Source of the DNA: Methanolobus halotolerans
GTDB taxonomy: Archaea > Halobacteriota > Methanosarcinia > Methanosarcinales > Methanosarcinaceae
Reading direction: 5' to 3'
Assembly: GCF_004745425.1 (NCBI RefSeq)
Contig: NZ_PGGK01000004.1
Span: forward strand, 203,434-227,433
Length of the DNA: 24,000 nt
The position numbers and the translations under genes were made by a program. Positions 1 to 24,000 of the stretch are shown here, in pieces. How positions within the stretch are numbered: position 1 is the stretch's first letter; every line of letters starts with the position of its first letter. Under the pieces are notes generated by a model. The model was given only the letters and a program-made list of their open reading frames with translations. It was not told the DNA's origin and did not search any database.

Positions 1-1
1 A

Positions 2-100
2 AGGAACGTGTTCCAGTCAGATGATCCGATAAAACTTGTATCCCGGATCTCCATGATAGTTCACAAAGGATTTACTCCGGATGAAGCAATGGAATCTTAA
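2..100 (+). CDS. Possible 3' end of an unidentified upstream gene (partial, runs off the window start)
   Basis: Frame 2 is open from the window edge to TAA at 98-100 (…VFQSDDPIKLVSRISMIVHKGFTPDEAMES*). A T7 run follows at about 114-121, which resembles an archaeal oligo-T terminator. It is too short to identify. Confidence 0.3.
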   Translation, partial: RNVFQSDDPIKLVSRISMIVHKGFTPDEAMES

Positions 101-572
101 CTTAAATGGTTCCTGGTTTTTTTAGTACTTATCTGATCCTGTGTAACAGGTGCAGTGAGTTAGTTTCTTTTTTCCATCGGAAACAGGGGGGTCATTCCCG
201 GACATATTTCAGATTGAACTAAAAGCACAAAGCTGGCAGACTAAAATACATAAGCAGATTCATGTCAGAATCAGAAAAAAGCGCAAAGGACAATGGATAA
301 GATAAGCAAGGTCAAGTTTTGAAATGACCAATTGAATCATATAAAGTGGTGGTACGATATGAAATATGATTGCTTTACTGACCTTGCTCAGCTTGAAAAA
401 GATATGAGCATCTATATATCCATTATGCATGGCATAAAGTCAAATATGTACACAAAAAGTACGAACAATGCACATGCATTGCATTAAGTGAAGTCGCGTT
501 ACTATTAAATCCAATGGAACTGTCGAGGTTCTATCAATATTTATAATCGACTGATAATTATGAGGATATTTT

Positions 573-2318
573 ATGGATAAATATGAACAGGTTATAGAAC
601 TGGCGAAACGTCGGGGCTTCTTGTGGAACTCATTCGAACTCTACGGAGGAAGTGCAGGATTCTATGATTACGGACCGCTCGGCAGCACACTAAAACGCAG
701 GATTGAGCAGATATGGCGAGAACTGTTCGTGATCCAGGAAGGGTTCATGGAGATTGAAACCCCTACAGTGGGTATCGAAAATGTCTTTGTGGCATCGGGT
801 CATGTTGGCGGTTTCTCGGACCCGCTATGTGAATGCAGGGCATGTGGTGAAGCTTTCAGGGCTGACCACCTAGTCGACAGGATAGTGCCTGTTGCAGATG
901 CACTCAGTAACGATGAACTGGACAGGATTATCAGGGAAAACCAGATAAAATGTCCTGAGTGTGAGGGTGAACTTGGTGAAACCTATGAATTCAACCTTAT
1001 GTTCAAGACCCAGATCGGCCCTGGCTCCGGGAGACAGGGGTATATGCGTCCTGAGACAGCCCAGGGAATGTTCGTTGATTTCCTGAGGCTTGCACGCTTC
1101 TATCGTGAAAAATTACCATTCGGCGCCACCCAGATCGGTAAGTCATACCGTAATGAGATATCACCGAGACAGGGAGTCATCAGGCTCAGGGAGTTCACCC
1201 AGGCAGAGGCCGAGATATTCATAGACCCGCAGGATAAGAGCCATCCGAACATCGGCAGATTTGCTGACACAATATTGAACCTGTACTCGGACGCTGCACA
1301 GGAGAAGGGAGAAGTGGAGAAGATAACCATTGCAGAGGCAGTGCAGAGAGGCATTATCGCCCACGAATTCCTTGCATACCAGATAGGCCTTACCAACATT
1401 TTCCTGCAGCGTGTGGGTGTTGCCCCGGAGATGTTGAGATTCAGACAGCACAAGAAGGATGAGATGGCACACTATGCCATGGATTGCTGGGATGCAGAGG
1501 TCAGTACTGACAGGTTCGGCTGGGTGGAGGTCGTAGGGATCGCCGACAGAACGAATTACGACCTCTGCGCACATGCTGCGGTCAGCAAGACCGAACTCTC
1601 CATTTACAGGGAATATCCCGAGCCTAAAATGGTAACCCGGTTTGTCGTAAAACCGAACATGGGAAAACTCGGACCACTGTTCAAGGGAAAGGCTAAAACA
1701 GTTGCTGAAGCACTTAAGGCACTCCCTAGAGAAGACCTGGAAAAAGAAGAGATCAAGGTCATTGTGGATTCCGAGGAGATCATCATTCCGAAGGGCGTCG
1801 TTGAATTCGCAGAAGAGACCATCAAGGTCAGCGGTGAGAACATCGTGCCTCATGTGGTTGAACCTTCTTTCGGTATAGACAGGATATTCTATACGGTACT
1901 GGAACATGCCTTCGATGAAGAGGCAATGCCGGCAAAAGAAGATACTGAAGAAGAGGCCAGGATCATCATGAGGTTCAGGAATGAGGTCTCGCCTGTCCAG
2001 ATTGCCGTGCTTCCACTGCTTACACGGAAGGAACTCATCGAACCTGCCAGAAAAATGGAGAGCAAACTCAGGGAGAAGGGGCTGCTTGTGTCATATGATG
2101 ATTCGGGTACCATCGGACGCCGTTACAGGAGAAATGACGAAATAGGCACCCCGTATTCAGTCACCATCGACTATGACACCCTTGAGGACAATACTGTGAC
2201 GATACGCGAACGAGACAGTATGAAGCAGGTACGCACATCCATCGAGGGCATAGAGGATACCCTGTACGACCTCATGTACAAGAGCAAGGATTTTGAGAGT
2301 GCGGGAACTGCACTCTAA
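573..2318 (+). CDS. glyS: Glycine--tRNA ligase (archaeal/eukaryotic-type class II GlyRS)
   Basis: The 581-aa ORF opens with FLWNSFELYGGSAGFYDYGPLG, the typical GlyRS N-terminus. It has class II motifs (YMRPETAQG, FRNEISPRQGVIRLREFTQAE, GIDR) and an anticodon-binding C-terminus (GRRYRRNDEIGTPYSVTID). GAGGA sits 6 nt upstream of the ATG. Confidence 0.97.
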   Translation: MDKYEQVIELAKRRGFLWNSFELYGGSAGFYDYGPLGSTLKRRIEQIWRELFVIQEGFMEIETPTVGIENVFVASGHVGGFSDPLCECRACGEAFRADHLVDRIVPVADALSNDELDRIIRENQIKCPECEGELGETYEFNLMFKTQIGPGSGRQGYMRPETAQGMFVDFLRLARFYREKLPFGATQIGKSYRNEISPRQGVIRLREFTQAEAEIFIDPQDKSHPNIGRFADTILNLYSDAAQEKGEVEKITIAEAVQRGIIAHEFLAYQIGLTNIFLQRVGVAPEMLRFRQHKKDEMAHYAMDCWDAEVSTDRFGWVEVVGIADRTNYDLCAHAAVSKTELSIYREYPEPKMVTRFVVKPNMGKLGPLFKGKAKTVAEALKALPREDLEKEEIKVIVDSEEIIIPKGVVEFAEETIKVSGENIVPHVVEPSFGIDRIFYTVLEHAFDEEAMPAKEDTEEEARIIMRFRNEVSPVQIAVLPLLTRKELIEPARKMESKLREKGLLVSYDDSGTIGRRYRRNDEIGTPYSVTIDYDTLEDNTVTIRERDSMKQVRTSIEGIEDTLYDLMYKSKDFESAGTAL

Positions 2319-2390
2319 TACTTTCACCGTGCTTGCCACATATTTAAAAGCTTAAAGATTGTATATATGACAAACTTTTAGCTTGAAAAC

Positions 2391-4649
2391 ATGCCAGAAC
2401 ATATCAGACACCCACTGATCAAACAGGATGCTGTTGAGCAGCGGCTTTACCAGCTGGACCTGGCCGGAAAGGCTCTTGCGGCATCCACGCTGGTCGTCCT
2501 CCCCACCGGGCTCGGAAAGACCATAGTAGCCCTTCTGGTCATCGCATCGCGCCTGGAAAAGGCAGGCGGGAAGGTGCTGGTACTTTCACCCACAAAGCCT
2601 CTTGTTGAACAGCATGCATCTTTTTTCCGTAAAGTACTGTCCATACCCGAGGAAGAGGTACTGACCTTCACAGGCAGCATCAATCCCCTGCAAAGAGAGG
2701 AACTGTGGAAGAGTGGCCGGGTGATAGTATCAACACCGCAGGTCATCGAGAACGATATTCTTACAAAACGTATCACACTTGATGATGTGACGCACATTAC
2801 CTTTGATGAGGCACACCGTGCAACCGGGAACTATGCCTATACCTATATTGCGGAAAAGTATTTTGAAATTGCCAGGGACCCCCTCTGCCTGGGGATAACG
2901 GCAAGCCCCGGAAGTTCGGATGAGAGAATAGCCGAAGTATGCCGTGCCCTGCGCATCGAATCGGTCGCTGTTAAGACAGAGTCGGACAGGGATGTGGCCC
3001 AGTATATCCAGAAGAAGGACATCGAATGGAAGCGTATCAACCTTCCGTCCGAGATGAAAGAAATAAAGGACCTGCTCCAGAAGGTCCTTGATGACAGGTA
3101 TAAAAAGCTCACAGATGCAGGCTATCCCATACACAACCAGAGGTATGTTTCCAAGAAGGACCTGCTTTCACTGCAACAAAGACTGCAGGGGGAACTGAGA
3201 GGTTTACCAGAGTCATCGGTATACACTGCCATCTCCATACTTGCAGAGATACTCAAAGTAAGCCATGCAGTGGAGATTACTGAGACACAGGGACTTGGTG
3301 CCCTGCGCATGTATATGGAAAGACTTGACAATGAAGCGGGCTCCAGTAAAGGGAGCAAGGCATCCAAACGTCTGGCAGAGGACCTGTATATCAGGCAGGC
3401 AGTCCACCGTCTCAGTAACTGCGACTGCGAACACCCTAAAATGGAGCATGTGAAGCAAATCGTGTTTGAGCAGCTCACCAATAAACCGGATTCAAGGGTA
3501 ATAGTCTTTGCCAACTATCGCGACACTGCGGAGATGATAACCGGTGCACTTGCAGAGATCGAACTTATCCGGCCGGTACGCTTTGTAGGACAGGCGTCCA
3601 AGTACAAGGACAAAGGACTTACGCAGAAACAACAGGTCGGAATAATAGACATGTTCAAGGCAGGAGAGTACAACACCCTTGTGGCCACATCGGTTGCAGA
3701 AGAAGGCCTGGACATTCCATCCACAGATCTGGTGCTCTTCTATGAACCGGTCCCTTCCGAGATACGCAGCATTCAGAGAAAAGGCAGGACCGGGAGAAAA
3801 CATGAAGGACGTGTTGTGGTCCTTGTCACCAAAGGAACAAGGGATGAGGGATACTACTGGAGCAGCCTTGCAAAAGAGAAGAAAATGCAAAGTAATATGC
3901 AGACACTCCAGGACATTATGCCTTCCGGGGCAAGAGAGAATCATCAGGAGACGCTGACAGACACGGAATACAATGACCAGGTCACACTGGCCGATTTTGA
4001 TGAGAACTCCCCGAAGGTCATTGTGGACCAGAGAGAAGTGAAAAGCTCTGTTGCCAGAATGCTCGATAAGGCAGGAGTGGACATTATATTAAAGACACTG
4101 GAAGTCGGGGATTATATTCTGAGCGACCGGATAGCTGTGGAAAGGAAGAGTACAGAGGATTTTACAAGCTCGCTCATCGAGCATAAGCTCTTCGAGCAGA
4201 TATCAAACCTTAGCAGGACATATCAAAAGCCTGTGCTGATACTTGAAGGAGAGAACCTGTTCACAAGCAGGAAACTCAATCCTGCTGCCATACATGGCGC
4301 ACTATCCTCTATTGCCATTGATTTCGGTGTGGCGGTGTTGTATACAAGGGATTCCGAAGATACAGCCAGTTTAATAAAACAGATAGCAAAAAGGGAGCAG
4401 ACAGAGGAGAAAAGAGAGGTCAGCCTTCATGGGAAGAAAGCCTCCCAGATGCTTCCGCAACAGCAGGAATACATCATATCATCCATATCTGATATCGGTC
4501 CCAAGGCTGCCAGAAGTCTCCTGCAGCATTTCGGAACTGTGGAAAATGTTATCAAGGCAGACTATGAGGAACTGCTGAAGGTCAGGAACATCGGACCAAA
4601 AACTGCCATCCGCATACGGGAACTTGTCAGCAGGGAGTACACAGGATAA
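2391..4649 (+). CDS. hef: Hef: helicase-associated ERCC4/XPF-family structure-specific endonuclease (helicase + nuclease + HhH2)
   Basis: The 752-aa ORF has an SF2 helicase N-terminus (Walker A LPTGLGKT, DEAH box FDEAHRA, motif VI QRKGRTGR). It has an ERCC4 nuclease signature (GDYILSDRIAVERKSTEDF). The C-terminus is a tandem helix-hairpin-helix (IGPKAARSLL…NIGPKTAIRI). Confidence 0.93.
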   Translation: MPEHIRHPLIKQDAVEQRLYQLDLAGKALAASTLVVLPTGLGKTIVALLVIASRLEKAGGKVLVLSPTKPLVEQHASFFRKVLSIPEEEVLTFTGSINPLQREELWKSGRVIVSTPQVIENDILTKRITLDDVTHITFDEAHRATGNYAYTYIAEKYFEIARDPLCLGITASPGSSDERIAEVCRALRIESVAVKTESDRDVAQYIQKKDIEWKRINLPSEMKEIKDLLQKVLDDRYKKLTDAGYPIHNQRYVSKKDLLSLQQRLQGELRGLPESSVYTAISILAEILKVSHAVEITETQGLGALRMYMERLDNEAGSSKGSKASKRLAEDLYIRQAVHRLSNCDCEHPKMEHVKQIVFEQLTNKPDSRVIVFANYRDTAEMITGALAEIELIRPVRFVGQASKYKDKGLTQKQQVGIIDMFKAGEYNTLVATSVAEEGLDIPSTDLVLFYEPVPSEIRSIQRKGRTGRKHEGRVVVLVTKGTRDEGYYWSSLAKEKKMQSNMQTLQDIMPSGARENHQETLTDTEYNDQVTLADFDENSPKVIVDQREVKSSVARMLDKAGVDIILKTLEVGDYILSDRIAVERKSTEDFTSSLIEHKLFEQISNLSRTYQKPVLILEGENLFTSRKLNPAAIHGALSSIAIDFGVAVLYTRDSEDTASLIKQIAKREQTEEKREVSLHGKKASQMLPQQQEYIISSISDIGPKAARSLLQHFGTVENVIKADYEELLKVRNIGPKTAIRIRELVSREYTG

Positions 4650-4693
4650 CACAAAATTGTGCTATCCCTGCTATCCCTTAAAGTATACTATAT

Positions 4694-5209
4694 CTAAAGT
4701 GTCTTCCTCATTTTCTCGATTATTGAAAGACCACGTTCTATCATATCCATGTGATCGGATATTTTCCTGATGTCATCCTCTGAGCGCATGGAACGCGCGC
4801 ATGAGATCATCTTTTCCATCAACAGTGATTCAAGTTCAGTTGCTGAAGGAGAATCCGGCTGGCTGGAAGGATGTCTGGCAGAGTCTGCCTCTGGTACCTG
4901 AGAGGGAGCATCTGTCTTTACCGTATCTTCCATCGCAGCCTGCGACTGTATGTCGTTGAGCTCTTCGGAAAGAGAATCCCCTTCCGCAGATACTGGAGCA
5001 AGCCTGTTACTTGTGCCTGACTCGGGCTGTAATTCCTGCTGGAGCTTGTTGCGCGGGTCAGTCGCGCCCTCACAGACAGGACACATGATCCTACCTTGGT
5101 ATCTGAACATAGGCGATCCACAAACATCGCAATGCTGCGCAAGCATAGTGCCACCGATCTCCAGCATTCTGGAGATCTTTTTTACCATATCATCGTCCGT
5201 ATTTGTCAT
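4694..5209 (-). CDS. Zinc-ribbon protein of the Sjogren/scleroderma autoantigen p27-like (Auto_anti-p27 / UPF0148) family
   Basis: The 171-aa N-terminus KKISRMLEIGGTMLAQHCDVCGSPMF…CPVCEG matches the family's CxxC…CxxC ribbon as I remember it. The middle is acidic, Ser/Pro-rich and low-complexity. The C-terminus is helical. Confidence 0.72.
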   Translation of the reverse strand: MTNTDDDMVKKISRMLEIGGTMLAQHCDVCGSPMFRYQGRIMCPVCEGATDPRNKLQQELQPESGTSNRLAPVSAEGDSLSEELNDIQSQAAMEDTVKTDAPSQVPEADSARHPSSQPDSPSATELESLLMEKMISCARSMRSEDDIRKISDHMDMIERGLSIIEKMRKTL

Positions 5210-5327
5210 TGAATTCCATCCTGGTTACACAAAATATATACCAATGAAAGTCTTTTTATAGAACGTAACTATTTAGGAATAACTGAGGTAACCCTTATTT
5301 TGATTTTAAAATTATCAAGGTGATCAT

Positions 5328-5594
5328 ATGTCAGATTATGGACAAGTCATTGAGGAATGTAAACAGAAATTAGAGTATATAGCGAACGACAATTCGGTTC
5401 CTAGAAATATCAGACGTTCCGCAAATGAAGTTCTGGAAACTTTAAGGAAAAAAGACGAACCGTTATTCTTGAGAACCTCATCAAGCATATCAGTGCTTGA
5501 AGATATAAGCAATGATCCGAACATTCCTGTTCACACCAGAACCCTTATCTGGGACGTGGCCAGTCAGCTTGAAACAATACCAGTTGACGAGTAA
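5328..5594 (+). CDS. UPF0147-family small archaeal protein
   Basis: The 88-aa ORF contains …[19 protein letters not shown]… and …[20 protein letters not shown], which resembles the tandem helical repeat of archaeal UPF0147 proteins. AGGTGAT lies just upstream of the ATG. Confidence 0.78.
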
Positions 5595-5727
5595 TAAGGA
5601 ATAATCCGTATAATTAAGCATTTGGTTCTCTCAATGTGCAGTCCACCGGGACTGGCACACTGTTCTTTCCTTAAACAGTAACAAGCCGTAATAGGCTCAT
5701 CCACAGTTGTAGCAAGATGGGGGAAAC

Positions 5728-6363
5728 GTGATAATTGACATCTTCGACAGGATCAGAACAAAACTCGAGGATAAGGATACAGCCCGCGAGCGAAGTTTAG
5801 CAATATCACGCGACATAGTACGCAATTGCAGGACAGCCATGTTCGACATGCATAAAGGCAAGTTTGAAAAGGCTACCGTACTCCTTGAAACATCTAAGAG
5901 GTCGATCAAAGACCTCAGTTACGTTCTTGAGGAACATCCTGATGTATACTATTCAGGATTTGTCGAGCATGCTCAGCAGGAGTATGTCGAATGTTCCATA
6001 GTTTTCGAGTTGCTCAGGCACGGAGTTGAAACCAACAGCATACCAGGACCGGAAGAACTTAAAGTGGAATATGCCGCTTACCTTAATGGCCTGGGTGATG
6101 TGAACGGAGAACTCAGGAGGCACATACTTGACCTTTTAAGGAAGGAAAGGGCCCCGGAAGCAGAAAAGTTCCTGGACACTATGGAAGAGATATACACATG
6201 CCTTATGATGTTCGATTTCCCGGATGCGATGACACGGGGCCTTCGACACAAAACAGATACCACGCGCGCAATACTCGAGCGTACACGCGGAGATGTGTCG
6301 ACTGCCATCAGACAGCTGAGACTGGAAAACGCGATGAGAGAGTTTGAGAGAAGGACAGATTAA
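5728..6363 (+). CDS. Translin-family nucleic-acid-binding protein
   Basis: The 211-aa ORF has a GTG start. It is all-helical, with the translin-like core YLNGLGDVNGELRRHILD and a downstream F.D…TRG segment. The size is typical of archaeal translin homologues. Confidence 0.75.
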   Translation: MIIDIFDRIRTKLEDKDTARERSLAISRDIVRNCRTAMFDMHKGKFEKATVLLETSKRSIKDLSYVLEEHPDVYYSGFVEHAQQEYVECSIVFELLRHGVETNSIPGPEELKVEYAAYLNGLGDVNGELRRHILDLLRKERAPEAEKFLDTMEEIYTCLMMFDFPDAMTRGLRHKTDTTRAILERTRGDVSTAIRQLRLENAMREFERRTD

Positions 6364-6392
6364 TTTCCTTTATAATATTAAGAGGACTGTTC

Positions 6393-8012
6393 ATGAGATT
6401 CGATCCTGATGAAATAAAGAAAAAAGCCAATGAAGATTTTGACAGCACGTGGAACGCGGGAAAAGAGTTCGTAAAAACAACAGGTCTGAACGAACAGTAT
6501 CCTCATCTGTCCATCAAATATGGAAAACCACATCCTATATATGAGACCATTTCAAAACTGCGTGAAGCATATCTTCGCATGGGCTTTGAAGAGATGATGA
6601 ACCCGCTTATAGTGGATGAAAGGGAAGTTCACAAGCAGTTCGGGCACGAGGCCCTTGCAGTCCTTGACAGGTGCTATTATCTTGCCGGCCTGCCACGCCC
6701 CAATGTCGGTATTTCTGATGAGAGCATAAGTGCAATCAGATGCATTCTGGGAGATATTGGTGATGAGGATGTCGAGACGATCAGGAAGATCCTGCATTCT
6801 TACAAGAAGGGTGACATCGAGGGAGATGACCTCATTCCGGAGATATCATCAGCAGTCGGCGTATCAGATACCCTCGTAGTCGAGATGATAGACCAGGTGT
6901 TTCCCGAGTTCAAGGAACTGGTCCCCCAGTCTACAAGAAGGACACTGAGAAGCCATATGACCTCCGGGTGGTTCATCAGCCTCGCATCCCTTCAGGAGCG
7001 CGCAAAGCCTCCGTTCAATCTGTTTTCCATTGACCGCTGTTTCAGGAGAGAACAGGAAGAAGATGCTGCACGCCTTATGACATATTACTCCGCATCCTGT
7101 GTGATAATGAATGAGGATGTGACCGTAGACCATGGAAAGGCCGTGGCCCAGAGCCTGCTGTCCCAGTTCGGATTCGAGAAGTTCATGTTCAGGCCCGATG
7201 ACAAGCGCAGTAAGTACTATGTTCCTGATACGCAGATCGAGGTCTTCGCATACCACCCGAAGCTAGTAGGCTCCAGGACCAAGTATTCCGACGGCTGGGT
7301 GGAAATCGCCACTTTCGGGATATATTCACCCACTGCACTTGCACAATACGGCATCTCCTGCCCGGTAATGAATCTCGGGCTAGGTGTCGAAAGACTTGCA
7401 ATGATATTATACAACGCAACTGACATCCGTTCACTCATATACCCACAGATCGCACAATATTCCGAGTGGAATATGGCAGATGACGAACTTGCAAGAATGA
7501 TCTATGTGGAAAATGTCCCTGAAACCCCGGAGGGTAAAGATATCGCAGAGGCCATTGTAGCTGTATGTGATGAATATGGCTCCACTCCAAGCCCATGCGA
7601 GTTCGTGGCATGGGAAAATGAGATCGAAGGGAAGAATGTAAAGGTCAGTGTCGTCGAACCTGAAGAGAACACCAAACTCTGCGGACCCGCCGCTTTCAAC
7701 GAGATAGTTGTATTCAATAATGATATACTTGGCATACCCGATAACAAGAAGTGGAAAGAAGCCCTCGAGAACCATTCCGCCAGAACGGGATTGAGATTCC
7801 TTGACTCCTTTGCCGCAAAGGCTGCAAGGGACATAGAAGAGGCCATTGCAAACGGCGAGGATGAAGTTGAGACAAGGGTACGTATCGTCAAGGTCCCATC
7901 CGAGATAAACATCTGCCTGGAGCCTCTTGCAAGCCGCTATATAACCGGCAAGAAGAAAAAAATAGATATCCGCGGACCGGTGTTTACCACAGTGAGGACA
8001 ACAATTGAATAA
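6393..8012 (+). CDS. sepS: O-phosphoserine--tRNA(Cys) ligase (SepRS)
   Basis: The 539-aa N-terminus is MRFDP…I…K…DF…W, followed by HP…ETISKLREAYLRMGFEEMMNPLIV and class II core motifs (LRSHMTSGWF, FSIDRCFRREQ, GLGVERLAM). This is a PheRS-alpha-like enzyme found in methanogens and Archaeoglobus. Confidence 0.95.
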   Translation: MRFDPDEIKKKANEDFDSTWNAGKEFVKTTGLNEQYPHLSIKYGKPHPIYETISKLREAYLRMGFEEMMNPLIVDEREVHKQFGHEALAVLDRCYYLAGLPRPNVGISDESISAIRCILGDIGDEDVETIRKILHSYKKGDIEGDDLIPEISSAVGVSDTLVVEMIDQVFPEFKELVPQSTRRTLRSHMTSGWFISLASLQERAKPPFNLFSIDRCFRREQEEDAARLMTYYSASCVIMNEDVTVDHGKAVAQSLLSQFGFEKFMFRPDDKRSKYYVPDTQIEVFAYHPKLVGSRTKYSDGWVEIATFGIYSPTALAQYGISCPVMNLGLGVERLAMILYNATDIRSLIYPQIAQYSEWNMADDELARMIYVENVPETPEGKDIAEAIVAVCDEYGSTPSPCEFVAWENEIEGKNVKVSVVEPEENTKLCGPAAFNEIVVFNNDILGIPDNKKWKEALENHSARTGLRFLDSFAAKAARDIEEAIANGEDEVETRVRIVKVPSEINICLEPLASRYITGKKKKIDIRGPVFTTVRTTIE

Positions 8013-8706
8013 AGATAGACTGCGTGAGTGGTTCGACCCACAAAAACGAAGTCTGAAAGAACTCAGGGAACTACAGCACAGGGCCGTTGAAAGAATCGAT
8101 CTGGAGGACGGTTTCGATCGGATAGAAACAGTTGCGGGCATGGACTGCTCATACATTGACAAGAATATAATATGTGCAATGGTCATTCTCGACTATGCAA
8201 CCATGGAAGTCATTGAGAAAAGGCATGCTATCCAGGAAGTGGGGCTGCCTTACATACCCACATATCTCAATTTCAGAGAGGGATGTGCCATGGCATCTGT
8301 TTTTTTGCAGGTGTCCACAAGGCCGGACATCACGATATTTGACTCCTGCGGGATAAACCATCCGATAAGAGCGGGAATGGCGGCTTATTTTGGTGCTGTA
8401 ATGGATGTCCCCACGGTCGGTGTTTCAAAAAAGATACTTTGCGGCCACGCCATCACTCCTGTGAATACAGGCGAATACCATGAACTAATGCAGTATGAGG
8501 AGCAGATAGGCTGGGTCCTGAAATCCAACAAGAAGAGTAACCCGATAATCATAGCTCCCGGAAACAAGGTTTCCATGGGTAGCTGCCTTGAGGTGGTACA
8601 ACACTGCCTTAAAGGATACAAACTTCCGGAACCCACAAGGCTTGCACACAACTATGCAGGTGAGATAAGAGAGGAACTCAGGCGAAAAACGGAGGAATCC
8701 GCCTGA
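8005..8706 (+). CDS. nfi: Endonuclease V (deoxyinosine 3' endonuclease / inosine-specific RNase)
   Basis: The 233 aa include …LQHRAVERIDLEDGF…VAGMDCSY… and …YIPTYLNFREG…DGCGINHPIRAGMAAYFG…PTVGVSKK, matching the EndoV catalytic D…E…D/H architecture. The only in-frame start is TTG at 8005, which overlaps the sepS stop (8010-8012). Confidence 0.88.
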   Translation: MNKDRLREWFDPQKRSLKELRELQHRAVERIDLEDGFDRIETVAGMDCSYIDKNIICAMVILDYATMEVIEKRHAIQEVGLPYIPTYLNFREGCAMASVFLQVSTRPDITIFDSCGINHPIRAGMAAYFGAVMDVPTVGVSKKILCGHAITPVNTGEYHELMQYEEQIGWVLKSNKKSNPIIIAPGNKVSMGSCLEVVQHCLKGYKLPEPTRLAHNYAGEIREELRRKTEESA

Positions 8707-8759
8707 GAGCACAGCTTGAAATACCTAACATCATATCACTGGCAGGCATTGGCGAGCCT

Positions 8760-9332
8760 GTGTGTATTACATTCGAGAATGAGAAGGGAACTTCTTCAGA
8801 GCTGCTGTATTGCGAGATCGTACATAGGGCAAGATACGGCGAATCATTCCTCATTGAAAAACAACGCTGTAGCGCAGGAGATCATATACTGGGAAAAACA
8901 TCCCGGAGCCCTGCCGATTACTACCTGCGGGCCGGAAGGTACAGGGACATGGAAACCGCGATCAGGGCGGCAGACTCACTTCTATGCATCGAAAAGGAAT
9001 ACAGATCGATCCGTATCGAACCATTGTCCGTGAGCAAAAATGATCCGGACGTATTCCTGCTTTTCCTCAGACCTGAAAGTGCAATGAGGATCTTGCAGGC
9101 ATATGCGTACCATTTCGGAAAAGGGCCGGATACTACTGGCATCGGAGCCGCCTCCATATGCTGTGACTGCACTGCAAGACCACTTACGCAGGGACTTGGC
9201 ATGTCCTTTGGCTGTAAAGGTTCCAGAAAACACAGCGATTACGCAGATACAGAGGTCCCCCTGGGCATAAGCAGGGACATTATTCAAAAAATAGAAGAGG
9301 GGCTTGAAAAGACCCCTGATACATATGAATGA
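8760..9332 (+). CDS. DUF169 (COG2043)-like Cys-containing protein; start uncertain
   Basis: The 190-aa ORF has a C-terminal half (…GIGAASICCDCTARPLTQGLGMSFGCKGSRKHSDY…EVPLGI) resembling DUF169 proteins. The frame opens only at 8730. GTG 8760 is the first conventional start, so the protein is short for the family. Confidence 0.6.
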   Translation: MCITFENEKGTSSELLYCEIVHRARYGESFLIEKQRCSAGDHILGKTSRSPADYYLRAGRYRDMETAIRAADSLLCIEKEYRSIRIEPLSVSKNDPDVFLLFLRPESAMRILQAYAYHFGKGPDTTGIGAASICCDCTARPLTQGLGMSFGCKGSRKHSDYADTEVPLGISRDIIQKIEEGLEKTPDTYE

Positions 9333-9346
9333 AACGTTACAAAGAA

Positions 9347-9736
9347 TTACTGTGCATTGTACAAAGGTATTTCTTCTGCGTCAACCTTTGAAACTTCACC
9401 CATCTTGTTATTCAGAACCTTACGTACACGAGCTATACACCTGGGGTCGAGCTGTAACCGGAGAATCGTCATCTCACGTTCTTCATAATACATCTCACTG
9501 TTTTGAACGACCCTCTGAGTACTTACGTGATGTTTGAGCAGTCTTGCTACTATACCGGTTGTCCCACCTGTCAGGTCATCCGGACTTGTACGTGTGAGAA
9601 AGATAAACTCACCCACGGCCAGATTCATTGCCGCAAAGAAATTATGAGGGCTTCGAATCTCGATAGTAAGTAACCTGTTCTGTTTTAATTCTGCGATTAC
9701 ACGTTCAGATAAACCGGTTAATGCAACGTATTCCAT
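9347..9736 (-). CDS. Conserved hypothetical protein (129 aa), function unknown
   Basis: The track ORF is 9347-9808, but its first 24 codons overlap the upstream gene. The ATG at 9736 (MEYVALTGLSERV…) lies 4 nt after the PAC2 stop (TGA at 9741-9743). Codon usage looks coding. I recognise no family. Confidence 0.6.
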   Translation of the reverse strand: MEYVALTGLSERVIAELKQNRLLTIEIRSPHNFFAAMNLAVGEFIFLTRTSPDDLTGGTTGIVARLLKHHVSTQRVVQNSEMYYEEREMTILRLQLDPRCIARVRKVLNNKMGEVSKVDAEEIPLYNAQ

Positions 9737-9740
9737 TTTA

Positions 9741-10448
9741 TCACCCATACATCGGGAATTCCTTTCTCGGACCCGGAGGCTGTTCGCTTGTCCTGATATC
9801 CTCTGCAAGCCTTTGCATTTCTATTTCGATCTTCTCTGCCTGTTCTATGAGACTTTCGGTATTAACATTAAGATCATAAAGGAGATTTAATACGTCTATC
9901 ACAACTGCAGCTGCCCGTGGGTCAGGATTCTGGCTCCTTGTCGATCCCAGCAGACTTATAGCAGGCATATGGCGTACCAGACACTCGGACATTATACTCC
10001 CCGAAATACCGGATATCGTCCCCATCTTGAAAAGTTCCACCTTATCCTTTATCTTCTCCAGCATCTCATTATTTGTTGCTGCACCGAAGACCTGATGGTC
10101 CTCGCTCATCGTGGCAATTCCAGCAAGAGAAACAACTTCCTTGACATTGATAGATTGTGCCCAGTCAAGAAAAGCCTTACTTATATCATAGGCTACCACT
10201 GGGTTTACAGGAATGTCAGACACCACCATGACAATATTGTTCTCGACGCTTTCATAGATCCTTACTGGCATGTTTATGAGCCCCTCATAAAGGACAGTTA
10301 TGGGAGGAAAATGCCTTGAGTCCATAGAACCCATATATTCCATTTTGAGCTCATCGATTATTTGCTGGCTTGCAATATTACCAACCAGCCCAATCCCCGG
10401 AAAGCCTTCTATAAGAACAGGACTCTCAGACTTTATTGTACTTGTCAT
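9741..10448 (-). CDS. PAC2-family protein (proteasome assembly chaperone-like, COG1938)
   Basis: SPVLIEGFPGIGLVGNIASQQIIDEL is the hallmark N-terminal PAC2 motif. The track ORF starts at TTG 10502. The ATG at 10448 (MTSTIKSESPVLIEG…) gives the usual ~10 residues before the motif. Confidence 0.8.
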   Translation of the reverse strand: MTSTIKSESPVLIEGFPGIGLVGNIASQQIIDELKMEYMGSMDSRHFPPITVLYEGLINMPVRIYESVENNIVMVVSDIPVNPVVAYDISKAFLDWAQSINVKEVVSLAGIATMSEDHQVFGAATNNEMLEKIKDKVELFKMGTISGISGSIMSECLVRHMPAISLLGSTRSQNPDPRAAAVVIDVLNLLYDLNVNTESLIEQAEKIEIEMQRLAEDIRTSEQPPGPRKEFPMYG

Positions 10449-10627
10449 TATCTTTACATCATTATCATCGTAATCTGTTTCTGACAAAAAATCACCTTCC
10501 AAAAGGAACTAAGTCAACTCCCTGATGAAGATATATACTTGCTACATAGATAAGAGCATCGTTTGCCATTACAATAACTTATATCAGATAAACGAAGCAA
10601 TGGTATATTCAGAATCCAGGTGATAAA

Positions 10628-11215
10628 ATGGAAAGATCAATAACATATTTTGAAGATGTAGGACCAGAGAACACTCAAGAACTTCTGAAAGCATCTGCAA
10701 AAAGAGCAGCTGAACTCGGGATCGAATATGTGGTACTTGCCAGTACAAGTGGAGAGACCGCATTAAAGGCAGCTGAAGAATTCAAAGACCAGAAAGTGAA
10801 GATAATTGCGATCACACATCAGTACGGCCTGAAAGAGAGCGGCAAATGGGAAGTTGATGAGGACAAGCTTAAAAAACTTAATGAACTGGGAATTGTTATG
10901 ACAACCCAGTCACACATGTTCTCAGGTGTAGAGAGGGCAATCCAGAAGCGCATAGGAGGCGCCAGCAGGGCGGACGTGATCTCTGATACACTTCGTGCGG
11001 TCTTCGGAAAAGGTTTCAAGGTAGCTATTGAATGCGCCATGATGGCAGCGGATTCGGGACACATACCTGTTTCAAAGGACACGGAGATAATTGCCATTGG
11101 CGGAACCCGATGGGGAGCTGATGTTTCAGTGGTACTCAGGCCTGCACACTCATTTGACTTTTTCAGCATGCAGGTGAAGGAGATCATAGCCATGCCCCGG
11201 AATAAAGAGGAATGA
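10628..11215 (+). CDS. Pyruvate kinase C-terminal (alpha/beta) domain-like protein
   Basis: The 195 aa include YFEDVGPENTQELLKASAKRAAELGIEYVVLASTSGETALKAAE…KIIAITH and …IIAIGGT, resembling the stand-alone PK_C-like family common in methanogens. AGGTGAT SD upstream. Confidence 0.72.
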   Translation: MERSITYFEDVGPENTQELLKASAKRAAELGIEYVVLASTSGETALKAAEEFKDQKVKIIAITHQYGLKESGKWEVDEDKLKKLNELGIVMTTQSHMFSGVERAIQKRIGGASRADVISDTLRAVFGKGFKVAIECAMMAADSGHIPVSKDTEIIAIGGTRWGADVSVVLRPAHSFDFFSMQVKEIIAMPRNKEE

Positions 11216-11311
11216 GAGAATAATTATCAGAGATATCCGAAGGCCTAAAAATGTCCGGGCATTCAATGCAATATTTGTGAAGAATTGAGCAGGATAATAA
11301 AAAAACTAACT

Positions 11312-11491
11312 TTATCTTTTATCCTTTTTTTTATCCTCATCCGGAAGGTCGCAAATGTCAGATTCCTTTGAATTCCTTATTTTACCGGACTCCGAACCCA
11401 TGGATGTAGCCATCTTGAGAAAATACGCAGTCAGCAATACAAACACTGCAAAAACTACAACTGCAATTACCAGAACTGTTAGTGTATCCAT
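11312..11491 (-). CDS. Possible small membrane protein (59 aa), below the ORF-track cutoff
   Basis: I translated this by hand: ATG at 11491, MDTLTVLVIAVVVFAVFVLLTAYFLKMATSMGSESGKIRNSKESDICDLPDEDKKKDKR, TAA at 11312-11314. It has one clear TM helix and a charged tail. A T7 run follows the stop on the minus strand. It has no SD, and it starts immediately after the putative mtd terminator. Confidence 0.3.
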   Translation of the reverse strand: MDTLTVLVIAVVVFAVFVLLTAYFLKMATSMGSESGKIRNSKESDICDLPDEDKKKDKR

Positions 11492-11522
11492 AAAAAAGTA
11501 GAGAAAAGTACCAGATGGTACT
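11492..11522 (-). terminator. Putative mtd terminator (palindrome + oligo-T on minus strand)
   Basis: Directly after the mtd TAA (11523-11525), the minus strand reads AGTACCATCTGGTACT (inverted repeat AGTACCA/TGGTACT, 11507-11522), then TTTTCTCTACTTTTTT. Confidence 0.4.
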
Positions 11523-12344
11523 TTACTGTGGTTTCTCGTAGAGCCGGGTCTTGGTCATCAGGTTTCCTTTCTTGGAGTGTGCCTGTCTGAAGACGCTGTC
11601 GTTAGCCTTCTCTATTTCCCTTGCCTCGATTGCCATCTGCGCTGCTGCGCGCATCATCTCGTGACCTGCTGCTGTTGTGAGCGCAACCTGTTCGAGTTCC
11701 TTCATCATGAAGCATGCAGGGAAGTTGATCTTTGCGACCATATCTGCCATATGGAGTGCTGCCAGTCCCTTTGCCTTTGCGTACGGATTGTTGAAACCTG
11801 CTCTCTCTATGCATTTCTCCGGTTTTGCGAGTATGTGCGGAAGTTCAAGTTCCTTACCTTCGTCAGCCATTGCAGTAACCTTGTCGAGTTCTTCCTGAAT
11901 GAGCCTTACAACACCACAGGTTGAAAGGACCTTCATTGCGTCGGAGTTGAATGATGCCATCTCCACAGGGTCGAGGAACTCTGTCTTTGCACCGATGAGC
12001 GGGTCAACGGTCATGATTATATAACCAAAGCCTGCTTCCTCAAGAGCTGCGCGGTCGTCCTTCTTGGTAGGACCGTCGGAAATAACGATGCATGGAACGT
12101 CCTTGTAAAGTTCACGTGCTGCGGTTGGCCCGGGTGCGCTTGAGTTAGGGCTGATCATGACGTAGAAATCAGCATCGAATTTTTTAAGCTCCTCTGTTGC
12201 GGCTGCTTCGTCTTTGCCCATTTTTGGACCGGTTCCGAAAACACGAACAGTGATCCCTTCTCTTGCTGCGATTTCGTCCTGTACCAGATCAATAACCTGG
12301 CTCATACCAAGGTTACCTAGTTTAATGAATCCAATCTTTGCCAT
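11523..12344 (-). CDS. mtd: F420-dependent methylenetetrahydromethanopterin dehydrogenase
   Basis: The 273-aa ORF opens with MAKIGFIKLGNLG, the characteristic Mtd N-terminus. Length and overall sequence are typical of Methanosarcinales Mtd. Confidence 0.95.
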   Translation of the reverse strand: MAKIGFIKLGNLGMSQVIDLVQDEIAAREGITVRVFGTGPKMGKDEAAATEELKKFDADFYVMISPNSSAPGPTAARELYKDVPCIVISDGPTKKDDRAALEEAGFGYIIMTVDPLIGAKTEFLDPVEMASFNSDAMKVLSTCGVVRLIQEELDKVTAMADEGKELELPHILAKPEKCIERAGFNNPYAKAKGLAALHMADMVAKINFPACFMMKELEQVALTTAAGHEMMRAAAQMAIEAREIEKANDSVFRQAHSKKGNLMTKTRLYEKPQ

Positions 12345-12405
12345 GTAAAATCACAGTAGTGCAATGTTCGGAGTAGCATATATTACTTTTGGAATAATAC
12401 CGGCA

Positions 12406-12432
12406 CCTGTATTCAGGAGTAACGGATACAGG
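12406..12432 (-). terminator. Hairpin downstream of the stressosome-like operon (possible terminator)
   Basis: CCTGTAT-N13-ATACAGG is a perfect 7-bp inverted repeat, 25 nt past the histidine kinase stop. An AT-rich segment follows that probably holds the mtd TATA box (GTAATATATGC on the minus strand, about 12376-12386). Confidence 0.35.
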
Positions 12433-12456
12433 ACAAAGCAGGAAAATTTTATTTAA

Positions 12457-13482
12457 TTAACTTACCTGAGCTTTATCGAGCCTGACCCAGAAAGTGCTGC
12501 CCTCTTCAGGAAAATTGCTGTCCACACCAACACTGCCGTTGTGAAGAGTTACAATCTTATGCACAATTGCAAGACCAAGACCTTTCCCCCTGATACTTCC
12601 CTTTTTTGCTTTATCCAGCCTTGAAAAGCGTTTAAATATAAATTCACAGTCCTCCTCGGGAATGCCACTTCCCCGGTCCTTCACACATGCCTGCCATTGA
12701 TCATCTGAGTCTGAGATGGATATTTCCACATGGCTTCCCTTCGGGCTGTACTTGATCGCATTGGATACAAGATTCGCAAAGACCAGTTTTATCGTAGAGT
12801 GCACCAATACAGGATACCGGCCCTCTGTTTCCAGACATATGGTCATTTCCTTTTTTTCGAATTCCGGTGTGAACTCATCTGCAATATTCCTGAGGATCAC
12901 TCCGAGGTCATCCGCTGAAAAATCCAGTCCGGTCACAGAATCAAGTTTGGCAAGTTCCGCTGCCTGTTCTATAATATTGATCAGGTTAATATTACTTTTT
13001 TCAATATTGGAAAGCAAGGACTTCTTCTTTTCATCGTCCTCCAATTCAAGCAGAATGCCGACAAAGCCGTTGATCAGAGATGCAGGATTTAACAGATCAT
13101 GACGCAGGATATCTGCAAAAAGTTCTTTCAACTGGTTAGAATACTGCAGTTCCTCTGAATAGACCATAAGTTCCTGCTTGTTCTTTTCCAGATCCTCGAT
13201 CCATCGCCTGAAAGCAAGTCCATAAGCCATCATGACTTCTACAAGAGGTGTTGAAAGGAAACCTACTGACTCCATCATTCTCTTGGGAGGAAGTTCAGTG
13301 GTCAATCTTGAAACTGCAGTTTCATGCAACTCGATGATATCTTCTGGAGGAACGTTGAATTTTACCAGTTCATAACCCAGATCTTCAGATCTCATAAGAT
13401 ACTTTTCTTCATGTGTCTCGACATAACCCCTTAAAATCTTATAATACCTGTCTTTGAATTCCGTTTTTGTAATATTCATCAC
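12457..13482 (-). CDS. Soluble sensor histidine kinase with RsbU-N-terminal-like (RsbT-binding) domain + HisKA + HATPase_c
   Basis: N-terminal residues ~8-95 (KDRYYKILRGYVETHEEKYL…VPPEDIIELHETAV…LVEVMMAYGLAF) align well with the B. subtilis RsbU N-domain as remembered (EQRYHQLLSRYI…IPPEEIISIHRKVL…LIEVMIGYGMAY). A coiled coil follows. The H-box is FADILRHDLLNP (His codon 13099-13101). The N-box is ANLVSNAIKY. The G-boxes are DRGSGI and GKGLGLAI. No TM segments. The start is GTG 13482 or ATG 13479, and both overlap the upstream TGA. Confidence 0.9.
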   Translation of the reverse strand: MMNITKTEFKDRYYKILRGYVETHEEKYLMRSEDLGYELVKFNVPPEDIIELHETAVSRLTTELPPKRMMESVGFLSTPLVEVMMAYGLAFRRWIEDLEKNKQELMVYSEELQYSNQLKELFADILRHDLLNPASLINGFVGILLELEDDEKKKSLLSNIEKSNINLINIIEQAAELAKLDSVTGLDFSADDLGVILRNIADEFTPEFEKKEMTICLETEGRYPVLVHSTIKLVFANLVSNAIKYSPKGSHVEISISDSDDQWQACVKDRGSGIPEEDCEFIFKRFSRLDKAKKGSIRGKGLGLAIVHKIVTLHNGSVGVDSNFPEEGSTFWVRLDKAQVS

Positions 13483-14060
13483 CCTGTCATATACACAAGT
13501 ATAGTTGCATCATCTGTCATGCGACCGTGATCCCCGAGTAGTGTTCTGGCCAGTTCCTGTTCATCCTGAAGCAGATACCTATCGTACGCCGAAAGCTTGA
13601 GACTTTCAGGTATACCATCTGTCCACATAAGAAGGAGGTTATCAGGAGATAACTGTGTTCTCTCAATGTGCAAATGCCTGAAACCGCCTCCCACGATACC
13701 CCAGCTTGAAGAAAAGTGAGAAACATCTTCCCCGTAAATCATAGCACGTGTGTTCCCGATACCTCCATACTCAAGGCTGTACTCATTCTGATCCACACGG
13801 ACAATACCCATGGCCACACCTCTTGTTTGTTTGACAGCCCTGTCACATCCCGAAAAGAGAGTATCCAGAGATTCACCGAGATGGGAAGAGACATACCCAA
13901 GAGCAGCTTTTGCAGCTTCCTCTGCATGTATTCCATGACCCAGTCCGTCGATCATACAGAGGGTCAGAAGATCATTTTCAAGCCACCAGTCACACTGGTC
14001 CCCACAATGTACGTCTCCATTGAACGAACGGGATTCCATTGCTATTCGCAAAAATACCAC
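13479..14060 (-). CDS. RsbX-like PP2C/SpoIIE-family serine phosphatase
   Basis: The protein is 186-193 aa. CGD…MIDGLGHG…RG…GIGN…WTDG reproduce the metal-binding motif order of B. subtilis RsbX (CGD, DGLGSG, GNV, TDG), and the size matches. The start is GTG 14060, which overlaps the upstream gene by 19 nt, or ATG 14039, 2 nt after its stop. Confidence 0.85.
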   Translation of the reverse strand: MVFLRIAMESRSFNGDVHCGDQCDWWLENDLLTLCMIDGLGHGIHAEEAAKAALGYVSSHLGESLDTLFSGCDRAVKQTRGVAMGIVRVDQNEYSLEYGGIGNTRAMIYGEDVSHFSSSWGIVGGGFRHLHIERTQLSPDNLLLMWTDGIPESLKLSAYDRYLLQDEQELARTLLGDHGRMTDDATILVYMTG

Positions 14061-14485
14061 AACCTGCTTCTAATACATGTTTTGAAATCGTCAGTTACCA
14101 AAATGTCAAGTTCATCCATCAACCTTTCAACTGCAGGAAGACCTGATCCAAGACCCGGTCCCGTTGAATAACCATCCTGCAAAGCCATATTCACATCCTT
14201 TATCCCCGGACCAGAGTCGATTGAAATAATCTCAATCCCGATGCATCCGTTTTTCCTGATCCCTCTGATAGATATGGTACCACCTGCAGAAGTGTGATAC
14301 ACAAGATTAGAGGCAAGTTCAGATGCTGAAATTGCTGCCTTGAATATGTACAGTTCCGGAAAACCAAGTATCCTTGTGATTGCCCGTACTTTGGTCTGAA
14401 CGTTTGCGACATGAGAGGTCTTTGTTACCTCCACTTTTGCCTCAAGATTCCCTCCAGCAGAACCGGGAGCAGGGATATCAGACAT
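14042..14485 (-). CDS. Second RsbT/RsbW-like GHKL serine kinase (anti-sigma-regulatory-factor family ATP-binding protein)
   Basis: The 147 aa carry an N-box (ELASNLVYH), G1 (DSGPGI), …LQDGYSTGPGLGSGLPAVERLMDE. It is a paralogue of the preceding RsbT-like gene. Its ATG at 14485 overlaps the upstream stop (ATGTCTGA). Confidence 0.85.
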   Translation of the reverse strand: MSDIPAPGSAGGNLEAKVEVTKTSHVANVQTKVRAITRILGFPELYIFKAAISASELASNLVYHTSAGGTISIRGIRKNGCIGIEIISIDSGPGIKDVNMALQDGYSTGPGLGSGLPAVERLMDELDILVTDDFKTCIRSRLWYFCE

Positions 14486-14888
14486 GTGGACGACTCATTT
14501 CCAGATTTATCTTTGTCAATCCGGGCTGCGACTCTATCTGAAAATCATTAACAAGCCTCTTTGCACCGGGGAGGCCTGCACCCAGTCCTCCACCAGTTGT
14601 ATAACCATCTTCCATAGCCTTGTCCACATCAACAATGCCTGGCCCATAATCCTCGATCTCTACTTTAATACATATCTCTGAAGAAGAAGTTCCCGTAACA
14701 ATATGACATACACCTTCTCCTGCATATTTGATCACATTTCTTGTCAGCTCGGAGATCGCAGTGGCCATACGTGTCTGATCAGCAGAGCCAAAGCCTATAT
14801 CAGCCATTTTTTTCCTTGCAGTCTGCCTGGCTATTAGGATGTCATCTTCATTTCGAAGATCTATGCTAATCTCACTTATTTCAATCAA
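14478..14888 (-). CDS. rsbT: RsbT-like stressosome serine kinase (GHKL)
   Basis: The 136 aa read [42 protein letters not shown]…[38 protein letters not shown]. This closely parallels B. subtilis RsbT as remembered (DIVAARQLGRNVAKELGFGTVDQARITTAISELARNIYLYAG…[38 protein letters not shown]). A TTG start overlaps the rsbS stop (TTGATTGA). Confidence 0.9.
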   Translation of the reverse strand: [136 protein letters not shown]

Positions 14889-15246
14889 CCCCTTCGTTGA
14901 ACATTTTTACCAGTTTGTCAAAACCTTTGTCAAGATTCAGTGCGGTATCCACACCGATCAGCTCACGCCCCATTTCAACCAGTGTCAGCGCAACCATTGG
15001 TTGCATGCCACAGAGGACAACCCTTGCACCCATTAGACGTGCCATTCTTGCGGTCTCATTGATGACACGGGCCATGAAAGAGTCGATTATGTCCATTGCC
15101 GTGATGTCTATGACAAGACCTTTAGCACCGCTTTTCTCCAGAGTTGACATGACATCGGACTGGTATTTCAGTGCGTCATCATCGTTCATATCACTCTGTA
15201 TCGAGGTGAGAAGAATATTTTTCAATTTCAGTATTGGAATTTCCAC
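14881..15246 (-). CDS. rsbS: RsbS-like single-STAS-domain stressosome scaffold protein
   Basis: I trimmed the track ORF (to 15324) to GTG 15246, which is preceded by GAGGTGA (15251-15257). That gives 121 aa, the same length as B. subtilis RsbS. IPILKLKNILLTSIQ…GLVIDITAMDIIDSFMARV…MGARVVLCGMQPMVALTLVEMG matches remembered RsbS IPILKLYNCLLVSIQ…GVVIDLTSVDMIDSFIAKV…[22 protein letters not shown]. The phospho-acceptor Ser in IIDSF is conserved (codon 15079-15081). Confidence 0.9.
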   Translation of the reverse strand: MEIPILKLKNILLTSIQSDMNDDDALKYQSDVMSTLEKSGAKGLVIDITAMDIIDSFMARVINETARMARLMGARVVLCGMQPMVALTLVEMGRELIGVDTALNLDKGFDKLVKMFNEGVD

Positions 15247-15260
15247 ATAATCACCTCTGC

Positions 15261-16061
15261 TTACACAAGTTTTCTTCCTACAAGTGTGAAGGCTTTTGAT
15301 ACACCATCTTTTAACGAGCCACATGTGATAATATCACTTAGGTCAACCCCAAGAGTTACAAGAGTCTGGGCAACATTGGGGCTGAAACCGGTTATGATAA
15401 TTTCAGCGCCAAGCATTTTACCCGCACTGACAGTCTTGAGAATATGCTGTGCAACGCTGGTATCGATCATCGGAACACCGGTCACATCAAGTATCGCCAC
15501 GGTGGCTTCGTTCTCAACTATAGATGAAAGGAGATTCTCAATAATCTGCTGGGCACGCATAGTGTCAATCACCCCTACAAGCGGAAGTATTACAATACCT
15601 TCCCAGAGTTTGATAACCGGAGTAGAAAGCTCCATTATAGTTCGGCTGTGTTCCTGAACTTCTTCCTCGATCTTCACCCTCTCGGTAATATCAATGACGT
15701 ACTCGACTCCGCCCACAATATTACCATCCTTATCTCTCAAAGGTGACGCAGTGTATTCGATGGGGAAGGTCTTGCCTCCGGTTGTAATCTCATTTCTCCA
15801 TACATACTTCCTGTCATTTTTCATTGCCTGCTTGACGCGGCAGTTATCTGTTCTGCAATGGGAGGACTGCACAAAGTCATAACACTTCTTACCCTCGACA
15901 TTTTCAAAATCGTCCCCCATCCATTCGCATCCTGTGTTGTTTAAGAACAGTATATTAAAATCCAGATCAACGGCCATCACCATACATGGAAGTTGATTAA
16001 GCACATCCTTTGCAATATCCACATTTTCCACATTATCTGAACTTACATTTTCGTTAACCAT
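15261..16061 (-). CDS. RsbR-like stressosome sensor: N-terminal Cys-rich PAS domain + C-terminal STAS domain
   Basis: 266 aa. Residues ~20-128 look like a PAS fold (…MVMAVDLDFNILFLNNTGCEWMG…GKKCYDF…PIEYTASPLRDKDGNIVGGVEYVIDITERV). Residues ~145-260 are an RsbR-type STAS domain (STPVIKLWEGIVILPLVGVIDTMRAQQI…VAILDVTGVPMIDTSVAQHI…GAEIIITGFSPNVAQTLVTLGVDL). The Thr equivalent to the RsbR phospho-site in V(D)T is present (codon 15459-15461). A GGAGGT SD lies upstream (16065-16074). Confidence 0.9.
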   Translation of the reverse strand: MVNENVSSDNVENVDIAKDVLNQLPCMVMAVDLDFNILFLNNTGCEWMGDDFENVEGKKCYDFVQSSHCRTDNCRVKQAMKNDRKYVWRNEITTGGKTFPIEYTASPLRDKDGNIVGGVEYVIDITERVKIEEEVQEHSRTIMELSTPVIKLWEGIVILPLVGVIDTMRAQQIIENLLSSIVENEATVAILDVTGVPMIDTSVAQHILKTVSAGKMLGAEIIITGFSPNVAQTLVTLGVDLSDIITCGSLKDGVSKAFTLVGRKLV

Positions 16062-16304
16062 CTAATACCTCCTGGTTAAAAACGTGATTAAAAAGCATAA
16101 TACAAGATAATAATATATTATAATATATAATAATTAGCTATATATAAACAGATCACATGCAATCTTTTTTAGCATCAACTCAAAAAAAGGGCTTAGTTTG
16201 AAAGTATTTGTCCGAAAACCTTAAAAGCAATGTGACTTATTTCACATCAATCTCGGCACTTAAATACTGTTTCATGACGGGATTTAAAATCTAGGTTTGA
16301 TCAA
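16062..16304. promoter_or_regulatory. AT-rich divergent intergenic region: probable promoters of the stressosome-like operon (minus) and serB (plus)
   Basis: These 243 nt lie between divergent starts and hold multiple TATA-like elements. There is a 16-bp perfect palindrome ATATATTATAATATAT (16113-16128), TATATAAACA (16141-16150), and an inverted repeat ATGTGA-N6-TCACAT (16230-16247) about 58 nt upstream of serB. Confidence 0.5.
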
Positions 16305-16970
16305 GTGAGTAGTACTGACAATTCTGAAGCAAGGATCAAGTTAGTAGTTTTTGATATGGACAGCACCCTGATAGATGCTGAAACCATTGACGAACTTGCA
16401 AAAGTTGCAGGGGTAGGAGAGAAGGTAGCCATGATAACCAAACTGGCTATGAATGGAGAACTCAACTACTCAGAGGCCCTTACTGAGAGAGTGCGTCTTC
16501 TGGAAGGTCTGAACTTTGAAAGGGCAAAAGAAGCCCTGGACAGTATGCCTTTCATGCCTGGCGCAAAAGAGCTGGTCAAATTTTTAAAATCCCATGGATA
16601 CAAAACCGCAATGATATCCGGCGGATTCACCCTTGCTGCAGAGCGTGTGGGTGAAACACTGGGTATGGACCATGTGGTTTCAAACGAACTTCTGATAGAC
16701 AATGGACACATAACAGGGGAGGTCACGGGACCTCTTACAGGAGAAGGATCAAAGGAACCTGTCCTGGAAGAGATCTCCGGTGAATATGGGATAGAACCCG
16801 AAGAGTGTGTTGTGATAGGTGATGGTGCCAATGATATCTGTATCTTCAAAAGAGCCAGATATGCCATAGCATTTAATTCAAAACCTATATTACACGAGCA
16901 CGCCGACATTGTCATCACAGAAAAAGACCTTGAGGCAGTAATACCAGTGATCCAGGCACTGGACCCGTAA
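16305..16970 (+). CDS. serB: Phosphoserine phosphatase (HAD superfamily, SerB)
   Basis: The 221 aa have a GTG start. HAD motif I is VVFDMDSTLI, followed by SGGF, then K…GDGANDI. ETIDELAK…T..AM.GEL.Y.E.L..RV is the SerB cap signature. Confidence 0.9.
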   Translation: MSSTDNSEARIKLVVFDMDSTLIDAETIDELAKVAGVGEKVAMITKLAMNGELNYSEALTERVRLLEGLNFERAKEALDSMPFMPGAKELVKFLKSHGYKTAMISGGFTLAAERVGETLGMDHVVSNELLIDNGHITGEVTGPLTGEGSKEPVLEEISGEYGIEPEECVVIGDGANDICIFKRARYAIAFNSKPILHEHADIVITEKDLEAVIPVIQALDP

Positions 16971-16991
16971 AGCCAGAATCGTGCATTATGA

Positions 16992-17900
16992 ATGCATGAA
17001 ATGCCAGCTTTTTTGCTGGATCGGGAGGATAAAAAGGATATGTTGAAAGAACTGAACGACAAGAAGACTGAACTTAAGAAGCAGTCTGAAGAATACAAGA
17101 CAAAAAGAAACGAACTCAACGCAGAAGCAAGTAATTTAGCCTCAAAGCGTAACGAGCTCAACAAGAAGACAAAAGACCTTATCAACGAAGCACAGGAGTA
17201 CAAGAAACTCCGCGATGAGAACAACGAGAAGGTAAAGGAATACAAAGTACTTCGTGATGAGGTCAACGCAAAGGCAAACGACATCTTTGCACAGATAGAC
17301 CAGATCCGCAATGTGAACAATCTTGGCGGCCCTTCTATAAAGGACATACGCAAAGAGATCGACAAACTGGAATTCACACAGCAGACCGAAGTCCTTACGA
17401 CAAGCAAGGAAAGAGAACTTGTCAACAAGATTACTGAACTTCAGAAACTCTATTCTGCAAAGAAAGAACAGCTTGAAGGCAATCAGGAACTCAAGGACCT
17501 TTTGAACAAAGCCCAGGAAATAAGAGACGAGGCTTCTGAACATCATAAAGTACTTTCTGAATATGCCCAGCAAGCACAGGATTATCACGATAAGATGATT
17601 ACCACTTTCAAGGAAGCGGATAAGATCCGTGCAGAATCCGACGCTGCCCACAAGGATTTTGTCAAGTTCCAGGAAAGTGCCGATGAGCAGCACAAACTGT
17701 TTATATCAGCTCAGAAAGAGATCCGTGACATTGATAAAGAGATCCGCAAGATCAAAAAAGGCGATGTCGATGGCAAGAAAGAGGCTGCAAAGGCAGATGC
17801 CCGCAAGGATGCAGAGGATATTTTCGATAAGTTCAAGTCAGGTGGCAAACTTACAACCGAGAACCTCATGGCTCTCCAGAGGTCAGGTTTCCTTAAATAA
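16992..17900 (+). CDS. Archaeal coiled-coil protein (COG1340-like); start may be ATG 17040
   Basis: The ORF is K/E/N/D-rich with heptad-like repeats (…KRNELNAEASNLASKRNELNKKTKDLINEAQEYKKLRDE…). The central loop is NLGGPSIKDIRKEIDKLEF and the C-terminus is LTTENLMALQRSG. This is typical of the uncharacterised archaeal coiled-coil family often found next to serB. MLKELNDKK (17040) is the family-like start. Confidence 0.75.
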   Translation: MHEMPAFLLDREDKKDMLKELNDKKTELKKQSEEYKTKRNELNAEASNLASKRNELNKKTKDLINEAQEYKKLRDENNEKVKEYKVLRDEVNAKANDIFAQIDQIRNVNNLGGPSIKDIRKEIDKLEFTQQTEVLTTSKERELVNKITELQKLYSAKKEQLEGNQELKDLLNKAQEIRDEASEHHKVLSEYAQQAQDYHDKMITTFKEADKIRAESDAAHKDFVKFQESADEQHKLFISAQKEIRDIDKEIRKIKKGDVDGKKEAAKADARKDAEDIFDKFKSGGKLTTENLMALQRSGFLK

Positions 17901-17922
17901 TCAAAAATTGATCAAAATTGAG

Positions 17923-17950
17923 GGGTGAACTTTCACCCTTCCCATTCTGT
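17923..17950. terminator. Putative bidirectional terminator between convergent genes
   Basis: A GGGTGA-ACTT-TCACCC hairpin (17923-17938) is followed by T-runs (…CTGTTTTTATAGTTTTTAT). It sits between the coiled-coil gene stop (17900) and the radical SAM gene stop (17971). Confidence 0.35.
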
Positions 17951-17970
17951 TTTTATAGTTTTTATAATAA

Positions 17971-19116
17971 TTATCGTTCAAGTCCGAGATGGACCTTCCT
18001 GAATTCAGGATCCCGCATCAGGCAGGGACCTGCTTTGAAAACAGGGTCTTTATATATCTTTTTCCATACAGATCCCAATGATTCACTGTGGATGTTACCG
18101 TATGGTTTCGGCATGCATGCACAAGGCAGCACATTCCCTTCAGGAGTTACGTGGAGCCACTTCCTGCCTGCAAAACAGCCCATTTTTCGGATGAGTTGAG
18201 GGATCGGGAATACACGCGGGCCTTCTGCACAGGATGTGCGCTCTACGAAATCATCGAACTTTTCCAGATCTTCTGCAGAAAGGACTTCCTTTTCATGACC
18301 CTGCCACCTGCCAGTGGGAACTATCTCATAGAAAGAAAGTTCATGCACACTCAGTTCCTTTGCAAGCTCATAGAAGTCATCCAGTTCACCGATGTTCCGG
18401 GGGGAAAGAACCACATAGATACCGACCAGAAGACCGGCATCCAGACCGTTCTTTATAGCATCCGTGGCTTCCCTGAAAACGCCCGGCCTGCCACGCATAA
18501 GGTCATGTCCTGCTTCATGTGCACTGTCAAGGCTTACACTAAGCATAGAGAGCCCGGCATCTTTTAGACTTGAAGCACGCTCCGGATTCAGGCCCACACC
18601 GGACGTAAAAAGACCAGGGATTGCACATGACTGGTCGACATAGCTGATGAGATTTTCAAGACCATCGTAGAGCAGAGGCTCCCCGCCATCAAATATGATA
18701 AGAGTTGTACCCATATGCTGGGCCTGGTCAATCACGCTCTTCACAACACCAGGATCCAGCCGTGCATTATTTCTGGTGTCCGGGAGAGCACAGTGTATAC
18801 ACCTGTTAGGACACTCCTCGGTGATTGAGATTGTGATCTGTTCCGGAATATATTTTCCCCTCATTGCACTCATCTGGCTTGATACAAGGCGGTCAAATGC
18901 CTCGCTGGGTATGGGAGGCATCCAGGTAGAGTATATCAGCCGGTCTTTTTCTACCTTAGAGGGTTTTGTATCCTCGAATATCTCCAATATATCCGAAACA
19001 AATGAGCCCATGATAGAGGATGCTATACCTGAAGTCTTCATCCTGACCCTGCCATCCTCTAGCCGGGCATATACTTTGAAAAACGGGTTCCTGTAGAAAT
19101 AATATTTATCCTTCAT
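17971..19116 (-). CDS. Radical SAM enzyme with ~90-aa N-terminal extension and twitch/SPASM-like C-terminal Cys motif
   Basis: 381 aa. The canonical CX3CX2C is within ISITEECPNRCIHCAL. The GGEPLL SAM-binding motif is present. The C-terminal auxiliary-cluster-like segment is GCFAGRKWLHVTPEGNVLPCAC…GPC. The start is 3 nt after the stop of the upstream flavoprotein gene. Confidence 0.9.
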   Translation of the reverse strand: MKDKYYFYRNPFFKVYARLEDGRVRMKTSGIASSIMGSFVSDILEIFEDTKPSKVEKDRLIYSTWMPPIPSEAFDRLVSSQMSAMRGKYIPEQITISITEECPNRCIHCALPDTRNNARLDPGVVKSVIDQAQHMGTTLIIFDGGEPLLYDGLENLISYVDQSCAIPGLFTSGVGLNPERASSLKDAGLSMLSVSLDSAHEAGHDLMRGRPGVFREATDAIKNGLDAGLLVGIYVVLSPRNIGELDDFYELAKELSVHELSFYEIVPTGRWQGHEKEVLSAEDLEKFDDFVERTSCAEGPRVFPIPQLIRKMGCFAGRKWLHVTPEGNVLPCACMPKPYGNIHSESLGSVWKKIYKDPVFKAGPCLMRDPEFRKVHLGLER

Positions 19117-19119
19117 CGT

Positions 19120-20277
19120 TCACTTTGTCCTGAAGACAGCCCTGTATGAGAGTATCGAAGAGGGATTGTTCTTCAATATCATCTTTGATATCTGTAAAGC
19201 CTGGCTAAAGGGACTTCCACCAAGGATCTTCAGGTCTTCTCCTTCAAAGACCTTTATCATCTCATCGATCTCTTTATTGTTCATTTTCCTGAGAGTCTCA
19301 AGGGCTAACCTTCCAAGATAGTACTCTGTCCTGTATGTTCTGTTCCAGAGTTGCCTGTATTCGGACAGGTATCTTTTTGATGTATCACCTTTTGCAATGG
19401 CTTCAGCTGCGATGTCACCACACATCTGCCCTGCATGCATGCCATATCCTATGCCGGACTGAGCTGCGGAGCCGCCGGTTATCATTACGCCGTCTGCAAC
19501 TATCTCCCCCGGGAGAGCAGCTATCGGGTCACCACCCACTGATGTGTTGATGATCTTCACTTCATCTATACCCTTCAGGGTCTTGAACTTTTCAAGCCAG
19601 TCATCAAAGAAATCAGAGACATCCTTGCCGTGCCTGCGTACATACATACCAAGGGTCGCCCTGTTCCCGCCACATGGAGAATAAGTGGACTTCCAGCCCG
19701 GTGCATGATTCCCAACATAGTATTCGAACATATCCGGTTCACCGATACCTTCTGCCTCGATCTCGGCTTCCAGGGACCAGGCGATATCTTCCGGATGCTT
19801 TATGGGTTTCATGCCAAGAAGTGCACTTATCCTTGAGTTGATACCGTCCGAGACGATTACCAGTTTACACTTCATCTTACCTTTCGAAGTACTTACCAGA
19901 AAGCTTTTTTCAGACCTGAGAACGTTTAGGACCTCTATACCAAAGCGAACCTCTGCGCCCGCTTCCTCCGCCTGCCTGATATAGAATTCATCGAACTTCC
20001 TGCGGTCAAGGAAGTATGCATCTCCTTCAAAAGCAACATTCCTGCCCGAAGGTGCTATAATATAGGCACCCCTGAGGTTCTTGACAACATAACTCGGGTC
20101 CACTTTCTCGCCTGTACGGTCAAACATTCCTTTGAAGAACGTGTTCGCCGGGTGGGTGGGCACACCTGCTGCTTCTTTTTTATCCAGAAGGATAACTTTG
20201 CAGCCTTTTGCTGATGCATTCCTTGCTGCCATAACTCCCGCAGGGGAAGCTCCTATTACAATGATATCCGCATCCAT
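19120..20277 (-). CDS. FAD-dependent oxidoreductase, divergent geranylgeranyl reductase family
   Basis: 385 aa. The N-terminal dinucleotide fold is DIIVIGASPAGVMAARNASAKGCKVILLDKK. Overall architecture is GGR-like (…LVIVSDGINSRI…, …ITGGSAAQSGIGYGMHAGQMCGDIAA…). The canonical GGR motifs as I remember them (YxWxFP, GDAAG) are altered (PGWKSTYSP, GGSAA). Confidence 0.82.
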   Translation of the reverse strand: MDADIIVIGASPAGVMAARNASAKGCKVILLDKKEAAGVPTHPANTFFKGMFDRTGEKVDPSYVVKNLRGAYIIAPSGRNVAFEGDAYFLDRRKFDEFYIRQAEEAGAEVRFGIEVLNVLRSEKSFLVSTSKGKMKCKLVIVSDGINSRISALLGMKPIKHPEDIAWSLEAEIEAEGIGEPDMFEYYVGNHAPGWKSTYSPCGGNRATLGMYVRRHGKDVSDFFDDWLEKFKTLKGIDEVKIINTSVGGDPIAALPGEIVADGVMITGGSAAQSGIGYGMHAGQMCGDIAAEAIAKGDTSKRYLSEYRQLWNRTYRTEYYLGRLALETLRKMNNKEIDEMIKVFEGEDLKILGGSPFSQALQISKMILKNNPSSILSYRAVFRTK

Positions 20278-20311
20278 ATCGAACCTCGTTCACAATTAAT
20301 TAATTCTAGTC

Positions 20312-21277
20312 CTACCATAATATAACGGCATATGCCGGAACAAATATGCAAAGTATTACATCAAGAATGAGAGAACCAAACATGATGCCCCTGTATCTGG
20401 AACCCTGAAGGAACAATCTTCCTCCACGTTCAGGTGTCGGGTTCTTCATAAAATCAAATGACTGAGTGAGCATCCACCCGCCTGCAAGCAACGCACCGGC
20501 AAAGTATATGGGACCGATCTTTGCTGTGAGTCCGATGGCAATGGAAGCAACAACACCTACGACCCACATGAGGGTTACGAACTTTGCAGTTCCAGGCACC
20601 CCGAATGTTACCGGGAATGTGGGAGCACCTCTTGCACGGTCTCCCTCAATGTCCCTTGCAACGCCCGAAAGAGTGAAACCCCAATCTGTAAAACACATCA
20701 TCAAACCAAGGAAAATTGCAGGCAGCGGCAGTATGTCACCGTAGGATGGGACTACGCCGAAAAGCCCGGGAATGTTAAGCACTCCGGTAGAGTCGAATGC
20801 AAGCCAGATACCTATGGGAACAAGACCGTAGGCAATACCCACGGGCACAAAGCTCAGGAATGTGGCTCTTTTAGCTATGGCCGAGTAGATGCTGATTGTT
20901 GCAACAGCTATCAAAAGCACCACAAAGGACTCCGGGTTGAGTATAAGCGCAGCCGCACCGGCAACCAGGAAAAGGAAAAGCGCGTATTTGAGCGCCTGAT
21001 TCCGCGTGAGCCGTTTGGATACCAGCGGACGGTTGGGAAGGTTGATCTTATCGATATCCATATCGCAACAGTCATTATAGACATAGGAACTCGTGATAGC
21101 TGCGTAACCGCCAATCACCGCGATTATGAAAGGTATCAACGGAGGGAACGATCCAGTCGCAAGATAGGCTGCCAGCAGAGCACTGGCAGCAGGAAGGGCA
21201 ATATCCATATCGGCTATCTCGGGCCGGAGGAGCTCAACATAAGGATTCCTAGTTTTTGATTCTGAAATGGAAACCAC
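20312..21277 (-). CDS. UbiA-family membrane prenyltransferase (substrate unknown)
   Basis: 321 aa with about 8-9 hydrophobic segments. The first Asp-rich motif is NDCCDMDID(KIN). The second is ARDIEGDRARG. ELLRP near the N-terminus is typical of the family. A GTG start is preceded by GGTGAT. Confidence 0.87.
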   Translation of the reverse strand: MVSISESKTRNPYVELLRPEIADMDIALPAASALLAAYLATGSFPPLIPFIIAVIGGYAAITSSYVYNDCCDMDIDKINLPNRPLVSKRLTRNQALKYALFLFLVAGAAALILNPESFVVLLIAVATISIYSAIAKRATFLSFVPVGIAYGLVPIGIWLAFDSTGVLNIPGLFGVVPSYGDILPLPAIFLGLMMCFTDWGFTLSGVARDIEGDRARGAPTFPVTFGVPGTAKFVTLMWVVGVVASIAIGLTAKIGPIYFAGALLAGGWMLTQSFDFMKNPTPERGGRLFLQGSRYRGIMFGSLILDVILCIFVPAYAVILW

Positions 21278-21443
21278 GTTATCACCAGTAAATTCTAGCC
21301 TCCTAATTTTCAGTATCGTATATTTAGTTTTGGAGAGGGGCGGGGAATAATGGAGGGAGTTTTATGGACTTGTCATGCACTCATCTCTCATGCATGAATT
21401 TGGAAGGATTTATTTAATATGTTAGTTCAATGCTTTTTCATTC

Positions 21444-21992
21444 TCACCAATACTCTGGTTTATTCAAAGCATCTGCACAAACAACTCTGCCCTTAAATCC
21501 ATCAGTTGTTCCTGTGCTTAGAGAATAGATCATCCATGCACCCGCATGTTCTTCAGGAATTGGATAAGGTGCAGTAAACCCCATACTTGCAGCATCCTGC
21601 TTAAATCCATATTTTGGATAATAGCTTTCAGGTCCGAAAACAAAAACCATTTCAGCACCACTTGCTTTTAATCTATTCAATCCCTCATTAATTAACATTC
21701 CACCAATTCCCTGTCTCTGATGGGTCGGTTTAACTGCCAGAGGTGCAAGAATGTAAACTAATGGAGATGATGTATTTCCATCAATGGCTGCTTTTGTGAA
21801 AAGAATATGCCCTAATGCTTCTTCTTTCTTGAAAGCCAACAAAGATATGACTGGTTCTGCGCTTTTATCTTCCAGAAGCTGAGCTACAAGAACTGCTTCA
21901 TCCTCAGATTCAAAAGCCTCTTTTTCAATTTCCATTACATTGTTAAAATCTGAGTCTTTTGTTTCCCTTATCTGAATATCATCTGTTGACAT
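21444..21992 (-). CDS. GNAT-family N-acetyltransferase (YhbS/COG3153-like)
   Basis: I trimmed the start to ATG 21992 (MSTDDIQIRETKDSDFNNVMEIEKEAF…). The acetyl-CoA motif is V.P..QRQGIGGMLINEGLNRLKASGAE, followed by …YYPKYGF. The track ORF's 25-codon N-terminal extension overlaps the upstream gene. Confidence 0.85.
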   Translation of the reverse strand: MSTDDIQIRETKDSDFNNVMEIEKEAFESEDEAVLVAQLLEDKSAEPVISLLAFKKEEALGHILFTKAAIDGNTSSPLVYILAPLAVKPTHQRQGIGGMLINEGLNRLKASGAEMVFVFGPESYYPKYGFKQDAASMGFTAPYPIPEEHAGAWMIYSLSTGTTDGFKGRVVCADALNKPEYW

Positions 21993-22038
21993 ACCACACC
22001 TTCTTAGTTTAAGCAACGCTAAAAATATCAACAACTTC

Positions 22039-22389
22039 TCATTTTGATTTATGTTTCTGCATCTCACGTTTTGCCATCATGTTGGAGCCAAACGTGTATA
22101 AAAGAATGACGAAACCCAGCCATATAAAGTGCTCTCCTGTTTCAGGCATACCCAGATATTTCAGGGCCAGGCCAATACCAAAGATCACCAGATTGACCAT
22201 ACCTATCTTTTTATTCTTTCTTGCGGTTTCATCATAAAGCTGCTTGTGTACTAGATACTCTTTTTTTTCATCTTTCACGTTTTCACAACCATTGACAGGT
22301 AGGTTATAGAGCCTGTGCTGAAAATCCTTTTGGTAATTTAGAACATCTAACATCCTGGCTTGACAGGCATTTAAATCACCTCTGTCCAC
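22039..22389 (-). CDS. Hypothetical small membrane protein (two predicted TM helices)
   Basis: The 116-aa ORF starts at GTG, or 104 aa from ATG 22353. It has two hydrophobic stretches (IGMVNLVIFGIGLALKYLG; FIWLGFVILLYTFGSNMM) and a K-rich tail. I recognise no family. Confidence 0.5.
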   Translation of the reverse strand: MDRGDLNACQARMLDVLNYQKDFQHRLYNLPVNGCENVKDEKKEYLVHKQLYDETARKNKKIGMVNLVIFGIGLALKYLGMPETGEHFIWLGFVILLYTFGSNMMAKREMQKHKSK

Positions 22390-22416
22390 CAGATATCTGT
22401 CAATAAAGCAATGTTC

Positions 22417-22824
22417 CTAATTCACCTCTCTCTCAGCAACCTCCCTAATCCTCCTGATGATCGACGCCAGCCCATCCGCCCTTGCAGGCGAAAGATTTGA
22501 CTTCAGGCCGATCTCATCTATGAAATACAGGTCGAGATCCAGTACCTCCTGAGGAGGGCGGTTGTTCACAACCTTGAGTAAAAGAGAAATGATTCCCCTG
22601 GTTATCATGGCATCACTATCAAGATCGATTATGAGTCTGCTGTCCTCTTTATATGTCCTGATCCAGACCTTTGACTGGCATCCGCTGATGGAGTTCTCCT
22701 CGTTCCTGAATCTCTCATCCATGGGCTCGAGCTCTTTGGCATAGGAGATGAGCAGACCGTACTTGTCAAGCCATTCGAGGCCATCGAACTGTGCTATGAT
22801 CTCGTCCTGGACAGCATCTCTCAT
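22417..22824 (-). CDS. sufE: SufE/CsdE-family sulfur acceptor protein
   Basis: 135 aa. The signature around the persulfide-accepting Cys is ENSISGCQSKVWI, followed by DSDAMITRGIISLL, as in SufE. The ATG overlaps the desulfurase stop (ATGA at 22821-22824). Confidence 0.85.
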   Translation of the reverse strand: MRDAVQDEIIAQFDGLEWLDKYGLLISYAKELEPMDERFRNEENSISGCQSKVWIRTYKEDSRLIIDLDSDAMITRGIISLLLKVVNNRPPQEVLDLDLYFIDEIGLKSNLSPARADGLASIIRRIREVAEREVN

Positions 22825-24000
22825 GCATACATCATCCTTACTTTTTCTATGCCTTCAATCAGCATATCGGCATCTTCTTTTGTATTGTACAATGCAAAAC
22901 TTGCCCTCACCGTGCCTTCGGTTCCGAGGGACCTCATCAGAGGCTGGGCACAGTGATGTCCGGTCCGCACAGCTATTCCCATCTTGTCCAGTATCAGTCC
23001 TGTGTCGTAGTGATGAATACCGTCAAGGTTGAACGAGATGGAACCGCACATCTCTTCGGTGTTCCCGTAAACCGTCACACCGTCGGTTTCCAGTAACCTG
23101 TCCCTTGCATAGGAATATACCTCATGCTCGTGCTTCCTTATCCGGCCCATGCCGATATTCTGCATGTAATCGATTGCAGCACCGATACTTATTGCACCCG
23201 CAATGTGGGGTGTGCCTGCTTCGTATTTTAGAGGAGGGTCCAGGTAAGTCGTTTCTTCAAGGGTCACCCTGTCAACCATACCCCCACCGCCTTTTGCAGG
23301 CATGATATCACTAAAGCGCTCGCTGGTGTAAAGCACGCCAACCCCGGTAGCTGCATACATCTTATGGCCTGAGAAAGCCAGGAAATCACAACCTATATCC
23401 TTCATATCAAGCGGCAGGTGCTGGATAGACTGGGCTGCGTCCACCAGGACAGGAATATCGTGATCCTTTGCGATCCCGGTTATCTCTTTTATCTTATTTA
23501 CAGAACCAAGGACATTCGAGACATGAGAGATCGATATCAGTTTTGTTTTAGCAGTAATCTCCATTGAATCCATCAACAAATTGCAGTCAAAATCCATCGG
23601 AATTGCCCTGAGCTTTGCACCTGCGAGTTGCCATGGCACGATATTTGAGTGGTGTTCCACACCGGTTATCATAACTTCGTTGCCCTTCAAAACCGGTTCA
23701 AGCGAGCGTGCTACCTGATTAATGGAATCGGTTGTCCCGGCAGTAAACGTCACCTCATCCGGATTACCGGCACCAATGAAGTCACAGACCTTTTGCCTTG
23801 CCTTCTCATATTTTTCACTTGATATCTCGCTTAAATAATGCACTCCTCTATGAATATTGCTGTTGTCAGACCTGTAGAAATCAGATATAGTATCAAGCAC
23901 TAGATTTGGTTTCTGGCTTGTTGCTGCATTATCAAGATAAAATAGTTGTTTCCCATATATCTCTTTATCAAGTATCGGAAAGTCTTTCTTAAAATCGGTC
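22821..24000 (-). CDS. sufS: Cysteine desulfurase, SufS/CsdA-like (class V aminotransferase); 5' end lies beyond the window
   Basis: The HRG.H motif is NIHRGVH. The PLP-Lys motif is FSGHKMY. The active-site loop is RTGHHCAQP. The track ORF starts at an internal GTG (23900), but the frame stays open to position 24000. Upstream it reads …DFKKDFPILDKEIYGKQLFYLDNAATSQKP, the canonical SufS N-terminus, so the gene is truncated by the window edge. Confidence 0.92.
   Translation of the reverse strand, partial: TDFKKDFPILDKEIYGKQLFYLDNAATSQKPNLVLDTISDFYRSDNSNIHRGVHYLSEISSEKYEKARQKVCDFIGAGNPDEVTFTAGTTDSINQVARSLEPVLKGNEVMITGVEHHSNIVPWQLAGAKLRAIPMDFDCNLLMDSMEITAKTKLISISHVSNVLGSVNKIKEITGIAKDHDIPVLVDAAQSIQHLPLDMKDIGCDFLAFSGHKMYAATGVGVLYTSERFSDIMPAKGGGGMVDRVTLEETTYLDPPLKYEAGTPHIAGAISIGAAIDYMQNIGMGRIRKHEHEVYSYARDRLLETDGVTVYGNTEEMCGSISFNLDGIHHYDTGLILDKMGIAVRTGHHCAQPLMRSLGTEGTVRASFALYNTKEDADMLIEGIEKVRMMYA

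Follow-up and report, generated by a model that had tools for sequence, protein, structure and literature searches.

The window, a 24-kb stretch of Methanolobus halotolerans DNA, carries at positions 12457–16061 six co-directional ORFs on the minus strand, which are translationally coupled and form a stressosome cluster in the order R (PAS-STAS), S (STAS), T1 (GHKL), T2 (GHKL), X (PP2C) and HK (RsbU_N-HisKA-HATPase_c). A sequence-only reading of the same DNA had described six coupled genes embedded between mtd and serB, and all six ORFs with their junctions, as well as the flanking mtd (PF01993 in Pfam, 5.9e-123) and serB (TIGR00338, 257 bits with the cutoff at 144), were recovered at these positions. 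R ends with a TAA at 15263–15261, and is followed by GAGGTGA at 15257–15251 and the in-frame GTG of S at 15246. S and T1 overlap by TTGATTGA (14888–14881), and T1 and T2 by ATGTCTGA (14485–14478). The stop codon of T2 (TAG, 14044–14042) leaves a 2-nt gap to X when this starts from the ATG at 14039, as in the public gene calls, giving 186 aa, and the alternative GTG at 14060 gives 193 aa and an overlap with T2. X terminates with TGA at 13481–13479 and overlaps HK, which starts from the ATG at 13479 (340 aa, public call) or the GTG at 13482. An AT-rich intergenic region (16062–16304, minus strand), common to the divergent serB, is located upstream of R and contains a TATA-like TTTATATA at 16148–16141 and GGAGGT at 16071–16066, 4 nt 5' of the R start codon; the promoter of the cluster is presumed to lie in this region. 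At the 3' end of the operon (12406–12456, minus strand), ahead of mtd, there is a T-run at 12446–12443 and a weak 7-bp hairpin at 12432–12406, the fold of which is not significant (-10.1 kcal/mol, z = -1.5).

R (15261–16061, minus strand) encodes an RsbR-like co-antagonist of 266 aa with a PAS sensor at about residues 20–130, a linker helix at 126–145 and a STAS domain at about 147–260, matching PAS_4 (4e-17), PAS_9 and STAS (2e-14) in Pfam. In the PDB, its STAS half finds the RsbR chains of the stressosomes solved by cryo-EM from Vibrio and Listeria (7o0i, 6qcm) at about 1e-32. Thr201 (15461–15459) and Thr167 align with Thr209 and Thr175 of Listeria RsbR1, respectively, and among 66 homologues, over which both Thr and Cys conservation were measured, T201 is kept in 98% and position 167 is always T or S. 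The PAS pocket contains the motif C60-x7-H68-C69-x4-C74, and its three invariant cysteines and one histidine suggest a metal or redox site and not a flavin photocycle; that R reads a metal, Fe-S or redox/O2 cue is a guess from these residues. The architecture of PAS, linker helix and STAS is that of YtvA, the LOV-STAS blue-light RsbR paralogue of B. subtilis, and full-length YtvA (2mwg) is the best whole-chain fold match of the R AF2 model (pLDDT 85) with E 9e-18 and TM 0.62, but R scores only 103 bits to the NCBIfam YtvA_fam model, which has a cutoff of 250. Cys60 appears to be placed at the position of the flavin-adduct cysteine of LOV domains, and the LOV motif NCRFLQ reads KCYDFV in R.

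The single-STAS protein S (14881–15246, minus strand, 121 aa, GTG start) is an RsbS antagonist, with a Pfam STAS match of 7.5e-11 and matches to RsbS of B. subtilis (6jhk, 6e-32) and Listeria (5e-31) and to Moorella MtS (2vy9, 9e-27). Its phospho-acceptor Ser56 (15081–15079) aligns with Ser56 of Listeria RsbS, the position of which was identified via the S56A mutant chain 9o4r, so that the acceptors in S and R are conserved as had been proposed. STAS, GHKL and PP2C domains are also the building blocks of small soluble partner switches, and R, S, T1/T2 and X might regulate HK directly in the manner of RsbV-RsbW-RsbU or SpoIIAA-AB-E, without assembling into MDa-scale particles; the NCBIfam anti-sigma antagonist and SpoIIAB models do match, below threshold only. 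This is unlikely, since the chains of solved stressosome cores are matched by S and by the STAS portion of R at about 1e-31 to 1e-32 whereas SpoIIAA/RsbV-type models are far poorer (TIGR02886 at 0.0025), and since an R-S-T gene order, a pairing of RsbR-type with RsbS-type STAS proteins and an RsbX-type phosphatase together make up the signature of a stressosome and the cluster holds no RsbV/RsbW-type pair.

T1 (14478–14888, minus strand) is the RsbT orthologue, a GHKL Ser/Thr switch kinase of 136 aa with a TTG start that matches HATPase_c (5.8e-10) and HATPase_c_2. RsbT ORFs from the sigB operons of Bacillales score 100–116 bits against T1 and 74–88 bits against T2, and T1 is sister to Methanosarcina T in an NJ tree (bootstrap 150/200). 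T2 (14042–14485, minus strand, 147 aa; HATPase_c_2, 8.7e-08) is 39% identical to T1, and the ATP-binding boxes are intact in both kinases, those of T2 with the invariant E56, N60, D90xGPG94 and G111xG113xG115 of the N, G1 and G2 boxes. The second kinase is not an incidental extra: its position in the cluster is that of the second kinase in bacterial six-gene modules. In 18 two-kinase loci, with near-identical Methanolobus contigs left out, the first GHKL gene scores higher to T1 than to T2 in all 18 and the second higher to T2 in 16. The bootstrap of the deep T1/T2 split is weak (35–40 of 200), and it is mainly on these reciprocal scores and the conserved gene position that T2 is judged to be an ancient and conserved paralogue of RsbT belonging to a bacterial two-kinase sub-family. 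No description of it was found in the stressosome literature open to searching.

The last gene but one, X (13479–14039, minus strand), encodes an RsbX-type PP2C feedback phosphatase of 186 (or 193) aa, which matches SpoIIE in Pfam (4.8e-07), MtX of Moorella (3zt9, 4.5e-17) and RsbX of B. subtilis (3w40, 9e-9), with the PP2C metal motifs GD, DGxGHG, TDG and DD visible in the PDB alignment. Of 80 metagenome loci, 13 have T2 and the PP2C fused as a single ORF, as does one Vicinamibacterales genome, and six of these 14 fusions were confirmed by Pfam; one locus reads T2-X-RsbU_N-HK and has none of R, S and T1 next to it. The fusions in other organisms point to a partnership of T2 with X. In M. halotolerans the two are separate genes.

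HK (12457–13479, minus strand) encodes the output histidine kinase, of 340 aa, which matches RsbU_N (3.9e-14, 53 bits), HisKA (2.3e-06) and HATPase_c (3.9e-27) and has no receiver domain. RsbU_N is the RsbT-binding domain in B. subtilis, and the N-terminus of HK matches the solved RsbU N-domains 2j6z and 1w53 at 1.6e-7, weaker than the matches of S, R and X. Profile and structure-database searches thus place S, R, X, T1 and the HK N-terminus in the RsbS, RsbR, RsbX, RsbT and RsbU_N families, in agreement with the earlier assignment. In the AF2 model (pLDDT 82) the four-helix RsbU_N domain (5–74) runs into one continuous helix (76–146) bearing His127, followed by DHp helix 2 (150–179) and the CA domain, and the HK alignment shows no variation at His127 of the H-box or in the N, G1, F and G2 boxes. 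Residues 101–340 score 206–238 bits to Methanosarcinaceae kinases that have no RsbU_N, as against 80 bits to the RsbU_N-HK of M. horonobensis, 126 to the kinase core of Ca. Methanospirareceae and 11–80 to the output proteins of bacterial modules, with two loci giving no match; the RsbU_N part shows the opposite pattern. Judged by these scores, HK is a chimera, with an RsbU_N that arrived with the module and a catalytic core of native Methanosarcinaceae type.

Activation of RsbU by RsbT works through the RsbU linker, which becomes ordered as a coiled coil, and this architecture has also been proposed for RsbU_N-HKs and RsbU_N-GGDEF proteins (PMC12143880). RsbU_N on proteins downstream of RSTX has been taken as the RsbT target (PMC9237108). 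It is nevertheless conceivable that the cluster merely places two systems side by side, the released kinase not acting on HK and T1 and/or T2 having unlinked substrates, such as archaeal regulators that they would phosphorylate on Ser/Thr, as binding of Vibrio vulnificus RsbT to the downstream kinase was not detected (PMC9237108) and most archaeal HKs are orphans whose wiring is unclear (PMC11784639). The V. vulnificus kinase, however, has no RsbU_N, whereas that of HK is bona fide, the X and HK genes overlap, and of the 16 bacterial two-kinase loci that continue past the phosphatase, 14 have an HK output protein, RsbU_N-bearing or similar, immediately after it; the exceptions are L044, where this protein is upstream, and Vicinamibacterales L022, where it is not identifiable. 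The RsbU_N-HK also follows X in Methanosarcina, and in Ca. Methanospirareceae it is located between T and X. An unlinked target is on these grounds very unlikely.

A gene-neighbourhood survey found the cluster at the same site (serB, cluster, mtd) in M. vulcani and on three metagenome contigs close to Methanolobus sp. T82-4 / M. zinderi, and its proteins in eight or more genomes or MAGs of Methanolobus. The dN/dS of the cluster genes is 0.09–0.19 against the closest Methanolobus and 0.06–0.24 against M. vulcani, similar to that of serB (0.08–0.10), indicating that the cluster is under purifying selection. That the operon should be a horizontally acquired relic, decaying or silent and without present function, is extremely improbable: its bacterial origin, a host with no sigma-factor pathway and the fact that no response regulator is encoded in the 24-kb window would fit such a relic, and so would a slightly atypical GC3 of T1 and T2 (0.36–0.38), but all six ORFs are intact with every catalytic and acceptor residue retained, in addition to the shared site and the low dN/dS. 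The cluster had been described as domesticated, with host-like codon usage. The shared M. vulcani site and the dN/dS support the former, and the latter holds approximately, with r = 0.87 between the pooled synonymous codons of the cluster and the other window genes and a GC of 0.42–0.48, the GC3 of the two kinases being somewhat low.

The order R-S-T1-T2-X-(RsbU_N output) is also found in Anaerolineae, a Deltaproteobacteria MAG, Syntrophobacteraceae, Litorilituus, Colwellia, Marichromatium, Lamprobacter, Magnetovibrio, Zoogloea, Comamonadaceae and Peptococcaceae, and its presence in several bacterial phyla points to transfer of the whole operon. For five of the six genes (not R) the nearest bacterial scores are to Anaerolineales L004 and L015, the unclassified bacterium L009 (for T2, X and HK only) and Deltaproteobacteria L089. 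The best full-length bacterial match of R is L089 (319 bits), and over its STAS half Syntrophobacteraceae L019 (176 bits, with 175 for L015). The operon probably stems from anaerobic bacteria, with the closest modules in Anaerolineales and Desulfobacterota-type genomes, and in Methanolobus the RsbU_N was probably joined to a native Methanosarcinaceae-type DHp-CA core, so that an imported sensor was plugged into host two-component signalling.

The cluster is probably a functional, bacterially derived RsbR-RsbS-RsbT-RsbX stressosome operon, fixed in Methanolobus, in which an HK output replaces the RsbU/RsbV/RsbW/SigB cascade. By homology to the solved complexes, the STAS domains of R and S would bring the two together in a stressosome-type core, in which T1 would be sequestered. 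Upon a signal read by the PAS domain, possibly the cue proposed above, T1 would phosphorylate Ser56 of S and Thr167 and Thr201 of R and leave the core, and by analogy to RsbT and RsbU the free kinase would bind the dimeric RsbU_N of HK, ordering the long linker helix into the His127 helix and turning on autophosphorylation. The phosphate would go to an unlinked response regulator or another partner, and X would strip the STAS phosphates and reset the complex. T2 most likely acts as a unit with X, perhaps by docking the phosphatase to the STAS core or regulating it there, or by opposing X as a kinase that sets the reset time.

This is not a new kind of system, and the novelty ascribed to it in the sequence-only reading was overstated. 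Published work already places rsbRSTX modules in "some archaeal species" (PMC9237108, PMC8942246), Methanosarcina horonobensis has a public "RsbR" annotation, and RsbU_N-histidine kinases following RSTX modules have been published from stressosome operons of some Proteobacteria (PMC9237108, PMC12143880). The archaeal copies are noted in gene surveys, and none is known to have been studied. What is added here is the six-gene order across bacterial phyla, T2 as a phosphatase-linked RsbT paralogue, and the chimeric HK.

Like the stressosomes of B. subtilis and Listeria monocytogenes, the Methanolobus module has an RsbR-type and RsbS-type STAS pair with the acceptor Ser/Thr, an RsbT-type kinase, an RsbX-type PP2C and, here by homology, RsbU_N as receiver of the released kinase. 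It differs in having no RsbU phosphatase, RsbV, RsbW or sigma factor, RsbU_N being fused to a histidine-kinase core, in a PAS sensor where theirs is a non-haem globin, in X inside the module, in the extra kinase T2 and in the archaeal host. The Vibrio vulnificus RSTX module (Heinz et al. 2022, PMC9237108) is likewise a minimal rsbRSTX with no SigB and a HisKA/HATPase_c kinase directly downstream, but the sensor of its RsbR is a haem globin and RsbU_N is absent from its kinase (PMC9237108). Compared with this and other proteobacterial RSTX modules, in the available published descriptions of which a second RsbT paralogue is not mentioned, Methanolobus has a kinase core of archaeal-family type and no linked response regulator. 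The Moorella thermoacetica module MtR-MtS-MtT-MtX-MtG contains the solved phosphatase closest to X, and S matches its MtS, but the effector there is a GGDEF diguanylate cyclase preceded by RsbU_N (Quin et al. 2012, as cited in PMC12143880) and not a histidine kinase. The archaeal modules of M. horonobensis (R-S-T-X-RsbU_N-HK) and the Ca. Methanospirareceae MAG (R-S-T-RsbU_N-HK-X) share the PAS-STAS R, S, a T1-type kinase, the RsbX-type PP2C and an RsbU_N-HK, but have no T2, another gene order, other chromosomal sites and distant kinase cores, and the Ca. Methanospirareceae PAS lacks the Cys motif. The bacterial six-gene modules, of which no description was found in the literature open to searching, differ among themselves in output domains (GAF-PAS, hybrid HK-REC, plain HK), and their kinase cores are not orthologues of the Methanolobus one, but their gene order is identical and both kinase paralogues are present, the PAS-STAS R with its Cys motif recurs in the Deltaproteobacteria MAG, and Magnetovibrio, Marichromatium and L009 have RsbU_N-HisKA-HATPase_c outputs as in Methanolobus.

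Six open reading frames on the minus strand fill positions 12457–16061 of the window, a region with no rival long ORF of biological plausibility. By Pfam, R (15261–16061) is an RsbR-like protein with a PAS and a STAS domain, S (14881–15246) is an RsbS with a STAS domain, T1 (14478–14888) and T2 (14042–14485) are GHKL kinases with HATPase_c and HATPase_c_2, X (13479–14039) is an RsbX-type phosphatase of the SpoIIE/PP2C family, and the last gene, HK (12457–13479), encodes an output kinase with RsbU_N, HisKA and HATPase_c. Every domain named for a profile-HMM check in the sequence-only reading (STAS, HATPase_c_2, SpoIIE, RsbU_N, PAS, HisKA and HATPase_c) was thereby recovered. Direct reading of the sequence also confirmed the gene junctions that had been described: R and S are separated by a 14-nt spacer containing GAGGTGA, overlaps of 8 nt join S to T1 and T1 to T2, and the stop of X overlaps the start of HK. 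Between T2 and X there is a 2-nt gap if X starts at the ATG at 14039, as in the public gene calls, or a 19-nt overlap if it starts at the GTG at 14060. Upstream of R lies an AT-rich stretch with TATA-like sequences and GGAGGT, and a hairpin 3' of HK that might serve as a terminator falls short of significance (z = -1.5). Scanning the window with Rfam and for tRNAs gave no matches. The cluster is flanked by mtd, for the F420-dependent methylene-H4MPT dehydrogenase, and by serB, the identities of both agreeing by Pfam and NCBIfam with the siting first proposed, and its codon usage is, as had been claimed, broadly host-like (r = 0.87). A GNAT acetyltransferase gene elsewhere in the window (21444–22067, minus strand) has a GC content of 0.38 and a GC3 of 0.26, with the other window genes at a GC3 of 0.36–0.63, and may be a more recent foreign gene. 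The public M. halotolerans proteins TGC09836–TGC09841 are labelled just "PAS domain-containing", "ATP-binding" and "histidine kinase". In UniProt R is called "Diguanylate cyclase", which is probably a propagated mis-annotation because a GGDEF domain is absent by Pfam.

S is most similar in the PDB (phmmer) to RsbS of B. subtilis (6jhk, 6e-32), followed by those of Listeria (6qcm, 5e-31) and Moorella (MtS, 9e-27). Its Ser56 aligns with the phospho-site Ser56 of Listeria RsbS, marked by the S56A mutant chain 9o4r; the phospho-acceptor of RsbS is Ser59 in B. subtilis and Ser56 in L. monocytogenes. For the C-terminal STAS half of R the PDB matches are RsbR chains from the stressosomes of Vibrio and Listeria (7o0i_B, 1.4e-32; 7b0u_A, 7e-32). 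In the alignment Thr167 and Thr201 pair, both with an offset of 8, with Thr175 and Thr209 of Listeria, the conserved RsbR threonine pair (171/205 in B. subtilis, 175/209 in L. monocytogenes). Of 66 full-length R homologues 98% have Thr at position 201 and all have Thr or Ser at position 167, and the conservation of the acceptor Ser in S and Thr in R, claimed from the sequence alone, is thus seen against the Listeria sites. The best PDB match of X is MtX, the stressosome phosphatase of Moorella (3zt9, 4.5e-17), with B. subtilis RsbX at 9e-9 (3w40); the metal-binding motifs GD, DGxGHG, TDG and DD are visible in the alignment with these two structures, and the Pfam SpoIIE score is 30.4 bits (cutoff 25). 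The T1 gene directly follows S, and its product has the N, G1 and G2 boxes. It has no PDB match at E ≤ 0.01, the PDB copy searched having no RsbT chain, and for want of such a chain the RsbT ORFs of Bacillales sigB operons served as a stand-in reference: 133-residue ORFs from about 50 such operons score 100–116 bits to T1 versus 74–88 to T2. The PDB, Pfam and Bacillales comparisons together uphold the original placement in the RsbR, RsbS, RsbT and RsbX families. As a stressosome, R and S would build a pseudo-icosahedral particle of roughly 1.5–1.8 MDa that holds the kinase back, with phosphorylation of the conserved residues by the kinase and its reversal by the phosphatase. The acceptor residues and the catalytic motifs of kinases and phosphatase are all present in R, S, T1, T2 and X, and the matches of S, R, X, T1 and the N-terminus of HK to stressosome proteins indicate that the cluster has those defining features of the stressosome family that can be read from predicted proteins.

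The AlphaFold2 model of R folds like full-length YtvA, with a PAS/LOV domain, a linker helix and a STAS domain (best match 2mwg, E 9e-18), and Cys60 apparently occupies the place of the adduct cysteine in LOV domains. A photoreceptor of the YtvA type can nevertheless be rejected, with a score of 103 bits against a cutoff of 250 for the NCBIfam YtvA family NF052652, and with GKKCYDFVQ at the LOV motif position, the flavin motif GXNCRFLQ being apparently absent. Residues 60–74 (15840–15884, minus strand) form instead a Cys/His motif, C60-x7-H68-C69-x4-C74, in which Cys60, Cys69 and Cys74 are conserved in 100%, 98% and 100% of the 66 R homologues, from archaea and Desulfobacterota-type bacteria. 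His68 is kept in 86% of them and replaced by Cys in six, Methanosarcina among them, and by Leu once; such a swap of His and Cys at a fourth position is what ligand sets for a metal or an Fe-S cluster typically show. This Cys3His motif suggests a metal, Fe-S or redox site, and the conservation of the cysteines together with the His68/Cys interchange leads us to redox, O2 or metal as a working guess for the input of R. On a 1.85-Mb metagenome contig (L088, 5638–9268) there are three tandem PAS-(PAS)-STAS RsbR paralogues with 50–52% identity to R, and no RsbS or RsbT gene is found within 7 kb of them.

The output kinase HK scores 53 bits to RsbU_N (cutoff 25.5), 28 to HisKA and 95 to HATPase_c, and residues 8–98 match the N-terminal domain of RsbU, which dimerises and binds RsbT, in the PDB (2j6z, 1.6e-7; 1w53, 1.8e-6). 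H127 in the H-box of the DHp domain and, in the CA domain, N236/N240 of the N box, D268xGxG272 of G1, F282/F285 of the F box and G298xGxG302 of G2 are invariant in the alignment of HK homologues. In the AlphaFold2 model (pLDDT 82) a four-helix RsbU_N bundle at residues 5–74 leads into one unbroken helix, 76–146, that runs through His127, and this predicted helix has the geometry proposed for RsbT-controlled effectors, where the linker becomes an ordered coiled coil once RsbT binds (PMC12143880). The two halves of HK have different relatives. Methanolobus orthologues are 60–100% identical, and the next best database matches, about 100, span the DHp-CA core only; the named ones scoring above the first bacterial match (Anaeromyxobacter oryzae, 170 bits) are all from Methanosarcinaceae, namely Methanococcoides, Methanosalsum, Methanohalobium, Methanohalophilus, Methanomethylovorans and other kinases of Methanolobus. 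Their sensors are of the GAF, PAS, HAMP or periplasmic-binding kind and RsbU_N is absent; they score 206–238 bits to the HK core (residues 101–340) and do not match the RsbU_N half. The RsbU_N kinase of Methanosarcina horonobensis, on the other hand, scores 80 bits to the core and 102 to the RsbU_N half, and the output proteins of bacterial modules (RsbU_N kinases and other RsbU_N proteins) score 11–80 bits to the core, with no match in two, and 13–78 to the RsbU_N half (76–78 in Anaerolineae, 70 in the uncultured-bacterium locus L009). These opposite score patterns indicate that HK is a chimera: the RsbU_N domain that would receive RsbT arrived as part of the module, and a family of the host supplied the transmitter. 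A REC domain, and with it a cognate response regulator, was found neither among the ORFs of the 24-kb window nor in flanking sequence of the homologous contigs. Kinases in Methanosarcinales are normally orphans (PMC11784639), and HK may therefore still function as a kinase. A census of archaeal two-component systems makes no mention of stressosome or RsbT components (PMC5847659).

T2 shares 39% identity with T1, and its family keeps the N box (E56, N60), G1 (D90xGPG94) and G2 (G111xG113xG115) throughout. An anti-sigma factor like RsbW might be suspected in such a kinase; T1 and T2 score only 38.6 and 29.7 bits to the RsbW/SpoIIAB model TIGR01925 (cutoff 135), Bacillales RsbW forms a separate outgroup in the neighbour-joining (NJ) tree (bootstrap 200/200), and this role was rejected for T2. 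A sigma factor gene is absent. The order R-S-T1-T2-X followed by an RsbU_N output gene is shared by Anaerolineae, Litorilituus and a Deltaproteobacteria MAG, and by Syntrophobacteraceae, Marichromatium, Lamprobacter, Ectothiorhodospira, Magnetovibrio, Zoogloea, Comamonadaceae, Colwellia, Peptococcaceae and others, and T2 is thus no peculiarity of the archaeon. When near-identical Methanolobus contigs are excluded, T1 outscores T2 for the first kinase gene in all 18 two-kinase loci, and T2 outscores T1 for the second in 16 of the 18. The NJ tree (200 bootstrap replicates, 137 columns) parts the T1/RsbT group from the T2 group, with a bootstrap of just 35–40/200 for the deep split, and any date for the duplication would be tentative. 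T2 and the PP2C phosphatase form a single polypeptide of 333–348 residues in one Vicinamibacterales genome and in 13 of 80 metagenome loci, six of these fusions being confirmed by Pfam as HATPase_c_2 plus SpoIIE. As separate genes T2 is directly followed by X in at least 13 further loci, and in L009 (5983–8115) a three-gene unit of T2, X and an RsbU_N-HisKA-HATPase_c kinase comes right after a lactonase gene, R, S and T1 being absent from its immediate neighbourhood. Fusions, adjacency and this unit constitute Rosetta-stone evidence that T2 probably works with phosphatase X, where it may serve in docking, in regulation or as an opposing kinase. A description of a second RsbT paralogue was not found in the literature that could be searched, which did not include the comparative surveys Pane-Farre 2005 and 2017. 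Two metagenome loci (L108 and L109, 2515–8433) have the order R-S-T-T-[T2-PP2C fusion]-HK-HK, with three RsbT-family kinase domains in one operon.

Among the matches listed, the closest non-archaeal scores for five of the six genes come from Anaerolineales loci, a locus of an unclassified bacterium and the Deltaproteobacteria MAG, and those for R from the same MAG, which has the same PAS-STAS R at 52–56% identity, and, over the STAS half, from a Syntrophobacteraceae locus. Transfer of the whole operon from anaerobic bacteria offers the simplest reading. Counts for its archaeal distribution are lower bounds, as the protein search found Methanolobus genomes absent from the genome-scan matches listed. 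The full cluster is present in at least M. halotolerans, M. vulcani and metagenome contigs near Methanolobus sp. T82-4 and M. zinderi, in all cases at the same site between serB and mtd, and individual proteins are also found in M. zinderi, M. mangrovi, M. sediminis and Methanolobus spp. T82-4, WCC4 and ZRKC1. On a contig of Methanolobus UBA118 (L007) S, T1, T2 and HK are present and X is partly masked by 252 Ns at 5178–5429, which are database masking or a scaffold gap and no deletion of the phosphatase. Methanosarcina horonobensis has a five-gene version that lacks T2 at another site, publicly labelled "RsbR, positive regulator of sigma-B", R homologues occur in other Methanosarcina, and in a Ca. 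Methanospirareceae MAG the order is R-S-T-HK-X. In the NJ tree T1 of Methanolobus is sister to T of Methanosarcina (bootstrap 150/200), which is compatible with one acquisition in Methanosarcinaceae, possibly followed by loss of T2 and relocation. The dN/dS of 0.06–0.24 across all six genes indicates that they are maintained by selection. Relative to the closest Methanolobus contig (L002, 8425–12029) the dS of the six genes is 0.10–0.31, with both flanking genes higher (mtd 0.51, serB 0.61), and the cluster may later have recombined among Methanolobus lineages.

On the boldest reading, to which we give somewhat less than even chances, the cluster would belong to a hitherto undescribed two-kinase class of stressosomes where T2, as an ancient RsbT paralogue, and X form a functional unit, either a kinase/phosphatase reset or a second output. 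The Methanolobus copy would then also be a natural instance of signalling rewired across domains of life, a bacterial megadalton sensor, probably of redox or metal through the Cys3His PAS domain, grafted on a native archaeal kinase core. If this is true, a strict anaerobe has gained a stressosome-gated two-component pathway. The cluster would also illustrate how signalling machinery of bacteria is built into a cell that lacks sigma factors. For the biology of methanogens it offers a candidate redox or stress sensor adjoining core methanogenesis genes. To our knowledge stressosomes have been studied in a handful of bacteria only, and few of their activating signals are known. The archaeal copy is compact, with a single RsbR, no paralogues in the cluster and a sensor with a conserved Cys3His site, and the output of HK could be measured directly as histidine-kinase autophosphorylation, which would make it a clean system for the question of how a signal leads to kinase release. 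To a specialist the existence of the genes will be unsurprising, and the system is rather a useful and tractable entry point, with a link between T2 and X that is worth testing and that, if it holds, concerns many bacterial stressosomes besides this archaeon. The chimeric HK illustrates in concrete form the notion of an "exchangeable linker toolkit" put forward for RsbU_N proteins.

We found no experimentally characterised archaeal stressosome in the literature, and no paper on a stressosome in Methanolobus. The four-gene rsbRSTX module is described from diverse bacteria "and even some archaeal species" (PMC9237108, PMC8942246), and RsbU_N-bearing kinases follow such modules in some Proteobacteria (PMC9237108, PMC12143880); the cluster is therefore a well-documented further case of a known type of system and not a new one. 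What appears to be new is the T2 paralogue with its link to RsbX, the chimeric kinase with a core of host type, and the Cys3His PAS sensor.

Follow-up and report, generated by a model that had tools for sequence, protein, structure and literature searches.

An RsbU_N histidine kinase as the predicted output of a stressosome-type operon in the methanogenic archaeon Methanolobus halotolerans

The window analysed here is a stretch of 24 kb from Methanolobus halotolerans, and all coordinates refer to it. It contains an operon of six genes on the reverse strand in the order R-S-T-T2-X-HK. The genes abut or overlap, and the TGA stop codon of the RsbX-like gene and the ATG of the kinase gene have one base in common (string TGATG). 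The operon holds a stressosome module, with homologues of rsbR, rsbS, rsbT and rsbX, and a complex of R and S that sequesters T is predicted. A histidine kinase is encoded by the last gene, a position that had already been assigned to it in a preliminary description of this DNA: an oligo-T tract follows its stop codon and mtd starts 112 bp downstream. At the other end, an AT-rich intergenic region (16062..16304, no strand assigned) lies between the operon and a divergent HAD hydrolase gene, and this is presumed to be the promoter region. In Methanolobus genomes without the other five genes of the operon, this sequence is found immediately ahead of the kinase gene. Such an arrangement, with only the kinase gene separating HAD from mtd, occurs in Methanolobus sp. 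ZRKC1 (CP146978.1) and in two MAGs.

A functional link of the operon to mtd, or co-transcription with it, was considered and rejected. Because of the oligo-T tract after the kinase stop codon, the TATA-like element AATATATG before mtd, and the fact that genomes without stressosome genes likewise have mtd next to the kinase, we regard the association as synteny only.

The first gene (15261..16061, reverse strand) codes for an RsbR-like sensor and co-antagonist of 266 aa, with a PAS_4 domain at aa 21-129 (E 4e-17) and a STAS domain at aa 153-240 (E 2e-14). In an alignment with RsbR from Bacillales, its strings MIDTSVA and NVAQT fall on the columns of the phospho-acceptor threonines, which we take to be Thr171 and Thr205 of B. 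subtilis RsbRA. There is published support for T205 of RsbR as a phospho-acceptor (PMC3944199). The PAS domain carries a cysteine triad (Cys60, Cys69 and Cys74; C-x8-C-x4-C), which is kept in the orthologues. A function of this protein as LOV photoreceptor was rejected, as it reaches only 103 bits with the NCBIfam model YtvA_fam (cutoff 250) and has GKKCYDF and DNCRVKQ instead of GxNCRFLQ, the flavin-binding motif of LOV domains. The similarity to YtvA_fam is explained by the common PAS-STAS architecture.

The RsbS-like antagonist (14881..15246, reverse strand) consists of a single STAS domain (E 1.3e-10) and has 121 aa. Its mechanically derived ORF reaches 15324; the probable start is GTG 15246, upstream of which a GAGGTGAT element is found, and the orthologues are also called at 121 aa. 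The string DIIDSF aligns with EIIDSF, the Ser59 motif of RsbS from Bacillales. The gene directly ahead of the kinase (13479..14060, reverse strand) codes for an RsbX-like single-domain PP2C phosphatase of 193 aa, which is predicted to be the reset phosphatase. It matches PP2C_2 and, at aa 32-188, the Pfam family SpoIIE (E 4.8e-7), with 30.4 bits for the SpoIIE/PP2C match against a cutoff of 25.

The kinase gene (12457..13482, reverse strand) codes for 341 aa when started from GTG 13482 and for 340 aa when started from ATG 13479, which is the start chosen by NCBI. The protein is 100% identical to an "ATP-binding protein" of Methanolobus halotolerans in the NCBI database. Pfam assigns an RsbU_N, a HisKA (aa 119-182, E 2.3e-6) and a HATPase_c domain (12469..12795, reverse strand, aa 230-338, E 3.9e-27). 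Aa 127 is the first residue of the H-box RHDLLNP, whose phospho-accepting His128 is encoded by CAT at 13099..13101 (reverse strand), exactly where it had been placed before. All catalytic boxes are intact (N, NLVSNAIKY; G1, DRGSGI; F, FKRF; G2, GKGLGL). By these boxes the protein is a class I (HisKA-type) histidine kinase, and autophosphorylation is predicted. The AlphaFold2 model of the monomer (pLDDT 89.6) has the histidine kinase cores of GacS, ZraS, WalK, HK853 and CpxA among its best Foldseek matches, and the core sequence is closest to other kinases from Methanosarcinaceae (45-52% identity). As described before, the kinase contains neither a transmembrane segment (the highest Kyte-Doolittle mean over 19 residues is 1.49) nor a sensor domain of the ligand-binding type.

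The place of a sensor is taken by the RsbU_N domain (13213..13449, reverse strand, aa 12-90), a predicted helical bundle which would provide a dimerisation and RsbT-docking surface. The preliminary description had noted a resemblance of the first ~95 residues to the N-terminal domain of RsbU, and the profile search bears this out with a significant match to PF08673 (E 3.9e-14, 53.0 bits with a gathering cutoff of 25.5) which spans model positions 2-75 of 75. When the N-terminal 119 aa alone were compared to PDB with phmmer, chains of the B. subtilis RsbU N-domain were found (2J6Z, 2J70, 2J6Y and 1W53, E 3e-8 to 3.4e-7). The alignment contains both of the strings that had been recognised as common to the two proteins (PPEDIIELH in the kinase and PPEEIISIH in RsbU; EVMMAYGLAF and EVMIGYGMAY, respectively). 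In the AlphaFold2 model, this region forms helices at residues 5-22, 25-40, 45-62 and 65-74 and the start of a long helix, with pLDDT values of 93-98. We thus have confirmation of a bona fide RsbU_N domain, for which RsbT docking and homodimerisation are predicted. In RsbU, this domain is a dimerisation domain, and residues E24, Y28, I74 and I78 have been implicated in RsbT binding, with Y28 as a key contact residue (PMC12143880). The kinase retains the glutamate at the position of E24 and has conservative replacements at two others (I74 to V, I78 to M), while Y28 is changed to methionine; in the 340-aa numbering, the counterparts of E24, I74 and I78 are E25, V80 and M84.

Between the N-domain and the catalytic core, a single continuous helix (13042..13254, reverse strand, aa 77-147 of the 341-aa form) takes in the linker together with the last helix of RsbU_N and the first of DHp. 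DSSP analysis of the AlphaFold2 model shows one helix at residues 76-146 (340-aa numbering), predicted with high confidence, which connects the RsbU_N bundle to the DHp domain without a break. When this helix is read in the best heptad register, 69% of its a/d positions are hydrophobic, compared to 41% expected from composition. This agrees with the coiled coil that had been proposed to follow the N-domain. Counted from the conserved tyrosine in the YG motif that closes RsbU_N, the phospho-accepting histidine is 41 residues away here and 34 residues away in other orthologues, so that the two groups differ by exactly 7 residues, which is one heptad.

The operon codes for two GHKL kinases, as had been stated before, and both match Pfam HATPase_c_2. 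T (14478..14888, reverse strand, 136 aa, also matching HATPase_c) is an RsbT-orthologous Ser/Thr switch kinase and is predicted to dock on the N-domain of the histidine kinase. A phmmer search of PDB with T and T2 returned only weak matches to histidine kinases and SpoIIAB but no RsbT chain, and the assignment of T as RsbT orthologue was therefore based on tblastn comparison to Bacillaceae loci (47-54% identity to their RsbT) and on a neighbour-joining tree, where T groups with the first-position T genes. Identity to the single T of a Methanospirareceae locus is 46%. T has kept the ARQxxR helix (ARQTAR), in which R21 and R25 are the equivalents of RsbT R19 and R23. These are two of the three RsbT residues that have been implicated in RsbU binding (PMC12143880).

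T2 (14042..14485, reverse strand, 147 aa) is a second GHKL paralogue with 39% identity to T. Its sequence shows the ATP-binding motifs N, G1 and G2. It lacks an equivalent of RsbT R19, and the consensus of bacterial T2 proteins lacks both arginines. In the tree, T2 falls into a separate clade, which consists of second-position GHKL genes from many bacterial phyla and from Methanolobus with a conserved gene position. A literature search revealed no publication describing this clade, which is conserved and apparently undescribed.

The genomic context of rsbT was surveyed in a sample of 79 rsbT-seeded loci, 77 of which were long enough to judge. An ORF with an RsbU_N domain is placed on the same strand at most 3.5 kb downstream in 68 of the 77 informative loci, and outside Bacillales these ORFs mostly code for histidine kinases. 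The R-S-T(-T2)-X-HK arrangement was also found in other Methanolobus genomes, in Methanosarcina and in one Methanospirareceae MAG. Within this sample, the form R-S-T-T2-X followed by an RsbU_N effector is specific to loci from outside Bacillales. Loci with a single T still have RsbU_N effectors, namely those from Methanosarcina (L010-L012), Methanospirareceae (L001) and Lucifugimonas (L022) and all loci from Bacillales. The N-domain was additionally used for a profile search of a collection of 5.8 billion proteins, which returned 14 proteins. The Methanolobus orthologues are missing from these, probably due to a word-index limit, so the result says little about distribution.

The kinase had been presented as a predicted adaptor from a stressosome to a two-component system. 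The architecture stands, with RsbU_N in the kinase and R, S, T and X upstream, but it is not a new prediction: RsbU_N histidine kinases in rsbT/stressosome operons have already been described for Proteobacteria, and in our sample of rsbT-seeded loci such kinases were what usually served as output in groups other than Bacillales. Output modules linked to RsbRST were reportedly first surveyed by Pane-Farre et al. in 2005. RsbU_N histidine kinases in proteobacterial rsbRSTX operons have been described (Heinz et al. 2022) and were modelled with AlphaFold2 in a 2025 eLife paper on RsbU activation. As in these proteobacterial proteins, the order in the archaeal kinase is RsbU_N, coiled-coil linker, HisKA and HATPase_c, and the gene is situated directly downstream of rsbT/rsbX. 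In our sample, a Bradyrhizobium protein of 365 aa agrees with the kinase in all Pfam domains and their order, and the 41-residue spacing between the YG tyrosine and the histidine recurs in a protein from Pirellulaceae. The design of the kinase is thus already described in bacteria, and the archaeal example is sound but unsurprising.

After its release from the stressosome, RsbT activates B. subtilis RsbU by binding to its N-domain and linker, and this orders the coiled coil. The kinase resembles RsbU (RsbU_N-linker-PP2C) in having a homologous N-domain, a helical linker into a dimeric effector, and an operon with homologues of rsbR, rsbS and rsbT. It differs in the effector, which is HisKA/HATPase_c rather than a PP2C phosphatase, in the methionine at the position of Y28, in its archaeal host and in the lack of an RsbV/RsbW/SigB cascade. 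In MtG from Moorella thermoacetica (RsbU_N-GAF-GGDEF), a diguanylate cyclase is controlled via RsbT and the RsbU N-domain according to Quin et al. 2012 as cited in PMC12143880, and as far as this secondary account goes MtG is the sole example other than RsbU for which we found experimental support cited. RsbU_N is likewise reused there ahead of a dimeric non-phosphatase effector as stressosome output, but MtG is bacterial and makes c-di-GMP, while His-Asp phosphotransfer is predicted for the kinase. Vibrio vulnificus, with rsbRSTX and VvD1/VvD2, is similar in that gene order couples the stressosome module to a two-component output and not to a sigma factor. It differs in that VvD1 has no detectable RsbU_N domain, an interaction of RsbT with D1 was not detected, and the RsbR sensor is a haem globin instead of a PAS domain. 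We found no RsbU_N histidine kinase in the literature that has been tested experimentally.

We consider it rather probable that the kinase is the output of an archaeal partner-switching module of the stressosome type and is gated by docking of T to RsbU_N. In this scheme, the RsbR-like (PAS-STAS) and RsbS-like (STAS) proteins would sequester T. A signal, which could be redox, metal or O2, may be sensed by the PAS domain with the cysteine triad, upon which T would phosphorylate S and R at their conserved Ser/Thr residues and be released. Free T would then dock on the RsbU_N dimer and on the linker helix next to it, and this would rigidify or re-register the coiled coil that leads into the DHp domain and so switch the autophosphorylation of His128 or the balance between kinase and phosphatase activity. 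The recipient of the phosphoryl group would be a REC protein with its gene at another site, most likely a REC-only regulator as is typical of Methanosarcinales, and the RsbX-like PP2C phosphatase would reset S and R. Caution is advisable in taking RsbR as the sensor, since stress sensing in B. subtilis that depends on RsbT but is independent of the stressosome is reported, going by the title, in a 2025 study (PMC11821858).

If this mechanism holds, the stressosome logic of a small kinase that is sequestered, released and docked on RsbU_N works in a methanogenic archaeon and can drive a histidine kinase besides a phosphatase or a cyclase. As a soluble protein of 340 aa with no other sensor domain, the kinase would be a minimal model for the idea, published though unproven, of RsbT switching a histidine kinase by ordering its coiled-coil linker. 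There is also a gain in annotation, since "ATP-binding protein" is the only label the kinase has at present. Beyond the possible mechanism and the annotation the finding is confirmatory, as architecture and operon context are known from bacteria.

RsbU_N might instead be only a constitutive dimerisation or scaffold module, so that the kinase shares the operon without being gated by T and receives its input by other means such as expression level. This would fit the ability of the RsbU N-domain to dimerise (PMC12143880) and the lack of conservation of Y28. It would also fit the genomes in which the kinase has been kept alone: in ZRKC1 and the two MAGs, R, S, T, T2 and X could not be traced by tblastn within 8-10 kb of the kinase gene, and there is no ZRKC1 protein among the T2 homologues. 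In the scan of rsbT-seeded contigs, no ZRKC1 entry occurs among the best 80 loci, where ZRKC1 may be outside the collection searched. Between two of the kinase-only genomes, dN/dS of the N-domain is 0.075, which represents purifying selection; this was computed from well-aligned N-domain blocks of equal length, while ungapped core blocks of 215 codons were set aside due to indels in some pairs. The N-domain therefore has a value even without an adjacent rsbT. However, T may act in trans in genomes of the ZRKC1 type. Furthermore, an RsbU_N effector directly downstream of rsbT/rsbX is found across many phyla (in the 68 of 77 loci), and T has kept the arginines that contact RsbU, so we consider a mere scaffold function unlikely.

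We find it improbable that the N-domain of the kinase has its partner in T2, be it that T2 is a dedicated output switch, with T handling the phosphorylation of R and S, or that it is needed together with T. The distinct and position-conserved T2 clade with its specificity for non-Bacillales R-S-T-T2-X loci that end in an RsbU_N effector, the intact ATP-binding motifs of T2 and the lack of any publication on it speak in favour of such a role, but the single-T loci manage an RsbU_N effector without it, and neither the R19 equivalent in T2 nor the two arginines in the bacterial consensus are retained. There is little probability that the kinase is controlled without stable docking by covalent Ser/Thr phosphorylation through T and/or T2 and its reversal by X: the operon does hold two Ser/Thr kinases and one phosphatase, but the published proposal of this kind concerns output proteins without RsbU_N while the domain is bona fide here, and in RsbU this domain acts through its binding to RsbT and is not itself phosphorylated (PMC12143880). 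Docking of T on the N-domain and linker as the switch of the kinase is the best-supported reading and, because T is an RsbT orthologue which has kept R19 and R23, the most reasonable mechanism.

It had been stated that there is no receiver gene in the 24 kb and that the target is an orphan. The absence could be verified, as Pfam scans of all substantial ORFs in the window revealed no Response_reg domain and phmmer probing of every stop-to-stop ORF of at least 70 aa revealed no match to CheY or Spo0F. It does not constitute a special puzzle, since in Methanosarcinales the lack of a response regulator gene near a kinase is the normal case: of the 53 histidine kinases of Methanosarcina acetivorans, only about 6-7 have a response regulator in their operon (PMC11784639). 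The orphan kinases of M. acetivorans are expected to pass the phosphoryl group to REC-only proteins whose genes lie at other sites (PMC11784639; PMC5847659). The kinase is similar to the cytoplasmic members of this group in being soluble and in having no response regulator gene nearby, but in the M. acetivorans orphan kinases which have been studied the sensor domains are of the PAS, GAF or MEDS type. None of these kinases is reported to contain RsbU_N or to have a linkage to STAS/RsbT genes, and the terms "RsbU" and "stressosome" are absent from the text of that study (PMC11784639). No REC gene was found in any of the archaeal loci of our sample (L001-L013), unlike several bacterial loci, where REC domains are adjacent to or fused with the RsbU_N kinase (L014-L016, L020, L028, L030 and L055).

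An extended version of the proposal, which we put forward tentatively, is a stressosome variant of five proteins instead of the textbook four, in which T2, from an ancient clade, would be the distinct extra component, for example as a second switch or as a kinase for the output protein, and which would couple a PAS sensor with a cysteine triad (for redox, metal or O2) to a His-Asp relay of the REC-only type. If true, this variant in a methanogen would represent the first tractable archaeal stressosome. T2 is currently annotated only as "anti-sigma regulatory factor", a label that is misleading because archaea, to our knowledge, have no sigma factors.

The histidine kinase (12457-13482, minus strand) is annotated at NCBI as an 'ATP-binding protein' of Methanolobus halotolerans (100% identity). 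Pfam places RsbU_N on residues 12-90 with the whole model covered (E 3.9e-14, 53 bits, gathering cutoff 25.5), followed by HisKA (119-182) and HATPase_c (230-338), and this significant match bears out the RsbU-like N-terminus proposed in the preliminary description. On their own, the first 119 residues match the solved N-domain chains of B. subtilis RsbU (2J6Z, 2J70, 2J6Y and 1W53) with E-values from 3e-8 to 3.4e-7, and both strings that had been read as shared with RsbU are present in the printed alignment to this domain. The full set of H, N, G1, F and G2 boxes was found. With the H-box RHDLLNP starting at residue 127, the codon of His128 (CAT) is located at 13099-13101, exactly as described. 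The kinase lacks any hydrophobic stretch of the length needed to span a membrane. Every detail of the initial observation on this protein was confirmed.

In the AlphaFold2 model of the kinase (mean pLDDT 89.6, based on 46 aligned sequences), the N-terminus forms a small helical bundle (helices 5-22, 25-40, 45-62 and 65-74), and the last helix runs unbroken from 76 to 146, spanning the linker and the H-box. Foldseek matches of the model are classical histidine kinase cores, such as GacS, ZraS, WalK, HK853 and CpxA. RsbU_N ends with a YG motif, and 41 residues separate its conserved Tyr from the phospho-accepting His in this kinase and in a Pirellulaceae homologue; in two further archaeal groups the distance is 34 residues. 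This difference of one heptad fits a coiled-coil transmitter.

The kinase gene is the last of six minus-strand genes which overlap or abut each other and are flanked by a divergent HAD hydrolase gene (16305-16970) and by mtd (11523-12344). The preceding genes code for an RsbR-like PAS-STAS protein (16061-15261), an RsbS-like single STAS protein (15246-14881, with a probable GTG start at 15246), the RsbT-like GHKL kinase T (14888-14478), a second GHKL kinase T2 (14485-14042) and an RsbX-like single-domain PP2C (14060-13479). The window is archaeal; among its products are SepRS, Hef, Mtd, DUF473 and further housekeeping proteins of methanogens. The 112 bp between the kinase stop and mtd (12345-12456) start with an oligo-T tract and contain a TATA-like AATATATG element, so that mtd is probably transcribed from a promoter of its own. 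In all Methanolobus loci examined, mtd is adjacent to the kinase gene.

Judged by sequence, the operon holds the complete parts of a working partner-switching module. The motif DIIDSF in the RsbS-like protein, and MIDTSVA and NVAQT in the RsbR-like protein, align to the Bacillales phospho-acceptor columns Ser59, Thr171 and Thr205 (B. subtilis numbering). S59 and T205 are named in PMC3944199. T is an RsbT orthologue. When GTDB species genomes were scanned with a degenerate pattern, starting from four archaeal T sequences, 378 relatives were found; many Bacillaceae rsbT loci, with 47-54% identity, are among the best 80 of these. T keeps an N-terminal ARQxxR helix equivalent to R19 and R23 of RsbT, and R19, R23 and N24 have been implicated in RsbU binding (PMC12143880). 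On the kinase side, the alignment to the RsbU N-domain shows that E24 is kept, that I74 and I78 are replaced by V and M, and that Y28 is replaced by M.

In RsbU activation, RsbT binds the N-domain and the linker, and the coiled coil becomes ordered (2025 eLife, PMC12143880). The same paper shows an AlphaFold2 dimer of one RsbU_N histidine kinase and recalls a Moorella GGDEF cyclase controlled by RsbT and an RsbU N-domain. Part of the downstream signalling proteins, HisKA/REC phosphorelays among them, carry RsbU_N, which has been read as strong evidence of stressosome input, and rsbRSTX modules have been noted 'even in some archaeal species' (Heinz et al. 2022, PMC9237108). The adaptor predicted in the preliminary description is therefore an already published concept, and its interpretation is supported within the reach of sequence, structure prediction and gene context. 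We consider it fairly likely that docking of T on RsbU_N and the linker would switch the kinase. The architecture is of a known kind and its archaeal member is new; no paper on an archaeal stressosome was found in the literature searched. The more original material is T2, the genomes which carry the kinase only, and the PAS sensor with a Cys triad.

Domains were mapped with phmmer probes on all ORFs of 79 rsbT-seeded loci and of further fetched loci. An RsbU_N-containing ORF was found at most 3.5 kb downstream of rsbT in 68 of the 77 loci whose length allowed a judgement; in Bacillales this is RsbU itself. Outside Bacillales the gene order commonly found is R-S-T-T2-X and then an RsbU_N effector (Bradyrhizobium, Oxalobacteraceae, Deltaproteobacteria, Planctomycetota, Nitrospiraceae, Gemmatimonadota, Dehalococcoidia and Fidelibacterota). 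According to Pfam these effectors are mostly histidine kinases, with the architectures RsbU_N-HisKA-HATPase_c, RsbU_N-PAS-HisKA, RsbU_N-PAS-HisKA_3 and RsbU_N-HK-REC, and in one case RsbU_N-GGDEF-EAL. Three archaeal forms occur: the identical six-gene set at the identical site in several Methanolobus species; R-S-T-X and then a longer RsbU_N kinase, in which a region of about 125 aa intervenes, in Methanosarcina species; and R-S-T-HK-X in a Methanospirareceae MAG.

Methanolobus sp. ZRKC1 (L002 9572-10960) and two MAGs (L005 and L006 7640-8954) have the kinase alone at the HAD-mtd site, preceded by the intergenic sequence found upstream of rsbR in the window, and tblastn found none of R, S, T, T2 and X within 8-10 kb. 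Their RsbU_N coding region is intact, with a dN/dS of 0.075 between two of them, and is under purifying selection; the linker is one heptad shorter. These genomes either encode T elsewhere or use the N-domain in a way that is independent of T, for instance for dimerisation. This keeps alive the alternative that RsbU_N is a constitutive dimeriser and the kinase is not gated by T, which we regard as improbable; gating by T is the reading we prefer. Codons upstream of the annotated kinase starts show only synonymous differences in these genomes. Several kinase orthologues have no canonical in-frame start at the conserved N-terminus, only ATT/ATC (L003 7990-8010; L002 9959-10001; L005 7956-8001), and gene callers are at odds (ATT, ATA, TTG). 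In L003, the TGA stop of rsbX shares the frame of the kinase ORF and lies three codons upstream of the annotated kinase start.

As had been stated, no REC domain is encoded in the 24-kb window, neither by Pfam nor by phmmer with CheY and Spo0F probes (used solely for REC detection), and none occurs in the archaeal loci L001-L013. An adjacent or fused REC is found in several bacterial homologues (L014-L016, L020, L028, L030 and L055). Of the 53 kinases of M. acetivorans, only six or seven are in an operon with one of its 15 regulators, most of which are REC-only (PMC11784639); DNA-binding outputs are rare among archaeal regulators (PMC5847659). A locus devoid of a response regulator is the usual archaeal pattern and is not remarkable.

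T2 is 39% identical to T. In a simple NJ tree calculated for 112 GHKL ORFs from BLOSUM distances, without support values, all second-position genes, from bacteria and archaea, form one clade apart from first-position T. In most stressosome loci outside Bacillales, T2 is located between rsbT and rsbX (window 14042-14485, minus strand; L003, L004, L007-L009, L013-L018, L020, L021, L024-L030, L032, L033, L035, L038 and L055). It keeps the ATP-binding motifs and lacks an equivalent of RsbT R19. T2 is not required for the RsbU_N link because loci with a single T still have RsbU_N effectors. Databases label it 'anti-sigma regulatory factor' or 'RsbT', no description was found in the searchable literature, and ZRKC1 is not represented among T2 homologues.

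In the RsbR-like protein, the PAS domain carries a Cys triad with a His, GKKCYDFVQSSHCRTDNCRV (C-x8-C-x4-C, residues ~60-74, 15840-15884, minus strand), which is common to Methanolobus, Methanosarcina sp. KYL-1 and a SEEP-SRB2 deltaproteobacterial MAG (L017). This suggests that the input is a metal, Fe-S or redox signal. A LOV identity of this domain was rejected. The stressosome proteins of the SEEP-SRB2 MAG (L017 4755-8526) are close to those of Methanolobus (T 53% identical, RsbR PAS with the same triad), a hint that genes have passed between bacteria and Methanosarcinales. In contrast, the kinase core from the window is nearest to other Methanosarcinaceae kinases (45-52% identity).

The locus of a Methanosarcinaceae MAG (L013 3808-8708) is expanded to STAS-STAS-GHKL-STAS-STAS-GHKL-GHKL-PP2C-RsbU_N-HK, as if the front half of the module had been duplicated in tandem. 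RsbU_N also occurs without a catalytic domain in Methanosarcina and in metagenomes, either stand-alone or with Pfam PAS matches (P0122 from Methanosarcina horonobensis, 120 aa; P0124, P0125 and P0128), and such proteins could be RsbT decoys or adaptors. The region upstream of the UbiA gene differs among Methanolobus genomes (L002 3328-4383; L006 794-1930; L005 1-2130), with different defence-associated domains in each (SduA_C, TIR_2, KAP_NTPase); its counterpart in the window (21444-22389) contains a GNAT gene and an unannotated ORF of 116 aa.

Follow-up and report, generated by a model that had tools for sequence, protein, structure and literature searches.

What compound might be made by three tightly packed genes on the minus strand of Methanolobus halotolerans (positions 17971–21277) that encode a UbiA prenyltransferase, a flavoprotein of the geranylgeranyl reductase (GGR) family and a radical SAM/SPASM protein? 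A large share of global biogenic methane comes from the Methanosarcinales, which form it from acetate and methylated compounds; the methane-oxidising ANME-2 archaea belong to the same order. The membrane electron carrier of the Methanosarcinales is methanophenazine, whose structure has been known since 1998. Apart from the synthase that supplies the C25 diphosphate, the pathway to methanophenazine was still called undeciphered in 2018 (PMC6315138) and in 2021 (PMC8546582). Consistent with the original prediction for this locus, which held the steps to be unassigned, we found in the full-text literature to mid-2026 no paper that assigns either the steps of the pathway or the genes of the trio. 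We consider there to be about an even chance that the trio carries out late steps in the synthesis of a polyprenylated membrane compound peculiar to Methanosarcinales, methanophenazine being the most probable one. The features of the locus, numbered within the window (the whole 24,000-nt stretch of DNA that was analysed), are as follows:

20312–21277, minus strand: integral membrane prenyltransferase of the UbiA superfamily, 321 aa when read from a GTG start (Pfam UbiA; Asp-rich motifs).
19120–20277, minus strand: soluble GGR-family flavoprotein of 385 aa in which the catalytic motifs of GGRs are lost (GG-red-SF match; alignment with 3oz2).
17971–19116, minus strand: radical SAM enzyme of 381 aa, made up of a family-specific N-domain, a CX3CX2C core and a C-terminal region of the partial-SPASM (twitch-like) type (Pfam).
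18841–19116, minus strand: coding region of the N-terminal domain of the radical SAM enzyme, conserved in A1 and A2.
21319–21326, minus strand: TATA-like box TAAATATA, 42–49 nt 5' of the UbiA GTG.
17914–17938, minus strand: hairpin GGGTGAAAGTTCACCC close to the 3' side of the radical SAM stop codon, with a T-run after it.

The gaps within the trio are 34 nt (between the UbiA and flavoprotein genes) and 3 nt (between the flavoprotein and radical SAM genes), which reproduces the three minus-strand open reading frames originally described. The trio is predicted to form one operon; the TATA-like box is likely to be its promoter, and the hairpin and T-run appear to constitute a terminator-like element common to the trio and to the convergent DUF7121 gene. 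In a scan of GTDB, 185 species genomes matched the query patterns and the best 80 of these 185 were taken for gene order. All 80 loci are labelled Methanosarcinaceae or unclassified Methanosarcinales/Halobacteriota MAGs, and the order UbiA, flavoprotein, radical SAM was kept in 76 of the 78 informative Methanosarcinaceae species loci among them. (The remaining four of the 80 comprise two that were cut by a contig end, and hence uninformative, and two with no UbiA gene at the site.) The trio is near-universal in Methanosarcinaceae as judged from these best 80 of 185 loci, and the synteny that had been anticipated in relatives is there. The flavoprotein and the radical SAM protein of the window match M. 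halotolerans proteins at 100% identity, and orthologues at no less than 56% identity occur throughout Methanosarcinaceae; the observation is far beyond chance.

More divergent members, at loci L174 and L093, retain pairs of UbiA and flavoprotein genes or of flavoprotein and radical SAM genes. Two further clusters represent independent linkage of UbiA and radical SAM genes in other lineages. The first, L090, contains a UbiA gene whose product is 46–48% identical to the UbiA protein of the trio, a radical SAM gene, a second UbiA gene and an acyl-CoA dehydrogenase gene. The second, L086, encodes an FAD protein that is 38% identical to the flavoprotein of the trio and has lost the same motifs, together with four radical SAM proteins, a UbiA-like protein and a protein with a binding-protein fold.

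The prenyltransferase matched Pfam UbiA (PF01040) with 147.9 bits against a gathering cut-off of 34.2, has about eight hydrophobic segments, and contains the two Asp-rich motifs that had been quoted for it, NDCCDMDID at residues 68–76 and DIEGD at residues 209–213. (Note that the start codon is GTG and most database orthologues are 314–317 aa long, so that translation may begin a few codons from this GTG.) The best NCBIfam match was PRK12884 (107.6 bits; cut-off 269), and the DGGGP synthase models scored 83.7, 79.3 and 38.4 bits against cut-offs of 296, 353 and 278, respectively, and so did not reach equivalog level; MqnP models gave at most 48 bits (cut-offs 375–430). The closest solved structure was the DGGGP synthase of M. 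jannaschii (6m31, E 1e-10). The DGGGP synthase of M. acetivorans that has been assayed is MA0961 (PMC3357500), the termini of which (MSAGI... and ...FIAGV) differ from those of the M. barkeri trio UbiA. A canonical DGGGP synthase was rejected as an identity for the trio UbiA, with the model cut-offs missed and the assayed Methanosarcina enzyme separate; in its sequence the protein looks instead like a paralogue of the housekeeping enzyme, as the original prediction had it.

That DGGGP synthase is the closest relative of the UbiA protein also suits a reading in which UbiA alkylates a glycerol or some other lipid acceptor, and the flavoprotein and the radical SAM enzyme then hydrate, desaturate, cross-link or cyclise the isoprenoid chain, yielding a Methanosarcinales-specific lipid. 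The two UbiA genes of L090, reminiscent of two successive alkylations, point the same way. However, the housekeeping lipid enzymes are encoded by separate genes (PMC3357500, PMC4244643) and the formation of hydroxyarchaeol has already been attributed to a phytoene desaturase homologue (PMC10821996); on balance we regard such tailoring of a lipid or polyprenol as unlikely. The flavoprotein bears on the same question, in that its family is that of the lipid GGRs. Its best NCBIfam match was GG-red-SF (TIGR02032), with 125.1 bits, which is below the cut-off of 158.8, whereas the lipid GGR equivalogs gave no more than 101 bits against cut-offs of 580–780 and the MenJ model gave 35 bits against a cut-off of 700. 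Residues 4–349 align with the GGR structure from T. acidophilum (3oz2, E 2e-25). In all nine of the family members that were aligned, the catalytic Cys motif RCGEG is replaced by HPAN(T/S), the cavity motif APAGYIWVFP by APGWK(S/T)TY(S/A)P, and GDAA by GG(S/A/T)A with a deletion of five residues. Among the FAD-type motifs RxxFD is retained, GxGxxG reads GASPAG (GxSxxG), and the Asp of the GD motif is Gly.

These comparisons with 3oz2 bear out the earlier statement that the GGR motifs are altered: other residues stand in place of the catalytic Cys, of the YxWxFP cage and of the GD motif. A lipid GGR was rejected as an identity for the flavoprotein, since the equivalog cut-offs were missed and the catalytic motifs are lost in all orthologues aligned; the original prediction had likewise set it apart from the housekeeping enzyme. 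The role of plain reductase that had been assumed for the flavoprotein is less certain with the catalytic residues lost. Indeed, because the residues that transfer hydride and proton in GGRs are missing, it is possible that the flavoprotein has no reductase function. With the aromatic cage and the catalytic Cys exchanged for polar residues the pocket is predicted to be polar, not hydrocarbon-lined, which argues against a lipid chain as the substrate.

The third protein of the trio matched Pfam Radical_SAM (PF04055) with 72.5 bits (cut-off 29.5) and SPASM with 30.7 bits (cut-off 21.5). The motif CPNRCIHC occupies residues 102–109, and the three Cys of its CX3CX2C core (C102, C106 and C109) are invariant across 12 orthologues, as are four auxiliary Cys (C314, C332, C334 and C365) in 12 of 12. 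The full seven-Cys SPASM motif (CX9-15GX4C...CX2CX5CX3C...C) is absent; the conservation of only four auxiliary Cys suggests that the protein carries a single auxiliary cluster of the kind found in twitch domains. An AF2 model of the whole protein had a pLDDT of 92, and its nearest folds were SkfB, SuiB, BlsE, PqqE and MoaA. Residues 1–92 form the N-domain, which consists of three strands, a helix, a segment with the sequence STWMPPIPSxAFDRL and a second helix. Thus the CPNRCIHC motif, the extra N-domain and the Cys segment that had been described are all present and conserved. The structural part of the original prediction is supported, namely that one operon encodes a UbiA paralogue other than the housekeeping enzyme, a flavoprotein divergent within the GGR family and a radical SAM enzyme of twitch-like build.

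The best whole-protein folds include maturases of RiPPs with N-terminal recognition domains (SkfB, SuiB and CteB), and the N-domain begins with three strands followed by helices. Both features are compatible with a peptide or protein maturase, in which the N-domain is a peptide-recognition element and the operon lipidates or otherwise modifies a protein. We consider this very improbable. The N-domain modelled alone (pLDDT 80) matched no fold in the PDB (best E 1.2) and searches of Pfam at E values up to 10 gave nothing for it, PqqD included; there is no room for a precursor-peptide reading frame in the gaps of 34 nt and 3 nt; and the genes that recur beside the family encode prenyl enzymes. 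In the wider radical SAM family, fusions are likewise to lipid enzymes (an acyl reductase domain and LpxI). These fusions suggest lipid substrates in general, not phenazines, and favour lipid tailoring, as does the fact that radical SAM enzymes are established modifiers of archaeal lipids, with Tes/GDGT-MAS among the distant fold matches.

The best curated matches of the radical SAM protein were to tetrapyrrole enzymes: NirJ2 (116.8 bits), AhbD (112.6 bits), NirJ1 (92.3 bits) and AhbC (91.1 bits), against cut-offs of 500–650. Together with a match of the UbiA protein to haem O synthase (80 bits), and with the layout of L086, which resembles the futalosine pathway to menaquinone, these matches can be taken to indicate some other undescribed prenylated cofactor, either quinone-like or a prenylated tetrapyrrole, such that restriction of the trio to cytochrome-containing methanogens would be coincidental to methanophenazine. 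We think this quite unlikely. The scores are far under the cut-offs (500 for both NirJ2 and AhbD and 210 for haem O synthase) and are what a SPASM or UbiA protein of any kind would typically give, and the literature examined mentions no second such compound in Methanosarcina, nor is one known to us. (An AhbD/NirJ haem-pathway enzyme was rejected as an identity for the radical SAM protein, all equivalog cut-offs being missed; no protein of the trio reaches any curated equivalog cut-off, including those of DGGGP synthase, lipid GGR, AhbD and NirJ.)

Methanophenazine as the product draws on the wider distribution of the radical SAM family, which is linked in genomes to both UbiA and polyprenyl synthase genes. 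Of the clades that share the N-domain and twitch region, A is found in the trio operon, E beside geranylfarnesyl-PP synthase, B elsewhere, and C and D in further methanogens that bear cytochromes. Clade E, the sister clade of the trio protein (43% identical), lies directly downstream of a gene of the geranylfarnesyl-PP synthase type in 57 of 76 metagenome loci. Ten clade-E loci could be named by exact look-up; those from Methanosarcina, Methanomethylovorans, Methanohalophilus and Methanothrix all have the synthase upstream, and the one from ANME-2c has no synthase upstream. The synthase upstream of clade E in Methanosarcina sp. Ant1 scored 586.6 bits over its full length against the GFPS_Meth cut-off of 600. 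Geranylfarnesyl diphosphate synthase is the only enzyme that has been tied experimentally to methanophenazine (PMC3017947, PMC8546582). The partner of the paralogue is the C25 synthase, which points to the known C25 product and so argues against another cofactor; it argues against lipid tailoring too, since C25 membrane lipids are not known from Methanosarcina (PMC3017947). Because the operon occurs in almost all Methanosarcinaceae and a paralogue of its radical SAM gene sits beside the synthase gene, the three genes are testable, if unproven, candidates for a role in methanophenazine synthesis.

If methanophenazine is the product, the UbiA paralogue would ionise geranylfarnesyl diphosphate at its two Asp-rich Mg2+ sites and use the hydroxyl of 2-hydroxyphenazine (or of a precursor) as acceptor for the C25 chain, giving an ether bond by the same O-alkylation chemistry as that of its nearest characterised relative. 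The nearest solved relative, DGGGP synthase, is an O-prenyltransferase, in keeping with the ether bond of methanophenazine. The soluble flavoprotein would work next, on the prenylated product, and its task would likely be to saturate the isoprene unit beside the ether or else to tailor the redox state of the head group. The radical SAM enzyme, which may be translationally coupled to the flavoprotein, would perform an oxidative or C–C/C–N bond-forming step, initiated by H-abstraction, on the head group or on the proximal chain. The adjacency of clade E and the synthase across Methanosarcinales strengthens the methanophenazine proposal contained in the original prediction; its individual roles (O-prenyltransferase, site-specific reductase and ring formation) are what we infer, and so are the substrate, the product and the sequence in which the steps take place.

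Several observations count against methanophenazine. The trio itself is not beside a geranylfarnesyl-PP synthase gene (none was present in the 24,000-nt window or in the 80 flanked loci), the link being through the paralogue. The flavoprotein lacks the catalytic residues of GGRs, and upstream of the gene for P0363, a radical SAM protein that resembles clade A, there is no flavoprotein gene. Two 'Methanocellales archaeon' MAGs and Methanonatronarchaeum contain related clusters or paralogues, yet neither group is known to make methanophenazine. (Note that multihaem cytochromes can be present in uncultured lineages of Methanocellales; PMC11176372.) We also entertained the idea that the radical SAM family with the N-domain and twitch region is the core of a radical-SAM-based pathway by which archaea would make methanophenazine, one with no relation to bacterial phz, with UbiA forming the aryl ether while the GGR homologue with its swapped motifs acts on the phenazine-proximal isoprene; this idea is tentative and, in our view, rather doubtful.

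The locus provides a concrete conserved gene set, made up of the UbiA–flavoprotein–radical SAM operon and the radical SAM paralogue beside geranylfarnesyl-PP synthase, and because this set occurs in a genetically tractable group the methanophenazine question becomes directly testable. The same genes would provide markers that predict the use of methanophenazine in uncultured archaea. Should the product differ, the set would still define a subfamily of radical SAM enzymes that carries a new N-domain, a homologue of GGR whose active site has been rebuilt, and a DGGGP-synthase-like prenyltransferase that does not serve lipid synthesis.

Each part of this gene set has a counterpart in a known system. 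The trio UbiA shares with DGGGP synthase (6m31, MA0961) its fold family and both Asp-rich motifs, and DGGGP synthase makes an ether bond by O-prenylation, the chemistry that methanophenazine needs; unlike that enzyme, the trio UbiA is partnered by a flavoprotein and a radical SAM gene, with no lipid genes in the operon. The flavoprotein has the fold of the GGRs (T. acidophilum 3oz2, S. acidocaldarius 3atq) and of MenJ, which reduces the side chain of menaquinone and so sets a precedent for a GGR homologue acting on just one isoprene unit in a respiratory carrier; it keeps their RxxFD motif but has none of the GGR signatures formed by the catalytic Cys, the GD motif and the YxWxFP cage. The radical SAM protein shares the CX3CX2C core, the C-terminal auxiliary-cluster region and the overall fold of the twitch/SPASM enzymes AhbD, NirJ2, PqqE, BtrN, MoaA and SkfB, and differs from them in its conserved N-domain of about 90 residues with the motif S-T-W-x-P-P-x-P-S, in having four auxiliary Cys only, and in its prenyl-enzyme genomic partners. 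In Methanosarcina mazei, the methanophenazine-linked MM_0789 (GFPS_Meth) exemplifies the type of synthase that lies immediately upstream of the clade-E paralogue; a synthase of this type is outside the window and is not adjacent to the trio, to which it is connected by paralogy and by a shared lineage distribution. Finally, the late futalosine route to menaquinone employs the radical SAM enzymes MqnE and MqnC and the UbiA prenyltransferase MqnP to make a membrane electron carrier. To our knowledge neither MqnE nor MqnC belongs to the SPASM/twitch subfamily, and neither was among the best 25 NCBIfam matches. The trio resembles the futalosine pathway in combining radical SAM chemistry with UbiA prenyl transfer, whereas its radical SAM protein, being of the SPASM/twitch subfamily and so different from MqnE and MqnC, gives it no homology-based membership in that pathway.

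The original prediction described three closely packed genes on the minus strand, and the open reading frames lie exactly where it placed them, with gaps of 34 nt between the UbiA and flavoprotein genes and 3 nt between the flavoprotein and radical SAM genes:

20312-21277, minus strand: UbiA prenyltransferase, 321 aa
19120-20277, minus strand: flavoprotein of the geranylgeranyl reductase (GGR) family, 385 aa
17971-19116, minus strand: radical SAM protein, 381 aa

Both the flavoprotein and the radical SAM protein match NCBI entries for M. halotolerans at 100% identity. (Most database orthologues of UbiA have 314-317 aa, so its true start may be a few codons away.) The UbiA GTG is preceded, 42-49 nt upstream, by a TAAATATA box, and a hairpin followed by a T-run lies 3' of the radical SAM stop codon; together with the tight gaps, these signals make the trio look like a single operon. 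The 3-nt coupling of the flavoprotein and radical SAM genes suggests that their products may form a two-enzyme complex. A scan of the whole window revealed no tRNA and no match to an Rfam family.

That the trio should be syntenic in related genomes was borne out. When one genome per GTDB species was scanned, 185 relatives were matched, and the best 80 of the 185, each labelled as Methanosarcinaceae or as an unclassified Methanosarcinales/Halobacteriota MAG, were examined. The order UbiA-flavoprotein-radical SAM and the orientation were kept in 76 of these 80, with median gaps of 17 nt and 19 nt. Two further loci were cut by contig ends, and two (L044 and L050, from related MAGs) had no UbiA gene there and retained the flavoprotein-radical SAM pair, so that UbiA has moved or been lost in these MAGs. 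The same order occurs in M. barkeri and in three metagenome contigs, and among divergent members UbiA-flavoprotein or flavoprotein-radical SAM pairs recur (loci L174 and L093). Orthologues of all three proteins with at least 56% identity are found in Methanosarcina, Methanococcoides, Methanohalophilus, Methanosalsum, Methanohalobium and Methanomethylovorans, and for UbiA additionally in ANME-2c. These findings show that the operon is near-universal in Methanosarcinaceae.

Convergent to the trio are genes for a SerB-like HAD phosphatase and a DUF7121 coiled-coil protein (16305-17900, plus strand), and these stay its neighbours in almost every Methanosarcinaceae locus, including those where insertions have come between. 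Neither neighbour carries an isoprenoid signature; we left both out of the operon's parts and treated their co-occurrence with the trio as conserved gene order and nothing more. (The window also encodes SepRS, the O-phosphoseryl-tRNA synthetase, at 6393-8012 on the plus strand.) On the other side, a SufE gene is immediately upstream of the trio in four other Methanolobus loci (L010, L011, L014 and L019), with SufS beside it in three; L014 begins at a contig end. In the window, genes for a GNAT acetyltransferase and a small membrane protein intervene between SufS-SufE (22417-23900, minus strand) and the trio. Also present is a six-gene partner-switching or stressosome-like module (12457-16061, minus strand) comprising PAS-STAS, STAS, two small HATPase_c proteins, a PP2C/SpoIIE phosphatase and an RsbU_N-HisKA-HATPase kinase, the completeness of which is unusual for a methanogen.

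The UbiA protein matches the Pfam UbiA family with 147.9 bits, has about eight hydrophobic segments and contains both of the Asp-rich motifs originally reported (NDCCDMDID and DIEGD). Its top NCBIfam match was PRK12884 (107.6 bits against a cut-off of 269). Scores against the DGGGP synthase models were 83.7 and 79.3 (cut-offs 296 and 353), against haem O synthase 79.9 (210), against UbiA 60 (275) and against MqnP at most 48 (375-430); no NCBIfam equivalog cut-off was reached. The closest solved structure is the DGGGP synthase of M. jannaschii (E 1e-10). Because the equivalog cut-offs were missed and the assayed DGGGP synthase of M. acetivorans, MA0961 (PMC3357500), is a separate gene, the housekeeping identity was rejected, and the protein is predicted to be a paralogue resembling DGGGP synthase, distinct from the lipid enzyme itself.

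The flavoprotein aligns to the GGR structure 3oz2 over residues 4-349 (E 2e-25) and belongs to the GGR family by fold, and its score of 125.1 is below the family cut-off of 158.8. Its motifs, as defined for GGR in PMC10821996, were compared in an alignment of the window protein, eight family members and the T. acidophilum GGR. In every family member aligned, RCGEG, with the catalytic Cys, is replaced by HPAN(T/S); APAGYIWVFP, with the YxWxFP cage, by APGWK(S/T)TY(S/A)P; and GDAA by GG(S/A/T)A together with a five-residue deletion. RxxFD is retained and the dinucleotide motif is GASPAG. The original statement that the canonical GGR motifs are altered is correct, and the change exceeds plain paralogue status: the residues thought to perform GGR catalysis are absent, the pocket has become polar, and the protein may not be a reductase. 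The missed cut-off, the lost motifs and the separate assay of the Methanosarcina genes led us to reject a lipid GGR identity. (Work by Ogawa in FEBS J in 2014 reportedly describes a regiospecific GGR paralogue of M. acetivorans.)

The radical SAM protein has the Pfam Radical_SAM and SPASM domains, and both the extra N-domain and the twitch/SPASM-like Cys segment of the original prediction are present and conserved. Invariant cysteines are C102, C106 and C109, as well as C314, C332, C334 and C365, a second set whose pattern fits one putative auxiliary cluster of the twitch-like kind. Two [4Fe-4S] clusters would be expected in the enzyme. The N-domain, residues 1-92, is marked by the motif STWMPPIPSxAFDRL. 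The top curated matches were NirJ2 (117 bits) and AhbD (113 bits), both with cut-offs of 500, and identity with AhbD, NirJ or PqqE was rejected (98-117 bits against cut-offs of 381-500). The folds nearest to the AlphaFold model (pLDDT 92) are SkfB, SuiB, BlsE, PqqE, CteB and MoaA. Because several of these carry peptide-recognition domains, the N-domain was modelled alone (pLDDT 80); the isolated domain had no PDB fold match (best E 1.2) and no Pfam match. The whole-protein likeness to SuiB and CteB was thus not reproduced, a peptide-binding role is not supported, and the N-domain was rejected as a peptide-recognition element.

An exhaustive representative search found N-domain-bearing radical SAM relatives down to about 30% identity, which a rough neighbour-joining tree split into five clades. 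These clades and the loci that hold them are:

Clade A: the radical SAM gene of the window operon
Clade E: sister of clade A
Clade B: a stand-alone copy beside eIF-2beta in Methanococcoides and Methanolapillus
Clades C and D: within a B-C-D triple of Methanonatronarchaeum
L086 1445-9000 and L088 5793-9231: three consecutive radical SAM genes, in Methanonatronarchaeum and a Methanocellales MAG
L108 5970-8176, with L094, L103, L105-L114 and most of L116-L167: synthase gene, then clade-E radical SAM gene

The B-C-D triple also occurs in one 'Methanocellales archaeon' MAG, where it faces an operon of flavoprotein, radical SAM, UbiA-like and SsuA/NMT1-like binding-protein-fold genes; this flavoprotein is 38% identical to that of the window and has lost the same motifs. 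The arrays at L086 and L088 consist of two N-domain paralogues and one 325-aa PTO1314-like protein, and may represent an expanded form of the trio's pathway. At L090 (6150-10507; lineage unknown), genes for UbiA (46-48% identity to the window protein), radical SAM, a second UbiA and an acyl-CoA dehydrogenase stand in a row. In three proteins (P0384, P0462 and P0469) the radical SAM module is fused to a NAD_binding_4 fatty-acyl-reductase domain, to LpxI or to a UbiE-like methyltransferase. These fusions hint at lipid-type substrates; a lipid or polyprenol tailoring role for the trio itself is, in our judgement, unlikely. A Peptidase_M50 (site-2-protease) gene adjoins a stand-alone radical SAM paralogue on two unrelated contigs (L091 5077-8212 and L092 5924-8218). 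Prenyl and lipid enzymes, rather than peptides, recur as partners of the family. These partners and the matchless N-domain argue against the radical SAM protein being a peptide or protein maturase, as the peptide-recognition domains of its nearest folds might suggest, and we consider this very improbable.

The key new comparative result concerns clade E, which is 43% identical to the window radical SAM protein. Outside the operon clade of Methanosarcinaceae, the gene of the closest relative overlaps with that of a polyprenyl synthase upstream of it, and this synthase fits best to the model for geranylfarnesyl diphosphate synthase of the Methanosarcina type. Of 76 loci recovered from metagenomes with clade-E queries, 57 have a synthase-type gene directly upstream on the same strand and 12 have none despite sufficient flank; the remainder are too short to judge. 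Exact-sequence look-ups for 10 clade-E loci returned Methanosarcina (a cluster including M. barkeri and M. flavescens proteins), Methanomethylovorans, Methanohalophilus and Methanothrix soehngenii/harundinacea, all with the upstream synthase; the ANME-2c locus L104 is without it. The upstream gene of Methanosarcina sp. Ant1 scores 586.6 bits in a full-length match to GFPS_Meth (cut-off 600) and is immediately upstream of the A-type ATPase operon. Among enzymes, only the geranylfarnesyl-PP synthase MM_0789 has been linked to methanophenazine by experiment (PMC3017947; PMC8546582), and Methanothrix is thought to use this cofactor (PMC12918732). Across Methanosarcinales, then, the sister of clade A is in physical linkage with the C25 synthase of methanophenazine.

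Our analysis shows a conserved operon of a non-lipid, DGGGP-synthase-like O-prenyltransferase candidate and two soluble redox enzymes. The original observation is confirmed, and its reading as an isoprenoid-tailoring operon with a candidate methanophenazine role is partly supported and is strengthened by the clade-E comparison. Late methanophenazine biosynthesis is the most economical reading, to which we give an even chance: UbiA would form the ether bond, the flavoprotein would act on the proximal isoprene unit or the head group, and the radical SAM enzyme would carry out an oxidative or bond-forming step. Its main weaknesses are that the link to the synthase passes through a paralogue, no geranylfarnesyl-PP synthase gene having been found in the window or in any trio locus searched, that the flavoprotein may not be a reductase, and that relatives occur in Methanocellales MAGs and Methanonatronarchaeum; at least one uncultured Methanocellales lineage has multihaem cytochromes (PMC11176372). 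That the product is some other prenylated cofactor seems quite unlikely.

The methanophenazine pathway was called undeciphered in 2018 and 2021 (PMC6315138; PMC8546582), and we found no assignment for the trio genes in the literature on its biosynthesis, including papers of 2023-2026 that mention methanophenazine. The trio makes this long-open question directly testable in Methanosarcina. Prenylated redox-cofactor biosynthesis is partly supported as the kind of system to which the trio belongs. The termini of MA0961 are unlike those of the Methanosarcina orthologue of the trio UbiA, and the three M. acetivorans GGRs in PMC6309074, at 45-47 kDa, are bigger than the window flavoprotein (~42 kDa).
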